Source: Escherichia phage vB_EcoP_WFI101126
Length of the DNA stretch: 64,000 bases
Direction: 5' to 3' (one strand)
Sequence record: NC_070991.1
Shown here: piece by piece, positions 1 to 64,000 of the stretch
Numbering within the stretch: the first letter of the stretch is position 1
How the letters are laid out: the number at the start of each line of letters is the position of its first letter
Position numbers and translations under genes: made by a program
The notes under the pieces: generated by a model
Seen by the model: only the letters and a program-made list of their open reading frames with translations
Database searches by the model: none
What the model was told of the DNA's origin: nothing

Positions 1-150
1 GTTCCTGTTAGTGCAGTCCATCCATTAGTCACTACCCCTGCTCCAGTGGAGAAACTTAGTTCACAATGCAAGCAGCGAACCATTCAAAACAACTTGGTTG
101 TTATTTGCCCTGATGCTGAATCTAACGCTCTGAGAAAGATACTACCTTAA
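1..150 (+). CDS. 3' end of an upstream ORF (partial, function unknown)
   Basis: Frame open from window edge to TAA at 148-150; no motif recognised. Confidence 0.25.
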   Translation, partial: VPVSAVHPLVTTPAPVEKLSSQCKQRTIQNNLVVICPDAESNALRKILP

Positions 151-179
151 TTTAAAGGGACCATGAAAGGAGGTTAGAA

Positions 180-671
180 ATGGATAACGTCGCATTGCCA
201 CCTGTACAACTAAACTTAAGCCCAGCTGGAATGGAATTCATCATGAAGCATGAGGGTATGAGAACCAAGGCTTATAAAGATTCCGCAGGTATCTGGACGA
301 TTTGTGTAGGGGCTACGCGCGATATGAATGGTTATCCGGTTAGGCAAGGATTAACATATTCTATAGAGGATTGTCTAGCTCTGCTAGATAGAGACACACA
401 AGACTCTGTTCGTGCTACTCAGAAAAATATAAAGGTTCCTTTGCTCATTCATGAGTTCGATGCACTCACCTCTTTCAACTTTAATGTTGGTAGTGGGGCA
501 CTGAGCACATCTAAGCTAAGGAAAGTTATCAATGGAGATGTTAAGGGTGATATATACTCAGAATTTCTACGTTGGGATAAAATTACGGTGAAAGGAGAGA
601 AGCGGAGAAGTCAGGGTCTTCATAACAGAAGGGTTGCGGAAGCTGATCTTTATACCGAAGGTAAATATTAA
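180..671 (+). CDS. endolysin, T4/lambda-type lysozyme (GH24-like)
   Basis: N-terminal EG.R..AY.D..G.WTI.VG motif with catalytic Glu/Asp/Thr spacing; AGGAGG SD upstream of ATG. Confidence 0.85.
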   Translation: MDNVALPPVQLNLSPAGMEFIMKHEGMRTKAYKDSAGIWTICVGATRDMNGYPVRQGLTYSIEDCLALLDRDTQDSVRATQKNIKVPLLIHEFDALTSFNFNVGSGALSTSKLRKVINGDVKGDIYSEFLRWDKITVKGEKRRSQGLHNRRVAEADLYTEGKY

Positions 672-683
672 TGGAGGTGCCTT

Positions 684-1487
684 TTGGCTATTGAAACTAA
701 TGCGGTCGTGATTACCGACCTGAACCCGCTCTATCCCAGAGATAGGGATTATATCTACGAAGGGGCGGCCCAAATCCGCCTCATTAAACAAACATTAAAG
801 AACACATTCCCTAATGTCACTGAGCCTGTTGAGATTGATTCTGATACCTTTAAGATTATGTCAGAGAAACTCAAATTCACTGGTGATGCGATGGATGTTG
901 GCGGTCTTATGATTAAGAATGCTGCTCCGGGAACTGGAGATAAAGATGTTGTTACTAAAGGCCAGATGGAGGCTTTTATGAACAACTGGATGGAAAATAA
1001 AGTATTCCGTATTGGGTCTTACTATATCACTGAAGAAGATGTTAATCCGGGTGATTCTATCTCTCTTGGGTTTGGCTCTTGGGCTAAAGTTACTGGCGTT
1101 ATCATGGGTACTGGTGTGGTCAACCCTGATGGTACAGTTCCTAATGCCTCTAGGGTTGAGTTTACTTCTGGGGCTACTGGTGGTAGGATCTTCAACACAG
1201 TTCAGACAGAGAACTTACCGTTGATGACTATTAATGGTTCGAGCTTTTCTGTTTCCAGTAACACTCACGCACACAACATTAACTTTGGTCGTGGGGATGC
1301 TAGCGGTCACAACAGTTCCCCTAACTGGTATAGTCCCGGTTCTGGATTTACCCACAGAACAGAGTCTGATACTCACACCCACACAATATCTGGTTCTGTT
1401 AGTTTTGGACGTGACGACATATCTCGTCAACCTATTAACACTTTGCCACCATTCAGAGCGGCTCACATTTGGAGACGTATTAGCTAA
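684..1487 (+). CDS. tail fibre protein with collar-like His-rich motifs
   Basis: TTG start after GGAGG; repeated H-x-H motifs (THAHNINF, HTHTISG) and Gly/Ser-rich beta-type sequence typical of fibre collar domains. Confidence 0.45.
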   Translation: MAIETNAVVITDLNPLYPRDRDYIYEGAAQIRLIKQTLKNTFPNVTEPVEIDSDTFKIMSEKLKFTGDAMDVGGLMIKNAAPGTGDKDVVTKGQMEAFMNNWMENKVFRIGSYYITEEDVNPGDSISLGFGSWAKVTGVIMGTGVVNPDGTVPNASRVEFTSGATGGRIFNTVQTENLPLMTINGSSFSVSSNTHAHNINFGRGDASGHNSSPNWYSPGSGFTHRTESDTHTHTISGSVSFGRDDISRQPINTLPPFRAAHIWRRIS

Positions 1488-1496
1488 GGAGGAATT

Positions 1497-4400
1497 ATGG
1501 CGTTGTATCCAATAAAATCACTCGGTGCTGTCGGTGTTATTGCTGACCAAGCACCTACTGATTTAGCTCCTAATGCTTTCACTAACGCTATAAACGCTCG
1601 GTTTGTTGAGCAGAGAGTTTTTAAGACGGGGGGCAACGCCCCTCTTTCTTACGTAGATGAAGATAAAGACTTAACCCCTCTGTCTTTCATATCTATGCCT
1701 TTCGATTACTATAGTGCAGGTAATAGCTTTCTTATTGTAGGCACTGACAAGAAGCTATATAAACTGACAGATGAAAGCTTGACTGATATCAGCAGAAAAG
1801 TCGCTACGGTGACTAAAAAAGCCTCTGCTACTATCAAAATATATCCTGTGGTCTCTAGGATTACTCCTAAAGAGTCTACTATTTCCATGAACTTCAATCA
1901 AACTAAATCTTTAGAAGTTACAATCTCTCCGGAAGATGCTAATAACCCTGAACTTGTTTGGAGTGTTAGTAACTCTTCTTACGGTCAGATTACTGTAGAC
2001 CCTACTGACTCCAAGAAAGCCTCTTTAACCTCTTTGAATAAAGAAGGCAATCTCGTAGTTACAGTTCAGACTAAAGACGAGTCTGTATCAGCTCAAATTG
2101 CTGTCAACATCATCGATGGAGATTCAGGTATCTTCTTGAGTCAAGATACTGTAACAGTTCGTAAAGGTGGTAATACCACAATAACTGCGGTGACTGGTAA
2201 AACTCCTGTAAGTTGGTCCACTACTAACGGTTCTATCGTTTCTGTGACTCCTAATGCTAACACACTCACGGCAGTGCTTGTTGCTAATGGAGAAGGAACA
2301 GCAACTATCACAGCGGATAACGGAACTAAAACTGCATCATGCGTTGTTAATGTAATACCACAGATTGACAGTATCACTCTGAGTCAAACAGATGTTACCA
2401 TTAACAGAGGGACTCAATATATTCTTACAGCTACAGTATCTCCAACGAATGCTCCTAATAAAAACATAACATGGACTTCCTCTAACCCGAATATTGCTAC
2501 AATATCTGGTACAGGTACAGAGGCAACCATTACTGCGATTACAGCTGGCTTCACTGAGATTACCGCTACTACTCAAGAAGGCAGCAGAACCGCTGTCTGT
2601 ACAGTTCGTGTAGATTTGTCTGGAAGGATGATGAGAACCTCTCTTATGGCTATGTCTTCTACTGAACCAGATGCTCCAGAAGTGGTTGAGGATGTAGTAG
2701 TTCCTGAGTCAGAAGAGGTTTTGTATTTTGCATCACCTTCCTCTGGGATAGATACTACTGGAATGTCTGAAGGGAATAGCTTCTATGATTATTCAAACGT
2801 GGATGACATGGAGGGTTTTGCAAGAGCTTCTCTTTTTGCCACCCCTTTAGATTCTGTAACGTTAGATGTAGTTAGTGCTTCTTTGGATGTAGGAGAGGAG
2901 ATTGTTATTACAGCTACAGCTTCTCCAGAGGGTGATTATTCTTACTTGTGGTCTGTTGATAAGACTGGGTATGTATCGACTACTTCTGTAACTGGCAAGT
3001 CTATCAAACTTACAGCTCTTCGTAAAGGTGAGATTAACATAACATGTTCTGTCAGTCAAATGACACAGAGGGATTATGATGCGTTTGATGATTACCCTTG
3101 GTATCATGCTGTTATATCAAACTGTGTTGTTGCTACTACTCACTATGAAACCCCTCAAGTAAAAGAGTTCGAATCTGAATATTTTACCGATCTTCCGGGA
3201 TGGGGAGAACAAACAGTAGTGGATAACGATGGGAACCCCTCGGTTAAGAAGTTCAACTGGAAGTGTGAAAGGGTTCGCTCTTTTAATAACAGACTCTTTG
3301 CTCTGAATATGAGGGAGTCAAACGCTTCTGGTGTTACAACTAACTACCCGCTCCGTCTTCGTTGGTCTAATTTTGCTAATGAGAACAAAGCTCCTACACT
3401 GTGGGATGACTTTGCCTATGATCGTTTAGTAACATCTGACTTAGCTTCGAATATAGTGGGACAGACTGAGGCTCTGGAAAATGGTTATGCTGGTTACATT
3501 GATTTAGCAGACTCTAACGGGAGTTTAATTGATATCCTACCTCTTAAAGATTACTTGTTCGTTTACACAGAGTTTGAAACGTACATTGGTTCTCCAACTA
3601 ATAACACGTATCAACCACTGATGTTCAAGAAACTCTTTAATGACTCTGGTATCCTTGCCCCTGAGTGTGTAGTAGAAGTTGAAGGCAGTCACTTCGTTGT
3701 TACTCAGAACGACGTGATTCTACACAACGGTGCAACTAAGAAGTCAATTGCTTCCAACCGTGTCAAGAATATGTTGATTAATGAGATATGTCTGGTCAAC
3801 CCGTTAGCTACCAGAGTTCACTTACATCAAGATAAAAAAGAGGTTTGGATTCTTTATGTAGGTCCGGGAGAGCCTAAGGAAAGCTATGCTTGTACTAAAG
3901 CTGCTGTATGGAATTACGAGTTTGATACTTGGTCTTTCCGTACAATACCTTACGCTCAGTGTATTGGTTTGGTTGATCCCCCTGTTCTTGAGAGAGGTCC
4001 AATCTGGGCTGATTTCCAAGAAATCTCTTGGGATGATCCGTCAATAAAAGAGCTAGTCTGGAGGAAAGATGCAACAAACTTCCGTCAGAGGATAACCATA
4101 GTAGGTTCTTTCTTACGTGGATTCTATCAAGTGGATATTGGTGCTTTAGATTATTTCTATGATAGACTCAATGATACTGTTATAGAAAAACCCTTGGAGA
4201 TGAGGTTAGAGAGAACAGGCATTGATTTTGATAATGTCACTAATGAATGGAATCAGAAGCATGTCAACAGATTCAGACCTCAAACAACAGGTTCTGGAAC
4301 TTATGTATTCGAAGCAGGAGGCAGTCAATTCTCAAACGAATATGGTCATCCACACACATCTAAAACATACACAATCGGTGTTGATAGGCATGTCTCTGTG

Positions 4401-4508
4401 AGACTGAACCATCCATACCTTTTCTATAATGTTATAGATAATGATGTTAACAGTAATGCTGCTATCAATGGTTTAACGATAGAGTTTGCTGTTGGCGGGC
4501 GGAGATAA
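1497..4508 (+). CDS. large virion protein with tandem bacterial Ig-like (Big_2) domains, tail spike/decoration-like
   Basis: 1003 aa; three Big_2-like repeats (e.g. LTATVSPTNAPNKNITWTSSNPNIATIS...TAVCTVRV); AGGAGG SD. Confidence 0.55.
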   Translation: MALYPIKSLGAVGVIADQAPTDLAPNAFTNAINARFVEQRVFKTGGNAPLSYVDEDKDLTPLSFISMPFDYYSAGNSFLIVGTDKKLYKLTDESLTDISRKVATVTKKASATIKIYPVVSRITPKESTISMNFNQTKSLEVTISPEDANNPELVWSVSNSSYGQITVDPTDSKKASLTSLNKEGNLVVTVQTKDESVSAQIAVNIIDGDSGIFLSQDTVTVRKGGNTTITAVTGKTPVSWSTTNGSIVSVTPNANTLTAVLVANGEGTATITADNGTKTASCVVNVIPQIDSITLSQTDVTINRGTQYILTATVSPTNAPNKNITWTSSNPNIATISGTGTEATITAITAGFTEITATTQEGSRTAVCTVRVDLSGRMMRTSLMAMSSTEPDAPEVVEDVVVPESEEVLYFASPSSGIDTTGMSEGNSFYDYSNVDDMEGFARASLFATPLDSVTLDVVSASLDVGEEIVITATASPEGDYSYLWSVDKTGYVSTTSVTGKSIKLTALRKGEINITCSVSQMTQRDYDAFDDYPWYHAVISNCVVATTHYETPQVKEFESEYFTDLPGWGEQTVVDNDGNPSVKKFNWKCERVRSFNNRLFALNMRESNASGVTTNYPLRLRWSNFANENKAPTLWDDFAYDRLVTSDLASNIVGQTEALENGYAGYIDLADSNGSLIDILPLKDYLFVYTEFETYIGSPTNNTYQPLMFKKLFNDSGILAPECVVEVEGSHFVVTQNDVILHNGATKKSIASNRVKNMLINEICLVNPLATRVHLHQDKKEVWILYVGPGEPKESYACTKAAVWNYEFDTWSFRTIPYAQCIGLVDPPVLERGPIWADFQEISWDDPSIKELVWRKDATNFRQRITIVGSFLRGFYQVDIGALDYFYDRLNDTVIEKPLEMRLERTGIDFDNVTNEWNQKHVNRFRPQTTGSGTYVFEAGGSQFSNEYGHPHTSKTYTIGVDRHVSVRLNHPYLFYNVIDNDVNSNAAINGLTIEFAVGGRR

Positions 4509-4513
4509 CAACA

Positions 4514-4541
4514 AGGGGCTTCGTGCCCCTTTTATTGTTTT
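4514..4541 (+). terminator. intrinsic terminator/attenuator inside late operon
   Basis: GGGGC-ttcgt-GCCCC hairpin followed by TTTTATTGTTTT immediately after stop of 1497..4508. Confidence 0.5.
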
Positions 4542-4551
4542 GGAGGAACTT

Positions 4552-5562
4552 ATGGGTGCAGGTGGTTTTCGTAAGAACACAGGTCGCAACAACACCACAC
4601 TCCCGTACAACGTTGGGTTTCTCAATAATGTACAGGATACAGAAAATTATAACGTGGCTGTGTATGATGAACTACAGAAAGTAAGCACAGCTACTAATCA
4701 GATGTTCCAAGCTATAGATGAGATTCATGATGAAATTGATGTTCGTATCAAAGCTCTAAATGCGATGAATCTACAGTTTGATGAACTTGAGAATAGAATC
4801 ACTACAGAGATTGAAACTGCTATTGCAGATATTCAAACACAGATGGGTAATCTATCCACTGATGACATTTGGGATAACTCAGTACAACCACCTGTCAAGC
4901 TTGAAAGTTCTATTTCAGGGATTAAGACGAGCATTGAAGGGAATGACTTAAAGATTCAAACTGTTCAAGGCATCGTCAATGATCAAGGGGAGGAGATAGC
5001 TCTAGTCCAAACAGAACTGACTTCACAGGGGCAACAGATTACAGATGTTGATGGAAGAGTTACTACAGTACAAAACTCTCTTTCTCAATATATGAAGTTA
5101 TCCGAATATGAAGCCACTTGGGGTGTCAACTCTTCTGTAAACGGAAAATATGCTGGGGTTAAATTGACTAACAATGGAGTTAACAGCAAGTTCCAAGTAA
5201 CAGCAGATAAGTTTGTTGTTGGTAATGGAACAACAGGGAACACTCCTTTTGTTTTTGAAAATGGTAGAGCAAAGATGGAGTTTGCTGATATAAAAAATGT
5301 CAACATAACTACTGCTCAGGTCGCTAATGCTAGAATACAGTGGGCCCAAATTGATAATGTCAACATCACAAACGCACAAATTCAGAGTTTGTCCGCTGAT
5401 AAAATTACAGCTGGTTCTATGAGTGGGTCTAATTGGAGACTAACTGTTGGTGGTGATTTTGTCTTGGGTGGTACGGGTGGTTCTCAATTATGGATGAATG
5501 GAAGCAGAATGGATTTTTATGATGGAAGTGGTGTTCTCAGAATAAGAATAGGGAGTTGGTAA
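4552..5562 (+). CDS. tail fibre protein (coiled-coil shaft)
   Basis: ATG 7 nt after GGAGG; heptad-rich middle region; C-terminal repeated NVNITxAQ motifs; track ORF start at 4486 spans the terminator so 4552 preferred. Confidence 0.5.
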   Translation: MGAGGFRKNTGRNNTTLPYNVGFLNNVQDTENYNVAVYDELQKVSTATNQMFQAIDEIHDEIDVRIKALNAMNLQFDELENRITTEIETAIADIQTQMGNLSTDDIWDNSVQPPVKLESSISGIKTSIEGNDLKIQTVQGIVNDQGEEIALVQTELTSQGQQITDVDGRVTTVQNSLSQYMKLSEYEATWGVNSSVNGKYAGVKLTNNGVNSKFQVTADKFVVGNGTTGNTPFVFENGRAKMEFADIKNVNITTAQVANARIQWAQIDNVNITNAQIQSLSADKITAGSMSGSNWRLTVGGDFVLGGTGGSQLWMNGSRMDFYDGSGVLRIRIGSW

Positions 5563-5563
5563 C

Positions 5564-6598
5564 ATGGCTTATGGAATATGGACAAGACCTGCTGGACCTG
5601 GACCTGCGGCAGCTTCTGACATTTATATTGACAGCAATACAACTTTCCCACAACTTAAGAATAGGGTTAGTGGTAATTATAACTTTAATGGGGGCAGTAG
5701 AGATTTCCCTATTTCTGGATGGGATGGCTCAGGCCAAATCGTTGTAGTCCCTACCGGCTCTTTGTGTTGGCAATGGGAAGTCCCTCCTAACCTCGTCCCT
5801 GATGTGTATGTTGTAAACAATATCAGTATTGTAAATAACTCAACTTTCAGGGTTAGCATAAACATGAATCCCGGAAGTAACCCGCTGTTTGACGTGGCTT
5901 TCAATGTATATCAAATATGGCCTAGAGCCAATAGAAACTATGGTATAACCTTTTCAAACACAGCTGATTACTTCTCTATATCAGATGCTGGAGTTGTTGG
6001 TCAATGCATTTGGGCTTGGGAAGGAAATATTAATGGCTCTATGCAAGTTCCTGCCATTAGTGGTTTTGATATGTCAAGAGCTTCGGTATTTGCTAACTGG
6101 TCTGGAGGGCAAGGTTTACTATACGATGCAGGTAGTCGTAATATCAGAGTTTATCAAAATAGAACATACGACAATGGAAACAACAACCAAACAGGTACAA
6201 TTAACAATGTTAGGGTTGCAGTATTCTGTGATGGGGCTGGAGTCCCTACGCACAACGGTGGATTGAATATCTACTCACCTAATGGTTCTCAATGCGTATT
6301 TTCTACTTACAGGACGCCTTTTATAGTTGATCGTTTTATGGCTATGAGTGGAGGGGATACTGGATTATCATACCCTATGATTCCTCTGACAAATGGGGCT
6401 GGTTCGATTAGAGGTCAAGCTGGTAGTTGGTATTTCCAACACGCAAGATCCCATATAATGAACGGGTCTTCTTTTGGCACAGGGTATGGTCGATATATGT
6501 TCCAGTGGGATAGAAGTTACGATATGGGTGGTGGTGGAGCTATCTCCCTTCAGGTTCCAGTGCTAGATGCTAGGAAGATTTTTAGAAGCATACAATAA
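5564..6598 (+). CDS. putative tail fibre / receptor-binding protein
   Basis: Gly/Asn/Ser-rich beta-type composition, position in fibre cluster; no catalytic motif. Confidence 0.35.
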   Translation: MAYGIWTRPAGPGPAAASDIYIDSNTTFPQLKNRVSGNYNFNGGSRDFPISGWDGSGQIVVVPTGSLCWQWEVPPNLVPDVYVVNNISIVNNSTFRVSINMNPGSNPLFDVAFNVYQIWPRANRNYGITFSNTADYFSISDAGVVGQCIWAWEGNINGSMQVPAISGFDMSRASVFANWSGGQGLLYDAGSRNIRVYQNRTYDNGNNNQTGTINNVRVAVFCDGAGVPTHNGGLNIYSPNGSQCVFSTYRTPFIVDRFMAMSGGDTGLSYPMIPLTNGAGSIRGQAGSWYFQHARSHIMNGSSFGTGYGRYMFQWDRSYDMGGGGAISLQVPVLDARKIFRSIQ

Positions 6599-6607
6599 GG
6601 AGAACTT

Positions 6608-7390
6608 ATGGCAATTAGAATGGGTATAGAAGAACTAGACCCGATGGTTCAACAGGCTTCAAAGAAGTATGGTATACCAGCTGCTTTGATTCATGCTGTA
6701 ATTCAAAGGGAGTCTAGTGGTCGTCCTAAGGTGGCTTCCGGAACTGGTCCTGTTGGTTTGATGCAGATCAGTAAAGGGTTAGCCAAAGATTATGGTTACA
6801 AGCTAGAAGATAGGCTTGACCCAGCCAAGAATATCGATATGGGTGCTCGTTACATCAGAGATAACCTGAAAGCTTTTAATGGTGATGTTAGGAAGGCAAT
6901 GGTTGGCTACTCAGAGGGAACTGGTGGTGCTAAGCAGATGTTCGCTGGTAAGAAAGGATTTACCCCTCAGGCTCTTGACTCAATGAACAACAAACACTTT
7001 CTTCCTTTCTATGGTGATGCAGCTTCTCAGATTGCTAACCCTATTGGGGCTTTACAAGCTGTTCAACCAGTTAATCAGTTTAATCCTGACTTGTTAGACA
7101 GAGAGAAGGCTGCACAAGCTCCAACTCAGGCAGAGATTGCTGCTTCTAAGACAGGTGCTTTAGGAGGTAATCCTGTAGAGTTCTACTCTGATGAAGTGCA
7201 GGAAGGAGAAGATCAGAAGCCTCAACAGAACTTTGGTAATGCAGTATTAGGGGTAGCTGCTATGCTTGCTGGTAAACCTCCTACTTCTCAAACAGTTCAG
7301 AGGGCAAGTGCACCACATGCAGCAGGTTCTCAGTACAGTCCACAAACACAAGCAGTGCTCAGACGTTTGGCTAGCATTGGTGTAAAGTAA
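6608..7390 (+). CDS. virion-associated lytic transglycosylase (SLT domain)
   Basis: SLT signature LIHAVIQRESSGRP...GPVGLMQI with catalytic Glu-Ser; Gln/Ala-rich C-terminal tail. Confidence 0.8.
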   Translation: MAIRMGIEELDPMVQQASKKYGIPAALIHAVIQRESSGRPKVASGTGPVGLMQISKGLAKDYGYKLEDRLDPAKNIDMGARYIRDNLKAFNGDVRKAMVGYSEGTGGAKQMFAGKKGFTPQALDSMNNKHFLPFYGDAASQIANPIGALQAVQPVNQFNPDLLDREKAAQAPTQAEIAASKTGALGGNPVEFYSDEVQEGEDQKPQQNFGNAVLGVAAMLAGKPPTSQTVQRASAPHAAGSQYSPQTQAVLRRLASIGVK

Positions 7391-7409
7391 TAATCTTTAA
7401 GGAGGACTT

Positions 7410-8462
7410 ATGTCTTTATTTGGAAAATCAGCTTCTAGCAAAACCACAGTGGCTCCTTCCTCTCAGGTTGATGCCCTGCTGAAGCAGATTGTTGCTAATG
7501 CTCAGAATATGCAGAACAACGATCCGGGATTCATTTCCCAACAGCTGGCTGGGTTTAATGGCAACCAACAGGGTGCTCTGAATAATTTGGCAGCTTCTAC
7601 AACTCAGAAGCAACTAGCTGATATGTACACGCCTCGTACTCAGCAAGGGTTGGACCAACTAAACTCTCTTGCCCAACAGTATCAGGATATCATAAACGGT
7701 GGCGGTATAACTGCTGATGGTGTTAATAACTTTAATAAAGGGTTGAATAATTCAGCTCTTGCTCAAGCCACTAGTAAAGCAGCTTCCAACGTATCTCTCG
7801 GGAATGGCTCTGATTCAGGTTCTCTTCGTAGAGCTGCTGCTCAGGGTGCTGCTTTGAATGGTGCTAATACAAACCTAGCTCGAACTATCAATGGAAAGAA
7901 TATGGGAATTAATGCCCTTCAACAAGACCAAAACTTCCAGAGAGGCTTACTTGGTGCTCAGTCGGGGTTAGCTGGACAGAACCTTAATCTTGGTGCACAA
8001 GGTGTTCAGGCAACCCAACAAGCTATCCAGAATCAACTCTTGGCTGGTAATTTACAACAGCTACAAGATCAAGCTCAAGCTGACATTAATTGGCAGAATG
8101 CTATTGGCTCTAGGCAGTATGGATGGAATCAGCTTAACAACCAGCTTAATGTATTAAACAGTGTAAGTCCAATGGCTGGATATACAATTAAGAATGCCGC
8201 TCCGGGTGTTAACACAGGACAGCAGATTCTTGGTGCTGGTATTACCGGATTAGGTATTGCAGGTCGTATGGGCGCTTTCTCTCCTAACCAACAGACTCAA
8301 AATGCTTGGAGTTCCTATAACAACTCAGGTGGTCAATCTGGAATGGCTGGTCCTATGATTGGAGGTTCTAATCTCTCTCAACAGAGAAGTCAGTCTAACT
8401 GGTTATCCACAGCAGGTAGTAATATCTTAGGTGGCGTCTTAGGGGCATTCGGAGCAAACTAA
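7410..8462 (+). CDS. Gln/Asn/Gly-rich internal virion protein
   Basis: Low-complexity Q/N/G-rich protein; N-terminus paralogous to 8475..9443. Confidence 0.4.
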   Translation: MSLFGKSASSKTTVAPSSQVDALLKQIVANAQNMQNNDPGFISQQLAGFNGNQQGALNNLAASTTQKQLADMYTPRTQQGLDQLNSLAQQYQDIINGGGITADGVNNFNKGLNNSALAQATSKAASNVSLGNGSDSGSLRRAAAQGAALNGANTNLARTINGKNMGINALQQDQNFQRGLLGAQSGLAGQNLNLGAQGVQATQQAIQNQLLAGNLQQLQDQAQADINWQNAIGSRQYGWNQLNNQLNVLNSVSPMAGYTIKNAAPGVNTGQQILGAGITGLGIAGRMGAFSPNQQTQNAWSSYNNSGGQSGMAGPMIGGSNLSQQRSQSNWLSTAGSNILGGVLGAFGAN

Positions 8463-8474
8463 AGGAGATTTAAT

Positions 8475-9443
8475 ATGGCTTTATTTGGAGGAGGGAATAG
8501 TAAAACTACTTCCCAAATGATTCGCCCTGAATACATTCAACAGTATATTGACCAGCTTAATAAGCAGATTGGTAATACCAGTTCAGGGGATTATGTTTAT
8601 CGAGACAATGTAGGGTTTAATAACAACCAGACGGAGGCACTTAACAACTTAGCACAATCTGGTGCTCTAGGAACTCTCTCACAGCAATATATGGATGCAG
8701 CAGGTCAAGGGTTAGGGTATCTGGATAATGCCTATAAAGGTTATCAGAGCCTCTCTGGACAAGGTGGGATTACTGGAGAACAGATTGGTGCTCTCGCTGG
8801 TCAACTGTATGATGACGATGCTGTGCAAGCAGCTATTACAGCTAATAATGAGCAGGTTCAACAGAACTTGGCACGTAATGCGCTTCCTCAGTTAGCTCAA
8901 CAGTTTGCTGGTCAACAAGGCTCAGGTGCTCGTATGGCTAAGTCTTTTGCCCAAGGTGATGCTCTGAATCAGATGCAAGGGCAAGCAACAGATATTACCA
9001 ATAGTGCCTATAACTCTGCTATTAGCCAAGCTGAAAGTATCCTCTCTGGTAATAGGCAGAATCAGGCAGCTGCTCTCTCAGGTCTTTCTAATATTGGTTC
9101 TAACCTTTCTAACCTAGGTCAGCAGGGTGCTAATTTGTCTCAACAGCAAATGATGAATCAATGGAATGCAGGGTTGCAGCAACAACAGCAACAACAGAAT
9201 GAATATGATAATGCCTACCAGAATGCTCAGAACGCAGCTAATTGGGGATGGCAGGATATCAACAACCAACTCGGTGCAGCAGGTGTACTTAACGGTGCTC
9301 TCGGACAAACTACAACTACTAAAACATCTGGTGGCAAAGGTGGTTTCCTTGGTGGAGCTATGAGTGGTGCAGCAGCAGGTTCTTCCTTTGGGCCTTGGGG
9401 TGCATTAGCTGGGGGTGTAATCGGTGGGTTGGCTAGTACTTAA
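8475..9443 (+). CDS. Gln/Asn/Gly-rich internal virion protein (tandem paralog)
   Basis: Shares N-terminal pattern (M.LFG...S.TT...ALNNLA) with 7410..8462. Confidence 0.4.
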   Translation: MALFGGGNSKTTSQMIRPEYIQQYIDQLNKQIGNTSSGDYVYRDNVGFNNNQTEALNNLAQSGALGTLSQQYMDAAGQGLGYLDNAYKGYQSLSGQGGITGEQIGALAGQLYDDDAVQAAITANNEQVQQNLARNALPQLAQQFAGQQGSGARMAKSFAQGDALNQMQGQATDITNSAYNSAISQAESILSGNRQNQAAALSGLSNIGSNLSNLGQQGANLSQQQMMNQWNAGLQQQQQQQNEYDNAYQNAQNAANWGWQDINNQLGAAGVLNGALGQTTTTKTSGGKGGFLGGAMSGAAAGSSFGPWGALAGGVIGGLAST

Positions 9444-9456
9444 TTAGGAGATAAAT

Positions 9457-10548
9457 ATGCAACAGACAACTTACGCTCAGGTTAGAAGTCGTGACCCGAG
9501 AAATACTTTCTATGGTGTTAATCCGGGAGCGGCTTCGGCCTCTCCTTATATGGCTAGACCGACTCAGACAGCAGACATTTCTATGTACCAACGTCCTGCT
9601 GTACCTTCATCTCTTGCGGGTCTTGTCTCTCAGGCAGAAGAAGATCAGAATGCTATGATTAATCCGGGATTTCAGCAACGCCTTATGGAACAGCAGAGTC
9701 AAGGAATCCCTACCAGTCTTCAGGGTATTGATATTGGAGCACCAGCCCCTGTAGCGGCTAATCCTAACCTATCCACTGATCAAGGTTTACAAGATGCAGG
9801 GCTTATGCCTAGTGACCCTCTTCCGGTAACACCTCCCCCTAAACCACTAGAAGCCGGTCCTATGGAATTTACTCCTTCTCAGGTGGAACAGGCACAAGGT
9901 GTGATTAACACTCTTGCTCAAGGACAAGACACTGGTGATGGGATGACTGCTGCTACTCGTGCTAAAGATCAGGAACGTGTTAACAACGATATCTTGCAAG
10001 TTGCGAAAGCTAAAGACCCTTCGGAAGCTTGGAACAAACTACAGAAAGAACCGTTCTATCAGAACTCTAGTTTCTATACAGGTTTGATGGGTGTAGGTCT
10101 TTCAATCATGTCAGATAAATCTCCTATCGAAGCTTTCCAGATTGGTCAGGGAATGGCTAATCAGGATGAGACTAAGAAGCAACTGGAAGCTAACCGTGAT
10201 GCCCTGATTGAACAAGGTTTCTCTCAAGACTCAATCGCAGCTGCTATTGCTAACGGAGATCCTTCTCTGCTGAAGATGAAAGCTGTAGACCCTGCTCAGA
10301 AAGAAGCGTTGTATGCTGCTCGTGAAGAACGACAGAATGCTGAATGGGACAGACGTCAACAGATTCAAGAGCAGACTATGCGTGAGCGTGCTGAGGAAAC
10401 TCGTCGTGCCGCTGAAGAAAGAGCTAATATGAACTTTGAACGTCAGAAAGAGTTGATTGGATATCGTGATCAAGTTAAGGCTGAACGTGCTGAACAAGCT
10501 GCTCAGAGTTTTAACTTCAACCCGAAAGAAGTCCGTCTTGCGTGCTGA
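9457..10548 (+). CDS. internal virion protein, 5' portion truncated by tandem duplication
   Basis: ORF reads through copy 1 of a 55-bp repeat and stops at TGA inside copy 2. Confidence 0.5.
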   Translation: MQQTTYAQVRSRDPRNTFYGVNPGAASASPYMARPTQTADISMYQRPAVPSSLAGLVSQAEEDQNAMINPGFQQRLMEQQSQGIPTSLQGIDIGAPAPVAANPNLSTDQGLQDAGLMPSDPLPVTPPPKPLEAGPMEFTPSQVEQAQGVINTLAQGQDTGDGMTAATRAKDQERVNNDILQVAKAKDPSEAWNKLQKEPFYQNSSFYTGLMGVGLSIMSDKSPIEAFQIGQGMANQDETKKQLEANRDALIEQGFSQDSIAAAIANGDPSLLKMKAVDPAQKEALYAAREERQNAEWDRRQQIQEQTMRERAEETRRAAEERANMNFERQKELIGYRDQVKAERAEQAAQSFNFNPKEVRLAC

Positions 10549-11167
10549 ACAAGCTGCTCAGAGTTTTAACTTCAACCCGAAAGAAGTCCGTCTTGCTCAG
10601 AATACAGCTGAAGGTACGGTTGCTAAGCAGTGGGCAGAGAAAGGTGGCTTGTTTAACCAGTCCAATAAAGACTTGGACTTGGCTGATAAAGCTGTTAAGG
10701 ACAAAGATTATCAGACGGCCCGTTCTGCTTACATGCAGGCTATCATGAACTCCGCAAGGGCTGAAATCGGTGCTACTCGTTCTCTTACCGAAGAAGACTT
10801 GGGACACTTTGCAGAAGACCCATCAATCTTCGTTCGTGTTGGTAACAAGTTTGCACTTAAATCTGGATGGCGTCCTACTGATTCTGCTCTTGCTTATGCT
10901 CGTAAGCAGGCTAACGTTGGTCACACCTCTGCAATGAAAGGTGTTGCTGATGCTAAGAGAGCTACGATTGAAGCTTATATCGGTTCTGGTATGGATAAGA
11001 AGAGAGCTACTGCATTGGTCAACCGTGCAATCCCTTCTGGTGGTTTCTATGACCCTCTAGGTGTTTTCTCTGAACAAGCGGAGGAAGCAGTTGGTGGTGC
11101 AGCAACCAATCCTAAGCTTAATGGTGCTTTATCGGCTGTAGAAGATACTAGCTGGTTCACGCAATAA
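10457..11167 (+). pseudogene. 3' portion of the same virion protein gene, out of frame because of the duplication
   Basis: Peptide AEQAAQSFNFNPKEVRLAQNTAEG continues the upstream ORF once one repeat copy is removed; no RBS of its own. Confidence 0.4.
10487..10596 (+). repeat. perfect 55-bp tandem direct duplication (2 copies)
   Basis: 10487-10541 and 10542-10596 are identical; 55 is not a multiple of 3, so frame shifts. Confidence 0.95.
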
Positions 11168-11187
11168 GACCTAAGTCCTGCCTTCTA

Positions 11188-11196
11188 TAATGTATA
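11188..11196 (+). promoter_or_regulatory. phage-type promoter motif TAATGTATA
   Basis: Exact 9-mer 38 nt upstream of ATG 11235; same motif recurs upstream of other genes. Confidence 0.5.
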
Positions 11197-11234
11197 TAGG
11201 GGGTAGGACATTTTTATTTATAAAAGGAGACGTT

Positions 11235-14200
11235 ATGGCTAACATTAAACCGTGGGAAGAAGCTTCCAAAGCTCCTGCGTATCTGAATGCCTCTCCGGAG
11301 CAACAAGCTCAAATGAGAGAACAATATAAGGCAGCAGGTGGCTCTATTCCTGAGGAACAACCAGTAGCACAACCACAACAAGAAGAACGTGGTGCTATAG
11401 GTGAGTTTGCTCAAGGTGTGTCAAATGCTCTTCAATCTGGTGGTGCAAATATTGCAGCTAGTGCTGCTAAAGGTATTGGTGGTTTAGTTGAGATTGGTGA
11501 GAATCTAGCTGGAACACAAACTAGTTATGGTAAGCGTATCCAAGAGAACTCTCAGAACCTTCTGAAAGAACGTATGGATAAGATTGAGGATGGGGTTGGT
11601 AAAACTGTTGGTCAGTATGCTGGCGTTGCTGGTGATATTGGTATGACTGTTGCTAATCCATTGGCTGCTGCTGCTATCATCGCAGGTCGTGAGACAGGTC
11701 GTGCGTATGCAGACCAAACACCTGAAGAGGGAGAAGATAAATCTATTCTAGATGCGGCCTTAGTTGGTGGTGCTAACTATGCGGCTCAGAGAATCCTTCC
11801 GGGTGCTGTTGGTACAGCTGAGTCCACACTTGGACGTATCGGTCAGAACGTTGCTAGTAACGCAGTGGCTGGTGCTAAAGGTGGCGCTCTTGTAGGTGCT
11901 GCTGAAGCTCAGAACAAGCATGGAGATGATACAACCTTTGCTAATGTATTAGAGGGTGCTATCGAAGAAGGTGCTATGGGTGCTGCATTTGGTGGTGCAG
12001 TTGGTGGGGTTCATGGTTTGATTAGCCGTCCAGACTCTGCTGTCTTCAAGAATACTCCAGAGTATGCGAAGACTGATATTGCTGCTGATGACGAACTAAT
12101 TCGCAGTGCTAAGAATATTGATGAATTGAAAGAAGCCTACTCTAAAGCTGAAACTGCTAACGCTGCTTCTGCTCTGAATCTTCTGGATGAGAATGGATTC
12201 CGTATTACAGATGCTGTTGCTGTAGATTCTCCTGCTGCTCAGCGTATTCTCAATACTGACCAAGCTCGCGCTGAGAAAGCTGCTTCCATTCAGAAAGAAC
12301 ATTCCAACATTCCGGGCCTTAACCCTTTAGCTTCTCCTGCTAAGACTCGTGGTAAAGCATTCGCTGATAACGAGCACAACCAGAAGCAGGCTGTTGCTAT
12401 GAAGGATGCAATGGCTGATTACACCAAAGACAACACGAAAGCTCTTACAGATGTTCTAGATAATCTAGACCGTGAATTAACATCTCTCCGAGCTTCTGGT
12501 GATTTTACTGGTAGTCCGATTGATATTAAGAATCGTACACAAGCCGACCGTGACTTCATTGATGCTTACAAGACTTTCTACAACGAAGCAAATCGATTCA
12601 AAGCTCGTGATGGTGAAGACTTTAATAACTTTGTAGAGAAAGCTGCTGAACTACAGAAGATGGCTGATAATGTTTCTCCAGAGATGAAGAAAGCTATTGG
12701 TGGGTTGAAGAAACTGAAAGGTATGCCTGAAGGTTTTAATCCTATCCAAGATGCTTACACTCTGAACAATACAGCTAAGTTCATGAGCAACCAAGATCGT
12801 GGTTGGACTTCCCTGACTGATGATGGATTCCGTGAGGCTTCTTCACCTAGTCTGGTAATGAACACTCTTGGTGCTGCTAAGTATGCTCTGAATCGCTTCT
12901 CTTCTCAGCGTGCTCGCTCTCAACGTGTTAAGCAACAAGAGTCTAACAGTGAAGCTATCCGCTCTCTTGCTCGTGGTGATTTGGAAGTTGCTCGTGCTAA
13001 ATCTACTGCCGAGGAAGCTCGTGCTAGGATGGAAGAAGAACCAGTTGTTGATGACATTAAATTTAAGACGCAAAATGACGTAGAAACCGAACCGGTTCGG
13101 GAGCCTTCTTCTAGTACTGTGACGGAAGAAAATCTTCCTTCTTCTGCTCCTCAAGAAACTCCTCTTACAGCTCGTGATTTAGTTGCTCAAAGACGTGCTA
13201 TCCGTCAGGCTGAACAGCGTCGCGCTGAAGAAGAGGCATTGGCTGCTCAAGAAGCTCCGGTCGAACAAGCTCCACAGGCTGAACCTCTCCCTGCTCGTAA
13301 CCCTTTAGAGGAACGTCGTGCAATGGAACAGCAACGTGCTCAAGAAGAGGCCGCACAGGCTCCAGAACCCACCGTAGAGGAACCAACAGTCAAAGCTGAG
13401 CCATTACCTGCCCGTGCTCCTAAAGCTCCTAAGGAGGCTGTACAGGACGTTAAACCGGCAAGTGGTGTAGAACGTTTAGCTGCTATGTCTAGTGCTGCTC
13501 GTCAGGCTACCAAAGATCGTGCAGAACGTTTTGCTCGTTCTCTGTACTCTAAGGCTGCTAAGGCTAAAGCTACTGCTGAAAACTTCTTGGCTTATAAAGG
13601 TGATCCTAAGGAATTGATGCGTCGTATTCGTCAGGAAGATAATGCTATCAACACTGAACGTCATGAAGAAATGGCTCGTAACCAGCTGGCTTCTCAGCAA
13701 GGTATTGCTACTGCTAAGAACAACACTGTACGAACTAATTTTGCTGAATGGGTTAAAGAACGTGGTCTGCCAGAAGACATTGCTACTAAGGCATTACGTG
13801 CTGAAGAGAAAGGTTTAGGTGGGAACGTAACTAACTTGGATAGTCTGAAACGTCGTGCTGAAAGGTTGTATCAGAAGCAGCGTGAGGATGAGTTTGATAG
13901 ACTGTACCAACAAGCTCTAGAAGAGAATAAAGCTTTCGATAACAAGAATGCTCCTAAGCTGGCTGACCAGAAGAAAGAGCTTCAGTCTGAGATTGATGCT
14001 TTGATTGATTCAGAACCTTTACGTCCTGCTCAGAAAGATGCTATGCGTAAGCTGATGAATGATTTTGTAGATGGGAAGTTTAAATCTTCAGAGAAGGCTG
14101 GTAGGGAAGAGGCTTTGGAAGTTGGTCAGATGAAGGATATTTGGGATGGGTTTATTAATACCTATAACAGAGAGGTGAATGCCTTCAACAAAGCTAACAA

Positions 14201-15656
14201 GAACTCTCAGTACGAAGCTGCTGCTAAGCATTTACAGGCTCGTGAAGAACGTCTTGCTACACTCAGGAAAAAGGCTCAGGCTCGTTCGGATGCTAAAGCT
14301 GCTGTTGAGAATGAACGTAAAACTCTAGAGGCTATTGCAGCTCAGAAGAGTGAGATTGAGAAGATGATGGAGGGTTTACCTAAACCTGTTCGTGAGGCTC
14401 AGGAATCTCGTACACTGAAACAGTTGGCTGCTCACCACGATAAGAACTCTCCAGTTCCTCCAGAGAAGTTCCGTAGTTATATTGAACGTATTCACAACGC
14501 CGAGTCAGATTACCTTGATCGTCAGCGTCGTTTAACTGATGCAGAGGAAGATGCTCGTCAGGCTAAGTGGAATAAGATGTATGAGCAAGCGGAAGAGATG
14601 AACCGTAAGTTTGATGTGGACAAGAGAGTTAAGCGCAGTGAAGAGCTTAAAGCGGCCCAAGAACGTGAGAATGACCTTATGGCAGTACAACGTCAACGTG
14701 ATGACATTCATCGCCGCCTGATGCGTACTATGGAAGATAAGGGCATATCTAGAGAGGATGCTGAAGCGTTTGCTGGTTCCTACATGGATAACCGTTATGC
14801 ACTTCTCGAGAAGCCTATGACTCCAACTGAACATCAGAATGCTCGCTCTCGTATTGAAGCTGATGTTGAGAAGTTCGCTAAGAAGTATGAATCAATGACT
14901 CCTATCGAGAAAGAGATTGTTAAGGTTACTGGAGATACTGAAGGTAAGCTTGATAACTTGGATGCGGATACTAGGAAGGCTATTGAGGAGGCTCAGAAGG
15001 TTGACTCTGATATTAAGAAACTGCAAGAGGAAGAGATGGAGATGGAGAAGATTCGTTCTGCTCTGCCTGATGATGAAAGATCTCAAGCAAATTCTGATAT
15101 CTTGGAAAGCATTAAACAACAGGAAGAGGTCTTTGCTGATAAAGTAGAGAAAGCTTTCTTGAGTGGGAAAAGCTTGGATGAGTTGGTTAGTGTGGCTGAA
15201 GTTTTAGACAGGGTTCATGGTGCAGATAAGGCTGGTAACAACCGTCGCTTTGTACGTGCATTGCAGACTGCTGCTGAAAACAAGAAGAAGTATGGTGATA
15301 ATCCAGTAGCTTGGTTTAGTGCTGATGATTACTCTGCCATTGCTAAACTTGGTGCTTCTTCCGCAGGTGGTAACAAATCCAGAGCACTGGAGAAGATCTT
15401 TGGTTCTACAGCTGAACAGGCTAAGAGTAAGTTGCTTGGTAGGGATGATGTAGCGAAGATGAGACGTGTGATTGAAGAAAACCCTGATATCAAGATTCCT
15501 TCTTACAAGACAACGAATCGTACTGAGTACTTGCAGTTCTTGGAGAAGTTTAATGACGAAGGGAAGCCGAAGATTAAACGTGGCTCATTGTCAGAGAAGC
15601 TTGAACGCAGTAAGCGTCAATCGAGACTCCGTGTAAGAGTTCGACCTAAGGAGTGA
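11235..15656 (+). CDS. large (about 1470 aa) internal virion / injection protein, Ala/Glu/Lys/Arg-rich
   Basis: ATG 5 nt after AAAGGAGA; long helical low-complexity protein at end of late block; track start 11190 lacks RBS. Confidence 0.6.
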   Translation: MANIKPWEEASKAPAYLNASPEQQAQMREQYKAAGGSIPEEQPVAQPQQEERGAIGEFAQGVSNALQSGGANIAASAAKGIGGLVEIGENLAGTQTSYGKRIQENSQNLLKERMDKIEDGVGKTVGQYAGVAGDIGMTVANPLAAAAIIAGRETGRAYADQTPEEGEDKSILDAALVGGANYAAQRILPGAVGTAESTLGRIGQNVASNAVAGAKGGALVGAAEAQNKHGDDTTFANVLEGAIEEGAMGAAFGGAVGGVHGLISRPDSAVFKNTPEYAKTDIAADDELIRSAKNIDELKEAYSKAETANAASALNLLDENGFRITDAVAVDSPAAQRILNTDQARAEKAASIQKEHSNIPGLNPLASPAKTRGKAFADNEHNQKQAVAMKDAMADYTKDNTKALTDVLDNLDRELTSLRASGDFTGSPIDIKNRTQADRDFIDAYKTFYNEANRFKARDGEDFNNFVEKAAELQKMADNVSPEMKKAIGGLKKLKGMPEGFNPIQDAYTLNNTAKFMSNQDRGWTSLTDDGFREASSPSLVMNTLGAAKYALNRFSSQRARSQRVKQQESNSEAIRSLARGDLEVARAKSTAEEARARMEEEPVVDDIKFKTQNDVETEPVREPSSSTVTEENLPSSAPQETPLTARDLVAQRRAIRQAEQRRAEEEALAAQEAPVEQAPQAEPLPARNPLEERRAMEQQRAQEEAAQAPEPTVEEPTVKAEPLPARAPKAPKEAVQDVKPASGVERLAAMSSAARQATKDRAERFARSLYSKAAKAKATAENFLAYKGDPKELMRRIRQEDNAINTERHEEMARNQLASQQGIATAKNNTVRTNFAEWVKERGLPEDIATKALRAEEKGLGGNVTNLDSLKRRAERLYQKQREDEFDRLYQQALEENKAFDNKNAPKLADQKKELQSEIDALIDSEPLRPAQKDAMRKLMNDFVDGKFKSSEKAGREEALEVGQMKDIWDGFINTYNREVNAFNKANKNSQYEAAAKHLQAREERLATLRKKAQARSDAKAAVENERKTLEAIAAQKSEIEKMMEGLPKPVREAQESRTLKQLAAHHDKNSPVPPEKFRSYIERIHNAESDYLDRQRRLTDAEEDARQAKWNKMYEQAEEMNRKFDVDKRVKRSEELKAAQERENDLMAVQRQRDDIHRRLMRTMEDKGISREDAEAFAGSYMDNRYALLEKPMTPTEHQNARSRIEADVEKFAKKYESMTPIEKEIVKVTGDTEGKLDNLDADTRKAIEEAQKVDSDIKKLQEEEMEMEKIRSALPDDERSQANSDILESIKQQEEVFADKVEKAFLSGKSLDELVSVAEVLDRVHGADKAGNNRRFVRALQTAAENKKKYGDNPVAWFSADDYSAIAKLGASSAGGNKSRALEKIFGSTAEQAKSKLLGRDDVAKMRRVIEENPDIKIPSYKTTNRTEYLQFLEKFNDEGKPKIKRGSLSEKLERSKRQSRLRVRVRPKE

Positions 15657-15664
15657 TAAAAGAA

Positions 15665-15699
15665 AAGCCCCAACCGAAAGGAAGGGGCTTTATTTGTTT
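15665..15699. terminator. bidirectional intrinsic terminator at convergence of + and - blocks
   Basis: AAGCCCC-n12-GGGGCTT hairpin flanked by T-runs on both strands. Confidence 0.7.
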
Positions 15700-15846
15700 C
15701 TAAGTTTTAAAAACCATCAAATTCGTCATACATCCCAATTTTCTTCAGAGGTCTGGACGTTCATCTTCAAAGCACCCTGAGATTCCTCCGTAGAACCAAT
15801 CTGATTTACTTCCAAGAATAACAACCTATTCATTCATATAACCCCC

Positions 15847-16008
15847 TTAGATTGTGTTTATAAAATTAATAAGCTTCTCTTCACTTTCATCAAAAGCTTT
15901 TCCAGCTGCTTCCATCTCCCAAGTATTGGCATTGTCAATAAAGCTCTGAGCTTCTAATAGATCGTGGATTAAGTCGAAGAGTTTATTTTTATCTGCTTGT
16001 GTGATCAT
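15847..16008 (-). CDS. small hypothetical protein (53 aa)
   Basis: ATG with AGGAA upstream, acidic helical product; below track size cutoff. Confidence 0.3.
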   Translation of the reverse strand: MITQADKNKLFDLIHDLLEAQSFIDNANTWEMEAAGKAFDESEEKLINFINTI

Positions 16009-16016
16009 GTCAGTTC

Positions 16017-16244
16017 CTAGATTAAATCGTAATACTGAATAATGTCAGAGAGTTTGAACTCTCGAATCTCATCTTTCTCTACATCTATCGCTGTCATAAT
16101 CCAACAAGGTTTGCCACCGTTATGAAAACGGGAGCTAGCAACGGAGGTTCGGAGTGGAATAACGGACCGGTCAGCAACCTCGCCTCTCCAATTGCGATAG
16201 CGAAAGCGAAGCACTTGTTGCGTAGATTTTTGATCATCACTCAT
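16017..16244 (-). CDS. hypothetical protein
   Basis: ATG overlaps stop of upstream HNH gene (ATGAGTGATGA), AAGGAA SD. Confidence 0.35.
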   Translation of the reverse strand: MSDDQKSTQQVLRFRYRNWRGEVADRSVIPLRTSVASSRFHNGGKPCWIMTAIDVEKDEIREFKLSDIIQYYDLI

Positions 16245-16638
16245 TTCCTTTTTTGAATTGTTTTCTTGCATCATTCTCTTCTTTTGTTTTAATCTTATGA
16301 CAAGGGTCTTTACACAGAACCTGAAAACCTTCTTTCTCACACAGAGCACGAGAGATGATTTCATCCCAAGTTGCTTCATGGTCAAGAGGAACTATAGGCT
16401 CTATGTGGTCAATAGCCATATCCTTTACAGGGTGGTCAGAACCACACATGGCACACTTAAAGTGCATTGCCAGTCTACCTGTCTTTGGATTAATCTTCTG
16501 CTCTGTCTTGGCGTCTGCTAGTGCATCGAACATGGGCTTCCACTTTCTAGTCAGAGAACGAATCCCTGACTTGATGAAAGAATTATAACGAGCTTCAGTC
16601 CACATTCCACTACAGCGAGTCTTCTCAGACTTCGCCAT
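16237..16638 (-). CDS. HNH endonuclease
   Basis: C..C...AIDHIEP...CH motif arrangement of HNH nucleases. Confidence 0.75.
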   Translation of the reverse strand: MAKSEKTRCSGMWTEARYNSFIKSGIRSLTRKWKPMFDALADAKTEQKINPKTGRLAMHFKCAMCGSDHPVKDMAIDHIEPIVPLDHEATWDEIISRALCEKEGFQVLCKDPCHKIKTKEENDARKQFKKGNE

Positions 16639-16804
16639 AATCAGCTTCTTCCCAAACTCGTTTGTTTACACGATGGCTCACCTTACCCTCACGAGGAATA
16701 CGACCAGTTCTCTGATCAAACAGTTGATGCTTGATCTTTTGATCTTTACGAGATTCACGATTGGAAGAGTTTTCATCATATGAACGATAATCAAATTTAC
16801 CCAT
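16625..16804 (-). CDS. small basic hypothetical protein (59 aa)
   Basis: ORF between 5'-3' exonuclease and HNH genes, overlaps HNH start. Confidence 0.3.
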   Translation of the reverse strand: MGKFDYRSYDENSSNRESRKDQKIKHQLFDQRTGRIPREGKVSHRVNKRVWEEADYGEV

Positions 16805-16817
16805 TATAATATCCTTA

Positions 16818-17636
16818 TTACCAAGATTTATCTAACCATGTCCAGTCGAACAGGTCTTCCGGAGTCTGACCAACAAAGAGCAGACGAGCATTCTCAAGCA
16901 TCTTCTCTTCATCTTCAGTATCGAACTTCTTATAATATTCCATTCGTACTATATGATACATGGTCCACTTATCTGTAACACCAGCTAGTAATTTAGCTGC
17001 TGCCTTCTTCCCTATGCCTTGACGTCGAAGCTGAAGCTTACCGCCCCACATAACCTCTTTACGTTCCCCACATCCGGGGATATTATCCGTACCGTCTCCA
17101 ATCAACATTTGATAGAAGAAATTTTGCCATGAAACTAAATCGGATACGTAGTGAGGGGGAACCTCTTTTTGCCTTTCTCCACAAGCCCAACGATAATGCC
17201 ATCCGGGAGTTATCAACAAATCTTTGTCTCTAGTACAGATGATAGTGTTCTTATCCCTACGTTGCCTTTCAGCTAGTGCATCATCAGCCTCTCTCCCAAA
17301 TACATCTATGTATTCATATTTACCTTTAATGTAATCACCAACGTTTTGCCAGTGAAAAGGTCTTTCTCCGGGAGGTCTGTTTGCCTTGTAGTCTTGCTGT
17401 TTAGCAACATCGAAACGGAAGTTACCACCTTCGCTGAAGTAGAACACGATCTTGCTACAACCCGAGCGAGCTATGATTGTATCAATCTTATACTGAAGTC
17501 GTTCAATCATGAAATTGTAATCAACTGGAACACGTCCTGTGTCAAGGAAGGGATGCTCCTGAGTAAGAGCACCTACTTCATATCGAAGAACGTCAGCATC
17601 CACTATAGCTACTTCAGGGAGCTTAACGTCTTCCAT
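16818..17636 (-). CDS. 5'-3' exonuclease / flap endonuclease (FEN-like)
   Basis: N-terminal VAIVDADVLRY, GREADD and DKDLL motifs as in Pol I 5' nuclease / T5 D15 family. Confidence 0.65.
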   Translation of the reverse strand: MEDVKLPEVAIVDADVLRYEVGALTQEHPFLDTGRVPVDYNFMIERLQYKIDTIIARSGCSKIVFYFSEGGNFRFDVAKQQDYKANRPPGERPFHWQNVGDYIKGKYEYIDVFGREADDALAERQRRDKNTIICTRDKDLLITPGWHYRWACGERQKEVPPHYVSDLVSWQNFFYQMLIGDGTDNIPGCGERKEVMWGGKLQLRRQGIGKKAAAKLLAGVTDKWTMYHIVRMEYYKKFDTEDEEKMLENARLLFVGQTPEDLFDWTWLDKSW

Positions 17637-17637
17637 A

Positions 17638-18164
17638 TTATTCTCCTAACAGCTTACGTATTCCATTGCGGAAATTATCGTACTCTTCAGGGTATTCAAA
17701 CCCACACTCAAGAAGAGCATAGTGAACAACCTTCAACAAATCCTGAACCTTATTCTTATCTTTGTGTCGATAAGCATATTTGATCATATTGGTTTGTTGG
17801 AAGTTCAACTGTGGGTTTGCATGATAAAACTCAATAGGTTGAATGATTTTAGATTCCGGGTTATAGTGTGCACCGCCAACCATAGTGTCTAAAGCTGGAC
17901 TTCTTTTGCTGGTTTGTTTAGTTGTGGACTTAAAACTGACCACAGGAACAGAAGAGTAAACTATATACTCTTCCCCTACTGGTGGTTTTATTCTTAGTCC
18001 GCGCATGGCATATTCAATCTTCGTGTCAGTGGAACCTGAAGCAATCTCTTCAACAGACTTGCGATAGCTGTCAATAACTGCCCGTAGCATAGAGATTGTT
18101 TTGGTCATATCTTTTACTTTCTCATTAAGTACAACAACCTCTGATTCTTTGAAATCAAACAAAT

Positions 18165-18174
<10 letters not shown>
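17638..18174 (-). CDS. hypothetical protein, C-terminal DUF3310-like region (tentative)
   Basis: GGAHY...QPIEF...IKYAYR pattern recalled from phage DUF3310; unverified. Confidence 0.3.
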
Positions 18175-19458
<1,284 letters not shown>

Positions 19459-19704
19459 AATGCATCTCTTTATAAACAGTTTCCGTGTTCTTCTTCCAGT
19501 TAGATAAACCGGTAAGAACTCTCTGAGCAACTTCATCAGCTGCCCTACTTCTTTCAATCTCTAACTCTTGTTGATGCTTTTCTTTATCCAGATTGTTACT
19601 GTCTGTTCTGTACTCATTAAACTTCATGCCACCAAAGAATACAAGAGCTGAAAAGATAACAAATCCTAGATTATCACTTAAAGTGCTTTGCATATTGACT
19701 CCAA

Positions 19705-19730
19705 CGAAAAAAGCCACCCGGAGGTGGCTA
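19705..19730 (-). terminator. intrinsic terminator upstream of spanin-sigma genes
   Basis: AGCCACC-cgga-GGTGGCT hairpin, then T5 on - strand. Confidence 0.5.
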
Positions 19731-19751
19731 AGCTATAACAAGGAGAGTTAT

Positions 19752-20165
19752 TTATATGAATTTCTGCATACCTTTGATACGAGGGTTATCATCACCAACT
19801 CTCGATTTACAGTAAGCGATAAAAGATTCAGTATTGAGGTTATCCTTTTGAGAACCCCACTGGAGATTGTCTGCTCTATTGTTGCTCGGATTATCATCCA
19901 GATGCATAACAACAGCGTTAGGAAAAGGTTTCTCACCATGAAAAATCTCACACACTAAGATATGAATCCTTTTCTTAAACTTTCTTTTCCTGTTTACAAA
20001 CACCATTCTTCCATCTTTCTCTCTATATCCGCTATATGGTTTTCCTACGAAAAGCCTAACTCCACCATTATTCGTTATGGCTGTGAAAGGCTTAATCTTA
20101 ACTCTACCAAAAGATGATACGGAAAGGAAATCATAATAGGGGTGATCTTTCCAGACTTCTTCCAC
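19752..20165 (-). CDS. HNH homing endonuclease
   Basis: HLDDNPSNNRADNLQWGSQKDN HNH core. Confidence 0.7.
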   Translation of the reverse strand: MEEVWKDHPYYDFLSVSSFGRVKIKPFTAITNNGGVRLFVGKPYSGYREKDGRMVFVNRKRKFKKRIHILVCEIFHGEKPFPNAVVMHLDDNPSNNRADNLQWGSQKDNLNTESFIAYCKSRVGDDNPRIKGMQKFI

Positions 20166-20174
20166 TATCTATCC

Positions 20175-20921
20175 TCAAAATGGGCTATCGTTGTCGTCTT
20201 CGTAAGTAGAGGCAGGCTCTTTATCAATCGTAGGGATTGAAGGAGTAGCTTCTTTCTGCTCTGTTTCAGAAGCACGAGTAATTTCACGACCAGCCAGAGG
20301 CATGTTCTTAGCGTCATTAGCTTGAGTAAGCAGGTTGCGCTGGAACGGGAACATCAGTTGATAAGATGCTACGTTCTCATCGGTTTCAGCATACGGTTCG
20401 AAGAATACCAGAGGACTACGAGCTTCACCAACTGCTGCACGATATTTGGTTGGGATTGGAGAAATGGTCTTGATGGAGTTTTTAACTTCACCAGCTTTGT
20501 TAGTATAAGAGTTAACCAGAATGTTAACAGGCTGGCCTAACAGAACATCCTTGAACCAAGACAGATCACCTTTCAGTGCTTGAATACTTGGGTCAATCAT
20601 CTTGCAAAGATCAAGAATACCAGAGTTCTTAGCTCGTGGGTTTACATCATAGCTCTTGAACTGGCAAGCCGGACGTGGTTCTAATGCCTTACCATCGGAA
20701 TCTTTACCAGTAGCATCAACACCAATCAGCTCGAAAGCTAAATCCATACGGAAAGCTGGATTCTTAGGAGTTACTGCTTTGGTCTTCGGGTCAATCCAAG
20801 GGTCACGATTGTGAACACCCAAACCTACTACACGAACGATACGTGCTTCGTACTCACCATCAGGGATTACATCGTAGTTGGATTTACGGGAAGCAGTTGC
20901 GATAGTTGGAATCATAGACAT
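20175..20921 (-). CDS. ssb: single-stranded DNA-binding protein
   Basis: Acidic C-terminal tail ending DDNDSPF (compare SSB DDDIPF); position in replication cluster. Confidence 0.5.
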   Translation of the reverse strand: MSMIPTIATASRKSNYDVIPDGEYEARIVRVVGLGVHNRDPWIDPKTKAVTPKNPAFRMDLAFELIGVDATGKDSDGKALEPRPACQFKSYDVNPRAKNSGILDLCKMIDPSIQALKGDLSWFKDVLLGQPVNILVNSYTNKAGEVKNSIKTISPIPTKYRAAVGEARSPLVFFEPYAETDENVASYQLMFPFQRNLLTQANDAKNMPLAGREITRASETEQKEATPSIPTIDKEPASTYEDDNDSPF

Positions 20922-20980
20922 ATTTTAATTTCCTTATTTAATTTGAAAGATTGTTGCTCTCTTTGAGCGGTTATGTATAG

Positions 20981-20989
20981 TATACATTA
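20981..20989 (-). promoter_or_regulatory. phage-type promoter motif (TAATGTATA on - strand)
   Basis: Exact 9-mer 59 nt upstream of SSB start. Confidence 0.4.
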
Positions 20990-21052
20990 CGCTTATACCG
21001 ATAAGAGTACTATATAATATAAGTATCTTTGGTAGTAGATATAACACACTAG

Positions 21053-21061
21053 TAATGTATA
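21053..21061 (+). promoter_or_regulatory. TAATGTATA motif on + strand (orphan / antisense)
   Basis: Exact 9-mer in 416-bp AT-rich intergenic region; no + strand ORF downstream. Confidence 0.25.
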
Positions 21062-21337
21062 TATTGTATAGCTGATAAAGTTATTGCAGGCTTGTATATT
21101 GGGCAATTCACAGAATCCCTTGCAAGTACCGAAGGGCAGGAGCCACCTGCGAGATAAAAATAGAGAATTAAGGAATCCTTGATTTAGGTTGTAGGGACTC
21201 CTAGGGACTTTGATTCTCTATTTAAAAGAATATTAATTACTTATTACCTAAATAATTAACTAACTTACTTAAACCAAATTCAAGAATAATAGATAAAAAG
21301 ATTATTCCTAAGAAAGCTAAAAAGTAAAGGATATAAG

Positions 21338-21502
21338 TTACCATTCAAGTAAACCTTTAAAGTTAGTTTGTTCTACTATCCTCTGATAACGAAGATTAGA
21401 ATCAGCTTGTTTCTTTAACATCTCATTATATTGATCTCTGATAGAGTCTTTATATACTACAGGTTCTTTAAATAATGAGATCTTGTTCTTTTCTTCTTTC
21501 AT
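21338..21502 (-). CDS. small hypothetical protein
   Basis: Internal Met start chosen to limit overlap with phosphoesterase gene. Confidence 0.3.
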   Translation of the reverse strand: MKEEKNKISLFKEPVVYKDSIRDQYNEMLKKQADSNLRYQRIVEQTNFKGLLEW

Positions 21503-21971
21503 CAAAGACCTTCCTAATCTCTTGCAGAGAAACAGCTTTATAGTTAATTTGCTCCATTGATGTACAGAAATATCTCCAATCATCAATTACATGGTTATGA
21601 GTATGAGCATAAATATTAAACTTCCCTCTCATCTCGTCAGTGTGAATAGGAATATGAGTTACCCAAAACTCTTTATATTTATAATCACCAGAGATTCTAC
21701 GGAATACTTTCATCATATCGGGGAGAAGTTCTAACCTGTCATGGTTCCCCAAGACCAGATGCTTCTCTCCTTTTACTTCAGCGATGATATCAAGGGCATA
21801 CTTTTCAAACACCCAATCACCGGTAAAGAAGATTTTATCACGCTTAGTTACATGATCAAATGCAGCTAGGATTGCTTTGTCATGCTCTTCAATGTTTTTA
21901 AATTGCTTACGAAAACTACAGATGTTGCGATGACCTAAGTGACCATCTCCTGCAAAATAAACTTCAGCCAT
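21468..21971 (-). CDS. metallophosphoesterase (calcineurin-like phosphatase)
   Basis: GDGHLGH, GDW, GNHD and HTHNH metal-ligand motifs in canonical order. Confidence 0.75.
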   Translation of the reverse strand: MAEVYFAGDGHLGHRNICSFRKQFKNIEEHDKAILAAFDHVTKRDKIFFTGDWVFEKYALDIIAEVKGEKHLVLGNHDRLELLPDMMKVFRRISGDYKYKEFWVTHIPIHTDEMRGKFNIYAHTHNHVIDDWRYFCTSMEQINYKAVSLQEIRKVFDERRKEQDLII

Positions 21972-21980
21972 AAAGACCTC

Positions 21981-22196
21981 TTAGATAGTGCACCCGTCAC
22001 AAGTTAAATCACCTAGAAGGGATAGAGAAAGTAATCTGGATTGCTCATCACTGTATAGTTGATCAATCTCTTCTTTAAGTTTTGCCAACTCCATGAAATT
22101 GATAAGTTGACCATGTTCAAGACAGTCTGTTTTTAGTATAAACAAAACTTCAGCGTCTGTTGAATCTTCACTTGAATATTTATCAATGTATTCCAT
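21981..22196 (-). CDS. hypothetical protein
   Basis: ORF track; acidic small protein. Confidence 0.3.
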   Translation of the reverse strand: MEYIDKYSSEDSTDAEVLFILKTDCLEHGQLINFMELAKLKEEIDQLYSDEQSRLLSLSLLGDLTCDGCTI

Positions 22197-22351
22197 TTTT
22201 ACTCCTATTAATTATGACCAAGATTTAGCTTTCACTTCGACGTATGTTTTAACTTCACCTTTCAAAACTTCCTGAGAAGCATTTGCACTTTCCTCAGAGT
22301 GATGTACAACGGTGATCTCTTTCTTTCCAATCTTATAAGTGTGAATCCAAA

Positions 22352-22519
22352 TCATACTTCTTCCTTATATTCCCAATTTCTTTCATAATATCCAGAGTTA
22401 TAGTTTAGGGCGCACTTCTCGGCCTCTTCTATGTCGTCAGTGTTTAGGATATTTACCCATCCTCCAACTTCATCAAAACCTTCCTCTACTTCGTTAAACC
22501 ATACACTATATTTCTTCAT
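22352..22519 (-). CDS. hypothetical protein
   Basis: ORF track, internal Met start. Confidence 0.25.
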   Translation of the reverse strand: MKKYSVWFNEVEEGFDEVGGWVNILNTDDIEEAEKCALNYNSGYYERNWEYKEEV

Positions 22520-22688
22520 CGAGAAGTTCTTCCCCAATCTTTTACATAGCATCGACCGTTAACCCACTTCGTCTCTGACTTAAATTCTTGAGACAATCTC
22601 ACTTCACAGTCTTCTCTACTGGCATCCCCTCCGATATCAATCAGATATAGGAATAGAGCTATACCTAAAGCCCAAAGAATTATCTTCT

Positions 22689-23099
22689 TCATCGAATCAC
22701 CAAAGGCTCCTCAGAGTACACAGGAGCGGCTATTTCTACAGGAGGTGCTGCCCTAAGGTCATTAAGTCTTACACCCTTCAGCATCCCATCTAGGTGGTCC
22801 TTTTGGGGGATTCCAACAGGGAAGTCGTCAATCCAGATATCTACAAAGAAACCTAGCTGCCGACATACCTCATCCTTTTGTACACCATTGCAAAAGATGA
22901 TAGGAATCTGCAAACACTCTGCATCAATCTTAATATCGTGATTATCATACCCATTAGGCTCTGCAAAGCGATAAGTTACAAAACGTACATCATAGCCCTT
23001 TTCTTGCATTAAAGCCACCACAGAGCGCCACAGCTTTTTATCTGAGGTGTAAGTGTCATCGTAATCTAAGCCAATATTCATGTCAAATCCTTTAGACAA
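22689..23099 (-). CDS. HAD-superfamily phosphatase (nucleotidase-like)
   Basis: N-terminal DxDxT-type motif (GLDYDDTYT) and later WIDD acidic motif. Confidence 0.45.
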   Translation of the reverse strand: MSKGFDMNIGLDYDDTYTSDKKLWRSVVALMQEKGYDVRFVTYRFAEPNGYDNHDIKIDAECLQIPIIFCNGVQKDEVCRQLGFFVDIWIDDFPVGIPQKDHLDGMLKGVRLNDLRAAPPVEIAAPVYSEEPLVIR

Positions 23100-23100
23100 G

Positions 23101-23125
23101 AAAAGCCGCCCGAAGGCAGCTTCTT
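23101..23125 (-). terminator. intrinsic terminator (conserved GCCGCCCGAAGGCAGC hairpin)
   Basis: Hairpin with T-run on - strand; near-identical copy at 53914. Confidence 0.4.
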
Positions 23126-23127
23126 AT

Positions 23128-23325
23128 TTAACTGTTCACTTTAGCTTCAAGTGTTTCGTTTTCAATACTCAAGTCAATCACTACACCAGTAAGCTCAACG
23201 ACTGCTTGGCGAAGGGCATCTTTACCCATAGAGTGTACTTGAGATAAGAAGAAAGCTTTACCTTCTTCAGTGGATAGGGTTTCTTTCAGTTCAGTTGCAG
23301 TCATTCTTTTCCTCTCTCTTTCCAT
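23128..23325 (-). CDS. hypothetical protein
   Basis: ORF track. Confidence 0.3.
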   Translation of the reverse strand: MERERKRMTATELKETLSTEEGKAFFLSQVHSMGKDALRQAVVELTGVVIDLSIENETLEAKVNS

Positions 23326-23481
23326 AGTTCAGCCAGTTCTAAATAATATTGTGCTTCATCAGCACGTCCTTGTTCACTACAGATGGCGCTTTGACGATAA
23401 CACCAATCCGATGGCATCTCTTCCACTTCAATCTCCTTGTTACGAACCAATCAATAAGAATAGTTCATTCGTCTTATTTGT

Positions 23482-23718
23482 TCACTCTGCCAATGCAGGT
23501 ATCTCTAATCTCTTAATTGTGAATGCTTTGTCTGGAAACTTTCGAACTAGCTCCACTGCTTTGCTAATTGCTAAGTTCTCTGTTTCAAAGATACAGAATT
23601 GACCATTCAGCGCGGTAATAGTGGAGCCACCACTGAAGATGGCCCAAGATTTATAATAACCACGAACGCTCATAACCCACCTTAGTGCGTATGCATCCAG
23701 TTTAGTCCAATCTGACAA
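23482..23718 (-). CDS. hypothetical protein
   Basis: ORF track. Confidence 0.3.
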   Translation of the reverse strand: MSDWTKLDAYALRWVMSVRGYYKSWAIFSGGSTITALNGQFCIFETENLAISKAVELVRKFPDKAFTIKRLEIPALAE

Positions 23719-25526
23719 TCAGAAGCCAGAGGACATTCCATGTTCAAATATTCACCCGCTTTCTTAACACAAAGCTCAGTGTGTTCTTTGAGTTTCTGTA
23801 CATCATTACGATTCACTGAGAATTGGCCCTCATCGTGCATATCAATTACCTTAGCACAACGAACCCTATCCCTCTCAATCCACTTGTTTAGGAACATCAT
23901 AGCATATTTCATAACAACAGCACCAGCACATTGCAGGAGAGTGTTAAGTGCTTTATGAACCATAACCTTACCAGTGGCATCTCGTCTCATTGTAATCTTA
24001 CGACCATCAACACCAATCAAGTATCCTTGAGCAGCTTTCTCTGTCATACGATCAATGAGGATTGCAATACATGGGTTCTCTGCCAAGAAACGTGCTCGCA
24101 TCACTGAACCTTCGTCAGCCCCACCACCTACAATTGAACCAAGCTTAGCGTCTCCAGCACCGTAGTTGAATGCATAGATAAACGTTTTAGCATTGTCACG
24201 AGTAGGAAGACCAGCAAGTTTCTGGTTGTGGGAGTGGATATCGCCTTCAAGGAGGATATCACGATACATAATAGCAGAAGCTAAACCACGTTCTGCCAGA
24301 GCTTTCTTAGCTGGATTGTTTTCTTCTATCGCTTCAGCAAGCATATCCCTACACTCTTTAATGAGGTAGTGAGCGAGCATACGAAGCTCAAGTCCAGAAC
24401 CATCATACCCTAAGAATACTTCTTTACCAGCGGGTATGTAATATTTGTAAGCACCTACAGGTTTGTCTTTCTTCCCCGGCTTACCTTTCTCGTAAATTAC
24501 GTTAGTACCTTTTCGTATATAACAACCATCAGGAACAACGTTAGTAATAACGAAAGGACGAGAATGATCACTGTCTGAGTTATAGTCAGACTCAAACAGA
24601 CTGCGACACTCGTGACCAAACAGACCACGGGAGGGAATATTAACCACGATACGATGTTTGAATCGAAAAGTCGGAGTAGCGCAGCTGTTAGCTTCTGCCG
24701 AAAGTTTACCATCTTCGCGTTCCTTTGCTATGAGTCCACTGATAAGACCTAGCCTGTGAGCCGCTACAACGCGTCTCTTAAGCAAACTTCCGACACTCCC
24801 TAGCTCACCCCCTAGCCCCTCTTCAAGAGTCTCCTCGAGGTTTGTAGGAGCTGTAGGCCACTTGTTTGATGTGGCTAGTGCTTTCTTAATCTCATCAAAC
24901 GTTACAGGATTACGACGATTAGGGTTCAATCCCAAACCAAATACGTAAGCCTTCATATAGTTCTTAGTCTTAAACCTGAAATGCTTTTCTAAGAACTTCT
25001 TAATATCAGCGTCAACCATCTCGGCTGTCTGCTTCTGTTTAGCATTGCCTCGCATCCAAGCAGTGTACCATGCTTGATACGTTCCATACTTTCTCATATC
25101 TTTCTTAATTTCGAAAGTATTCCAAGGCTTCTTAGATACATTAAACTCTGGAGGAAGAAAGCCCTCATCCATAAGAGCTTCTTTAACTCGAGCATCTTTC
25201 GATGGGTCAAAGTCTACGTATTCAACACAGGTGAAAGCTCCACCAATATCTTCTCTTTTCAGCCCAACCCTATCACAATAGGCTTGAGGCCACTTCTGTA
25301 AAGCTCCAGACTTCTTAAACGGCTTCATATAAGTAGAGCCGTCTAATCTCATCTTAGGTAAGAGAGGAATCAACTCTCTGTCAATATTAACAATAATCTC
25401 TTTAAGGAGGTGAACATACCACCGAGCATTTCTTCGGTTGAAACTCACTCCGTGCTTTGCTTGCTTAGAGATTATATCAGCGACAGTCATCTCTGTCAAA
25501 AATGGAAGAGCGTCCGGGTTGCTCAC
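23682..25526 (-). CDS. DNA polymerase, family A polymerase domain (no exonuclease domain)
   Basis: Motif A YDGSGLELR and motif B-like FNYGAGDAKLG of Pol I family; 614 aa. Confidence 0.85.
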   Translation of the reverse strand: MSNPDALPFLTEMTVADIISKQAKHGVSFNRRNARWYVHLLKEIIVNIDRELIPLLPKMRLDGSTYMKPFKKSGALQKWPQAYCDRVGLKREDIGGAFTCVEYVDFDPSKDARVKEALMDEGFLPPEFNVSKKPWNTFEIKKDMRKYGTYQAWYTAWMRGNAKQKQTAEMVDADIKKFLEKHFRFKTKNYMKAYVFGLGLNPNRRNPVTFDEIKKALATSNKWPTAPTNLEETLEEGLGGELGSVGSLLKRRVVAAHRLGLISGLIAKEREDGKLSAEANSCATPTFRFKHRIVVNIPSRGLFGHECRSLFESDYNSDSDHSRPFVITNVVPDGCYIRKGTNVIYEKGKPGKKDKPVGAYKYYIPAGKEVFLGYDGSGLELRMLAHYLIKECRDMLAEAIEENNPAKKALAERGLASAIMYRDILLEGDIHSHNQKLAGLPTRDNAKTFIYAFNYGAGDAKLGSIVGGGADEGSVMRARFLAENPCIAILIDRMTEKAAQGYLIGVDGRKITMRRDATGKVMVHKALNTLLQCAGAVVMKYAMMFLNKWIERDRVRCAKVIDMHDEGQFSVNRNDVQKLKEHTELCVKKAGEYLNMECPLASDCQIGLNWMHTH

Positions 25527-25542
25527 TTTATACTCCTTTGAA

Positions 25543-25965
25543 TTATTGGTAAAGTAAATCTGTAAATGCTTGGTTATCTTCTACCACACCTAACATGGTA
25601 GCTTCATCACTATAAGCTCTAACCGACCCATTGACAACTGTCCAAGGAGGGGGCGGAGGAGGTATATGTGTAGCTCTGGCTTCACGAGGTTGTTCTCGTA
25701 CCAGATGAGCCACAACTCTCTGATTAGCAACCTCTTCCCTTTCTCGAATAGCTCTTTGAATGTAAGCCAGCTTCATACCCCAAGCTTCTTCAAATTCTTG
25801 AGGGTGCTTATCGCTGATAACCACATACTGACGTTCAGGAATACCAGAGCGAATCTCTGATAATAATTCATGGAACAGGTCCAGTTCGTGCTCAGTGAGA
25901 TTCATTTCAATATCATCCCACTTGAGAACTAGGAAACGGTTTTGGTGTCTAGCTGGTAATGGCAT
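25543..25965 (-). CDS. hypothetical protein
   Basis: ORF track; PPPPPPW tract. Confidence 0.35.
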   Translation of the reverse strand: MPLPARHQNRFLVLKWDDIEMNLTEHELDLFHELLSEIRSGIPERQYVVISDKHPQEFEEAWGMKLAYIQRAIREREEVANQRVVAHLVREQPREARATHIPPPPPPWTVVNGSVRAYSDEATMLGVVEDNQAFTDLLYQ

Positions 25966-25966
25966 C

Positions 25967-26125
25967 CTACTCCACCTCTACTTCAATGTAAGTTCTCTCG
26001 CCAACATCGTCTTTTAAGACCCATGACTTGGCATCTTCTTCCGACTTAAAAGCTTTCACAACGCTGTATCCGCCTTCCCATTCATCACCGAACCAGCGCT
26101 GTCCTACGTAAATGTATTCTTTCAT
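25967..26125 (-). CDS. small hypothetical protein
   Basis: Compact ORF filling gap. Confidence 0.25.
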   Translation of the reverse strand: MKEYIYVGQRWFGDEWEGGYSVVKAFKSEEDAKSWVLKDDVGERTYIEVEVE

Positions 26126-26128
26126 CAC

Positions 26129-26413
26129 TCAACCTTTCGGGAATGGCATTAAAAATTCTACAGCAGATTTGATTTCGTTATTGATTCGTGAATCACGGTA
26201 AGAGATAAACTTACCTTTGCTGTCACGTAACATCACATGGGTTCTGGCTGTTTTGTGAGGAAGCAAAGTGATACTGGTTGGGATAGTATCAATTCCTACA
26301 GAGAATGAATTAATAGTCTTACTTTCTACTAGCAGATAAGACCAAGTACGGGGTTTCTGCTCCGGGCGGTTGGGGTATGTATCTCTAATCTGAACCATAG
26401 CTAACTTATTCAT
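26129..26413 (-). CDS. hypothetical protein, tandem paralog A (…FPKG C-terminus)
   Basis: Shares ART.V.LR...GKF.SY and C-terminal PFPKG with 26415..26669. Confidence 0.4.
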   Translation of the reverse strand: MNKLAMVQIRDTYPNRPEQKPRTWSYLLVESKTINSFSVGIDTIPTSITLLPHKTARTHVMLRDSKGKFISYRDSRINNEIKSAVEFLMPFPKG

Positions 26414-26414
26414 A

Positions 26415-26669
26415 TTAAACTCCTTTAGGGAATGGGATGAGGTTTTCTATTGCAACACGGAAAGATTTTTCTACATCTTTGTTTTTATAAGAAAGGAATT
26501 TACCATCAGCGCCACGAAGGATTACGTTAGTGCGAGCTGTATTTGGGTTTTGTTGAATCATAGAACGAATGATGTTCTCTGAACCTCTGTGTTTATTGGT
26601 GAATTTCCAACTGATAGTTTTACCGGTACGAGTTACATCAATGATATTTACAGATTTTACAATAGACAT
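26415..26669 (-). CDS. hypothetical protein, tandem paralog B
   Basis: See paralog A. Confidence 0.4.
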   Translation of the reverse strand: MSIVKSVNIIDVTRTGKTISWKFTNKHRGSENIIRSMIQQNPNTARTNVILRGADGKFLSYKNKDVEKSFRVAIENLIPFPKGV

Positions 26670-26738
26670 ATTTATTACCTAAGAAGTTTAATTTGGTTTA
26701 TATAAAAGAAAAGGCCACCTGATTAGGCAGCCTTTGTT

Positions 26739-27032
26739 CTAGAGACGAAGACAAGTTTGGTAGTCGGCTTCAGTGTAATGGTTATTTCGAGAATCGTTTT
26801 TCATTTCCTTAAGAGTAGCCCTCAAGTCAATGTTACGCTCTCTCCTTGTCCTATTCGGGTCTGTATCTTCTAATAGATGGGAGTGATCACTACAAGAGTA
26901 GTGCTTATAGTGGTCCCTGTATCCCCTACTTGGAGAATACTTGGTCATTAAAGTTGCAACTCTTTTTACACCCTCTGATTTACAGAATTTACAATAAGTG
27001 TGAATTGTACATCTTTTTGTTTCTGCTGACAC
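26739..27032 (-). CDS. Cys/His-rich small protein (zinc-binding?)
   Basis: C..C..C plus multiple His/Cys. Confidence 0.35.
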   Translation of the reverse strand: MSAETKRCTIHTYCKFCKSEGVKRVATLMTKYSPSRGYRDHYKHYSCSDHSHLLEDTDPNRTRRERNIDLRATLKEMKNDSRNNHYTEADYQTCLRL

Positions 27033-27042
27033 TATAACCTCT

Positions 27043-27357
27043 TTATGAGCTTAAAGCTCCTTTGCGTGCTCCAGCTGCTTTTCCAGCTCGATCACCACTT
27101 TTGCCGCCGTTTGAACGGTTTGAGCTGACTGATTCAACACGTAAGTTGCTTGACGCATTAGAACCTTCAGACTTGACAGCTCGTTTGTGTCCAACATCTT
27201 TACCTCTGACAGCAGCTTTTCCATCGCGCTTTTCAACGATGCGACGTGCACGGTGGCGCTGAGCATCTCCGCTCTTGCTCCCAACGCCTGTCTCACCACG
27301 GGCAATTGCGGTACGTCTTTCTTGTGCATAATCTCTCTTTCCTACATGATCTGCCAT
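27043..27357 (-). CDS. basic Gly/Arg/Lys/Ser-rich disordered protein
   Basis: AAGGAG SD 6 nt before ATG; TAATGTATA motif 36 nt upstream. Confidence 0.45.
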   Translation of the reverse strand: MADHVGKRDYAQERRTAIARGETGVGSKSGDAQRHRARRIVEKRDGKAAVRGKDVGHKRAVKSEGSNASSNLRVESVSSNRSNGGKSGDRAGKAAGARKGALSS

Positions 27358-27393
27358 TTAAAACTCCTTAATATATCAGTGTACACTAAGGAG

Positions 27394-27402
27394 TATACAT
27401 TA
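27394..27402 (-). promoter_or_regulatory. phage-type promoter motif (TAATGTATA on - strand)
   Basis: Exact 9-mer 36 nt upstream of ATG 27357. Confidence 0.5.
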
Positions 27403-27411
27403 TGAATGGTG

Positions 27412-27660
27412 TTAAAACTCTGCTAAGTACTTAATATCAGAGGCATATACCTCATCAAAGGAAATAGGCTCTCCGTTGTAGAGGAGTTCTATTTTCAGTA
27501 TACCAGAGCATTTAGTGTCTTTAGAGTCAACTCTGATAGAGAGTTTATCAACTATCTGAGCTTTAATCTCTTCTATTACTGACTCTTGAGTATTACTCAC
27601 TCCACCCTCCCGGTGGTACAAAATCATCAGGAACGTCAATGATAGTAGGTTCTCCATCAT
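27412..27660 (-). CDS. hypothetical protein
   Basis: ORF track. Confidence 0.3.
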   Translation of the reverse strand: MMENLLSLTFLMILYHREGGVSNTQESVIEEIKAQIVDKLSIRVDSKDTKCSGILKIELLYNGEPISFDEVYASDIKYLAEF

Positions 27661-27778
27661 TCATGCAGGTGTCTTCATTGAACTCTTCACACTCAAAACA
27701 TGCTCGTTCGATATTTTTGTAGAAGTCGATGGTTGCTGAACCATCACCACAATCTCGAATAACTAGAGCTACTTTCAT
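27593..27778 (-). CDS. hypothetical protein
   Basis: ORF track; overlaps neighbour. Confidence 0.2.
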   Translation of the reverse strand: MKVALVIRDCGDGSATIDFYKNIERACFECEEFNEDTCMNDGEPTIIDVPDDFVPPGGWSE

Positions 27779-28518
27779 TTATCTTGTTCCTTTTCCATAG
27801 CCTTAACAATAGCTTTACAGAAACCAGAACGAACAATGTCATCCGATTCGCCGTCTACAATCTCAGCGAACTCATACAGATCATGTTCATCAATAAAGTT
27901 GGTAGCCCAAGTAAGACCGCTCTCACGACCACGCATATCATGCTGGTTAGTATCACCCATGCAGAACAGCTGAGAGGTTTCTCCCAATCGAGTCATGATT
28001 GAGAAGGCTTCATCTTTAGTGGTGTTCTGGAACTCATCAACAATAACAATAGCATCATTGAAAGAACGACCACGGAGATACTCCAGAGGTACAAATTCAA
28101 TGTTACCATTTCCGATTTGGCATTCATAAAACCCTTTACCATATCGCTGAGTAATAACATCAATGATAGGCATCAGGTAGGGTTCAAACTTCTCACGCAT
28201 CCCTCCCGGAAGCAACCCAAGAGAGTTGCCCATACCGACTGAAGGACGACTCAGGATAATCTTCTGAATCTTACCACTCTTCAGTGCATCAATAACTGTG
28301 GAAGTGATTACAAAGGTCTTACCACAGCCCGCAGGAGCGTCTGTGAACACAACTTGTTTAGTCTTGATAGCATTTAGTAGTTCAGACTGAAACTGGTTCT
28401 GAGGGACTACAGGCTTCGCTAAAACCACTTCTTCAAACTCTCGCTTACCTTTACGAGTGACAAGTGCTTCCCGACGAAGATCTTTCCGTGATTCTTTCCG
28501 TGATTGACGACGACTCAT
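27775..28518 (-). CDS. phoH: PhoH-like ATPase
   Basis: Walker A DAPAGCGKTF and PhoH-like downstream motifs. Confidence 0.8.
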   Translation of the reverse strand: MSRRQSRKESRKDLRREALVTRKGKREFEEVVLAKPVVPQNQFQSELLNAIKTKQVVFTDAPAGCGKTFVITSTVIDALKSGKIQKIILSRPSVGMGNSLGLLPGGMREKFEPYLMPIIDVITQRYGKGFYECQIGNGNIEFVPLEYLRGRSFNDAIVIVDEFQNTTKDEAFSIMTRLGETSQLFCMGDTNQHDMRGRESGLTWATNFIDEHDLYEFAEIVDGESDDIVRSGFCKAIVKAMEKEQDK

Positions 28519-28712
28519 TTACGCTCTCCAATTTCTTCGTAATGACATTCAGTAGTTAAACAATCTTTACAGATTGCTGTGTAAACTCTGACGTTAGTAA
28601 ATCGTTTGTTCTTCCCTTTGGTTGGAGAGCCTTTGGCAAGCTCTCTGATAACCTTGTTACTTAAGTGAAGGTTTGTCCCTTCACATTTAGAGCACTTCAC
28701 CACAAAGTCCAT
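28515..28712 (-). CDS. small Cys-containing hypothetical protein
   Basis: ORF track; CxxC pairs. Confidence 0.3.
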   Translation of the reverse strand: MDFVVKCSKCEGTNLHLSNKVIRELAKGSPTKGKNKRFTNVRVYTAICKDCLTTECHYEEIGERK

Positions 28713-28897
28713 TCAGTAAGAGACCACAGAGAGTCACCTATGTTGGCATTGTCATTCCTGATGAGGTCTTTGATTTTATCAACATCAGTTAAGTGAGTCA
28801 CATTCAAAATATCCTCAACATCCGGGGCATATTTAAATATGGCAACAATACTGTTGTGATCTTCAGCATATCTTTCTAGAACATAAACTGAACTCAT
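28697..28897 (-). CDS. hypothetical protein
   Basis: ORF track. Confidence 0.3.
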   Translation of the reverse strand: MSSVYVLERYAEDHNSIVAIFKYAPDVEDILNVTHLTDVDKIKDLIRNDNANIGDSLWSLTEWTLW

Positions 28898-29046
28898 TTG
28901 AAATCCTCTAACTTAGTAGAGAGTTTAATGATGCTGTTAATACTAATAATCTGATCTTGAGAAAGAGTTCTACCTTTCATTTTACGGGACATCTTTCTTT
29001 TTGATTGTCTTTCTTGATAGAATCGGTTCTTTAAAGTCTTAACCAT
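28894..29046 (-). CDS. small basic hypothetical protein
   Basis: Internal start chosen to avoid overlap with 29039..29362. Confidence 0.2.
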   Translation of the reverse strand: MVKTLKNRFYQERQSKRKMSRKMKGRTLSQDQIISINSIIKLSTKLEDFK

Positions 29047-29362
29047 GACGTACACCTGTTTTAAGTCTGTAAACAGATAGGGCCATACAGGCCACTGTTT
29101 CATTGTGTGGGAGATGCATTCCTGTAGAACCATCCCAATCTTTGAACTCGTTGTCAAAAACTCCGGTAGGTTCTGGATAGAGGTCTTGCAACTCAACCAA
29201 ATCGTTAGCAACTTGTTGCCATTTATCATCAGACCAGATAGGGTCATCCAACCAGTAATACAAATAGGAATGGATGATCAATTGCCTTCTATGCCGATTG
29301 ATTACTTCAGCGGGACTTATCTCACTTCCATTTGAAGTCCTAAATGTATTACTGTCAATCAT
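29039..29362 (-). CDS. hypothetical protein
   Basis: ORF track. Confidence 0.35.
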   Translation of the reverse strand: MIDSNTFRTSNGSEISPAEVINRHRRQLIIHSYLYYWLDDPIWSDDKWQQVANDLVELQDLYPEPTGVFDNEFKDWDGSTGMHLPHNETVACMALSVYRLKTGVRHG

Positions 29363-29544
29363 TTCACAACCTTAAATTTGAATGTTGTTGGGTGATAATA
29401 GTGCAACCTGTTAATGGTGTGCTTTGTTTCAAGATATATCCTACAAGAGTGACACATAACATGAGATAAACCAGTCACAGGGTTGGGTTTGAAGTTGGCG
29501 ATAGGCTTCTCTTTCTTACAGAAACTACAGACTTTCTTTTCCAT
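29359..29544 (-). CDS. small Cys-rich hypothetical protein
   Basis: CSFC...CHSC pattern. Confidence 0.3.
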   Translation of the reverse strand: MEKKVCSFCKKEKPIANFKPNPVTGLSHVMCHSCRIYLETKHTINRLHYYHPTTFKFKVVK

Positions 29545-29758
29545 CTTTTCTCCAGTGGTCAACGAATTGCTGAAACACTTTATGGTCGAATGTGAAACCT
29601 CGAGCAATCCCACACTCTATGAAAGTAGAAGGCATATAGTCTACATCATCTTTAGATGTATGACCATAAACTTGAATAAGCTTTTTAATCCTATCCTTCT
29701 CTCTTCGAGGAAGCATTCTAAATGCCTCCTGAATATCTGTAATGTGTTTGATTTTCAT
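29525..29758 (-). CDS. hypothetical protein
   Basis: ORF track. Confidence 0.35.
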   Translation of the reverse strand: MKIKHITDIQEAFRMLPRREKDRIKKLIQVYGHTSKDDVDYMPSTFIECGIARGFTFDHKVFQQFVDHWRKDGKESL

Positions 29759-29907
29759 CAGAAATTCCTGCTAATCCTCTGAGTTGTGGGAACAGCAATA
29801 TTCACATACTCCACAACAAGGGCAAATATCTACACTTGGGTCGTATGCATCATCAACTGTCATCCCACACTTGGTGCAGAACACATCATCATCTTCCTCT
29901 TCCAATA

Positions 29908-30162
29908 TTAGCCCTCCAAACAAGAACCATTAGACAGTAATTCCACGCTGTCAAGTGTGTAATAATAACCAAAGAATGGGGATGTTAACTTGGAAACCTT
30001 TTTATCAAAAAGAGATTGAGAAACACTCTCTTCTACTCCAACATCTTCAAGCTGTTGTTTTGTAGGATAGTCAGTGAAAGAGCAAAGCACTTCTATGTCC
30101 TCCCCTATGTCCGTGTCTTCAACACGGCTCAGAATCCAAATATCCTTCTTAACCATTTCCAC
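29908..30162 (-). CDS. hypothetical protein
   Basis: ORF track. Confidence 0.3.
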   Translation of the reverse strand: MEMVKKDIWILSRVEDTDIGEDIEVLCSFTDYPTKQQLEDVGVEESVSQSLFDKKVSKLTSPFFGYYYTLDSVELLSNGSCLEG

Positions 30163-30814
30163 TCTCCAAAGTTTTCTTCAGAGCTGCCCACGAGATAGGG
30201 TAGAGCTTCGCCATCTCTTCGTCTACGGATTTAGCAAATACTCGAACTTCGTATTGAGCGTGAGAGGAGAGTCGCTGACGACACAACTCAAACCATCCAT
30301 ACAAAGAACCAGTCCACACCCACTCAGTGATCATCCCCTGAGGGAGTACAAATCGGGCTTGCTCTGGTGCAATAAATTCAATCAACTTGTCATATGCTGC
30401 TAGAGAAGCTTCATATGCATCGTTAATTAACATTAATGCTTCAGCTCGCTCTCCGTCGATGAGCTGAACCCCTGAACCTGCATGGAGGTCCGAAGGTCTC
30501 GCAAAAATCTCTTTAGGGATGAAGACTTCAACTGCTCCATCTTTATACCGCCGGGACATTTCGTTCCACGAGAATCCAACCTGATGCTTGCCCAGCTGTC
30601 TCGCAATTGCGATAGGTGCTTTGCATCGGAAACTGACTTGCGGGTGTCGGAATGGGGTAACATGCTTCTCTCTTGCGAGGAAGTTGATGAGACGTTCATC
30701 ACGTTCATTTAAATCACCTTCACGGGTTACGCCAAAGGAAACTCGAGCTGCGTTTACTACGCTACGATCACTTCCCATAGCTTCGATTAATGTTGCTTGT
30801 AATTGTTCATTCAT
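30149..30814 (-). CDS. thyX: flavin-dependent thymidylate synthase ThyX-like
   Basis: ThyX-like signature H.....S.NE.S.RY (HQVGFSWNEMSRRY) and AARVSFG N-terminal motif. Confidence 0.7.
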   Translation of the reverse strand: MNEQLQATLIEAMGSDRSVVNAARVSFGVTREGDLNERDERLINFLAREKHVTPFRHPQVSFRCKAPIAIARQLGKHQVGFSWNEMSRRYKDGAVEVFIPKEIFARPSDLHAGSGVQLIDGERAEALMLINDAYEASLAAYDKLIEFIAPEQARFVLPQGMITEWVWTGSLYGWFELCRQRLSSHAQYEVRVFAKSVDEEMAKLYPISWAALKKTLESGNG

Positions 30815-30829
30815 CCGTGAATTTCCTTA

Positions 30830-31039
30830 TTAATATTCCTTGATTGGGGATACCACAAAACCACCAAGAGGTGAGGTAAAAGATTTATGTAAGCTTATTT
30901 TGCTATAAATCTTTGGAGCCATCTTAAGAGCCTTCTTAAAACGACGAGCATCTTTACGAGTAGCAAAATGCTCTGTAACAGGTATAGAATGGTCTTGGTA
31001 GATATAATACATCACCGTCCAGTATTTTCCCATAATCAA
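30830..31039 (-). CDS. small protein, member of TR(K/Q)xAR..KK family
   Basis: ATRKDARRFKKALK motif, C-terminal Tyr; paralogous to 32894-33509 trio. Confidence 0.4.
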   Translation of the reverse strand: MIMGKYWTVMYYIYQDHSIPVTEHFATRKDARRFKKALKMAPKIYSKISLHKSFTSPLGGFVVSPIKEY

Positions 31040-31308
31040 ACACCTAGTGCAGTAGTTAAAAATGCTTTCAGGTTTGCCTCAGTCTGCATACCAGAGAGGC
31101 TGTAGTGTGCACCACTGTTACGGTCAGGTACGACGAAAGCAGGTATGCTTCGTACACCATATTTAACAGCTTGTTCACGACCATCTCCTTCAAGGATGTT
31201 AATCTCTTCCACTTCTACATCAAACTCCCTAACAACCTTCTCAAAGGTAGGAGCCATTGCTTTACATGGAGCACACTGATCACTATAAAACTTAATTACT
31301 TTACTCAT
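31036..31308 (-). CDS. thioredoxin-like protein
   Basis: CAPC active-site-like motif at conserved position, downstream cis-Pro (SIPAF). Confidence 0.7.
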   Translation of the reverse strand: MSKVIKFYSDQCAPCKAMAPTFEKVVREFDVEVEEINILEGDGREQAVKYGVRSIPAFVVPDRNSGAHYSLSGMQTEANLKAFLTTALGV

Positions 31309-31498
31309 TCTATTCCTTGTTAATAAACAGATTGATATGACGCTGGGTAGCAGGAACAACAATAAAAGATTTATACTGACCTTTTGCTAAGTCATGAGCA
31401 ATCTTCTTTGTCTGACCAAGACCCATCACACAGCCACTAACGATAATGGCATGTGCTTGTAATTCTTCAGGTAGGTTTAGTTTCACTCTTTGGGTTCC

Positions 31499-31684
31499 TT
31501 ATAGCATACAAAGAATAATAACAAGAGGTAGTGTTATAGCAAAATGTACCAGAACAACACTACCTAGCTTGATAGCTTTAACATCCTCTTCTGCTGGGTT
31601 TTCTTTAATTGCTAAATTTCGAGCTTTATATATAACAGTACCAACTATTAACGACCACACGGCCCACACAATCAGTGAAATCAT
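31499..31684 (-). CDS. small two-TM membrane protein (paralog 1)
   Basis: Two hydrophobic helices flanking charged loop. Confidence 0.35.
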   Translation of the reverse strand: MISLIVWAVWSLIVGTVIYKARNLAIKENPAEEDVKAIKLGSVVLVHFAITLPLVIILCML

Positions 31685-31693
31685 ATCAAATCC

Positions 31694-31873
31694 TTATGCA
31701 GTCAGGAGGTGAAGCAGGAATGGGATAACAACAGCTACGATAACCATGATAGTTGATGCTGTTTGAATCTCACCTTTCTTATCAGGAGTTTCTTCAATAA
31801 GCTTACCAGAAGCCCAATAAATACCACCACCAATAAAGATAGCCCAAATACCCCATACGATTGCTGATAACAT
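31694..31873 (-). CDS. small two-TM membrane protein (paralog 2)
   Basis: MLSAIVWGIW... similar to 31499..31684; below track cutoff. Confidence 0.3.
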   Translation of the reverse strand: MLSAIVWGIWAIFIGGGIYWASGKLIEETPDKKGEIQTASTIMVIVAVVIPFLLHLLTA

Positions 31874-31934
31874 ATATCTATATCCTTATAAATAAGTTCG
31901 CCCCACCTCGGGTTAGGAGACAGGGCGGAGGTTT

Positions 31935-40694: not shown

Positions 40695-42725
40695 TTAACC
40701 TCTATTCAATGAACATTTAGGAGAATTACAATAAACTTGATTCATAGAACCAAGCGTACAACTTTCAGCATCGCGCCACGGAATCTGCTTAAAACACTCT
40801 GAGCAGTATCCGAGGGTTGACCACATTGCTTTGGTGAAGTCAGTGCTTCGGTTTCCGTCGAAGCTGACAACAGTTTTGCGGAGAGCTGTTCGTGATTCAG
40901 GAAACACACCTGCTTTCTCAGCAGGTTCCTCCTTTTTTGGCTTAGTTGAGATTGCAAAAATACTGTTGCTACGTTTCTCAACATAAGCATCAACAACATC
41001 CTCCAGAGTGATGCCTGTCTGTTTCGCTGAGGAAGGTAATACAGTCATACGACCAATCATTTCTTCAGTTACACGTAAAGCAAATTCAGGACGACGGGAG
41101 TTTGTTGTATCTGTTGCTCTAATCCAGACATAACCATCTTTGATCGTAGCATTAGACACTTTCTTCTTTACATCTACAGCACAAACTTTACAGATATCTT
41201 CACCACGAAGACGACTAAGCTCTTCATCGAACTCATTCTCTGTTTTAACTTCACCGCAGATTTCACAAACACCAATAGGAGTTTCCTCCTCTTCTTCATC
41301 TTTAGGCTTAGTTAAACCTTCCAGACATTCAGGATGCCAGTAGCACTGATAAGCGAAGACTGCTTTAGGAGCATCTTTCCAATCAATGTGTTTATCGCAA
41401 CCACCACAATCTCCATGAGAGTGTGCTTCCCAGAATTTACGAGTGATAGTAACGCCATTATTGTTGACGAAACTATCATTCATATCAAAAGGGATATCAT
41501 CATCGAAGTCAGCAGTAGTAGACTCAGGCTCCTTTTTCTCCAGAGATGGGTCAACAAAACGACCTGCTGTGATCACTAAACGAACCATAGCATTAACTTC
41601 GGAGATGCAGGATACTGTCCCACGGTAAACAATCTTAGGGTCTTTCAGTGCGTCCTGATAAGCCTTAATGTCTACGTTATGAACATCACCTTCGATATAC
41701 TCTTGAGACTTCTCATCGTAGATATAACCAATCATCTTACCACGAGAAGGAACAGCACCAGCAGTTGCATAAGGAACGAACTCATGCGGAGTGATTTCCA
41801 CAGTCATATCGCGGCGAATGTCAATGTTTCGATCGCTTGCGATTTTGTTTTGACTTACCACTGCGTTTCTTCGACGAACGTCTGCTGCTGTCACTCCCGG
41901 CTTCGTGTCGTAAGGATTGCTTGTACTGCTTTTTGAGGAACTTTGATAGTTGCTTTGGCTGTAGTTGTTCGAGTAGTAACTGCCCCAACGATTGACTACC
42001 GTAAAAACCGGAAGCTCGTGGGCGACCTCTTCAACCAGAGTCATGCTGTTGTTTGACATATCAAAGATATACTCTGTACCAACTTTACATTCAAAATGCT
42101 CATCAATACGGTTCTTGTGAGATCTAGAACGCTTCAGAATCCACATCAACATGTCTTCTTCAGAAGCACCAAACCAATCTCTGTTACAGCGTGCTAGATG
42201 GAAAGGACGCTCTTCGTTACGGATGATATGAAGACGGTTATCAGAAGCATCATGCCAGATTAAGGTGAAAGCACCATCCAGCTTTTGAATAGTCTCTGCT
42301 GCACCAATAGTGTTAATAGAGTGGCAGATGTTCTCACTGTCTACCTCGAAGTTTTTGCTGTCAGGTAACAGGTCTTGGTCCATCAAGGTTCCGTTATGAA
42401 CCAGAGTGATGTTACCATGTTGGAAAGGATGGGCGTTCTTGGCGTTAACTGCACCTTTCGTTGCATGACGGCTGTGACCAACAATCCATGAAGGTGCTAC
42501 AGTGTAAGCTGTTTCACCAGTGGTGTGCTTCTTGTACTCATCTTGTAGGATGAATGCGAAAGAAGGAAGAGCTTCTTTATAAGTGAAGACTTCCTTAGTG
42601 CTTTTACGCTGACCAAAGATACCAGAGGAATGTTGTCCTCTGAATACTCCAGCATAAAAGAGTTGGTTAAATACGTCTAAATCAGTGCTTGACAGATTAC
42701 CGCCAGCTAATACGATGCCACAAAT
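40695..42725 (-). CDS. class-II (Ntn) glutamine amidotransferase with Cys-rich C-terminal extension; non-canonical start
   Basis: Frame open from 42728 to 40695; CGIV...RGQHSSGIFG...GHSRHATKG...NAHPF...HNG motifs all lie upstream of the first ATG/GTG/TTG (42386); ATT at 42725 is 7 nt after AGGTGGA and precedes the catalytic Cys codon. Confidence 0.7.
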   Translation of the reverse strand: MCGIVLAGGNLSSTDLDVFNQLFYAGVFRGQHSSGIFGQRKSTKEVFTYKEALPSFAFILQDEYKKHTTGETAYTVAPSWIVGHSRHATKGAVNAKNAHPFQHGNITLVHNGTLMDQDLLPDSKNFEVDSENICHSINTIGAAETIQKLDGAFTLIWHDASDNRLHIIRNEERPFHLARCNRDWFGASEEDMLMWILKRSRSHKNRIDEHFECKVGTEYIFDMSNNSMTLVEEVAHELPVFTVVNRWGSYYSNNYSQSNYQSSSKSSTSNPYDTKPGVTAADVRRRNAVVSQNKIASDRNIDIRRDMTVEITPHEFVPYATAGAVPSRGKMIGYIYDEKSQEYIEGDVHNVDIKAYQDALKDPKIVYRGTVSCISEVNAMVRLVITAGRFVDPSLEKKEPESTTADFDDDIPFDMNDSFVNNNGVTITRKFWEAHSHGDCGGCDKHIDWKDAPKAVFAYQCYWHPECLEGLTKPKDEEEEETPIGVCEICGEVKTENEFDEELSRLRGEDICKVCAVDVKKKVSNATIKDGYVWIRATDTTNSRRPEFALRVTEEMIGRMTVLPSSAKQTGITLEDVVDAYVEKRSNSIFAISTKPKKEEPAEKAGVFPESRTALRKTVVSFDGNRSTDFTKAMWSTLGYCSECFKQIPWRDAESCTLGSMNQVYCNSPKCSLNRG

Positions 42726-42804
42726 TTTCTAATCCACCTGAAGGGTAAACCCTTTCATCTAATTAACCTTTAAATTGTGCCCCTTTGTCAGAGGCACCCA
42801 TTGA

Positions 42805-43908
42805 TTACAGCGCTTGCTCTAACTGGTTTTCCAGATGGTCTGGAATGTACCCTGTGATATTACTATCACTGTGACCTGACTCACGTAGTAAGTCAAAAAT
42901 AGCACGGATACGTTGTTCTGGAGCGTGTCTTACTTGAGACAGGTCAGTTGTACGAAGCATAACCAGAATCTCTTGGTACAAGTTGTTAGCGTTCCCTCGG
43001 ACATACCCAAGGAATCCGTAGAAGTCTGACATATAACGTAAGTCAACAAGAACATCTCCGTTGGAGTTGGTTCTACGTAAACGAATACGACCAGACTGTT
43101 CTACTTCATGAGAACGGCAATACAAAACATCACGGGCCATACAATACCCTGAATGCAAATCAGATTCATCCAGATTGTAATCCAGAGGAAGGTAAGGAAG
43201 CATTGGGGCAAATCGTACAGTATTTAAGTGCTCAATAAACTGATCATTGCTCATATCTGCGTTATCTAAAGCCAGCTTCTTCAACATCAAGAAGCGGTTA
43301 ACCAGATTGAGAAGTTGACCACGTTTCCACTTAGGCTCACTGATACGGAACTCAATCGAACCGTATTGGGCAAGTGGCAGAAGGTTCAGGGATGTATACT
43401 TATCCCATGAACGCACCAGACGGTTGAAGAACTCTTCGTCGTCGTAGTTAAATGCGTCAGAGGCATTCATTACCTGTGCTTGTACCACTGCAAAAGCAGG
43501 GCAGAAGTTGCTACGGTAACGATGGTAGCCTGAACACTTGAACAACATCTTTTCATAGAAGGTCCAAGCGAGAATGGTTTTCTTGAGGATATTACTATCA
43601 GCATCCCTCATATCCATATGAACGTGAGTAGAGCAACGCCAAGTCCCCTCGGCGTGCGATTCAGCTACTGCTTCACTCAGGTTGTTGATAGCGTCTAACA
43701 ACTCCTGTCCGTTGTAAGGCCGTGAACATACCATTTCACAACCATTACGCAGGGAACCATCCTCTGTACAATCCCACATATCTGCTTCGATATGGTCGGA
43801 ACCTTCGAGTTCAAGTTCAATACCGACACCGCACTGAAGTGCAATTGAACTATGCGCCTCAGTTAAACGACCTTCTCGATACCCAAAAGTTTGCGCTACA
43901 GTTGTCAT
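42805..43908 (-). CDS. GCS2/YbdK-like carboxylate-amine ligase (glutamine synthetase fold amidoligase)
   Basis: GVGIELELEG near N-terminus and HVHMD motif as in YbdK (GIELE...HVHVG). Confidence 0.5.
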   Translation of the reverse strand: MTTVAQTFGYREGRLTEAHSSIALQCGVGIELELEGSDHIEADMWDCTEDGSLRNGCEMVCSRPYNGQELLDAINNLSEAVAESHAEGTWRCSTHVHMDMRDADSNILKKTILAWTFYEKMLFKCSGYHRYRSNFCPAFAVVQAQVMNASDAFNYDDEEFFNRLVRSWDKYTSLNLLPLAQYGSIEFRISEPKWKRGQLLNLVNRFLMLKKLALDNADMSNDQFIEHLNTVRFAPMLPYLPLDYNLDESDLHSGYCMARDVLYCRSHEVEQSGRIRLRRTNSNGDVLVDLRYMSDFYGFLGYVRGNANNLYQEILVMLRTTDLSQVRHAPEQRIRAIFDLLRESGHSDSNITGYIPDHLENQLEQAL

Positions 43909-44522
43909 AACGAATCCACCAACGTAATATTATAATTGCTAAGGTTTTCAGAAATGTGATGAAAGTGTTCCAGAAGTCTCATCGGTTGCTGACCGTAAGA
44001 GTCACGAGGTGCTTCCAGATCTACTTGCCCTACCAGTGCACCTTTATAATGCACCTTACCATCTGTAGGGTTGATATAAATATAACGAGTAACCAATCCT
44101 TCGAATTCAGGATTGAATAGACTGTAAACCATCTCCCCGGAGATAGCACGACCAACACCCGGAGCATTTCGAATCTTATTACCCATTAAGCCCTTTGCTC
44201 TCTGGCGAACAGGGTTAATATGAGTCCAGCTTACAGTGTTACCGTTATGGAACAGATAACCAACGTCAGGTGATTCAAGAATCAAGGTTGGGTCGAACAC
44301 TGGGATATTCATCGTAGTGTTTCGAAGATGCCCTTGCTCGTTCTTGTACCACTGCTCTACAACAAAGTACAGAGCCTGCTCTGCTTCGTGAGAGAAGTCA
44401 TCACTGCGGAAGTTACCGCTCTGCTCAACACCAATCACAAAACATGGAAGGTTGATATTACCTGCTCGTTTAGCAATCCATGTACCATTATAGTAATGAG
44501 AAAAATCAGCTACTAAGCTCAC
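43905..44522 (-). CDS. hypothetical protein (operon partner)
   Basis: 4-nt overlap with upstream gene suggests coupling. Confidence 0.4.
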   Translation of the reverse strand: MSLVADFSHYYNGTWIAKRAGNINLPCFVIGVEQSGNFRSDDFSHEAEQALYFVVEQWYKNEQGHLRNTTMNIPVFDPTLILESPDVGYLFHNGNTVSWTHINPVRQRAKGLMGNKIRNAPGVGRAISGEMVYSLFNPEFEGLVTRYIYINPTDGKVHYKGALVGQVDLEAPRDSYGQQPMRLLEHFHHISENLSNYNITLVDSL

Positions 44523-44531
44523 GATAACCTC

Positions 44532-45338
44532 TTATGCTACCTGAAGGAGTTTGATCTGCTGGTCCGCTTCTTTAACGTTGTTACCGTTAATGATTTCATG
44601 AAGCTTCTCAATCGGAAGGCGAGAGTGCAATGCCATCAGAGTGGACATGTCGCACTGCTGAACAACCTTGTCAACCTGATCGTAAACAAACTTACGGTTT
44701 TCACGATCGCTAATCCAGAAGTTAGACAGTGAACGGTATTCAATACCATAGTCTTTATAACGAATTGCAGATGCTTTACCGTAGAGTTCTTTACGGCGAG
44801 TATCTTTGTCCATAATTACTGCTGGGAGTGACAGGAAGTAGTCACACAGCACACCAAGCATCATCTGAGTTTGCAGAGTGATATCCAAAGCACCAACTAC
44901 GCCAAGATGTACGTGACCACCGGCAGTACGAAGCCCCTTGTTCTGAGAAGTTGGGGATGGGTTTTTCTGACCAGTGAAAGCGTTGAAGTCAGGAGTGCAT
45001 CCAAAGATGAACGCTGATTCATTAAAGGTCTTCATCTCTTCTTCGGTGAAGATGTGAGAGCTGACACCCGGAGCTGTTTCCATGTCCAGTTTGTTCAGGA
45101 CATTATTGGTAAGGTCAATACCACGTTGCATGTTATCGTTAAACGCTTCAAAACCACTCTGTGGGTCAATATCAAACTCAGCCAGTACATTGTCCTCTTG
45201 AAGACGAACATCCTTAGCCAGAGTGATCTTATCGTCCTTAGAACAACCTAATAGACCAGCTACAGAGGTGATGATACCGTTGCTAGTACGAACGAACATT
45301 TCAGGGTCAGAGCCGATGAGGAATTTGCGCTTAGTCAT
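44532..45338 (-). CDS. hypothetical protein, possibly second GS-fold ligase-like
   Basis: LIGSDPEMFV and GGHVHLGV loosely echo the GIELE / HVHVG motifs; weak. Confidence 0.35.
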   Translation of the reverse strand: MTKRKFLIGSDPEMFVRTSNGIITSVAGLLGCSKDDKITLAKDVRLQEDNVLAEFDIDPQSGFEAFNDNMQRGIDLTNNVLNKLDMETAPGVSSHIFTEEEMKTFNESAFIFGCTPDFNAFTGQKNPSPTSQNKGLRTAGGHVHLGVVGALDITLQTQMMLGVLCDYFLSLPAVIMDKDTRRKELYGKASAIRYKDYGIEYRSLSNFWISDRENRKFVYDQVDKVVQQCDMSTLMALHSRLPIEKLHEIINGNNVKEADQQIKLLQVA

Positions 45339-46302
45339 TGTAATACTCCACTAGTTCAGAAAAGAGAGATGAGATTGTGTTACCAACTTCTTCAGTAGTA
45401 AGGCCAGAACTTGGGCCAGTACGCTGAATTAGTCGGGCTGTAAAGTTTTGTACTGTAATGTTTTCCAACTTACTGTCTATTGCTTCACGTTTGTGACCAT
45501 GACAGTTGGACCAGAGTCTTAACCACTCTGACATTGTTTCATACTCGTCCGGGTCTTGATCTTTAGCACGAGCAAATCTTCGTAAGGCATCTTGGTTATG
45601 GTTACGAACATAACCATTCTCGTTGTCGCCAACACCGAAGGGATTTTGAACCCATACTTGCTTCGTATACTCATCAGAGTCTACAACCAAAGGAAGGAAT
45701 GCTGCTGCTGACATATTGTTATTAATAACAATAGAGGTGCTCTCGCTACTCCCATTGGCTCTTCCTCGTTGAGACCACCCACCGAAGAAGTCACGACCCA
45801 ACCCAGCTAACACTAGAGCTATGCCTATGCGTTTACGCTTCAGCCACTCTTCCTTGTCTTCAATTCCTTCTGCTAGGAAATCCATTCCACGATACTGCCC
45901 TTCCAGAATACTACGGAAAAGCATAAGTCCTGTGAAGATCTGATCTGCTGGATGCTCACGGAGGTTGACAGCAACACTATTTGCTGAAGTGATCGTAAAT
46001 ACGTCACGATAGCAAGACATGGAGTTCATAATGTCTGCTGTTTCAACCAAGTTCTTTTCAATATCAGATGCAACATGACCATGAAAAGAATGAGTCCAGT
46101 AATTCAACATCTCCAGTTGCAAGTTGATATCGCGGTTGAAGCTACGATAGCGCCCTTCTTCCGTGATAACTTCACCATTAATGTCATTTACACACTGGCC
46201 TTGCATGTAGTTGTGGATACCGAAGCACCCACGACCTAAGAACTTCTGTTCCCCTAAATCTTGTTGAAGATTAAAAGGTACGATCGTTGTGGAGATTGAC
46301 AT
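45331..46302 (-). CDS. hypothetical protein (operon partner)
   Basis: 8-nt overlap with downstream gene. Confidence 0.4.
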   Translation of the reverse strand: MSISTTIVPFNLQQDLGEQKFLGRGCFGIHNYMQGQCVNDINGEVITEEGRYRSFNRDINLQLEMLNYWTHSFHGHVASDIEKNLVETADIMNSMSCYRDVFTITSANSVAVNLREHPADQIFTGLMLFRSILEGQYRGMDFLAEGIEDKEEWLKRKRIGIALVLAGLGRDFFGGWSQRGRANGSSESTSIVINNNMSAAAFLPLVVDSDEYTKQVWVQNPFGVGDNENGYVRNHNQDALRRFARAKDQDPDEYETMSEWLRLWSNCHGHKREAIDSKLENITVQNFTARLIQRTGPSSGLTTEEVGNTISSLFSELVEYYND

Positions 46303-46312
46303 AACTAACCTT

Positions 46313-47506
46313 TTATTTTCCTAAAAATAATCCGCTCATAACACCATCCCACTCAGAGGACGGAATCACTGAATACTCCGAACTTTGGTCCAGAGTTCCA
46401 CTACTAAATCGCTGAACAATGTTGTAGATGTTGAACAGGTCTTTAGCCTCGGCACGAATGCCGTAGATTAACCTGTTAGCTGTTCTCTCATTTTTAGACA
46501 CGCGACGGGTAAAGTTAACCAAAAGATTATCACCTTTAAGTATCTCTGACCCATCTTTTACTAGATCGGGGTGCATCACTGGCAAGAACATTGAGTTGTT
46601 AACTCGCAATTCTGCTGTTTCGTCGTTCTCATAATGAATCCACTTAAAGTCTTCATCACGAAAGTGACCGCATCCATCTCTGTATGACTGTTGACGCCAA
46701 GGCACTTGAAATGCTTCAGCGTATTTATCAGCCATGCCAACCGTAAATAGTGACGCTGGGAAAATACAAGCATCCCAATCGTTACCAACCAGAGTTGCTT
46801 TCGTTTCTCCCAAGAGGTTGGTGTAAGTGCTAACCATTCGTGAATAAACGTAAGCCTGAAGAATTGTCCAGCCTTCAACCAACCATTTATGAAGGAAGGT
46901 TTCAACTTGACTCTCTTCATCTTCACAATAGAAGGTTCGATCTAACATCAAATAGAACAGACAACGATCAGCAGGAACATTCTCAGTTGCTACCCCCATA
47001 AAACCTTTCTCGTGCCAGCGTAAACAGGAGGGACGATCTTTGTCCACAAATGCTTCCATAGCTTCCAGTACAGCACGAGGTGTGGTTCGATGTTCAGGGT
47101 TTTTGTCGTTCCAACGTTCGATGTTATTTTTAAGCTCGCCTTCGTAATCAATAGCACCCCAACCTAAAGCTTCGGATACATGCTCTGCGTCACGCCAACG
47201 TCTAAAACCTAACATCTTCATGTGAGTTCCGGAGTTCCAGATATGCTTGATTTTACACATATCCATCTCTCGGCTTAACAGGAACTCTTCCCCATCAGCA
47301 CTACGAACGTTAGCTTCTTCATGCCACACTCGAACGTGCATATTCCACCCATGAGTTGCCTCATACATGTTAGGGTCGAAGTATTCATCTTCGTCATCAT
47401 CTTTATCAACGCCACCGTTATAGTTGCGAAGCTGAAGGAACCCATAACAAGGAGGGTTGACCGTTAAAACATTACCTTCAGTATCTTCTAATGTTACTGG
47501 AAACAT
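46313..47506 (-). CDS. hypothetical protein (operon partner, 397 aa)
   Basis: Long ORF, no recognised motif. Confidence 0.4.
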   Translation of the reverse strand: MFPVTLEDTEGNVLTVNPPCYGFLQLRNYNGGVDKDDDEDEYFDPNMYEATHGWNMHVRVWHEEANVRSADGEEFLLSREMDMCKIKHIWNSGTHMKMLGFRRWRDAEHVSEALGWGAIDYEGELKNNIERWNDKNPEHRTTPRAVLEAMEAFVDKDRPSCLRWHEKGFMGVATENVPADRCLFYLMLDRTFYCEDEESQVETFLHKWLVEGWTILQAYVYSRMVSTYTNLLGETKATLVGNDWDACIFPASLFTVGMADKYAEAFQVPWRQQSYRDGCGHFRDEDFKWIHYENDETAELRVNNSMFLPVMHPDLVKDGSEILKGDNLLVNFTRRVSKNERTANRLIYGIRAEAKDLFNIYNIVQRFSSGTLDQSSEYSVIPSSEWDGVMSGLFLGK

Positions 47507-47517
47507 TATACCAACCT

Positions 47518-47880
47518 CTATTGGTTTTTAATCAACTCAATCGACTTACGGATATAAAGGATATCTCGGAAATTTCGATAGTTGTTCATAAATTGATGCT
47601 TCTGGAAAGTAGCTTCTTCCAGAGCTTTCTTTGCTTCTGCGTAGTTTTTACGGGCAAGATGTACAACCCGCTCGGGTAACACATTTGCATGACGGATGAC
47701 ATACTTGTGAGCTTTCATGTTGCTTTGCTCACGAGCAATCTTACCTTTAGCAACTTTGATACCATTTGCAATCCAAGCAAGTTCTTGCTCAAGCTCATCG
47801 TTGGACATTCCACCGAGATTTGATGCAACCTTGTTCAGAGTTTCAATATTAACGTTGCCCTTAATGGGACGTGTATTCAT
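47518..47880 (-). CDS. hypothetical protein
   Basis: ORF track. Confidence 0.35.
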   Translation of the reverse strand: MNTRPIKGNVNIETLNKVASNLGGMSNDELEQELAWIANGIKVAKGKIAREQSNMKAHKYVIRHANVLPERVVHLARKNYAEAKKALEEATFQKHQFMNNYRNFRDILYIRKSIELIKNQ

Positions 47881-47882
47881 AC

Positions 47883-48029
47883 TTACTCCTGTTGTTTACA
47901 CTCGTCAATAACCCACTGATAAGTGGATTGCCCAGAAAAGAAACACTGAATAAATCCAGATGTTCTCTGCGTTACCAGTGCTAGTGCACAAATCACTACC
48001 GCTGCTGCTAGCAGTTTTAAATCTAATTT
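47883..48029 (-). CDS. small secreted/membrane protein
   Basis: MSKLDLKLLAAAVVICALALV signal-like N-terminus. Confidence 0.25.
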   Translation of the reverse strand, partial: KLDLKLLAAAVVICALALVTQRTSGFIQCFFSGQSTYQWVIDECKQQE

Positions 48030-48130
48030 AGACATATTTCCTCTCATTGAATTTAAAAAAGGACTCTCCGAAAAGAGCCAAGCTTTAAATCCAAAAAAGA
48101 TATTACCCAATATCTGTGGATAACCTGCTC

Positions 48131-48262
48131 TTAAAATATCTATCCGACGGATGTTCGAGGATTGTTCCTCTCCCTAGCATCGGCCCCATACGGGAAATAT
48201 ATTAAGATTAGGTTAGTTGAGTCAGAATAACTCACATAGCCCTCCGAAGAAGGCTATAGGCG
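48131..48262. repeat. conserved intergenic element, copy A
   Basis: Shares GGATGTTCGAG, CTCTCCCTAGC and TCACATAGCCCTC blocks with 54516-54640. Confidence 0.6.
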
Positions 48263-48271
48263 TTACTACAA

Positions 48272-48487
48272 CTAAAAATCACTTGATTTTACAAAATCAT
48301 CACTAAGGATTTCGTCAATCTCTTTGCTAGTCAAATCTTTCCTGAACCAGCAACAAGGAACATCCACCCATTGACCAGAGTTGTTTTCTACAGAGCATCT
48401 ATTGCCTGTCTTACTCTTGCACTTATAGGTTTTCCCTTTGTCTAGACGATAGTGTATTCTGTAAACGATCGACACAAGTGCTATCAT
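48272..48487 (-). CDS. Cys-rich hypothetical protein
   Basis: ORF track. Confidence 0.3.
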   Translation of the reverse strand: MIALVSIVYRIHYRLDKGKTYKCKSKTGNRCSVENNSGQWVDVPCCWFRKDLTSKEIDEILSDDFVKSSDF

Positions 48488-48744
48488 TACTCTATCCTAA
48501 CTGAAGGGCAGTATTTCTCTTTCTTGCTGCGATACATCACAACAATCCAGTTTGAATCACGACGCTCTTTCTTACGTCGTTTCTTTTCAGCACGAGTTTC
48601 ATATGTGCTAGTTCGGTGGTCACGGTATATTCCACGAAGTTCATGAAATGCCCAACTACCACCAAACACTACACCAGCCAAAGCAGCCAAAGGTAAGGCA
48701 CCAAGAGCAGGGGCAGTGAACCATGTCCACCAATTGAATGACAA
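48487..48744 (-). CDS. membrane protein with basic C-terminal tail
   Basis: TM helix then RAEKKRRKKERRD; overlaps 48669..48950. Confidence 0.3.
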   Translation of the reverse strand: MSFNWWTWFTAPALGALPLAALAGVVFGGSWAFHELRGIYRDHRTSTYETRAEKKRRKKERRDSNWIVVMYRSKKEKYCPSVRIE

Positions 48745-48950
48745 AAATTCTCATGTCCAAGGAGAGAGCCACCAATCATGGATAGTGCAGCGTATACAAT
48801 CCCTAACAGCAGCGTCAGTGCAATGAAGTGCATCACTGTACGCCAGAAGTATTCGCAAAAGTTAGTCATATTATCCCAATGAGGGTTGGGTAAACCTGAC
48901 ATGGTTTTGTTTAACTTATGCAACCATCCGTTCTTGTTAATCTTGATCAT
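48669..48950 (-). CDS. membrane protein
   Basis: TM helix; possibly one gene with 48487..48744 separated by a frameshift. Confidence 0.3.
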   Translation of the reverse strand: MIKINKNGWLHKLNKTMSGLPNPHWDNMTNFCEYFWRTVMHFIALTLLLGIVYAALSMIGGSLLGHENFCHSIGGHGSLPLLLVPYLWLLWLV

Positions 48951-49183
48951 TACTCACCTTTCTTGGCACGATCTTTGGCAGTTTTACCAGTGCGGATGCG
49001 ATGGGAAACGTTAACCAGAGTACCACCATCAACTACGGTAACGCTCTTGTTTTTAGCCAGATCAAACACAGTCTTCTCTGTGCCACCCAAGCGAATTTGC
49101 TTAGGCTCACTGAAGGTTTGGGTTGATTTAGATTGGAACTGGAACGGTTGACGGATTGCATCGATTGCGCTTACTTTAGACAT
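48950..49183 (-). CDS. hypothetical protein
   Basis: ORF track. Confidence 0.35.
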   Translation of the reverse strand: MSKVSAIDAIRQPFQFQSKSTQTFSEPKQIRLGGTEKTVFDLAKNKSVTVVDGGTLVNVSHRIRTGKTAKDRAKKGE

Positions 49184-49257
49184 AGGGGAAATTCCTTAAA
49201 AAGTTATGGCTGCGTAGAGGGAATTCCCTACGCAAATTGGGACGCCCACAGAGAGGC

Positions 49258-49275
49258 GTCATAGTACTAAAAGGA
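49258..49275. repeat. 18-bp conserved motif GCGTCATAGTACTAAAAG (copy 1)
   Basis: Identical 18-mer at 56743-56760; contains 8-bp palindrome TAGTACTA; followed by hairpin 49208-49229. Confidence 0.6.
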
Positions 49276-49417
49276 GGAGAGAAGAGGGATTATTTAGCTA
49301 CCTTTTTCTGTCCATTTACGAACCAGATAATTGAACCGTCAGGCTGTCGTTGACCGAAGCCTTTTTGGTTAATCATATCGTCATAAGAATATGCTTTACG
49401 TCTCATTTGTTTTCCTA

Positions 49418-49630
49418 TTAACAGGCGTAGTTACGTAGGTATACATGCCGATCTCTCAGCACCTCACCAAGAAAAGATTTGTAATCTTCTGTTATGCCAG
49501 AATAAAACTTCTCTTTAGCTTCTTCTTCGGACACTTTCCACAACTTAGAAAGTTGGTTGAACAAGATTTCCTCTGAGGAAAACAGTAGATAGGCATTCTG
49601 TATGAGTATGTCTTTCTCTTCTTGAGTCAT
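49418..49630 (-). CDS. hypothetical protein
   Basis: ORF track. Confidence 0.3.
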   Translation of the reverse strand: MTQEEKDILIQNAYLLFSSEEILFNQLSKLWKVSEEEAKEKFYSGITEDYKSFLGEVLRDRHVYLRNYAC

Positions 49631-49639
49631 AGACCACCC

Positions 49640-49885
49640 TTACATTAGAGTTAAGATGATCTCTGCTTTGGCAAACTTCTCACCAACTTCAAGAGTGTCA
49701 GAAACAGGACGAGGTTCGCCTGTGCCTAAATTAACTGCTCTGCGATATCCACCAGATAGAGGCATCATCAAATAAATGACCTGACTGTCATCATCTTTTA
49801 AAGTAAAGATGTCAGCGGTTGACAGATCTTTAACAAAGAGTTTCTTTTCTTCTTTGTTGTGAACCTTGATATGTATCGTGCTCAT
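49640..49885 (-). CDS. small beta-rich protein, multicopy family member
   Basis: L..DL...D.F...........NLGTG...P pattern shared with family. Confidence 0.4.
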   Translation of the reverse strand: MSTIHIKVHNKEEKKLFVKDLSTADIFTLKDDDSQVIYLMMPLSGGYRRAVNLGTGEPRPVSDTLEVGEKFAKAEIILTLM

Positions 49886-49887
49886 AC

Positions 49888-50139
49888 CTACTCCTGAACC
49901 ACAGACATACGAATCATCTCTACCTGATCATCAAGACTTTTAACAGATAGTACACCTGTAAAAAGGTTTACCACAGGAACCCAACCACTAGCTATACGGA
50001 TGTTACCAGAAGCATTTTCAACCCTCATATAATATTGAGGAGAAGCACTTCCGTTCTGAACTACGAAGGGGTTTCCGGGAATGATTGTTTCCAATCGTAC
50101 CGTATTATCCTTTTTCTTAGGGATGATTTTCATTAGCAA
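49888..50139 (-). CDS. small beta-rich protein, multicopy family member
   Basis: Family pattern. Confidence 0.4.
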   Translation of the reverse strand: MLMKIIPKKKDNTVRLETIIPGNPFVVQNGSASPQYYMRVENASGNIRIASGWVPVVNLFTGVLSVKSLDDQVEMIRMSVVQE

Positions 50140-50208
50140 TCACTCACTAAAAGTTCTGCCGACACAGGAATAACTTGGCACCAGCTAGACGGTGCTGTTA
50201 CGTTACCA

Positions 50209-50379
50209 TCAGATAGACGGAGAGAGTACTCGATCAGAGTTAACGGTTACATTAGGACTTTCAGATACAGTCCCTTTGACATAGAGAGTAGCACTCTCGG
50301 GGAATTTAAATACTGCTCCGCTGGGAAGGGTGTTGAGATCAACCTTGGTCACTTCTTCTTTCTTGTGAGTAATCTTCAT
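50209..50379 (-). CDS. small beta-rich protein, multicopy family member (56 aa)
   Basis: KVDLNTLPSGAVFKF; ATG overlaps stop of upstream gene (ATGA); below track cutoff. Confidence 0.35.
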   Translation of the reverse strand: MKITHKKEEVTKVDLNTLPSGAVFKFPESATLYVKGTVSESPNVTVNSDRVLSPSI

Positions 50380-50630
50380 TTAGAATCCTTAATAACGTTA
50401 GCTTCAACCTTAACAGGAATAACAGAGATGCCCTCAACGGGGCCACTTAAGTGTCCATCTTCCAGTCTGACACACACGACTCGATCTCGTGCAACTTCTA
50501 CCCAATTAGTAGATGCCGCAGTACAGACCATATGAATTGGACCGTTCTCTTCCAGCCGGAAGGTAGCGCCCTTCTTCAGAGTGTGGAGTTTCACAGTCTT
50601 GATAGTTTTGTTCAATTCGTTAACTTTCAT
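50376..50630 (-). CDS. small beta-rich protein, multicopy family member
   Basis: VKLHTLKKGATFRL... family pattern. Confidence 0.4.
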   Translation of the reverse strand: MKVNELNKTIKTVKLHTLKKGATFRLEENGPIHMVCTAASTNWVEVARDRVVCVRLEDGHLSGPVEGISVIPVKVEANVIKDSK

Positions 50631-50638
50631 ATTGATTC

Positions 50639-50950
50639 CTATTTAAGTTTCAGGCTAATATTAAGGTGCATACATGCCCTGTTCTGTACAGCAGCATAGC
50701 TTCTACCGAGCATGTCAGCCATTCTCTGAATAGGCATGAACCCAGCATTACGGATAAGGAACTGATCTTCTTCTTCAGACCACTTAACTCGGATTGAAGC
50801 TCTTGATATTCCGAACTTAGTGCAAGCTGTGTTAACAGCATTCTCCGTTACATTCATAATCTGAGCAACTTCTTTAACCGAGTACTCTTTGATTAATCTC
50901 CGAAGATTTTCAATCTGCATCGGAGTCCATATAGTTCTTCGCGCTTTCAT
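50639..50950 (-). CDS. DNA-binding protein with two GcrA-like HTH motifs
   Basis: Two repeats of W.......L..L........A......NAV (WTPMQIENLRRL...; WSEEEDQFLIRN...). Confidence 0.45.
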   Translation of the reverse strand: MKARRTIWTPMQIENLRRLIKEYSVKEVAQIMNVTENAVNTACTKFGISRASIRVKWSEEEDQFLIRNAGFMPIQRMADMLGRSYAAVQNRACMHLNISLKLK

Positions 50951-51430
50951 ATACCCTCCAATTAAAAAGAAGAAAACTATCAGGGGAGTACACTAGCTCT
51001 GGGCCACGCTGTAGACATCGGCCTACCTTCCACAGCTAATCAGCTAATGTACTCTCCTAATAGTTTATGAATAGGGGGAGGGGACGAATCCTCCCATATC
51101 CTATTAATTAATATTGCATGTAAGATCTAACAATCGGTTGCCTTTGTAGGAATAAGCGTTATGCTAATCCAGCACTAAACTCCCGCCCCCTTAGTGGGCT
51201 GGGTTATTAAAGGGTAACGCCCTTATGGGCTAGTTACATGAATGTTAGTTTGATAGGAGATCTGAAGTCCTATCTCAAAGGACTCTCGTAAGAATCCTTC
51301 ACGATATTACTTATTCAACTCTCGTCGGCTATCTCTCCAAGCCAACCAAGTGTAGATTTTCAACTCTTCAAAATCTTCTGGAGAGAATAGATATTCTTTG
51401 AAGGTGTCACTAAACCACTCTAAAAATTCT

Positions 51431-51631
51431 TCAGTCATAAATACCTCTTGCTTTATAGGTGGTACAGATTAATGTTGCATGTCTTTGGTTATACAGTTCG
51501 AAGTAACGAGGCTTGCTCCAGTCTCTGTCTCTGGTAAAGGATTGAAGAATGAAGTGTCTGTCACATCCAAGCCATTCAGAAACATCCATCGCTAGACGTA
51601 TAGGAGAACCTCTGAATTCCCTCCGCTCCAT
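51431..51631 (-). CDS. hypothetical protein
   Basis: ORF track. Confidence 0.3.
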   Translation of the reverse strand: MERREFRGSPIRLAMDVSEWLGCDRHFILQSFTRDRDWSKPRYFELYNQRHATLICTTYKARGIYD

Positions 51632-51642
51632 TTAAACCTCTC

Positions 51643-51816
51643 TTAGCAAGACTGGTCACATGGCTGATCACCACATGTTTTACAAATAACTGGTGAGTAA
51701 CTACAGGCAGGATACACTGACACACCATCCCATGTCTCACACCCACAGTCAGGACATGTGCCGTTAGATTCCATGTCATCATCGTCGTCTATTTCACCGC
51801 CACCAAAACAACTCAT
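51643..51816 (-). CDS. small Cys-rich (zinc-binding?) protein
   Basis: AAGGAG SD 6 nt before ATG; 12 Cys in 57 aa; preferred over overlapping 51576..51782. Confidence 0.4.
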   Translation of the reverse strand: MSCFGGGEIDDDDDMESNGTCPDCGCETWDGVSVYPACSYSPVICKTCGDQPCDQSC

Positions 51817-51825
51817 ACAGGCTCC

Positions 51826-52047
51826 TTAGTAAACTAAACCTATAGCCTTTGCATCGGGCTGAGGGACTACCTTTGCGCTAGGGCGATAGCCATCCACTGA
51901 ACCATTCCAAAGGTTGACACAGGTAATATACCCATCGTCTATGATGTCTGTTTTAATCCAGAAGTGTTTATCATGACCAAAGATACTTCCGTTTGGCAGC
52001 GTGGACAGTTCAGCGGTCTTAAGTGACTGCTTAGAGTCTAGTTTCAT
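51826..52047 (-). CDS. small beta-rich protein, multicopy family member
   Basis: SLKTAELSTLPNGSIF...VNLWNG...VVPQPD. Confidence 0.4.
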   Translation of the reverse strand: MKLDSKQSLKTAELSTLPNGSIFGHDKHFWIKTDIIDDGYITCVNLWNGSVDGYRPSAKVVPQPDAKAIGLVY

Positions 52048-52054
52048 AATAACC

Positions 52055-52303
52055 TCAATTATCGTAGCATGTATTCCAATACATGTAGTTAACGTACGTT
52101 CTCGGTTTGATTCCGTACATGATGAAGTGAGTCTTCTTGATCCTTTCCTTCAGCGTGTAATAAAGGCCATCACTGAAGTTACCAATCTTTACTTGGAAGC
52201 GTAAGGAGCGAGCATCCATTCGAAGCATCCACAGCATCTGATTATGACTCTGATTACTCATTGTATCGAGAAGCTTCTTTGTATTCCAATAATGAGCTGT
52301 CAT
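52055..52303 (-). CDS. hypothetical protein
   Basis: ORF track, internal Met start. Confidence 0.3.
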   Translation of the reverse strand: MTAHYWNTKKLLDTMSNQSHNQMLWMLRMDARSLRFQVKIGNFSDGLYYTLKERIKKTHFIMYGIKPRTYVNYMYWNTCYDN

Positions 52304-52304
52304 A

Positions 52305-52586
52305 TCACCACTCCTTACCGGTTGTAGTAGTAGAACCACCACACCACTGCGCATCTGACAAGGTTTTAGTTTCCTCATCTACTGCTGCACCGTTCAGGCA
52401 TGAGATACCACTGTAACGCATATCAATTTCACCAGAAGGAATCTTCTCACCTTTGTGCCAGCGAGAAACACAAACACCTTCCACTGATACTGCACACCAT
52501 CCATCAGGACGGCTCTGTACGCAGCCTGTAAGGGCTATACAGACAAGGAAGATACAGATTAAGGATATTACACCACCCCAACTCAT
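52305..52586 (-). CDS. lipoprotein
   Basis: Signal peptide with LTGC lipobox (MSWGGVISLICIFLVCIALTGC). Confidence 0.55.
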   Translation of the reverse strand: MSWGGVISLICIFLVCIALTGCVQSRPDGWCAVSVEGVCVSRWHKGEKIPSGEIDMRYSGISCLNGAAVDEETKTLSDAQWCGGSTTTTGKEW

Positions 52587-52605
52587 AACTACCTCCTATT
52601 TGATG

Positions 52606-52681
52606 TGGTGCGCCCTACAGGACTCGAACCTGTAACCAATAGCTTAGAAGGCTACTGCTCTATCCATTGAGCTAAGAGCGC
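52606..52681 (-). tRNA. tRNA-Arg (anticodon UCU), CCA encoded
   Basis: 76 nt; 7-bp acceptor stem with one G-U, D-arm GCTC/GAGC, anticodon loop CTTCTAA, T-arm ACAGG-TTCGAGT-CCTGT, 3' ACCA. Confidence 0.85.
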
Positions 52682-52689
52682 GGAATTAT

Positions 52690-52854
52690 TTAGATCATAT
52701 CTCGCTTAGTGATATGACCACATGTTTTACATCGAAGTATGTAACGAGTTCCGGTACTTTCCAGTTTACCAAACTCATTGTATGTATTTAAACTAACCGC
52801 TTTGATTGTCTCCCACTCATGGAGATGGAAGAGATATTTAAACCACTTGAACAT
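52690..52854 (-). CDS. small hypothetical protein (CxxC)
   Basis: Compact ORF adjacent to tRNA. Confidence 0.25.
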   Translation of the reverse strand: MFKWFKYLFHLHEWETIKAVSLNTYNEFGKLESTGTRYILRCKTCGHITKRDMI

Positions 52855-52856
52855 AA

Positions 52857-53090
52857 TTATACCACCTCAACGAGAGATGTTTTCCACCCAAACAGAGGTC
52901 CATTATCATTAAGATAAACAGCCCCTCCAGTCTCGAATGGAGTTCCATAAGGGAGTGCCCAAGCATACCCACGAATTTCTGGCTTATGAGTAAACCCATA
53001 CACTTCGCCGTTGCTATCAGTTGCTAAATATCTTATAGAGTTACCTATTTTAATAACTTCACCAAAATATTTAACCTCTTTAGTCTTCAT
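52857..53090 (-). CDS. small protein (paralog pair with 53098..53349)
   Basis: RYLATDSNGEVYGF vs RYIAIDKMGYVWAW. Confidence 0.35.
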   Translation of the reverse strand: MKTKEVKYFGEVIKIGNSIRYLATDSNGEVYGFTHKPEIRGYAWALPYGTPFETGGAVYLNDNGPLFGWKTSLVEVV

Positions 53091-53097
53091 ACCAACC

Positions 53098-53349
53098 TCA
53101 AGCACAAGCAGGGAGTGTGATGATTTTATACTGACCTTCAAACTCTCCAAATAAACCTAAGAATGTAGGACTGTAAGTACCAGTACAAACAAACTCATCA
53201 AACAGTTCGTTATAGCTAGGCTTAATCTTCCAAGCCCATACATAACCCATCTTGTCAATTGCAATGTAACGAGTGTTCAGAGGAACAGTCATCATCACAC
53301 CGTCAACTTCGATCACTTTAGTGATTGGTGCAGCTTGGAAGTTTTTCAT
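53098..53349 (-). CDS. small protein (paralog pair)
   Basis: See partner. Confidence 0.35.
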   Translation of the reverse strand: MKNFQAAPITKVIEVDGVMMTVPLNTRYIAIDKMGYVWAWKIKPSYNELFDEFVCTGTYSPTFLGLFGEFEGQYKIITLPACA

Positions 53350-53522
53350 ACTTTACCTTTGATAAAAATATCATTACCACAGACACAGCATGAACGAACA
53401 ACAGTAGCGCCACGCTGAACGATACGAACCTCTTCCTTAACCAGATTAACACGAGCACCACAGCAAGGAGAGTTAACATAAGAGTAACCAGCTTGCGTAT
53501 TCTTGATTGTTTGCTTAGACAT
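53346..53522 (-). CDS. small zinc-ribbon protein
   Basis: CC...n...CC.C pattern; ATG overlaps upstream stop. Confidence 0.3.
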   Translation of the reverse strand: MSKQTIKNTQAGYSYVNSPCCGARVNLVKEEVRIVQRGATVVRSCCVCGNDIFIKGKV

Positions 53523-53523
53523 T

Positions 53524-53871
53524 TTATTCGAGATCTCTCAGTTGTTCAGCCATTTGTTCGCACTTGTTGATGCAGAACGCTTCTGTTCTTGGAACCCCGT
53601 TAGGGTTGAACCGTGTCTTATCACCTGCATGGGCACAATCAAATCCGATTGTATCTAAACCACCCATCTCTTCAAGGGTATCTTGCCACGTGACACCACC
53701 ATGAACGTTCACATAACAAACAACCTTTTCCTCTCCATTATATCCGGTGAAGTTTTTATGTTTCAAACTATCTGGTAACTCTACATACCCACATAAGTGG
53801 GAATTGTTCATGTGCATAATCACAGCACGAAGGCCCGATTTAGTTTCCCAACTTTTAACTATGCGTCTCAT
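53524..53871 (-). CDS. hypothetical protein
   Basis: ORF track; conserved-looking HGGVTW...IGFDCAHAGD. Confidence 0.35.
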   Translation of the reverse strand: MRRIVKSWETKSGLRAVIMHMNNSHLCGYVELPDSLKHKNFTGYNGEEKVVCYVNVHGGVTWQDTLEEMGGLDTIGFDCAHAGDKTRFNPNGVPRTEAFCINKCEQMAEQLRDLE

Positions 53872-53913
53872 ATAAGCACCTCTTGTTAGTTTAAGTAAGA
53901 GTTGTCCCTTAAT

Positions 53914-53943
53914 TAAAACAACAAAGGCCGCCCGAAGGCAGCC
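53914..53943 (-). terminator. intrinsic terminator (conserved GCCGCCCGAAGGCAGC hairpin)
   Basis: Near-identical to hairpin at 23103; T-rich tract on - strand. Confidence 0.45.
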
Positions 53944-53948
53944 TCTCT

Positions 53949-54158
53949 TTATTGACTAACACCACGAATCAGATGATTCTGTAGCATTTCGTCTTCTGCA
54001 TTATATAGGAATGCAAACATCAACTCCTTAGCCACATCTCTTGAGCAATTAAGACACTTAGAGATTTGCGTTAGTTGCATGTTGCGTTCAGTGTGTTCCA
54101 TCAAGGCAATGCGAATGATCTCTCGCATACCTATCACATGGGTTGTCTTAACCGGCAT
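53949..54158 (-). CDS. hypothetical protein (possible HTH)
   Basis: ORF track, internal Met start. Confidence 0.3.
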   Translation of the reverse strand: MPVKTTHVIGMREIIRIALMEHTERNMQLTQISKCLNCSRDVAKELMFAFLYNAEDEMLQNHLIRGVSQ

Positions 54159-54288
54159 AGGTCCAATTTCCTTGCTTGTTACGGATGGCTGACATTGCAT
54201 GAAGCCAGAAGCCTTCCAGTTTCAGAGCACCATTAGCTACTACATCCATACGTTCAGGGCGGTTCATACGTTTGGTTGATACTTTCAT
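54148..54288 (-). CDS. small hypothetical protein
   Basis: 46 aa ORF; stop overlaps next start. Confidence 0.2.
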   Translation of the reverse strand: MKVSTKRMNRPERMDVVANGALKLEGFWLHAMSAIRNKQGNWTYAG

Positions 54289-54515
54289 ACCTATCTCTCT
54301 TTGTTAGTGGAGGCATTATTGCCAGTTGATATAAGGGATAGCCCTAGTCAGTAGGCTAATCCTGACCGCGTACTCATTGCCGACCTTCTCTGCCTAAGAG
54401 TTCAGGTTCTAGAGCTATCTCTTATTCCAACTGGTGAAGACTCCCTACCCCTAGGAAGTCTCCTGAATCCCAAACCAATACGTACCCCTACATATCGGAA
54501 AGTCTTTCGAAAATT

Positions 54516-54640
54516 AACAGGTTTTAGTCTAACACCGGATGTTCGAGCAAGCTCTCCCTAGCGGTGTGGCATATGCCTGAATTAATAAGTTAATGAGGAA
54601 CACCCTCACATAGCCCTCTGATAAACACAAGAGCTATAAG
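54516..54640. repeat. conserved intergenic element, copy B
   Basis: See copy A; hairpin GAGCaaGCTC here versus GAGGattgttCCTC in copy A. Confidence 0.6.
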
Positions 54641-54646
54641 TCGGTG

Positions 54647-54958
54647 TTACTTAACTGCTTCCATCATCTTACGAACGTTAGCCACACCTTTCTGAATCAA
54701 AGGCAGGAACTCATCACCCAAACTAGAAGATAGAAGACTCAAACTTCCCGTCTTAATGCCACGACATGCTGACTCTACTTCTTCCGGCAACAATGTCATA
54801 TTAAACCACGGAGATTTAATCTCTACTGTAAATCCGGGGTTGTACCGGCTCTCGCTATGATTAAACTCCAGATAAGTGACACCGGAGCAGTGTTTCATTT
54901 GAGCACGAATTGTTACAGTGGGCTTACACATCACAAAAGAAGAAACAGACATAATCAC
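54647..54958 (-). CDS. hypothetical protein
   Basis: ORF track. Confidence 0.35.
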   Translation of the reverse strand: MIMSVSSFVMCKPTVTIRAQMKHCSGVTYLEFNHSESRYNPGFTVEIKSPWFNMTLLPEEVESACRGIKTGSLSLLSSSLGDEFLPLIQKGVANVRKMMEAVK

Positions 54959-54963
54959 TTACC

Positions 54964-55182
54964 TTACTTTTGAGTCACATGTAGATCAGGGCGAGGTGTA
55001 ACAGTAGTGCCGCCCTTAAAAAGACCAACATAACCAGTACGAAGATTGGCTGCTTTATGTGAACCATTATTTGCTACCTCTTCAAGCAGCAACCAGAACC
55101 GGCTATCATAAAAGAAAACCGACCCACTTTCTAGATCACATATTTTTGAAAACTTAAGAGGTTTACCTTCATTGATTTCCAT
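54964..55182 (-). CDS. small beta-rich protein, multicopy family member
   Basis: PLKFSKICDLESGSVFF...AANLRTG. Confidence 0.4.
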   Translation of the reverse strand: MEINEGKPLKFSKICDLESGSVFFYDSRFWLLLEEVANNGSHKAANLRTGYVGLFKGGTTVTPRPDLHVTQK

Positions 55183-55437
55183 TTACTTACCCTTGTTGGT
55201 AATCACTGCATCAGGAATAAGGACTACAGGAATATCTGAAGCGAGCTTCATAACCTGATTGATGTTTAAATTTAGCACCACACAACCGGCACTAGGCTTA
55301 GCTTCGGTTACATGTGGAGTGAAGAGTTGCACAACCATGTAATAACTTATACCGGTGTTTTTAACTTGGAATACATCACCCAGTTTCAGATCACTCAACT
55401 TAAGTTCTGGATTCTTCCACTCAAGATCAATCTTCAT
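55183..55437 (-). CDS. small beta-rich protein, multicopy family member
   Basis: LKLSDLKLGDVFQV...VVLNLNINQV...VVLIPD. Confidence 0.4.
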   Translation of the reverse strand: MKIDLEWKNPELKLSDLKLGDVFQVKNTGISYYMVVQLFTPHVTEAKPSAGCVVLNLNINQVMKLASDIPVVLIPDAVITNKGK

Positions 55438-55633
55438 CTTTAACCTCTACGTTGGTTATGTGGAGATCATTACGAACTTGGCAGACTTCATCACGCTTAA
55501 TAGGGATGAGTTTTCCAGTGACCACATCAACGCAGTTCACATAATTGTCTGCATATAAAGAATCGGTTCGAATATAAAGGAACCCTTTAGACTCAAAGAG
55601 AACCCCCGGCTTCATGTTATTTAAGCGAAGCAT
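55427..55633 (-). CDS. small beta-rich protein, multicopy family member
   Basis: MLRLNNMKPGVLFESKGFLYIRTD. Confidence 0.35.
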   Translation of the reverse strand: MLRLNNMKPGVLFESKGFLYIRTDSLYADNYVNCVDVVTGKLIPIKRDEVCQVRNDLHITNVEVKDED

Positions 55634-55652
55634 TGTATGGTTAGGTTTAATA

Positions 55653-55949
55653 TTAACCTTCACTGTTAATCTCCTGCTGCTTAGCAATAGCCACTCGCAA
55701 ATCTTCATTAGCACGAGTGAGGCGCAATACTTCATGATTGAGGCTCTGAAGACGCTTGTTTCTGTCTTCAACTTGCATAATAAGATCGTTAAGTGTTACT
55801 TTAACTTTCTCATTATACATCTCATCCACTCGGACTAGAGATTTATACATTCTTTCCCAGCTTGCTGCTTTGTTTCTGAGAACAATAAATCCTATAACGC
55901 TGATAGTTAAACAGAGTACAAAAAGGAATTTATATACTTCTAAAGTCAT
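55653..55949 (-). CDS. membrane-anchored coiled-coil protein
   Basis: N-terminal TM helix then heptad-rich region. Confidence 0.35.
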   Translation of the reverse strand: MTLEVYKFLFVLCLTISVIGFIVLRNKAASWERMYKSLVRVDEMYNEKVKVTLNDLIMQVEDRNKRLQSLNHEVLRLTRANEDLRVAIAKQQEINSEG

Positions 55950-56149
55950 ATCATTTTACCCTTTATCAGAGATTAAAAGTAATATTATTTAAGTAAGTTA
56001 TATTTAGTAAACTTATTTTCTAAGAAATTTTCAAAGGGTCTATATACAGAGCATTACCCATAGTCCCAGAATACTACCATCTTTTTCAATAAATTTACTA
56101 AGTGGTTGGTTTATAAAGGAATTTAGTTTGTCAAATCTGGCACTAGTGA

Positions 56150-56539
56150 TTATTCCCTAGAGCTATTATCGAACACTAAATCACCACAATACATAGGATT
56201 GGCATACCATTTTGGCACCCCTTCGCTCTTACTCTGAAAGTAAGTCCCACTATACAGCGGAACATAATTCTTCTTAAGGGCACGTTTAGCCAGCCGCTCG
56301 CTTTCTCCAATGGCTTGCTTAGTCATCGGATTTTTATCACGAATCAGCTTTACATAACGTTTATAAGGTTTCTCCTGTTTTAATAGTACCGGAATCCACT
56401 CAAACTGGTTCTTTTGTCTTATCACCTGTTCAGCGGTCAGTTTTCGTTGAGCCATTCTATTTATTACGGTATCCGCAACTAAAGCCTTACATGCGGTTGG
56501 CTGATTCCCTGCCTCATAATAAATAGTCAATGTCAACAT
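56150..56539 (-). CDS. cell-wall hydrolase, CwlJ/SleB-like (tentative)
   Basis: LTIYYEAGNQ...ALVADTVINR resembles Hydrolase_2 core. Confidence 0.4.
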   Translation of the reverse strand: MLTLTIYYEAGNQPTACKALVADTVINRMAQRKLTAEQVIRQKNQFEWIPVLLKQEKPYKRYVKLIRDKNPMTKQAIGESERLAKRALKKNYVPLYSGTYFQSKSEGVPKWYANPMYCGDLVFDNSSRE

Positions 56540-56588
56540 TAGCTGGGCCGTTGTTATCAGAACTTGCTACCTCCTGTTTTACGGGCAT

Positions 56589-56614
56589 AAAAAAGCCCCA
56601 GCCGTAGCCGGGGC
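56589..56614 (-). terminator. intrinsic terminator
   Basis: GCCCCGGCTACGGCTGGGGC hairpin plus T6 on - strand. Confidence 0.5.
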
Positions 56615-56677
56615 AAACCTGAAAGCAACACATGACCGTTGCTATAAATACACTCGCAAATGCACTTACAGCAACGC

Positions 56678-56699
56678 AAAAAGCCGCCCAAAGGCGGCT
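56678..56699 (-). terminator. intrinsic terminator
   Basis: AGCCGCC-caaa-GGCGGCT perfect hairpin plus TTTT on - strand. Confidence 0.5.
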
Positions 56700-56742
56700 A
56701 TGCGGAAGCTTCAAATGGGGAGAGTACGACGCGACAGAAAGA

Positions 56743-56760
56743 GCGTCATAGTACTAAAAG
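56743..56760. repeat. 18-bp conserved motif GCGTCATAGTACTAAAAG (copy 2)
   Basis: Identical to 49258-49275. Confidence 0.6.
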
Positions 56761-56936
56761 AGGGGGGTAGTATTCCATAGAGATCTTCTCTCTCTTTCCC
56801 TATTTTCAGCCTCTAATTCTTTCTTTAGTAATTCGTTTTCTTCTTGCAAGGATGCTACCAGATGAACCAGAACATCAACTACTGCATCACCTTGCCGCAT
56901 CTCTCTGACTTTATTTAGAATCTCTGAATAAATCAT
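56754..56936 (-). CDS. small coiled-coil protein
   Basis: ORF track. Confidence 0.3.
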   Translation of the reverse strand: MIYSEILNKVREMRQGDAVVDVLVHLVASLQEENELLKKELEAENRERERRSLWNTTPLF

Positions 56937-57376
56937 TTTACCCTCGCCTCTTTGATGGGGTCAATGTATTTCTCAACGCCCCATTTATGTTTACTATCTG
57001 CGTAGAAAACATCAGGCGCACACTGACTTGTCTTAGGGAATGCTTGCGGGTCTTTCGTGCTACCTTTAAACTTCTGCTTACCACGGGTGCGACCATTACA
57101 GAAGATTTCTAACTTCTTCTCTTCTTCTGTTTTAGCGCCCCCGCTCTGTAACAAAGAACGTTTATGATCAGCTAACAACAACGCATCAGCACGATGGACA
57201 CGATGGCCTACACGTTTTGCCACACTAGAAGGAATATGAGATTCAGCTTCAGCCTTTGCAGCACGACGTTTTAAACTACGCTTGCTAACGTGGTTGGTTG
57301 CTTTTGGTTTCTCTTTTTCCAGTTCAGAGATAGAGAAACAGCGCCCGCCTTTCATGCTGATTTTAGGTTTAGCCAT
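56933..57376 (-). CDS. basic protein, possible HNH-like nuclease (tentative)
   Basis: LADHKRSLLQSGG resembles DHIxPxSxGG of His-Me finger enzymes; weak. Confidence 0.3.
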   Translation of the reverse strand: MAKPKISMKGGRCFSISELEKEKPKATNHVSKRSLKRRAAKAEAESHIPSSVAKRVGHRVHRADALLLADHKRSLLQSGGAKTEEEKKLEIFCNGRTRGKQKFKGSTKDPQAFPKTSQCAPDVFYADSKHKWGVEKYIDPIKEARVK

Positions 57377-57445
57377 TATCTTATTCCTTTCAGTGACAAG
57401 TTATATCGTGCAAGCCCATCGTGGGGATAGGCTTAACCAAATAAC

Positions 57446-57655
57446 TCAATCGAGTAAACTAAACGATTTCCAACTACGTAGAAGGATTGTACCGTCATCC
57501 ATAGTTACACACAACTTTAGTAGTTTCTTATTGGCACTACTCACCGTTGTAATTCGTCCGGTTGTGCATTTACCTTTGTTGCTGTAAAGATATACAACAC
57601 GACGACCTAACAGTCGGGAGGGAGCTTTCTTAAACTCTGAAATATTAGTTATCAT
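57446..57655 (-). CDS. hypothetical protein
   Basis: ORF track. Confidence 0.3.
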   Translation of the reverse strand: MITNISEFKKAPSRLLGRRVVYLYSNKGKCTTGRITTVSSANKKLLKLCVTMDDGTILLRSWKSFSLLD

Positions 57656-57876
57656 AATGCTTGATACCTTTGGATGTGTTCAATACGGGTAGATTGAGCA
57701 AAGGACGCTTTAACAGCCATTTTTCTAACTTCTTCTTTACGCTGGTTAGCGTGTACAGTATCCCAATGATTATCATCACGTTGGCGCTGTAATATCTTAC
57801 TACATTTGCGATGGTTTCCCGTGCTGCGATGTTTCTCACAAATAGGACACTTACCAAAATTGCTACTGAATATCAT
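57652..57876 (-). CDS. Cys/His-rich small protein
   Basis: CPICEKHRSTGNHRKC. Confidence 0.35.
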   Translation of the reverse strand: MIFSSNFGKCPICEKHRSTGNHRKCSKILQRQRDDNHWDTVHANQRKEEVRKMAVKASFAQSTRIEHIQRYQAL

Positions 57877-58100
57877 TTTCTTAATCCCAGCTTTCTTAAG
57901 ATACGGCCTAACGTTGTTTCTTGCGTGATAATATAGCTGATCGCTTCACGTTCCAACGTTTCAATCTTCATTGGCGACGGATACCATTCACCGGTAATAA
58001 CACATTTACATTCAACGCCATACTTTTTAGATAGGCGGTAATGTTGACCGTTGACAAGATTTCTATAGATCGTGGTATGTGTAATTAACATGATCGTCAC
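57873..58100 (-). CDS. hypothetical protein
   Basis: ORF track. Confidence 0.3.
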   Translation of the reverse strand: MTIMLITHTTIYRNLVNGQHYRLSKKYGVECKCVITGEWYPSPMKIETLEREAISYIITQETTLGRILRKLGLRK

Positions 58101-58144
58101 CTTTGATTAGATTCTTTGATTAATGCACTGAATCAATGCACTGA

Positions 58145-58179
58145 TAAAAGAAAAGGCGCTACCCGTTAAGATAGCGCCT
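58145..58179 (-). terminator. intrinsic terminator
   Basis: 8-bp perfect stem AGGCGCTA/TAGCGCCT plus T-rich tract on - strand. Confidence 0.55.
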
Positions 58180-58202
58180 TATGTTTATTCGAATTGTCTT
58201 AC

Positions 58203-59111
58203 TTATGCCGCCTGACGTGCCGCCATAATCTCAGCCGCTTTACGCAACACTTCTTCCTCTTCTTCTTTCGCAGCTTGTTCGGTACGGGTAGCAACCGTTG
58301 AAGAGATACGACCGCGCAGTCCTTCTAACTTCTCCTGCATAGCTGCGATGGTCTTTTCCATTTCATCAGCGTATGAATCGAGGGATTCTAATTCCTTGCT
58401 TGATGCGTTCATCAGATAATCGTCAGAGATCGCTACCGTCGAGGCCGTTACTTTCTTGATGAGCGAGTCAAAGGATTTTTTAACCTTGCCGACTTCTTCA
58501 CTTAAGGCGATAGTGTTATCGCTAGTAGCGCCGTTGCGCTCATCAGCCAGCAATTTGGCTTCGATACGGATTGCATTCAAGCGTTCAACTAAAGCGTAAA
58601 TATCCTGATTAAAATCTTCCTTGTTTTTCGCCGGTATTTGCAGGTGTGCCGCCACGTTGTCATTGCAACCTTTGTAGAAGTTAGGATTATCCACTTCAAT
58701 TGCACGACCTAAAGCAAAGTTTTCAAAAGCGTTTGACCAACGGGCGCGGTTTTGTTCCATTTTGGCCTTAATTTGCGCTTCTTTCGCGTCTTCTTTAGCT
58801 TTCGCCTCACCTTCCAGATTAATCCACTTTTTACGACCGTTCGCCGCATCAGTGTTAAACTTGATAGGAGTTAAGAAAGTAATTGCAGTGGCAATAACAT
58901 CCATATCACGGAAACGTTCAGTTAACAAGAAGTCAACCGCCGCCTGCAATACGTCCAGCTTCTTACCATTACTGCGGAAGTGCTGTAAGTGTCCTAACAG
59001 GAAGTTAGAAACATCTTGTTTGATCGCCGCGTTATTACTGCGAATGTTGTTAGCCAGAGCATTAAAACCGGATTCGTTAACCAGAGTAAAGATTTTAGCC
59101 ATGATATTCAC
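58203..59111 (-). CDS. early protein with coiled-coil C-terminus, function unknown
   Basis: First ORF downstream of the long promoter-rich leader. Confidence 0.4.
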   Translation of the reverse strand: MNIMAKIFTLVNESGFNALANNIRSNNAAIKQDVSNFLLGHLQHFRSNGKKLDVLQAAVDFLLTERFRDMDVIATAITFLTPIKFNTDAANGRKKWINLEGEAKAKEDAKEAQIKAKMEQNRARWSNAFENFALGRAIEVDNPNFYKGCNDNVAAHLQIPAKNKEDFNQDIYALVERLNAIRIEAKLLADERNGATSDNTIALSEEVGKVKKSFDSLIKKVTASTVAISDDYLMNASSKELESLDSYADEMEKTIAAMQEKLEGLRGRISSTVATRTEQAAKEEEEEVLRKAAEIMAARQAA

Positions 59112-60022
59112 CTTTCAATTGTAAGGGCGCTATTGCCCCGCTCTCTATGAGCTTGTTTAAGTCACTATTAACTTAACTATAACCACTCGTTGTTAAGTGG
59201 TTATAGGTAAGCGGGGCGGTCTTATCAGGAGTTAACCTTGCCGCCCCTTATCCGTGATGTTTCATCTGGTATCTTTAATTAGTCGCTATAAACGAAGCCG
59301 ACCTGATAGCGATGATCAATCATCACAATAAGGCTATGCGTCCGACTCTATTTAATTACATTACTGTAACCGTCGGCAATATCGTCCACTTTGTTTTCGC
59401 TCCCGCTTATCCTTTTATATCAGCTCTCTATCGCTAGTCATCGCCCACTACGGGATACTATTGCGAAAGAGTCACTAACCGCCTATTATTCCGGCGTTTT
59501 ATATCTTTCAGCAGGTTTACTACATAACCCGACTATGTACTTTCATCTTATAATGAATCTCAAGCCGTTCACATCGTAAACGTTCGCATTAAACCTTATT
59601 GTTAAATAGCAATTTGCCACTTTTTAACCACTCACCGCCGCTCTCAATTGAGCGTTATTTCTTCGGGCTTGCCTACCCTGATTAACTTCTTTCACCGTAG
59701 CACCTTGTTAGCGATGACCGCCGCTACCCTTAACCGTGGGCGATTAGCTTAAGTCTTTGCGTATACTCGATGAATCCGTTTATCAGTGGTGACGTTTCCA
59801 GCAAGGGATTGTAAGGCTGTTTTCTCTGATAGTTTAGAGAGTCTTACATCGTTTTGTCTGGTATGTTATCCGATGGTTATTATCATCTAACATATTCAAC
59901 CGATATAGGAGAATGTTTAAATTATTAAAGAGCGGTAAATCTATCAGTGTGCTTTCTCACACTATGCAACTGTTAGCCGTTGTTACGCTTTCCTTAAGCG
60001 GTGATTTGCTTAAGTGATGCTC

Positions 60023-60051
60023 ATTATGAATCATGTTGTTTTCGCTGTCAA
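60023..60051 (-). promoter_or_regulatory. sigma70-type early promoter P1 (TTGACA-17-CATAAT)
   Basis: Perfect -35 hexamer, 17-nt spacer, 5/6 -10. Confidence 0.5.
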
Positions 60052-60654
60052 CCGCTTTTTAATCTTTTTCGTCGTTCCCGCTATTGGGAGGATATATCAA
60101 TCAGCTTTATTTGATTGAAGATTAAGCGGTGATGCTTAACTTATGATTCATATTGTTAAAGAGCGTTAGCCTTTTAGAGTGTCTGCTAATCACTGTCACA
60201 TTTAAGGCTTACTTATTCATTAACGGGCCGCCTACACCCGAACTACTCGCTGCACTATGTGCCACCTTTCCCGCGATACGTTGATTTGGGAACTAGTTAG
60301 CGATGTTTTGCTAACTTGTGGTTAGTATGGACTACTTTAACCACGTTTGCAAGCTCTTTTTATCATCTTCTTTTAATTCCTTTCCCTTATCTCGCGTGAA
60401 TCTTTGCGAAAGGGCAAGATGATAAGTCTGATTTGTCTTTTAGGAATCTAGTGCGCTTTCAAGCATTAATCTTTTGAAAGTATCGAACAAATAAGGCTTA
60501 TTGATATTGCTTATTGTCCGCCTGCGTCACGTATGAATCAGGAATCAATTCTACCGATTAACTGAGCGCCTTATAGTAATGACGTCGCCGCCACCCGTAA
60601 GACAAATCATATTTTTAAAGAGCGGGATATTTCACGTCATCGCTGACTATGCTC

Positions 60655-60683
60655 ACTATATATCAGGCTTTTTCCGGTGTCAA
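60655..60683 (-). promoter_or_regulatory. sigma70-type early promoter P2 (TTGACA-17-TATAGT)
   Basis: Perfect -35, 17-nt spacer, 5/6 -10. Confidence 0.55.
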
Positions 60684-60858
60684 TACTCTTTTTAAGAATA
60701 TTTTCACTTTCTAGCCTGATTTTTAAAGAGCGTAGCACTTTCATTGTGCGTCTTACTGTCGGTATTCCTACCGCTCCCCGTTGAAGCCTTTTACCGTGAT
60801 GCTAATCACCTATCGAGGAGTTTTTACTACTTGTTACTTACTGCTTACTACGGGATTC

Positions 60859-60886
60859 ATATTACTATACAGGAAAACCCTGTCAA
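60859..60886 (-). promoter_or_regulatory. sigma70-type early promoter P3 (TTGACA-16-TAATAT)
   Basis: Perfect -35; spacer resembles P4. Confidence 0.45.
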
Positions 60887-61084
60887 TACCCTTTTTTCAA
60901 ATTATTTTATATCTTACTGTTTTATAAAGGAATTTATTTTAGGGAGGATAGGAACTACAAAGAAATCAGGGGATAGAGGAACGGGCGCGCGTGATACATC
61001 ATAGGAAACGGCTTGTAAAGCAATAATAAGCGGCCTATAACGCATCACAACGAGCTAAAAGGGAGTAAGGCATACAATCACCCT

Positions 61085-61114
61085 ATAAAATAGAAAAGCC
61101 TCGCATAGAGGCTT
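61085..61114 (-). terminator. intrinsic terminator
   Basis: AAGCCTC-gcata-GAGGCTT hairpin plus T-rich tract on - strand. Confidence 0.5.
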
Positions 61115-61189
61115 ATAGGAAGGATTAGAGAATCAGATAGATTATGACCATAGGCATGACTACGGCACAATAAAGAAGGAAGACTAATC

Positions 61190-61555
61190 CTATGGATTTA
61201 AGCATTGACCGTTACCGGATTCAATTTCATTCATGGACTCATCAAAGAGTGTCAACGATGAGCGCATCAAGTGATCTATCGTAATTTGTTTACCGGTATT
61301 TTCGTTTACCAGTAGAATAATTTTACTATCTGATTGCACATGATCGAAATCATTTACATGCAAAATAATAACTTTAGGTGACTTTTTACCAGTCGAATAA
61401 TTTTCGATCAAATAGGTGCACTGTAAACCGTCAACCGTAGCAGGGGAGAATGTTGCAGCTTTAACGCTACCCATAGATGACAGCAGGACACCTAACAGGA
61501 GAACAACCAGAAAGAAGCCTACAAATACTTTCACTACAAATTTGATAATACCCAT
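61190..61555 (-). CDS. secreted/membrane early protein
   Basis: Hydrophobic signal-like N-terminus. Confidence 0.4.
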   Translation of the reverse strand: MGIIKFVVKVFVGFFLVVLLLGVLLSSMGSVKAATFSPATVDGLQCTYLIENYSTGKKSPKVIILHVNDFDHVQSDSKIILLVNENTGKQITIDHLMRSSLTLFDESMNEIESGNGQCLNP

Positions 61556-61647
61556 AATGATAAACCTTTAGTTAGAGAATATAAGAATAGAGCATATCAG
61601 CGATGAATAACGCCACGGTAACAACGAACAAGCAACGCCAAAAATAA

Positions 61648-61950
61648 TCATTCTTCTTCATTGCTATCCTCGCCAAAAAATGCTACGCTAATCTGTTCCA
61701 CTTCTTCCAGCGACAACAAAATCCCACGTTGGGCTAAATACTTCCCAACGGTTATATAATCTTGCACCAAACAAACAACGGGAAAGCGGATAGTTTGAAT
61801 CTCACCCTTAGAAAGAAAAGACAAATAACCAGCGTCGACTGATTCATCAAAGGATAACGTAACGCCACCGTAATTATGCGTATCAATTAACGCAATAGTT
61901 TCATTCCCCATAACGTTTCCAATCCTTATTGTATTTGAGAATAGACACAT
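61648..61950 (-). CDS. hypothetical early protein
   Basis: ORF track. Confidence 0.3.
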   Translation of the reverse strand: MCLFSNTIRIGNVMGNETIALIDTHNYGGVTLSFDESVDAGYLSFLSKGEIQTIRFPVVCLVQDYITVGKYLAQRGILLSLEEVEQISVAFFGEDSNEEE

Positions 61951-62122
61951 ACTCAGGGCCGGACAAAGTGCCGCCTAAGTAAGTAACCGTCATTCGTGCG
62001 CTAAACTCTGAAAGGTTGCACAATACGGAAAGGGGTACTCGACTATCACCGCGACTACTTGCAACTAACACAACATTATCAAAGATAGTCACGCTATCGT
62101 TAACAATAACGCCATTAACCAT
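61901..62122 (-). CDS. hypothetical early protein
   Basis: ORF track. Confidence 0.3.
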   Translation of the reverse strand: MVNGVIVNDSVTIFDNVVLVASSRGDSRVPLSVLCNLSEFSARMTVTYLGGTLSGPEYVSILKYNKDWKRYGE

Positions 62123-62366
62123 GTATTAATCCCTCACTTAACAGGTTAGCCAGTGACAAATCACCGTCAATATAGATTGACTTGAAATCATCGCGGTTAA
62201 TATCAATACGCACCAATTGAAGCCATTTTTTGGCCTCATTAAAGCTCATGGAACAAAAAGCAACAACGGGAACTATAATCTGACCATCGCGCATATTAAA
62301 CTCGATAGATTGCCCACCAACAAAACAAGAAAAACCATTAGATAATCTGACTTCTTTGATAGCCAT
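62115..62366 (-). CDS. hypothetical early protein
   Basis: ORF track. Confidence 0.3.
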   Translation of the reverse strand: MAIKEVRLSNGFSCFVGGQSIEFNMRDGQIIVPVVAFCSMSFNEAKKWLQLVRIDINRDDFKSIYIDGDLSLANLLSEGLIHG

Positions 62367-62390
62367 TTTTACACTCCCAAAATAGGTTAT

Positions 62391-63263
62391 TTACTTACTA
62401 GCCTTAATGCAGTTGGCTAAATTAACGTGAACGGTATAAACAGCGTTATCAGCGTTATTATAAACGGTAGTGGCGATCATCGACTCATTAACCGGACCAT
62501 AACTCACTAGATTGGTTACAGCTTTAACGTCTTCGTAACGTTGTACAGTGCCAAATGTAACCATATCCGAGTCACTATCGGTGCGCTTGAGAACTAGATC
62601 ATTGTTAGGCTGATTGTCTAACGTCTTAGACTGAAAGAGAACGCCATTATTAGTTACGTTGCTAAATTTCATTTTTAATACAATGGTACTTCCATCACTA
62701 TCAGCACCGTTACAAATCATCCAACCTTTATTGATGGAACTAGAGAAGACACTAGCCGCATCAGTTGCAGGAGCAGGACTAGCAACAGCCTTATCAGAAA
62801 GAGATGTGACCAGTGCACTAACACCGATAGCTGCAACCAGTGCATAACTAGCCAGATTGACAGACTTCATTATCTTACTCGCAACAGTAGGCTTGATTGG
62901 CTGTTTCTTAGTTTTCTTGTTCCATGCTTCAACCATGACAGACAAGCGGGATAATTCAGCTTTCACATCGCGGCACGACTCGGGCCAATCCTTCTGATTC
63001 CAGCTATCTAAATTTGCCTGAATATAACAATTGATAGCGTCCTGCATATCAGTAAAACCGTTTTCTTTGAACGTGCTTTCATCTTCACACTGTAAAGCGT
63101 TCGCAGTAGAGTTAATGATCAAGCAAGCCAACATTACAGAGTTTTTGAATCCTTTACGTGCGCTTTCGTTTTCCATCCACGCATCAGGACTACCAACGGA
63201 TAAGCCTAAAGAGGAAAGGCTTTCGTTTGCTTTGTTCAACTGGTTAATTGCAGCTTTTGACAT
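62391..63263 (-). CDS. early membrane-associated protein
   Basis: First gene after promoter P4; central TM helix. Confidence 0.4.
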   Translation of the reverse strand: MSKAAINQLNKANESLSSLGLSVGSPDAWMENESARKGFKNSVMLACLIINSTANALQCEDESTFKENGFTDMQDAINCYIQANLDSWNQKDWPESCRDVKAELSRLSVMVEAWNKKTKKQPIKPTVASKIMKSVNLASYALVAAIGVSALVTSLSDKAVASPAPATDAASVFSSSINKGWMICNGADSDGSTIVLKMKFSNVTNNGVLFQSKTLDNQPNNDLVLKRTDSDSDMVTFGTVQRYEDVKAVTNLVSYGPVNESMIATTVYNNADNAVYTVHVNLANCIKASK

Positions 63264-63308
63264 TTTGTTAATCCTTATGGTTGATGAAAACTACAAACTA
63301 CAATCGCA

Positions 63309-63336
63309 ACTATATAATAAAGGAAAAAGCTGTCAA
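63309..63336 (-). promoter_or_regulatory. sigma70-type early promoter P4 (TTGACA-16-TATAGT)
   Basis: Perfect -35, 16-nt spacer, 5/6 -10, about 40 nt upstream of ATG 63263. Confidence 0.55.
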
Positions 63337-64000
63337 CCATTTATTTTCTAACTTTCTTGCATCTTACTGAAAACTGAAGGAATTTAATTTACTAAACTTC
63401 CCATACTCAGAGAATCAGCTTACTGACTATTGTTACTTTATAACACTAATCCTACGGGTAGCAGACCAACATACCAGGACAAACGGGGATACAACAACCG
63501 CAGAACAGACCACGGGGAAACATAGCCAGATAGTGCGGTAATAATATACCACTTAAATAATTAGTTAACTATTAATAGCATTACTCAAACATCAAAGACG
63601 TTCGTACTTCGTACTCACAAAGGCACGCTGAAAAAGAAAAGAATAAACATCAATTATTAAAAGAAATATAATCATCCACTTAATTAATACATACATCATT
63701 ATTGCACTCATAATCATTACTATTGAAACTATTTACATTCAAACTATGGGGAGTGGTGGCTGTCATTAATGGCATTATTAGTCTGCTAATTAGTGCAGCA
63801 CAGTGCTAGCCGCTTCCCGCGTGTTTCCTAAAAAGGGGGAGTCCTCATTTAAAAAAGGGTTATTGGCAATGCCTTTACCTTCCTTTTCAACGTTCCACCT
63901 TTCCCCGTGCCTACTCCCCGTAATTATTTCCCCGTGTATACCATCCTATTCATTAGCTACCCGTTTATTTAGTTCCCCTTTAGAGAGTGAGAGAAAGGCT

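Follow-up and report, generated by a model that had tools for sequence, protein, structure and literature searches.

The eight small genes described here (o1-o8, Table 1) very probably encode anciently diverged paralogues of an SH3-like barrel of about 75 aa, one of them recently broken, which lie in the leftward early block of a phiEco32-like Kuravirus and belong to a large superfamily that includes N4 gp21. That these proteins form a real paralogous family is confirmed. The window, meaning the whole 64,000-nt stretch of DNA that was analysed, is from a Kuravirus (phiEco32-like podophage).

An earlier note on this DNA had claimed a multigene family of at least eight members with shared motifs. 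Pairwise identities among o1-o8 are 17-33%, and BLASTP was significant in three pairs only (o5-o6, 1e-10; o5-o8, 1e-5; o4-o5, 1e-3). Pairwise comparison was mostly weak, whereas profiles were decisive, and they were needed because pairwise BLASTP alone would reject most of the family. When the window's 403 six-frame ORFs (40 aa or longer) were searched with an HMM of o5, o6 and o8 alone, the remaining five paralogues ranked as matches 4-8, and iterating the search converged on o1-o8 with no additional ORF. In leave-one-out scoring against 1000 self-shuffles, no shuffle scored higher for seven of the paralogues and one did for o1. Additionally, a combined HMM, whose input includes seven of the window members together with an orthologue of o3, scored o1-o8 at E 6e-10 to 1.5e-23, but the next window ORF only reached E 0.77, so the window holds exactly eight members and not "at least" eight. 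The o1 orthogroup aligned with distant members excluding o1 at 96.3% probability in hhalign (E 1.8e-9). Each window paralogue matched its own PHROG at 1e-14 to 1e-44, plus the others; the six PHROG families containing o1-o8 cross-match one another, and all six are bridged by 50 distant relatives. Over their full length, all eight match the profile of an N4 gp21/phi32_104-like superfamily (about 70-85 aa, three motifs). The opposite reading, that there is no family and the likeness comes from composition or chance, or that the ORFs are non-coding, can point to the non-significant BLASTP results for most pairs. However, it is refuted by the HMM ranking, the shuffle controls, the hhalign result for o1 and the PHROG bridging, along with predicted folds that agree, dN/dS far below 1 and the presence of Shine-Dalgarno motifs.

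All eight ORFs previously listed exist at the coordinates given for them, and all are on the minus strand, but two starts were moved and one ORF is a frameshift remnant. The start of o2 is the ATG at 50133, which gives 81 aa like its orthologues, whereas the mechanical ORF runs on to a TTG at 50139. The start of o8 is the GTG at 55663 (GGAG 7 nt upstream; orthologues of 78 aa), not the ATG at 55633, and phrog_16423 aligns with the mechanical ORF (114 aa) at residues 37-114. The frame of o3 ends at 50209 after 56 aa (ORF 50209..50379), and the lost C-terminal part continues in the next frame as far as 50133. Relative to Ptacy1532, one CT unit (2 bp) of a (CT)n run was lost near 50226/50227; the gene is intact in both Ptacy1532 and P0083, and the window copy matches no more than profile positions 1-47 of 77 in phrog_7832. 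Several ATGA couplings had also been proposed, but a true ATGA overlap is found at the o4/o3 junction only. Elsewhere, o8 and o7 overlap by 11 nt, the o7 stop abuts the o6 start, and the o3/o2 junction would read TAATG if o3 were intact. The genes fall into three groups (o1-o4, o5 and o6-o8), some are tightly packed, and a Shine-Dalgarno motif precedes all eight.

Table 1. Paralogous genes of the window, with PHROG matches, phiEco32 counterparts (amino acid identity) and dN/dS.
Gene	Coordinates	Strand	Product	PHROG match	phiEco32 counterpart	dN/dS	Other features
o1	49640..49885	minus	81 aa	phrog_12612 (1.5e-36)	phi32_95 orthologue (56%)	0.11-0.20	AGGAG upstream; most divergent member; N-terminus longer by 5 residues, near-invariant Gly replaced by Ala
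o2	49888..50133	minus	81 aa	phrog_7431 (2.5e-31)	phi32_96 orthologue (95%)	0.04-0.24	
o3	50133..50379	minus	frameshifted 82-aa gene		phi32_97 orthologue		
o4	50376..50630	minus	84 aa	phrog_7832 (3.9e-26)	slot occupied by a different member (phi32_98 type)	0.05 (vs phage Paul)	ATGA overlap with o3 start
o5	51826..52047	minus	73 aa		phi32_104 orthologue (93%)		most "central" member
o6	54964..55182	minus	72 aa	phrog_6570 (9.7e-17)	phi32_113 slot	0.28-0.32 (dS above 1.3)	only 44-53% identity to alleles in other phage loci examined
o7	55183..55437	minus	84 aa	phrog_9955 (3.3e-36)	phi32_114 orthologue (67%)		longer insert between central strands
o8	55427..55663	minus	78 aa		phi32_115 orthologue (83%)		

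The prediction of small beta-rich proteins is borne out by the AlphaFold2 (AF2) models, which are all-beta barrels. The model of o1 (pLDDT 88.9) is an SH3-like barrel with paired N- and C-terminal strands, and two independent models gave an SH3-like barrel with the same generic fold neighbours. The predicted barrel is small and five-stranded, as in the SH3-like beta-barrel class, and the modelled fold is common to the most divergent members, so that structure prediction, which had been suggested as a further check, points to matching folds and not to unrelated ones. The proposed motifs correspond to conserved columns of the family alignment (L-x-x-L-x-x-G-x-x-F, a Tyr strand, VNLxTG and V..P), which consist of hydrophobic core residues and Gly at 97-99%; no conserved polar or catalytic residue was found in these columns. 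The diverse family alignment contains no conserved stretch of 7-10 columns. No transmembrane segment was found in o1-o8, whose Kyte-Doolittle means over 19 residues peak at 0.40-1.46. As no hydrophobic segment is present, with every maximum below 1.5, superinfection exclusion by the usual type of membrane protein, one of the functions suggested earlier, is unsupported.

Outside the window, the family extends to some 1,900 clusters (50% identity), which consist almost entirely of full-length proteins of 67-92 aa. N4 gp21 (YP_950499.1, 74 aa) is matched by the family HMM (E 4.6e-16) and, in Foldseek, by the o5 model (E 6e-5), and the superfamily takes in PHROGs 6570, 7832, 7431, 8365, 16423, 9955 and 12612. 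BFVD matches are spread over many lytic phage groups, and members also occur on gut-phage contigs of 33% GC. Two or three adjacent members are found on unrelated gut-phage contigs, and 14 of the top 150 matches are two-domain fusions. A single copy is present in N4 and, for the rV5-like phage Mydo, in the one 16-kb stretch that was examined. A further homologue search by word index, with 127 sequences, brought in little apart from a gut-phage subgroup of 88-91 aa. No function-annotated homologue was found; every PHROG involved is labelled "unknown function", and literature searches on phiEco32/Kuravirus paralogs, early genes, anti-defence and N4 gp21 turned up no account of the family or of a function for it. 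Searches of Pfam and NCBIfam with the family gave no match, and the best match of the family profile among PDB sequences was no better than E 1.1. Matches to cadherin, NHL, Ig-like and multi-repeat proteins of 1,900-3,200 aa were rejected as spurious sums of sub-threshold stretches from an exhaustive search; an SprT-like protein with five repeats was the sole multi-repeat match that survived a profile-profile test.

N4 gp21 and the PHROGs are homologues at the sequence level, with the same length and motif pattern, although a single copy was seen in the 16 kb of N4 that were examined, against eight in the window phage. In PHROG, the one superfamily is divided among several families. This comparison gives membership and not mechanism. 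The structural neighbours (uL2 C-terminal domain, EF-P domain I, Tudor, KOW, FeoA/DtxR-SH3 and VapX) reach Z of at most 6.3, which is likeness at the level of fold only, and RNA- or DNA-binding proteins are numerous among them. Neither FeoA nor the C-terminal SH3-like domain of DtxR/IdeR/MntR has paired N- and C-terminal strands like those of this family; FeoA (PF04023) was not matched in Pfam at E<=1 by the eight window proteins or at E<=0.1 by 50 distant members, and no feoB or metal-regulator context surrounds the window genes. Tudor, KOW, uL2-C and EF-P domain I barrels show no sequence similarity to the family and occur within larger proteins that bind RNA or histones, unlike the stand-alone proteins of these phages; KOW, the uL2 C-terminal domain and EF-P domain I gave no Pfam/NCBIfam match, and neither an aromatic cage nor the KOW Gly-Lys motif is present in the conserved columns. 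For VapX (PDB 6zn8 chain F) there was no significant sequence match, and an adjacent toxin (VapD) gene is absent. PaP3 ORF.65 is a fold match, which is the reason that PaP3 gp70.1 (131 aa, an RpoS-binding early protein) came up; this lead, compared by description, was dropped as there is no stated family relation. The SprT-like protein, from a Tenacibaculum MAG (MFV0249145.1, 478 aa), shows homology to the barrel core in each of its five C-terminal repeats (hhalign 97.2%, E 4.4e-11, 49 columns). However, it is cellular, metalloprotease-fused and strongly basic, and it is without the terminal MKI.../...ELVV strands of the family.

The window block is syntenic with phi32_95-115, and the corresponding block is early class in both phiEco32 (PMC8948821) and SU10 (PMC4281155). 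From this synteny we infer that o1-o8 are probably early-class genes, as the earlier note had proposed. Strong sigma-70-like sites lie upstream at 63336, 60886, 60683 and 60051, and the neighbouring genes encode other small hypothetical proteins. A neighbouring regulator, used as a query for related loci, returned four viral contigs only.

Across eight loci (the window and seven relatives), the repertoire is variable, with 6-10 members per Kuravirus. Slots o1, o2, o5, o7 and o8 are occupied in all eight loci, and o6 is missing from phage Paul alone; o4 is subject to slot replacement by the phi32_98 type. There are two independent broken copies, o3 in the window and o4 in XT18, and the frameshifted copy shows at least some members to be dispensable. 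Gene-wide dN/dS is 0.04-0.32, which indicates purifying selection. The alleles of o1, o6 and o7 are very divergent (44-70% aa identity), but they look like old alleles exchanged by recombination and not the product of fast positive selection, because the low identity comes with saturated dS (1.2-1.8). Positive selection behind the allele divergence is thus unsupported. The diversifying function that had been suggested is plausible for the repertoire, with its changing membership, slot replacement and broken copies, but gene-wide selection is purifying. At the identities seen among the paralogues, the duplications are ancient, older than the genus.

As to function, we tentatively infer, with somewhat less than even confidence, that these proteins act early by stoichiometric, non-enzymatic binding of differing host or defence proteins. 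Each copy would be a non-enzymatic binding module expressed early from host sigma-70 promoters, and would act stoichiometrically on a different host protein, whether this is a takeover target or part of a defence system. The conserved residues would only build the barrel (Gly-x-x-Phe turn, Tyr strand, VNLxTG hairpin, paired N- and C-terminal strands), and target choice would be set by the variable loops and surface. The barrels may work as homo- or heterodimers, with neighbouring genes possibly encoding the partners; this is proposed because two-domain fusions occur elsewhere, a Rosetta-stone argument only. Kuraviruses would retain a core set, and the remainder would be swapped or lost through recombination.

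Points against this reading are the fold neighbours that bind RNA or DNA, the dispensable frameshifted copy and the SprT-like protease fusion; the last, the one cellular fusion found, suits nucleic-acid binding at least as well as it suits protein binding. On that alternative, which is unlikely overall, the barrels bind RNA or DNA like KOW, uL2, EF-P, Tudor-SN or Sso7d-like domains and modulate transcription, translation or DNA metabolism of host or phage. The Tenacibaculum protein carries a very basic homologous repeat (KKGEKKRTRY) five times behind its protease domain, and the eukaryotic SprT-type proteases SPRTN and Wss1 are DNA-binding enzymes that act on DNA-protein crosslinks. Among the window paralogues the pI range is 5.7-9.2, with o2 and o4 mildly basic (9.1-9.2). 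However, members are mostly neutral or acidic (in a distant set of 50, median pI 5.2, with 35 below 6 and two above 8), which argues against generic nucleic-acid binding, and no conserved basic or aromatic surface residue is present in the alignment columns.

The core slots occupied in every locus and the purifying selection also suit a role inside the phage, in which paralogues bind each other or phage proteins as adaptors or chaperones in replication, transcription switching or assembly, and the fusions and adjacent pairs suggest barrel-barrel contacts. This is quite unlikely, as pseudogenes and a variable repertoire are typical of accessory and not core genes, and the single copies in N4 and the Mydo region, together with the gut-phage contigs, leave no obvious common phage partner. 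Virion proteomics of SU10, as quoted, lists structural and middle products, not family proteins (PMC4281155). A sub-case of anti-defence, in which the barrels are antitoxin-like neutralisers that mimic VapX and block toxin or abortive-infection effectors, is improbable: the PDB chains have no sequence-level match, no toxin gene is adjacent, and dozens of unrelated barrels reach the same Z. To return to the preferred reading of early protein binders, an extended form of it would be a modular "binder toolkit", one robust SH3-like scaffold that lytic phages (Kuravirus, N4-like, rV5-like and gut phages) have repeatedly duplicated, fused and exchanged, with each paralogue or neighbour heterodimer neutralising a different defence or takeover target. 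This extension is speculative and we consider it rather unlikely; if true, the Kuravirus copies would be a host-range/anti-defence repertoire comparable to anti-CRISPR loci, from one fold.

The present evidence establishes a well-defined family and not a new mechanism at the level of function. Small early phage genes are the usual place of host-takeover and anti-defence proteins, and are mostly unclassified. Here at least seven "unknown" PHROGs, N4 gp21 and the metagenomic clusters are merged into one SH3-like barrel superfamily, which has no entry in Pfam, NCBIfam or PDB. The annotation of many phage genomes would also improve. Kuraviruses are easily grown and represented in the BASEL collection, and with their multiple copies, natural knock-outs and allele swaps they are a tractable system for learning what this common scaffold binds.

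The eight small minus-strand ORFs o1-o8, which lie between positions 49640 and 55663, are securely identified by this analysis as paralogous stand-alone SH3-like barrels that a Kuravirus encodes in its early accessory region. The earlier note had proposed that they form one family, and this was borne out by profile methods where pairwise BLASTP was mostly weak. Identity between pairs is 17-33%, and only three pairs were clearly significant (o5-o6, E 1e-10; o5-o8, 1e-5; o4-o5, 1e-3). When an HMM built from o5, o6 and o8 only was run against the 403 six-frame window ORFs of at least 40 aa, the remaining five took ranks 4-8, and iteration converged on o1-o8 with no further window ORF recruited. 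Leave-one-out HMMs were built from window sequences only, with 1000 shuffles of each paralogue as the control. For seven members none of the 1000 shuffles reached the score of the paralogue, and for o1 one did; therefore the similarity is not compositional. Each paralogue matches its own PHROG (phage protein families) strongly and several others weakly, and 50 distant relatives each match most of these PHROGs. The PHROG of o1, phrog_12612, was matched by 11 of the 50 (best E 1.2e-7), and the o1 orthogroup profile aligned to the distant set, from which o1 is absent, at an hhalign probability of 96.3% (E 1.8e-9). Ranking, shuffles and hhalign thus all favor relatedness, and the motifs named in the earlier note are conserved alignment columns.

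Structure prediction, which had been suggested as a check on the family, gave one core fold. The AlphaFold2 model of o5 is a five-strand small barrel (pLDDT 78.9, 29-sequence alignment), and that of o1 (pLDDT 88.9, pTM 0.77, 136-sequence alignment) has the same core with long N- and C-terminal strands added. A sequence search of PDB chains with the family profile gave no match. Among 126 non-o1 sequences, conservation falls on the hydrophobic core, two glycines (97-99%), an invariant phenylalanine and the Val/Leu of a VNLxTG hairpin, and no catalysis-like conserved polar residue was found.

In sequence, the 49-56 kb region matches the phiEco32-like podophages (genus Kuravirus): within the aligned parts, it shares 96.6% identity with Escherichia phage Ptacy1532 and about 91% with phiEco32. 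Every gene in this part of the window is encoded on the minus strand. Published work on phiEco32-like phages assigns the leftward block to the early class, read by the host sigma-70 holoenzyme, and describes it as more variable than any other part of the genome (PMC8948821; PMC4281155; PMC12276001). Synteny with these phages suggests that o1-o8 would likewise be expressed early. Four near-consensus sigma-70-like sites lie upstream of the family at the right end, which fits the one-plus-three early promoter layout of SU10 and phiEco32. Three more pairs of small paralogous ORFs, two of them adjacent, were detected in the window by BLASTP and are unrelated to the o1-o8 family.

Family members and other features of the window
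Feature	Position	Strand	Remarks
o1	49640..49885	minus	phi32_95 in phiEco32
o2	49888..50133	minus	phi32_96
o3	50133..50379	minus	phi32_97
o4	50376..50630	minus	(phi32_98)
o5	51826..52047	minus	phi32_104
o6	54964..55182	minus	phi32_113
o7	55183..55437	minus	phi32_114
o8	55427..55663	minus	phi32_115
70-aa ORF adjoining o1	49418..49630	minus	no orthologue in Paul, phiEco32, KBNP1711-like loci
D5-like transcriptional regulator	50639..50950	minus	amid family clusters
tRNA-Arg (anticodon TCT)	52606..52681	minus	amid family clusters; same in phiEco32 and relatives
115-aa ORF	53524..53871	minus	absent only from phiEco32 locus; 96% and 84% identity in other two
sigma-70-like sites	63336-63309, 60886-60859, 60683-60655, 60051-60023	minus	10-11 of 12 positions
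paralogous ORF pair	31499..31873	minus	E 6e-8
paralogous ORF pair	26129..26669	minus	E 5e-12
paralogous ORF pair	27412..27660 with 30433..30708	minus	E 6e-5

The starts of o2 (ATG at 50133) and o8 (GTG at 55663) agree with the lengths of their orthologues and have a Shine-Dalgarno motif; an SD-like motif was present upstream of all eight members. It had also been proposed that several of the ORFs are coupled by ATGA overlaps. This holds for o4/o3, the sole such overlap among the junctions, and not elsewhere, as o8 and o7 overlap by 11 nt and o7 and o6 abut; the o3/o2 junction would be TAATG if o3 were intact. Orthologues of o3 are 82 aa long, the window frame ends after 56 aa, and the absent C-terminus (LRLSDGNVTAPSSWCQVIPVSAELLVSDC) lies in the next frame. 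In the alignment, a (CT)n run inside o3 (50226-50227, minus strand) is one CT unit shorter than in Ptacy1532, which is otherwise almost identical. Loss of this unit accounts for the truncation, and it reflects either very recent slippage or an error in sequencing.

The family HMM found 6-10 members in each of seven related Kuravirus loci, compared with eight in the window. The core slots (syntenic gene positions) of o1, o2, o5, o7 and o8 were filled in all genomes compared, and that of o6 in all but phage Paul. Occupancy varies at the slots of o3 and o4, of the phi32_98 and phi32_109 types, and of some additional members that share about 30% identity with any reference. The o4 position is held in phiEco32 by a phi32_98-type gene. 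This gene and phi32_109 (5165..5395 and 8053..8277 of the phiEco32 locus L001) are weaker members in which C-(V/I)-(R/N)-N-P replaces VNLxTG, a subtype absent from the window. In Escherichia phage vB-EcoP-XT18 (OR757434) the o4 orthologue is broken into pieces of 43 and 61 aa, a second decay event that is independent of the window o3. Slot turnover, this split o4 and the broken o3 together indicate an accessory, partly dispensable gene set.

Against orthologues from phage Paul, phiEco32 and KBNP1711-like contigs, dN/dS was 0.04-0.32 across all members, and neighboring genes were similar. Some alleles are divergent in genomes otherwise more than 90% identical (amino acid identity 56% for o1, 47-50% for o6 and 67-70% for o7). 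Rapid positive selection was not supported as the source of this divergence because dS is also high, at 1.2-1.8; from these sequence comparisons the alleles appear to be old and to have been moved by recombination. The D5-like regulator is another swapped allele, with 63% identity to the phiEco32 copy (dN/dS 0.44) and 94-96% to other relatives, and the patchy occurrence of the 70-aa and 115-aa ORFs shows that the early region is locally mosaic.

Neither Pfam nor NCBIfam has a model covering family members. Searched exhaustively with the family profile, 1.84 billion representatives yielded 1,939 clusters at E <=1e-3; the best 150 of these were nearly all full-length matches of 67-92 aa, and 14 of the 150 were two-domain fusions. 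Outside Kuravirus, members include N4 gp21 (E 4.6e-16) and proteins encoded by rV5-like Klebsiella and Proteus myophages, and a fold search with the o5 model added uncharacterized proteins from further phage groups, including Erwinia phage Cronus, Yersinia phage fHe-Yen3-01, Pseudomonas phage PaP3 ORF.65 and Vibrio phages. Human-gut phage contigs of 33% GC carry two to three members side by side. The one cellular carrier found is a SprT-like domain protein with five basic repeats from a Tenacibaculum MAG, whose repeat profile matched the family (hhalign 97.2%, E 4.4e-11). Other long multi-stretch matches were rejected as artefacts of summed weak segments.

A tentative reading of these data is that the proteins may work stoichiometrically as non-enzymatic binders, with host proteins as the most probable partners, for takeover or counter-defence. 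This is suggested by a scaffold that is conserved while the surface varies, by the lack of catalytic residues, the neutral or acidic charge (pI 5.7-9.2 for the window paralogues, median 5.2 in the distant set) and the cytosolic location, by the early-block position and a repertoire that varies, with alleles exchanged and genes decaying, and by recurrent tandem arrays and two-domain fusions. Barrel-barrel dimers are possible. The main rival is nucleic-acid binding, which is the kind of activity found among the structural neighbors and is also favored by the basic repeats fused to the SprT-like domain; we consider it unlikely. An adaptor role internal to the phage is somewhat less probable still, and a specific antitoxin-like role is the least probable of these. 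Superinfection exclusion, raised in the earlier note, is unlikely in its classical membrane form, as none of the eight members has a membrane-like segment. Binding of host proteins is thus the role we would put first.

The genes were already known as hypothetical proteins, the annotation of all the phiEco32 counterparts, and had been binned into PHROGs; no description of the o1-o8 paralogy or of the superfamily was found in the searchable literature. What is new is an unnamed family whose fold and genomic niche are both very common, and a small-barrel family in such a niche will be no surprise to a specialist. Its definition helps annotation and makes the family a reasonable target for anti-defence and host-takeover screens.

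Follow-up and report, generated by a model that had tools for sequence, protein, structure and literature searches.

Two separable structured RNA modules in an intergenic gap of a Kuravirus, one of them recurrent in tRNA gene clusters of enterobacterial phages

The 356-bp gene-free gap at positions 50951-51306 of the window (the whole 64,000-nt stretch of Escherichia phage vB_EcoP_WFI101126 DNA, NC_070991.1, that was analysed) consists of two separable structured RNA modules on the minus strand, each of which is found without the other. Module 2 represents an undescribed RNA family with members in hundreds of unrelated enterobacterial phages, where they lie within clusters of tRNA genes. The comparisons described below show that both modules have moved between unrelated phage families.

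Results

The gap and its neighbours

The window derives from a Kuravirus (a phiEco32/SU10-like coliphage), the gap is located in the early gene block, for which the published sigma-70 promoters are located only far upstream (PMC4281155), and the genes near it are all encoded on the minus strand (Table 1). The original prediction had described the gap as ORF-free and structured, and both observations were confirmed. Not a single ORF of at least 20 aa was detected in any frame within positions 50960-51300, with just two ORFs clipping the edge at 50996. When compared with dinucleotide shuffles, the gap folded with a z-score of -5.0 on the minus strand and of -4.5 on the plus strand, and none of the 100 shuffles equalled it. 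The strongest feature of the gap, an inverted repeat with 25-nt arms (the two P1 strands of Table 1), had been overlooked. The gap had also been placed upstream of a GcrA-like gene. It does lie 5′ of the gene for a 103-aa protein, but this protein has no GcrA match; it carries a sigma-70 region-4-type HTH (Pfam Sigma70_r4_2, 30.6 bits with a cut-off of 25.7), and its homologues in SU10 and phiEco32 are annotated as 'transcriptional regulator, D5-like'. Where the window has the 43-aa ORF upstream of the gap, N4-like phages have a different, non-homologous ORF ahead of the element.

Table 1. Features of the gap and its immediate context (positions in the window)
Feature	Position	Strand	Basis or remark
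Module 2, phage RNA motif: P1, GAUUAG, P2, CGUGGCCCAG, P1 return	50972..51066	-	Covariance model R1
P1, 5′ strand	51042..51066	-	Inverted repeat with 25-nt arms
P1, 3′ strand	50974..50998	-	Inverted repeat with 25-nt arms
J1/2 junction, GAUUAG	51036..51041	-	Unchanged in all but one of 33 aligned sequences
P2 hairpin, CUGUGGA/UCUACAG, 13-nt loop AGGUAGGCCGAUG	51009..51035	-	Covariation
J2/1 junction, CGUGGCCCAG	50999..51008	-	Candidate pseudoknot strand
Module 1, structured RNA of ~240 nt, five hairpins	51067..51306	-	nhmmer and folding (z = -3.14)
H1, 10-bp hairpin including G-U pairs, GAAGGAUUCU-UACG-AGAGUCCUUU	51277..51300	-	MFE folds
H2, GAUAGGA-CUUCAGAUC-UCCUAUC, conserved 9-nt loop	51252..51274	-	Compensatory pairs
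CUAAC, 5′ strand of proposed long-range helix closing the H3-H4-H5 junction	51244..51248	-	MFE folds
H3, GUAAC-UA-GCCC-AUAA-GGGC-GUUAC	51214..51237	-	MFE and centroid folds
H4, CCC-A-GCCC...GGGC-GGG	51182..51203	-	Stem retained, loop variable
H5, variable hairpin, GG/CC closure	51149..51170	-	By inspection only
19-nt invariant block, UGUUAG(A/G)UCUUACAUGCAA	51114..51132	-	Identical in all module 1 sequences save one A/G position
Terminator-like extended hairpin, AAUAGG...GGGAGG-AUUCGUCC-CCUCCC-CCUAUU	51070..51105	-	Almost invariant in all relatives
HTH protein gene, 103 aa	50639..50950	-	Downstream; context only, outside the element
Shine-Dalgarno sequence of the HTH gene, GGAGGG	50954..50959	-	Read from sequence; 15 nt past module 2
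Upstream 43-aa ORF	51307..51438	-	Context only; stop codon abuts module 1

Since short CDSs have been placed over the homologous DNA in the records of PhAPEC7, IME267, XT32, nithesis and Bas96, the gap might be thought to encode one or more very small proteins. However, the window gap lacks any internal ORF of the above length, the annotated ORFs vary in frame and strand from record to record and their translations are not conserved, and the indels among relatives drop or swap whole hairpins, not codons. We give this explanation hardly any credence.

Module 2 is supported by covariation

The window copy of module 2 scored 104 bits with the covariance model R1 (E = 2e-29), and folded alone it gave a z-score of -6.95. 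Covariation shows a fold that comprises a P1 stem of variable length, a 7-bp P2 stem and ~30 nucleotides of junction and loop that hardly vary. Among 33 sequences, all 23 P1 pairs scored changed on both sides. With 24 of 25 positions paired, P1 of both the window and the N4-like phages is a near-perfect duplex, and its length varies from 11 to 25 bp, with 14 bp in Ackermannviridae and 11 bp at locus L286. All seven P2 pairs covaried, and the P2 loop follows the consensus RGGNNGGYCGAUR. The core of module 2 thus reads GAUUAG, a hairpin with the loop GG..GGCCGAU, and CGUGGCCCAG. A pseudoknot may connect the GGCC of J2/1 (51005-51002) with that of the P2 loop (51022-51019). These cells are 100% paired and, since the sole changes are one-sided C-to-U substitutions, the pseudoknot is one that we infer.

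In an alignment of 11 sequences made with MAFFT, 96.8% of the module 2 cells were paired and 11 pairs changed on both sides, which was matched by none of 500 shuffles; slid controls gave 37-47% paired cells. With 33 sequences, 95.4% of the cells were paired (34-48% in the slid controls) and 30 of the 34 pairs changed on both sides, although these counts are inflated because this larger alignment was fitted to the model structure and the sequences are mutually related. Cells with G-U outnumbered those with A-C by 81 to 26, and this excess points to the minus strand of the window.

Module 1 carries five hairpins and an invariant block

Module 1 starts one base past the stop codon of the 43-aa ORF and ends with a GC-rich terminator-like hairpin; in the different phages it abuts the stop codons of upstream ORFs that are not homologous to one another. 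At the position of H1, the N4-like phages have another hairpin (CCAAAGG-UUAGUA-UCUUUGG). H2 differs between Kuravirus and N4-like phages by two compensatory pairs, one a change from G-C to A-U and the other from A-U to G-C. The homologue of H3 in the relatives is GCUCA/UGAGC, with a closing pair that runs through the series G-C, G-U and A-U. One base is gone from each strand of H4 in Uz1, and in G7C the entire hairpin is cleanly absent. H5, which MAFFT did not align structurally, differs in sequence in each clade but the hairpin is still formed; by inspection, SU10 has an A-U to G-C change. In MFE folds of several relatives the CUAAC strand pairs with GUUAG at 51131-51127. This proposed long-range helix is 100% paired and, because it is invariant, lies beyond the reach of covariation. 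Its 3′ strand is provided by the first bases of the 19-nt block; the remainder of the block is predicted to be single-stranded, and a consensus scan found no promoter-like site in it.

The core of the terminator-like hairpin (GGGAGG, 8 nt and CCUCCC, 51095-51076) is a GC-rich stem-loop, and the pairing of AAUAGG with CCUAUU extends it. In the window it is followed by CCUAUUCA, where no U run of the intrinsic type (at least five U in the eight nucleotides directly 3′ of the stem) is present, and the terminator scan reported none. In some relatives the tail is UAUUUAUU, and the GenBank record of phage 4E8 annotates a terminator there. The original prediction had singled out two inverted repeats. 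The first, near 51075, pairs as claimed (in plus-strand coordinates, GGGAGG at 51076-51081 with CCTCCC at 51090-51095) and is this 3′ hairpin of module 1. The second, near 51213, also pairs (AAGGG at 51210-51214 with CCCTT at 51220-51224, plus-strand coordinates), but it is probably not the native hairpin: the longer H3, which overlaps this repeat and competes with it, is preferred by both MFE and centroid folds and aligns with the H3 of the relatives. Both repeats exist, but neither is a main feature of the gap.

Covariation support for module 1 is modest to weak, with just three pairs changing on both sides, no better than in shuffles. RNAalifold run on a plain MAFFT alignment recovered the structure only in part because hairpins of unequal length were misaligned, and H4 and H5 were therefore judged by eye only. 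The pattern that supports module 1 is made up of the compensatory changes in H2 and H3, the structure-neutral swaps and deletions of hairpins, and the invariant block. Taken over both modules, the compensatory changes, the excess of G-U over A-C and the hairpins swapped or cleanly deleted among relatives support constraint at the RNA level on the minus strand, in line with the candidate non-coding RNA that had been suggested.

The modules occur in unrelated phages and without the HTH gene

By nhmmer, module 1 was present in every Kuravirus, Suseptimavirus and N4-like Gamaleyavirus-like locus fetched, and it was not found outside these groups. Among Kuraviruses its identity is 96-98%, compared with 84-96% for the flanking genes. 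The module persists where the flanking genes differ, and it is retained with ~77% identity in HC25922, IME267 and SU7, none of which has the HTH gene at the locus. SU10 carries both modules, and phiEco32 has module 1 only.

This distribution bears on a DNA-level explanation, namely that the gap combines a terminator with a promoter or operator serving the regulator gene that follows, as had been proposed for the adjacent DNA-binding protein. The position directly 5′ of the HTH gene, the long inverted repeats, and the annotation of the GC-rich hairpin (51076-51095) as terminator plus promoter in phage 4E8 are consistent with it. However, besides the three phages above, the elements also occur without the HTH gene in N4-like phages, where both modules have wholly different neighbours, and, in the case of module 2, in Ackermannviridae. 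Moreover, a consensus scan of the minus (gene) strand of the gap for sigma-70 promoters and terminators returned zero sites. The compensatory changes proceed via G-U intermediates, and the 3:1 ratio of G-U over A-C argues for RNA pairing, not protein-DNA contacts. We conclude that the operator reading is largely refuted by the distribution of the elements, and consider a DNA-level role highly improbable.

The core of module 2 recurs in Ackermannviridae, in N4-like phages and in phage Mangalitsa and its relatives. In IMG/VR, 27 loci fit the core pattern, with R1 scores of 48-105 bits. A first, looser viral pattern (GGCCGATN{6,20}GTGGCCCAG) gave 120 loci that were mostly chance matches, loci L073 and L137 being real. 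A 15-mer scan of metagenomes likewise produced mostly chance matches, with at least seven true loci, from the same two phage groups, among the matches listed. The 44-nt core was detected in 247 phage records of GenBank (143 with at least 99% identity) and is almost never annotated. Several hundred sequenced phages carry module 2, in groups that include Vi01, Det7, CBA120-like phages, PhaxI, SU10, G7C and KP8. Between phages of Salmonella, Escherichia and Klebsiella the core retains 99-100% identity, and the stems around it have been wholly replaced by compensatory changes.

Outside Kuravirus, module 2 lies in tRNA arrays, on the tRNA strand and often 0-7 nt from a tRNA. At six loci a tRNA-Tyr follows 2 nt downstream, at L274 a tRNA-Arg follows directly (0 nt), and at L286 the module takes up a slot of 72 nt that separates tRNA-Asp from tRNA-Pro. 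In Det7 and CBA120, too, it lies beside a tRNA-Tyr. In KP8 it lies ~3-13 nt past the annotated tRNA-Leu, depending on the choice of the P1 boundary. No common neighbouring protein genes were seen among the module 2 loci. The Kuravirus copy has no adjoining tRNA; the sole match of the window at the Rfam gathering threshold is a tRNA-Arg (52609-52681), ~1.3-1.5 kb upstream of the gap modules.

Alternatively, the elements could be functionless remnants of decay, left by tRNAs (as pseudogenes) or by a degraded gene. In some phages module 2 has the size of a tRNA and occupies tRNA slots, and in the window the tRNA-Arg is ~1.3 kb upstream. However, tRNA/tmRNA detection found none in the gap, and ARAGORN and the Rfam tRNA model (RF00005), run on both modules of the window and of 30 loci, made no cloverleaf call while finding the neighbouring true tRNAs. 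Conservation of the gap exceeds that of the genes next to it, and an almost identical core whose stems are replaced by compensation is the opposite of decay. We regard this explanation as very nearly negligible.

The elements do not match known RNA families

The covariance-model search that had been suggested as a check assigned neither module to an Rfam family, and our own model R1 recovered the relatives of module 2. Rfam 15, applied to the window at the gathering threshold and at E values up to 10 to three regions (50800-51500 of the window, 5100-6500 of L280 and 4800-4885 of L286), yielded no more than sub-threshold noise at the elements, and the twister, pistol, hatchet, hammerhead and HDV-like models matched neither module. 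No similarity to the elements was detected in E. coli genomes and plasmids; they are therefore neither host-derived nor plasmid-borne. Among 185,579 bacterial and archaeal species genomes there were only two pattern matches; neither fitted the covariance model, and both were therefore read as chance. Literature searches on non-coding RNAs of Kuravirus, N4-like phages and Ackermannviridae, on words of the motif sequence, and on stable RNAs of tRNA clusters found no description of the elements.

Four specific candidates were rejected. For a CsrA sponge, inspection showed that neither the N4-like versions nor the loop of module 2 keep the GGA motifs. For a tRNA-like ACCA 3′ end of module 2, some Ackermannviridae have ACCA and others CUAA. 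A gp36 promoter (tAATGTAtA) in the P1 arms is matched at only 6-7 of 9 positions, and the element is also found in phages without the gp36 sigma factor. Module 1 has an invariant AUG, but the peptide of a mini-ORF of 3-5 codons starting there is not conserved.

Discussion

The explanation that we favour, with confidence about evenly balanced, is that the gap specifies two independent structured RNA modules that would be cut from an early polycistronic transcript as stable small RNAs and would act in trans. Both would be transcribed from the minus strand within that transcript, and host RNA-processing enzymes would release them as discrete, stable species in which a stem joins the two ends, 5′ and 3′, as in a tRNA. 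In the tRNA arrays, RNase P cleavage at the neighbouring tRNA could free module 2. In Kuravirus no tRNA adjoins the module, so that RNase P cannot set its ends there; the long P1 duplex may also be a substrate of RNase III. The parts acting in trans would be the invariant core of module 2, whose fold probably depends on the GGCC:GGCC pseudoknot, and, in module 1, the invariant single-stranded block that precedes the terminator-like hairpin. Each module may bind a factor conserved among Enterobacterales, in a role comparable to that suspected for rnaC and rnaD of phage T4.

A second explanation, possible but in our judgement somewhat unlikely, is that the modules are processing or stability elements that act in cis. 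Module 2 would then be a cleavage signal between transcript units (tRNA and tRNA, or non-coding RNA and mRNA), recognised by a host RNase, such as RNase III acting on the 24-bp P1 of Kuravirus and N4-like phages, or cleaving itself as an undescribed small ribozyme; module 1 would stabilise the 3′ end of the upstream mRNA. Indeed, module 2 always lies between units of the same strand (0-7 nt from tRNAs; in the window, 15 nt before the Shine-Dalgarno sequence), and its architecture is ribozyme-like, with variable helices round ~30 invariant junction and loop nucleotides and a likely pseudoknot. An RNase III site calls for roughly two helical turns (at least 20 bp) of near-perfect dsRNA, a length that the 24-bp P1 of the window, like that of the N4-like phages, attains. 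However, the P1 of L286 and Ackermannviridae, with only 11-14 bp, is shorter than a generic RNase III site, and RNase III is therefore unlikely to be the common mechanism. There is no match to a ribozyme family of Rfam 15 at E values up to 10, tRNA arrays are already processed by RNase P unaided, and a core 100% identical across phage genera is unneeded for a pure processing signal.

Among known systems, a close parallel is provided by T4 rnaC and rnaD (species 1 and 2 RNAs), which presumably are freed by the enzymes that process tRNAs and whose function, to our knowledge, is still a puzzle. Like the relatives of module 2, they are small structured non-tRNA RNAs on the tRNA strand of a phage tRNA array, adjoining a tRNA (rnaD starts 1 nt past tRNA-Arg). 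This location is shared by the module 2 relatives but not by the window copy, whose nearest tRNA is 1.5 kb upstream. Unlike module 2, rnaC ends in a T-arm and acceptor of the tRNA type, and the T4 RNAs occur in one phage family whereas the module 2 motif occurs in several. Homology was not detected: R1 run with filters off on T4 positions 69000-74000 gave a best hit of 7.6 bits (E = 0.98), which is not over rnaC or rnaD.

Small self-cleaving ribozymes (HDV-like theta, hammerhead, twister, pistol and hatchet), which are common beside phage tRNAs, the theta ribozymes reportedly being an example, resemble module 2 in their size (70-95 nt), in being phage-borne and in lying a few nucleotides from tRNA genes. 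They also share with it variable helices around a small conserved core of junctions and loops and a probable pseudoknot. The HDV-like fold is a nested double pseudoknot, unlike the fold predicted for module 2, in which P1 encloses the P2 hairpin and the P2 loop pairs with J2/1. The RNase III sites R0.3-R1.3 of phage T7 are, like module 2 of the window, structured hairpins between early polycistronic cistrons, and the window has a 24-bp duplex just 5′ of the next ribosome-binding site. We know of no conserved apical core in the T7 sites, whereas module 2 keeps its invariant core while P1 falls to 11-14 bp in other phages. Module 1 can be likened to 3′-UTR-derived or terminator-ended bacterial small RNAs in its start at a stop codon, its 19-nt invariant block predicted to be unpaired and its GC-rich 3′ hairpin. 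It differs from seed-type small RNAs in its weak U tail and in being larger and more structured (240 nt, five hairpins).

A bolder version, which we think rather doubtful, is that module 2 represents a new class of catalytic RNA or of RNA that interacts with the tRNA machinery, that is, a new self-cleaving ribozyme or a decoy for RNase P or tRNA processing. Such a class would reside in the tRNA islands of virulent enterobacterial phages and be exchanged across Ackermannviridae, Schitoviridae, Gordonclarkvirinae and Mangalitsa-like phages, with module 1 travelling along as another, less common orphan RNA.

Constraint of the level seen in module 2 usually marks a ribozyme, an aptamer or the binding site of a specific host factor. 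The region is left blank in current genome annotation or is filled with spurious 'hypothetical protein' genes. Module 2, whose carriers include well-studied and therapy-relevant phage groups, is experimentally tractable. The role of the non-tRNA stable RNAs in phage tRNA clusters is a puzzle that has stood for fifty years with T4 rnaC and rnaD, and module 2 provides a second and far more widespread case of it.

Locus and gene-free gap

The genes neighbouring the gap (50951-51306) are all on the minus strand, and the surrounding 1.5 kb matches Escherichia phage Ptacy1532 at 99% identity and SU10, phiEco32, NJ01 and other Kuravirus podophages at 92-95%. In SU10 this region forms part of an early gene block dependent on the host sigma-70 RNA polymerase and far-upstream promoters, and the genome paper reports no promoter or terminator at the gap region (PMC4281155). 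A consensus scan of the gene strand of the gap found no promoter and no terminator, and the gap contains no tRNA and has no Rfam match.

The original prediction had described an ORF-free region with several GC-rich inverted repeats, two of them placed, next to a GcrA-like gene. No ORF of at least 20 aa was present in the gap, and these two repeats lie where it had placed them. By Pfam, the adjacent protein has no GcrA family match and is instead sigma-70 region 4-like (Sigma70_r4_2 above cut-off, plus weak Myb/HTH families); GenBank relatives name its homologue 'transcriptional regulator, D5-like'. On the minus strand the gap folds far better than dinucleotide-shuffled sequence (z = -5.0).

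Features of the gap and its surroundings in the window
Feature	Position	Strand	Remark
tRNA-Arg	52606-52681	minus	anticodon TCT; ~1.3 kb upstream of the modules
43-aa ORF	51307-51438	minus	stop codon directly precedes the gap
Module 1	51306-51067	minus	
H1	51300-51277	minus	UACG loop
H2	51274-51252	minus	conserved loop CUUCAGAUC
Junction with H3, H4, H5		minus	possibly closed by CUAAC (51248-51244) pairing with GUUAG (51131-51127)
Invariant block of module 1		minus	UGUUAGRUCUUACAUGCAA
Extended GC-rich hairpin	51105-51070	minus	GGAGG/CCTCC repeat of the original prediction; terminator in the 4E8 record
Module 2	51066-50972	minus	
Strongest repeat of the gap	50974-50998 / 51042-51066		25-nt arms; z = -6.95 alone; absent from the original prediction
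Tandem octamer	51033-51048	minus	AUUAGCUG-AUUAGCUG; plus strand CAGCTAAT x2
103-aa helix-turn-helix (HTH) protein gene	50639-50950	minus	ribosome-binding site comes after the gap

The gap consists of two separable modules

A BLAST query with the gap alone matched 128 phage records, and the matches split the gap in two. Almost every Kuravirus and Suseptimavirus genome has module 1, which is otherwise restricted to Gamaleyavirus-like phages. In the Kuravirus group only a subset carries module 2: it is present in SU10, MN05, ES17, HC25922 and IME267, and missing from phiEco32, NJ01, 4E8 and SU7. N4-like phages (Gamaleyavirus G7C, PhAPEC5/7, E20 and Bas96; Klebsiella KP8) have both modules, at ~80% identity; these phages were retrieved by the gap part of the query only and not by the flanking genes. 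Their modules are part of an ORF-poor island of 1-1.6 kb in which tRNA genes are found too. Among Kuraviruses, module 1 identity is 96-98% against 84-96% for the flanking genes, and the module is kept at ~77% in HC25922, IME267 and SU7, where both flanking genes differ. The upstream ORFs are unrelated between the two phage families, and in both the element follows the stop codon directly (UAA-UAUCGUGAAGG). This flank-independent persistence, together with a start right after the stop codons of unrelated ORFs, indicates that the modules are self-contained units and not appendages of neighbouring genes. The distribution, the conservation pattern or the absence of ORFs contradicts each of the other readings: a DNA operator (the second option of the original prediction) or promoter serving the HTH gene, remnants of decayed tRNAs, and small proteins.

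In several GenBank records short 'hypothetical protein' CDSs overlie modules 1 and 2 (loci L004 2573-2695, L019 1481-1621 and L026 1084-1197, and records IME267, XT32 and 101114UKE3); unlike in frame and strand, they are likely annotation artefacts. In XT18 (locus L002, 2054-2366) an unannotated ~300-bp insertion separates module 2 from the HTH gene, which the XT18 record labels 'endonuclease'.

Structure of module 1

The plan of module 1 was drawn from alignments and single-sequence folds, which agreed. H2 has two compensatory pairs, and G-C, G-U and A-U form a series at the pair closing H3. At H1, H3 and H5 different hairpins substitute in different clades, while H4 has lost one base from each strand in Uz1 and is cleanly absent as a whole from G7C. 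In the alignable helices 97.9% of cells are paired, against 30-44% with slid partners; both-side pair changes number only 3, not above shuffles, and the proposed long-range helix CUAAC/GUUAG is invariant. These comparisons lend the predicted plan real but modest support. The AAGGG/CCCTT hairpin of the original prediction exists as a repeat and shares positions with H3. Minimum-energy and centroid folding both prefer a longer alternative, so this hairpin is unlikely to be the native pairing.

The invariant block contains an AUG with AGG/AGA 6 nt upstream, and a stop follows 2-5 codons later (51114-51119 and downstream to ~51100). The peptides read MQY, MQT or MQ in Kuraviruses and MQYRV or MQHRV in N4-like phages and are not conserved. 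The stop lies shortly ahead of the 5′ arm of the terminator-like hairpin or directly adjoins it. A ribosome halted there would cover this arm, making a translation-coupled attenuator possible.

N4-like phages carry a second H1-H2 copy and ~165 nt of further hairpin-rich sequence upstream. Their islands (Gamaleyavirus loci L009 57-1719, L004 1811-3017, L016 704-1893; ~1-1.6 kb, few or no ORFs) lie between gp47.x and tRNA genes. The second copy comes right after a stop codon, the extra sequence includes hairpins such as CUGACG...CGUCAG and AUGGCC...GGCCAU, and module 2 is followed by the conserved stretch UUUUCGUAGCGAUUAUGCGG. These islands may contain further undescribed RNA elements.

Fold and covariation of module 2

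The structure tested for module 2 had 24 pairs in an outer stem (P1), 7 in a hairpin (P2) and 4 in a pseudoknot between loop and junction. In a MAFFT alignment of 11 distinct sequences, 96.8% of cells were paired, with both-side changes at 11 pairs; neither value was matched in any of 500 column shuffles, and pairing fell to 37-47% when partners were slid 1-3 columns. The covariance model derived from this alignment (R1) scored the window's copy at 104 bits. A 33-sequence model-based alignment gave 95.4% paired cells (slid controls, 34-48%) and both-side changes in 30 of 34 pairs over 208 cells, figures that are generous given that the alignment is model-fitted and the sequences related. The MAFFT result, obtained independently, and the complete turnover of P1 sequences make the fold secure. 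The excess of G-U over A-C cells (81 vs 26) places the RNA on the window's minus strand.

The conserved core consists of GAUUAG (the P1-P2 junction, J1/2), P2 with loop RGGNNGGYCGAUR, and then (N)CGUGGCCCAG. A GGCC:GGCC pseudoknot could form in every sequence and is suggested only by one-sided C-to-U changes. In the tandem octamer, the top of the P1 5′ strand duplicates J1/2 and the start of P2, so that an alternative pairing register is possible.

The observation behind the original prediction is confirmed, and its non-coding RNA reading is borne out: both modules are RNA structures, conserved, mobile and confined to phages, that lie on the gene strand of an early transcript.

Module 2 is widespread in phages and, outside Kuravirus, lies in tRNA arrays

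A loose pattern scan gave two loci that looked like chance matches, on 52-kb and 154-kb viral contigs; they scored 57-64 bits and have the same core as the window's copy but wholly different stems. The 52-kb contig is Escherichia phage Mangalitsa, with relatives in Yersinia and Erwinia phages. A tighter core pattern yielded 27 IMG/VR loci, each at 48-105 bits. Module 2 is also carried by Ackermannviridae (Det7, SFP10, PhaxI, Vi01, and Dickeya and Klebsiella relatives; contigs ~155-160 kb). Matches to the 44-nt core alone occur in 247 phage records of GenBank, with 143 reaching ≥99% identity; the core is almost never annotated. Among 185,579 bacterial/archaeal species genomes there were only two pattern matches, both rejected by the covariance model, and E. 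coli genomes and plasmids gave none. Rfam 15 held no family for any of three versions of module 2, and no description was found in the searchable literature.

Outside Kuravirus, ARAGORN shows module 2 inside arrays of tRNA genes and on their strand. A tRNA-Tyr begins 2 nt downstream in six Ackermannviridae loci, and a tRNA-Arg 0 nt downstream in L274, a 95-kb viral contig. In locus L286 a 72-nt unit is found 3 nt past tRNA-Asp and 7 nt ahead of tRNA-Pro, a size and spacing which indicate that module 2 occupies a tRNA-sized slot. In KP8 it lies ~3-13 nt past the annotated tRNA-Leu, depending on the P1 boundary chosen. Module 2 as a tRNA was rejected, since no cloverleaf was detected. The stable RNAs rnaC and rnaD of the T4 tRNA cluster are the closest precedent; the covariance model finds no homology to them.

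In L274 (4592-5994) module 2 is fused to tRNA-Arg and tRNA-Cys, followed by ORFs resembling a YqeY/GatB-type protein and RNA ligase 2 (KxHG motif, by eye), which together would make up an RNA-repair neighbourhood. In Ackermannviridae (L280 5770-6084, L073 299-475), 180-390 nt, with no annotated gene in most records, separate tRNA-Asn from module 2 and may hold further non-coding elements. The window's tRNA-Arg, just past which Ptacy1532 has an HNH endonuclease gene, puts the Kuravirus modules loosely within the phage's only tRNA neighbourhood.

Possible function of the modules

The reading we favour is that the modules are released as discrete, stable RNAs. An RNase P cut at the neighbouring tRNA would set the 3′ end of module 2 within tRNA arrays, and the 24-bp P1 may also be an RNase III substrate in Kuravirus and N4-like phages. 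Once released, the invariant core would bind something that Enterobacterales have in common. The stems are rewritten around a core that stays identical across Salmonella, E. coli and Klebsiella phages; this points to a specific ligand, partner or catalytic centre rather than a generic hairpin. The chief alternative is an element that acts in cis in processing, a new self-cleaving ribozyme included. The placement between transcript units and the ribozyme-like architecture fit this alternative, and the lack of a match to any known ribozyme is neutral to it.

The interesting part exceeds what was originally flagged: the missed hairpin belongs to an undescribed RNA family, tied to tRNA islands across several phage families. 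We class this family with the orphan stable RNAs known from phage tRNA clusters; there is a modest chance that it belongs to a new category altogether.

Follow-up and report, generated by a model that had tools for sequence, protein, structure and literature searches.

The ORF-free stretch that separates gp125 from gp124 in Escherichia phage vB_EcoP_WFI101126 is likely to be a non-coding transcription unit laid out like the leader of an rRNA operon, with boxA elements and Nus factors driving the production of a structured RNA. It carries promoter and boxA matches whose strand and order are conserved among relatives, and base pairing that covaries on the same (-) strand. Coordinates refer to the window, the 64-kb stretch of this phiEco32-like phage (Gordonclarkvirinae) that was analysed.

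The gap runs from 59103 to 61189, contains no conserved ORF, and on the linear phiEco32 genome lies ~2.8 kb inward from the right-hand end. An earlier sequence-only reading had placed the gp124 start, and with it the lower boundary of the gap, at 59111; the GTG found there falls within the Shine-Dalgarno sequence, and the start is the ATG at 59102. The same reading had called this the only long stretch without ORFs, which is correct for ORFs of at least 60 or at least 80 aa, where it is the largest gap in the window, but not for ORFs of at least 100 aa, where it ranks second. Its view that the gap holds no credible ORF is borne out: the - strand has no ORF of at least 30 aa between 59112 and 60636, and comparison of 22 relatives shows + strand ORFs of shifting length and frame and substitutions that lack 3-nt periodicity. 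One to ten hypothetical ORFs are annotated here in some records (among them Paul, EK5 and CHD5UKE1), but they vary in frame, length and strand from genome to genome, and it is highly improbable that small protein-coding genes have been overlooked. Three features frame the unit:

61096..61114, - strand: intrinsic terminator downstream of gp125, found by terminator scan (7-bp stem with 4 GC pairs, T-run)
59100..59115, - strand: Shine-Dalgarno sequence AAAGGTGA (59115-59108) and gp124 ATG (59102-59100)
58153..58180, - strand: strong intrinsic terminator directly 3' of gp124 (12-bp stem with 6 GC pairs, T-run)

Terminators are annotated at the equivalent places in SU10 (for 61096..61114) and SU7 (for 58153..58180). 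The former is predicted to close the P4 transcription unit and so to set the upstream limit of the leader unit. Since the latter stands right after gp124, the order of the unit is P3, P2 and P1, leader, gp124, terminator. The gp124 product has 299 aa and belongs to the PHROG class "unknown"; a Pfam search returned only coiled-coil-like matches, all sub-threshold, comparison with PDB sequences gave no match, and the AlphaFold model (pLDDT 63, pTM 0.30) was too poor for a structure search.

Three promoters with TTGACA hexamers pointing toward gp124, plus a fourth resembling P3, had been proposed for this part of the genome. Their coordinates are exact, and a scan of 6 kb (58000-64000) ranks them first to fourth among sigma70-type matches (10-11 of 12 positions), all on the - strand:

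60859..60886, - strand: P3, TTGACA-16-TAATAT (promoter scan; kept in relatives)
60655..60683, - strand: P2, TTGACA-17-TATAGT, with an UP-like A-tract upstream (promoter scan; relatives)
60023..60051, - strand: P1, TTGACA-17-CATAAT, with an UP-like A-tract upstream (promoter scan; relatives)
63309..63336, - strand: P4, a P3 paralogue (promoter scan), followed directly by a translated gene and lacking a boxA
60774..60820, - strand: structured element early in the P3 transcript, with outer stem CUCCUCG/CGGGGAG and inner hairpin GUGAU-UAGC-AUCAC (pairing read from the sequence)

P3 also has an A/T-rich UP-like tract upstream (~60887-60910), and shares both its spacer and its upstream sequence with P4. 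The promoters have the TTGACA hexamer, 16-17-nt spacer, -10 close to TATAAT and orientation toward early genes expected of phiEco32-like sigma70 early promoters, and this tandem arrangement supports the earlier suggestion of an early leader read by host RNA polymerase (RNAP). The tandem trio itself was already known: the genome paper on SU10 described three sigma70 early promoters in the gp125/gp124 spacer of phiEco32 and SU10, and called the region a spacer region holding three promoters (PMC4281155). The terms "non-coding" and "intergenic" are not applied to it in the YF01 and SU10 Kuravirus papers. A 46-nt block nearly identical to the element at 60774..60820 occurs just 3' of a TTGACA promoter in EC22.5-2, an unrelated 42-kb phage contig.

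Downstream of these promoters lie four copies of the 10-mer TTAAAGAGCG, at 59925, 60156, 60615 and 60723, which had been noticed before with a single slip in position (60157 for 60156) but without being recognised as boxA. On the transcribed strand the 10-mer reads GCTCTTTAANA, which matches the enterobacterial consensus for boxA, the putative NusB/NusE site here, perfectly. The sequence GCTCTTTAA occurs four times in the whole 64-kb window, against 1.0 expected, and every occurrence is in the region and on the - strand. Perfect matches to GYTCTTTAANA, the gamma-proteobacterial boxA consensus (Baniulyte et al. 2017), likewise number four in 64 kb (0.48 expected), a count reached in 0 of 100 shuffles. 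All four are in sense and fall within 59923-60731:

60721..60731, - strand: boxA-1, GCTCTTTAAAA, perfect GYTCTTTAANA, ~120 nt 3' of the predicted P3 start; core invariant in relatives
60613..60623, - strand: boxA-2, GCTCTTTAAAA, perfect consensus, ~25 nt 3' of the predicted P2 start
60154..60164, - strand: boxA-3, GCTCTTTAACA, perfect consensus, with no promoter of its own in vB_EcoP_WFI101126
59923..59933, - strand: boxA-4, GCTCTTTAATA, perfect consensus, ~80 nt 3' of the predicted P1 start

The C at boxA position 4 is critical for Nus association (Baniulyte et al. 2017), and it is present in all four copies. Three of them thus sit 25-120 nt from a predicted transcription start, and boxA-3 is identical to the rrn boxA TGCTCTTTAACAA at 12 of 13 positions. 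In 22 Gordonclarkvirinae relatives boxA-4 precedes the gp124 ATG by 826-836 nt, and in divergent homologues by 870-921 nt. P4, which has a gene directly after it, has no boxA, and boxA occurs only where the RNA is untranslated. A fifth boxA-like site, TGCTATTTAACAA (59611-59599), is also invariant but has A at position 4, and for that reason it was not accepted as a Nus site. We suggest that the four copies are putative NusB/NusE-binding, Rho-suppressing elements upstream of an untranslated RNA. Their identity as boxA appears to be new; a literature search outside the primary phiEco32 papers (PMC2587145, PMC3275717) turned up no link between boxA and phiEco32.

Neither a boxC-like GU-rich element nor a consistent boxB hairpin was found beside the boxA copies. 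The strand of a long-range helix begins 2 nt after each of boxA-4 and boxA-2, but the sequence is not boxC-like, the rrn boxC being GU-rich and positioned 18-19 nt downstream. Another reading makes each boxA copy one half of a lambda-type nut site, at which an N-like phage protein would bind the adjacent hairpin and make RNAP resist intrinsic terminators, including that at 58153-58180, so that the remaining early genes are reached. A strong intrinsic terminator does stand between gp124 and the other early genes, and the authors of a study of the related phage 7-11 suspected an undefined antitermination mechanism in that phage. In addition, a 6-bp hairpin, UUAAGC-AUCACC-GCUUAA (60122-60139), lies 14 nt downstream of boxA-3, and a related hairpin can be drawn from the sequence at the start of the P1 transcript (59993-60014), the two loops sharing AUCACC. 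The hairpins correspond to an imperfect ~50-bp direct repeat, TTAAGCGGTGAT, which had been reported at 59986 and 60121; the repeat is real, but sits at 59994 and 60122, and its character as a pair of - strand RNA hairpins had been missed. A lambda-type nut site would have a boxB hairpin near each boxA, whereas here the hairpin follows boxA-3 only and is not conserved at the other copies. Moreover, TH34 and PAS59 lack the P1 hairpin through deletion, the consensus fold does not contain it, and the loops are not GNRA-like pentaloops. We therefore regard nut sites as an unlikely explanation for the boxA copies.

The rRNA-like layout recurs in the relatives. In 22 Gordonclarkvirinae genomes and 8 metagenome contigs, the gap consists of modules in series, 3-5 per genome, each a TTGACA promoter leading to a boxA, in which the 9-nt boxA core is invariant and the flanks and intervening cassettes vary. 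In contigs whose gp124 is 50-71% identical, the boxA copies of the gap are again in sense only. Two cassettes could be delimited:

60424..60611, - strand: RNA cassette of ~190 nt, an inverted repeat with the closing long-range helix 60611-60600 / 60435-60424 starting 2 nt after boxA-2
60166..60350, - strand: variable cassette, from the mosaic map

The first varies in presence among relatives and is 75% identical to a sequence in phage PJNS034; folding 13 copies together with RNAalifold yields 54 pairs, 7 of which have double changes. The second is replaced in phiEco32, SU10 and Paul by a ~40-bp segment with an extra promoter, TTGACAAGCTAACACGATGTGTTAAGCT. Homology between the leader and first gene of PJNS034/TacPo2 and the Kuravirus leader and gp124 was undetected by nhmmer, BLASTP and hhalign, and the two groups have only the promoter/boxA modules and one cassette in common. 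Pattern scans of viral contigs and metagenomes returned close relatives only, and all examples of the leader RNA found so far are in coliphage-like contigs, each beside a gene of the gp124 family.

The stretch of ~830 nt between the last boxA and the start codon of gp124 is best modelled as a large, conserved, structured - strand RNA, one that appears not to have been described previously. RNAalifold on 26 leaders yields 237 pairs at -242.6 kcal/mol, 76 of them with compensatory changes, and 99.2% of cells are paired. After column shuffling there are 2-12 compensatory pairs and the energy is -90 to -103 kcal/mol; the antisense strand reaches -160.6 kcal/mol; and the gp124 coding sequence from the identical 26 genomes, at equal divergence, gives -79.8 kcal/mol and 11 compensatory pairs, against the 76 of the leader. 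The single-sequence z-score is -8.5 for the sense strand and -5.0 for the antisense strand. In the 26 leaders 77 pairs have both partners changed, compared with 33±3 in shuffles (0/500) and 6-10 when the structure is slid along the alignment. Because RNAalifold uses covariation to pick pairs, these within-family counts are optimistic, a bias that the controls and an out-of-sample test address. For the latter, seven distant homologues (46-58% nucleotide identity) were left out of the structure derivation and aligned by sequence alone; they keep 70-86% of the pairs, versus 32-46% when slid. Adding the divergent homologues brings the number of doubly changed pairs to 142 of 237, versus 78±5 when shuffled (0/500) and 53-74 when slid. 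Compensatory changes thus exceed both phylogenetic and positional controls and are strand-specific, as for conserved structured RNAs generally, and the predicted structure persists in homologues only ~50% identical. The distant homologues retain certain helices poorly (59793-59778 / 59686-59671 is one), and there alignment error and true divergence are inseparable. The fold has three parts:

59623..59921, - strand: domain I, with the closing helix 59921-59909 / 59636-59623 starting 2 nt after boxA-4
59325..59602, - strand: domain II, with the closing helix 59602-59585 / 59340-59325
59124..59324, - strand: row of 3' hairpins from the helix list, including GGGGCGG/CCGCCCC (59247-59241 / 59219-59213) and the palindrome 59206-59196 / 59187-59177

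The closing helix of domain I is 100% paired with 3 pairs doubly changed, and the distant homologues keep 8-11 of its 10-11 pairs. For domain II, 10-14 of 14-15 pairs of the closing helix are kept in all seven, and the 5' arm overlaps the invariant boxA-like sequence TGCTATTTAACAATAAGG (59611-59594), with A at the critical position 4. Among the 3' hairpins, 9-11 of 11 pairs are kept, with 1-6 compensatory changes per distant homologue. The palindrome CTATAACCACT-n8-AGTGGTTATAG had been reported at 59190-59219; it exists, at 59177-59206, and what had gone unseen is that it forms one helix of a far larger RNA fold. Invariant unpaired blocks are found at GCCCACGG, UAUGUAGUAAA, CCCGUAGUGGGCGAUG and GUGAUGAUUGAUCAUCGCU. 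RNAalifold also predicts a helix between upstream sequence and part of boxA-4 (59993-59986 / 59934-59927); it shows no covariation and, if real, would occlude boxA-4.

The suggestion that the region could encode a non-coding RNA is therefore supported for its last ~830 nt. A covariance-model search, proposed alongside it, did not place this RNA in a known family: within the region Rfam 15 gave no match at the gathering score or at E<=10 (best E-value 0.14, scores far below gathering), and in the whole window only a tRNA-Arg outside the region passes gathering. Host mimicry was rejected, since a comparison with 5,426 complete E. coli genomes found nothing similar.

The pairing data also speak to the idea that selection acts on a DNA-level element, be it a site of replication initiation or of packaging, or a cluster of promoters that serves, in T7 fashion, for genome entry or as a host RNAP sink, with the RNA as a by-product. 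Strong promoters are indeed clustered near the genome end, as are A1-A3 of T7; AT skew in the region is strongly negative; and in divergent relatives the gap adjoins the terminase cluster and probably includes the genome ends. The origin and packaging site raised by the sequence-only reading nevertheless find no support, since the region lacks DnaA boxes (the 7 in the window are all elsewhere, at chance frequency), tandem repeats and iterons, the cumulative GC skew makes no turn there, and the phiEco32 terminus is ~2.8 kb away. Furthermore, G-U pairs are numerous in the conserved fold, and pairing is far stronger on the - strand than on the other; this argues for selection on RNA and not on duplex DNA and makes the DNA-level alternative very improbable. 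The analogy with a T7-like entry leader leaves the conserved base pairing unexplained.

A more serious contender treats the leader simply as an unusually long 5' UTR that has no independent role as an RNA and controls, in cis, the translation, mRNA stability or processing of gp124, an example of such processing being the RNase III sites in T7 early mRNA. The RNA is always directly upstream of a gp124 homologue at a conserved distance from the last boxA, no terminator separates the two while terminators bracket leader and gp124 together, and the row of 3' hairpins stops ~10 nt before the Shine-Dalgarno sequence. On the other hand, ~240 conserved pairs, two closed domains and invariant unpaired blocks far exceed the needs of known translational control elements, and the Shine-Dalgarno sequence is unpaired in the consensus fold. 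On balance we doubt that cis action is the whole purpose of the RNA, while giving it appreciable weight. The boxA part of our preferred explanation can stand alongside this reading, the only disagreement being over the purpose of the RNA.

Returning to the rRNA-like transcription unit, we envisage that host sigma70 RNAP would initiate at the tandem promoters P3, P2 and P1, and that boxA in the nascent RNA would recruit NusB/NusE(S10), as in rrn operons, lambda nut sites and CRISPR-array leaders. NusA, NusG and SuhB would then join to convert RNAP into a Rho-resistant complex capable of crossing the 0.9-1.8 kb of untranslated RNA and reaching gp124. The ~830 nt after the last boxA would fold co-transcriptionally into the multi-domain RNA, and by the same analogy the Nus-modified polymerase probably also chaperones this folding. 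In the tethering model for the rrn transcription antitermination complex (rrnTAC), boxA bound to RNAP holds the 5' leader-trailer strand until its partner emerges (PMC10250234). The two long-range closing helices that begin 2 nt after a boxA resemble the arrangement proposed for rRNA. Once made, the leader RNA might affect gp124 in cis or have an independent role. A tentative extension, which we think possible but would not favour, is that, at ~830-920 nt, it represents a new class of large structured phage RNA acting in its own right, for which the rRNA production line (UP promoters, boxA, TAC-assisted folding) has been copied. It would be abundant within the first minutes of infection, and would form an RNP with the gp124 protein or act on host machinery (Nus factors, RNAP, RNases or a defence system) as a decoy or hijacker, with boxA-flanked cassettes swapped between unrelated coliphages by recombination at boxA.

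Antitermination by boxA and the Nus factors is textbook knowledge for rRNA operons and lambdoid prophages and has lately been extended to CRISPR arrays; a virulent phage with four consensus boxA elements behind rRNA-like promoters is a new setting. The boxA modules are a candidate for the antitermination mechanism suspected in phage 7-11. Complexes of the rrn type are poor at reading through intrinsic terminators, and therefore boxA may not explain expression of the genes beyond 58153-58180. Large structured RNAs are rare and their functions mostly unknown, and the present one, of ~240 bp, is supported by covariation, kept to ~50% identity and absent from Rfam. With a defined promoter, a defined partner gene and culturable model phages (phiEco32, SU10, BASEL Bas86-94), its function is directly testable. 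The result further suggests that "ORF-free gaps" in phage genomes are worth screening for boxA and covariation.

Among known systems, the E. coli rrn leader with its rrnTAC (NusA/B/E/G, SuhB, S4) shares with the phage unit tandem strong sigma70 promoters with UP-like A-tracts, an identical boxA core (GCTCTTTAACAA in phage copy 3), and a long, untranslated, structured product in which the 5' strand of the closing helix lies just 3' of boxA. It differs in belonging to the host and not to a virulent phage and in having one boxA per leader or spacer, where the phage has four in series; the phage unit also lacks a boxC sequence and a regular boxB, is followed by a protein gene, and makes a product unlike rRNA or any E. 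coli sequence. The nut sites of lambda (boxA-boxB plus N) similarly place boxA in the nascent RNA behind phage early promoters, and the core matches CGCTCTT(T)A, but the phage leader has no consistent boxB, and belongs to a virulent phage that later uses its own sigma factor. The lambda boxA is CGCUCUUA, and the copies in the phage leader fit the rrn consensus better. In T7, the promoters A1, A2 and A3 stand upstream of gene 0.3 in an early leader processed by RNase III; the likeness consists of three tandem strong promoters for host RNAP near the genome end and hairpins before the first gene, whereas the leader described here is 2-4 times longer and has boxA modules and a multi-domain fold supported by covariation. 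CRISPR-array leaders provide the case of a long untranslated RNA that needs boxA against Rho, with the same consensus GYTCTTTAANA (PMC7665894; Baniulyte et al. 2017), although the phage product is one large folded RNA plus mRNA and not a repeat array, and its boxA elements are multiple, each tied to a promoter or cassette module. Finally, unlike GOLLD, ROOL, OLE, HEARO and raiA, the leader RNA is fused to an mRNA, driven by promoter-boxA modules and without a match in Rfam 15, but it has in common with this class, some members of which are phage-borne, a length of several hundred nt, multi-way junctions, covarying long-range helices and invariant unpaired blocks.

The 10-mer TTAAAGAGC, which the sequence-only reading had counted four times upstream of gp124, is real in all four copies; what that reading did not recognize is that the repeat is, to judge from its sequence, boxA. 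Its complement GCTCTTTAA occurs four times in the entire 64-kb window, always on the - strand between 59925 and 60731, and the transcribed strands read GCTCTTTAAAA, GCTCTTTAAAA, GCTCTTTAACA and GCTCTTTAATA. One copy, boxA-3 (60154..60164), is identical at 12 of 13 bases to the rrn boxA, TGCTCTTTAACAA. All four match perfectly GYTCTTTAANA, the gamma-proteobacterial boxA consensus of Baniulyte et al., in which the C at position 4 is critical; 0.48 matches would be expected in the window, and none of 100 shuffles reached four. Three copies lie downstream of sigma70 promoters, at roughly +120 (P3), +25 (P2) and +80 (P1), while P4, directly followed by a translated gene, is without boxA. The first copy, boxA-1, with its 3' flank (CUACGCUCUUUAAAAAUCAGGCU, 60713-60735), is 78% complementary to the P2 spacer/-10 region (60647-60669) in the P3 transcript, with an AGGCU/AGCCU core that is preserved in relatives; such pairing, unless it is chance, might block boxA-1 in RNA started at P3.

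These elements lie in the gp124-gp125 spacer (59112-61189), which has matches in 96-99 phage records, all Escherichia or Shigella phages of the phiEco32 group (Gordonclarkvirinae: Kuravirus, Suseptimavirus and Nieuwekanaalvirus), the best being Ptacy1532 at 98%. The phiEco32 counterpart is the unannotated interval 72796-74728, also the gp124-gp125 spacer, in a linear genome of 77,554 bp whose right end is about 2.8 kb away. That the stretch is ORF-free was borne out: it is the window's largest gap for ORFs of at least 60 or at least 80 aa, and the frame and length of the ORFs within it vary among 22 genomes. A small-ORF reading finds no support, with no conserved ORF and no 3-nt periodicity in the variable columns of those genomes; nor did we find support for the replication origin or packaging site that had been suggested. 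The four promoters named earlier are the top four sigma70-type matches in 58000-64000, with exact coordinates and all on the - strand, and each carries A-tracts at about -40 to -60 that resemble UP elements. P3 and P4 have common upstream sequence (ATCTTACTG...AAGGAATTTAxTTT). Tandem promoters in this spacer are already known (PMC4281155). The predicted transcription unit is P3, P2 and P1, leader, gp124 and terminator, with intrinsic terminators on both sides:

61114-61096, - strand: intrinsic terminator, bounding the unit upstream
60424-60623, - strand: RNA cassette bounded by boxA, ~190 nt, present or absent among Kuraviruses
59921-59623, - strand: domain I of the RNAalifold fold, closed
59602-59325, - strand: domain II of the RNAalifold fold, closed
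59324-59124, - strand: 3' hairpin row of the RNAalifold fold, including the palindrome noted earlier
59100-59115, - strand: gp124 Shine-Dalgarno (AAAGGTGA) and start, containing GTG 59111
58180-58153, - strand: intrinsic terminator, very strong, with a 12-bp stem, directly after gp124 and before the remaining early genes

No convincing sigma70 promoter was found between this last terminator and the next gene. Annotated homologues and the alignment place the gp124 start at ATG 59102 (299 aa); GTG 59111, the start in a mechanical ORF call (302 aa), makes the protein too long and lies inside the Shine-Dalgarno. No functional clue was obtained for gp124. Nearby, the gp125 homologue (121 aa, 61193-61555, -) is labeled 'terminase' and an 83-aa protein (62118-62366, -) 'polymerase' in PHROG/GenBank; Pfam gives the former a weak YobH-like match only, and both labels look like annotation errors that were propagated to small early proteins. 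Upstream of P4, towards the right genome end, a further ORF-poor stretch (63352-64000) covers at least 649 bp and reaches the window end.

The last boxA and the gp124 ATG are 826-836 nt apart in 22 genomes, and indels are very few even at divergence up to 26%; by modeling of its fold, the leader between them is a large structured RNA on the - strand. RNAalifold, run on 26 distinct leaders, gave a structure of -242.6 kcal/mol with 237 pairs, of which 76 show compensatory double changes. Paired cells on this structure reach 99.2%. Both partners have changed in 77 pairs; shuffles give 33.3±3.1 (0/500), and sliding the partner by 1-3 columns gives 6-10. Because RNAalifold favors covarying pairs, three controls were put through the identical pipeline: column-shuffled alignments (n=5) gave 2-12 double-change pairs and -90 to -103 kcal/mol, the antisense strand -160.6 kcal/mol, and the gp124 CDS of the same 26 genomes, at equal divergence, 11 pairs and -79.8 kcal/mol. 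The earlier idea that the region could encode non-coding RNAs is supported by this conserved, covarying fold. The window's leader alone folds at -250 kcal/mol in sense (z = -8.5) and -217 kcal/mol in antisense (z = -5.0), and many invariant G-U pairs argue for the - strand as the RNA strand. Invariant unpaired blocks, GCCCACGG, UAUGUAGUAAA, CCCGUAGUGGGCGAUG and GUGAUGAUUGAUCAUCGCU among them, are candidate tertiary or protein contacts. Although the sequence-only reading was confirmed overall, some of its coordinates are slightly off: the palindrome is real but lies at 59177-59206, and the TTAAGCGGTGAT direct repeat is a genuine pair at 59994/60122. An Rfam search of the region, a check it had named, matched no family, and no resembling sequence was found in E. 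coli genomes. The sole Rfam or ARAGORN match in the window is a tRNA-Arg (anticodon TCT; 52606-52681, -).

Divergent homologues provided an out-of-sample test. A gp124 protein search found homologues on Logan contigs at 68-71% and 50% identity. Upstream of each lie 3.0-3.4 kb free of ORFs, with promoters of the sigma70 type and with boxA copies in sense only, the last of which is 870-921 nt from the ATG. Distant and Kuravirus leaders are 46-58% identical, and a sequence profile of the latter recovers the former with E of 1e-23 to 1e-117, several being covered completely and the most divergent for about two thirds. The distant leaders were then aligned on sequence only and scored against the structure, to which they had not contributed; 70-86% of pairs are preserved in them, compared with 32-46% after sliding, and 282 cells are compensatory. 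When 17 Kuravirus-type and 7 distant leaders are aligned with MAFFT, paired cells are at 90.9% (shuffled, 79.9%), 142 of 237 pairs are changed on both sides (78±5 shuffled, 0/500; 53-74 slid), and the covariation score is 0.357 versus 0.168. In four of these contigs (L045, L047, L048 and L050) the gap, at about 1560-5000 in each, has the terminase cluster on one side and the gp124 homologue on the other, and the roughly 1.5 kb that precede its promoter/boxA array probably contain the genome ends and terminal repeats.

In 22 Gordonclarkvirinae genomes and eight metagenome contigs, the gap consists of serial modules, each a TTGACA promoter followed by boxA, with 3-5 sense-strand boxA copies per gap; the 9-nt boxA core is invariant, and flanks and entire cassettes vary. 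Our sequence comparisons suggest that boxA doubles as a homologous-recombination joint for the exchange of promoter and RNA cassettes, because three of the mosaic breakpoints among relatives (60165/6, 60611-24 and 60732-42; the others are 60350, 60425-7 and 60972-85) coincide with or adjoin boxA copies, and because the boxA-bounded ~190-nt cassette, present or absent among Kuraviruses, recurs 75% identical with two flanking boxA copies in PJNS034, an otherwise dissimilar phage. Its relative TacPo2 has one boxA and lacks the cassette. PJNS034 (PP391266, 2372-4195) and Pantoea phage TacPo2 (2500-4123) belong to another phage group with a conserved ORF-free gap of its own, of 1.6-1.8 kb and 72% identical between this Escherichia and this Pantoea phage, which is flanked by divergent early and terminase clusters. 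Both gaps contain a P1-like promoter and an identical 24-mer around boxA (GATTCATATTGTTAAAGAGCGTTA), and the boxA-flanked cassette shared with Kuraviruses is in the PJNS034 gap only. The unrelated 42-kb phage contig EC22.5-2 (OR845139, 3001-3084 versus window 60741-60824) has a near-identical 46-nt block just downstream of a TTGACA promoter, with a two-stem element possible on the - strand, and this block is possibly a common 5' RNA module of early transcripts.

The sigma70 promoter array and boxA copies directed towards gp124 are consistent with the proposed early leader read by host RNAP. Long untranslated RNAs are a classic Rho substrate, and rRNA operons and CRISPR arrays escape Rho through boxA-nucleated Nus complexes (PMC7665894). 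By analogy, boxA in the emerging early RNA would attract NusB/NusE together with NusA, NusG and SuhB, and the modified RNAP would become Rho-resistant across 0.9-1.8 kb of non-coding RNA; our grounds for inferring these Nus, Rho and folding steps are sequence identities with elements that have been well studied. An N-dependent system of the lambda type, while possible, has poor support, since just one boxA has a boxB-like hairpin after it and that hairpin is not conserved. The leader RNA may act in cis, as a giant 5' UTR of gp124, or may have a role of its own. No link between boxA and phiEco32 appeared in the literature searched, which did not include the two primary phiEco32 papers, and Kuravirus papers checked for the terms 'non-coding' or 'intergenic' do not so describe the region; the boxA identity and the large conserved fold appear to be new. 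In the model of the rRNA transcription antitermination complex (PMC10250234), boxA stays NusB-bound on polymerase, so the leader strand just downstream stays at the exit channel until the trailer strand arrives. The phage leader would offer a parallel, in that the 5' strand of a long-range helix again lies just downstream of boxA: 2 nt past boxA-4 for domain I (59921-59909 / 59636-59623) and 2 nt past boxA-2 for the cassette (60611-60600 / 60435-60424), whose closing helix shows two compensatory changes between window and PJNS034. Together, boxA and the RNA fold would add a new phage version to the rrn/nut antitermination theme, one whose output is a large structured RNA of a new family.
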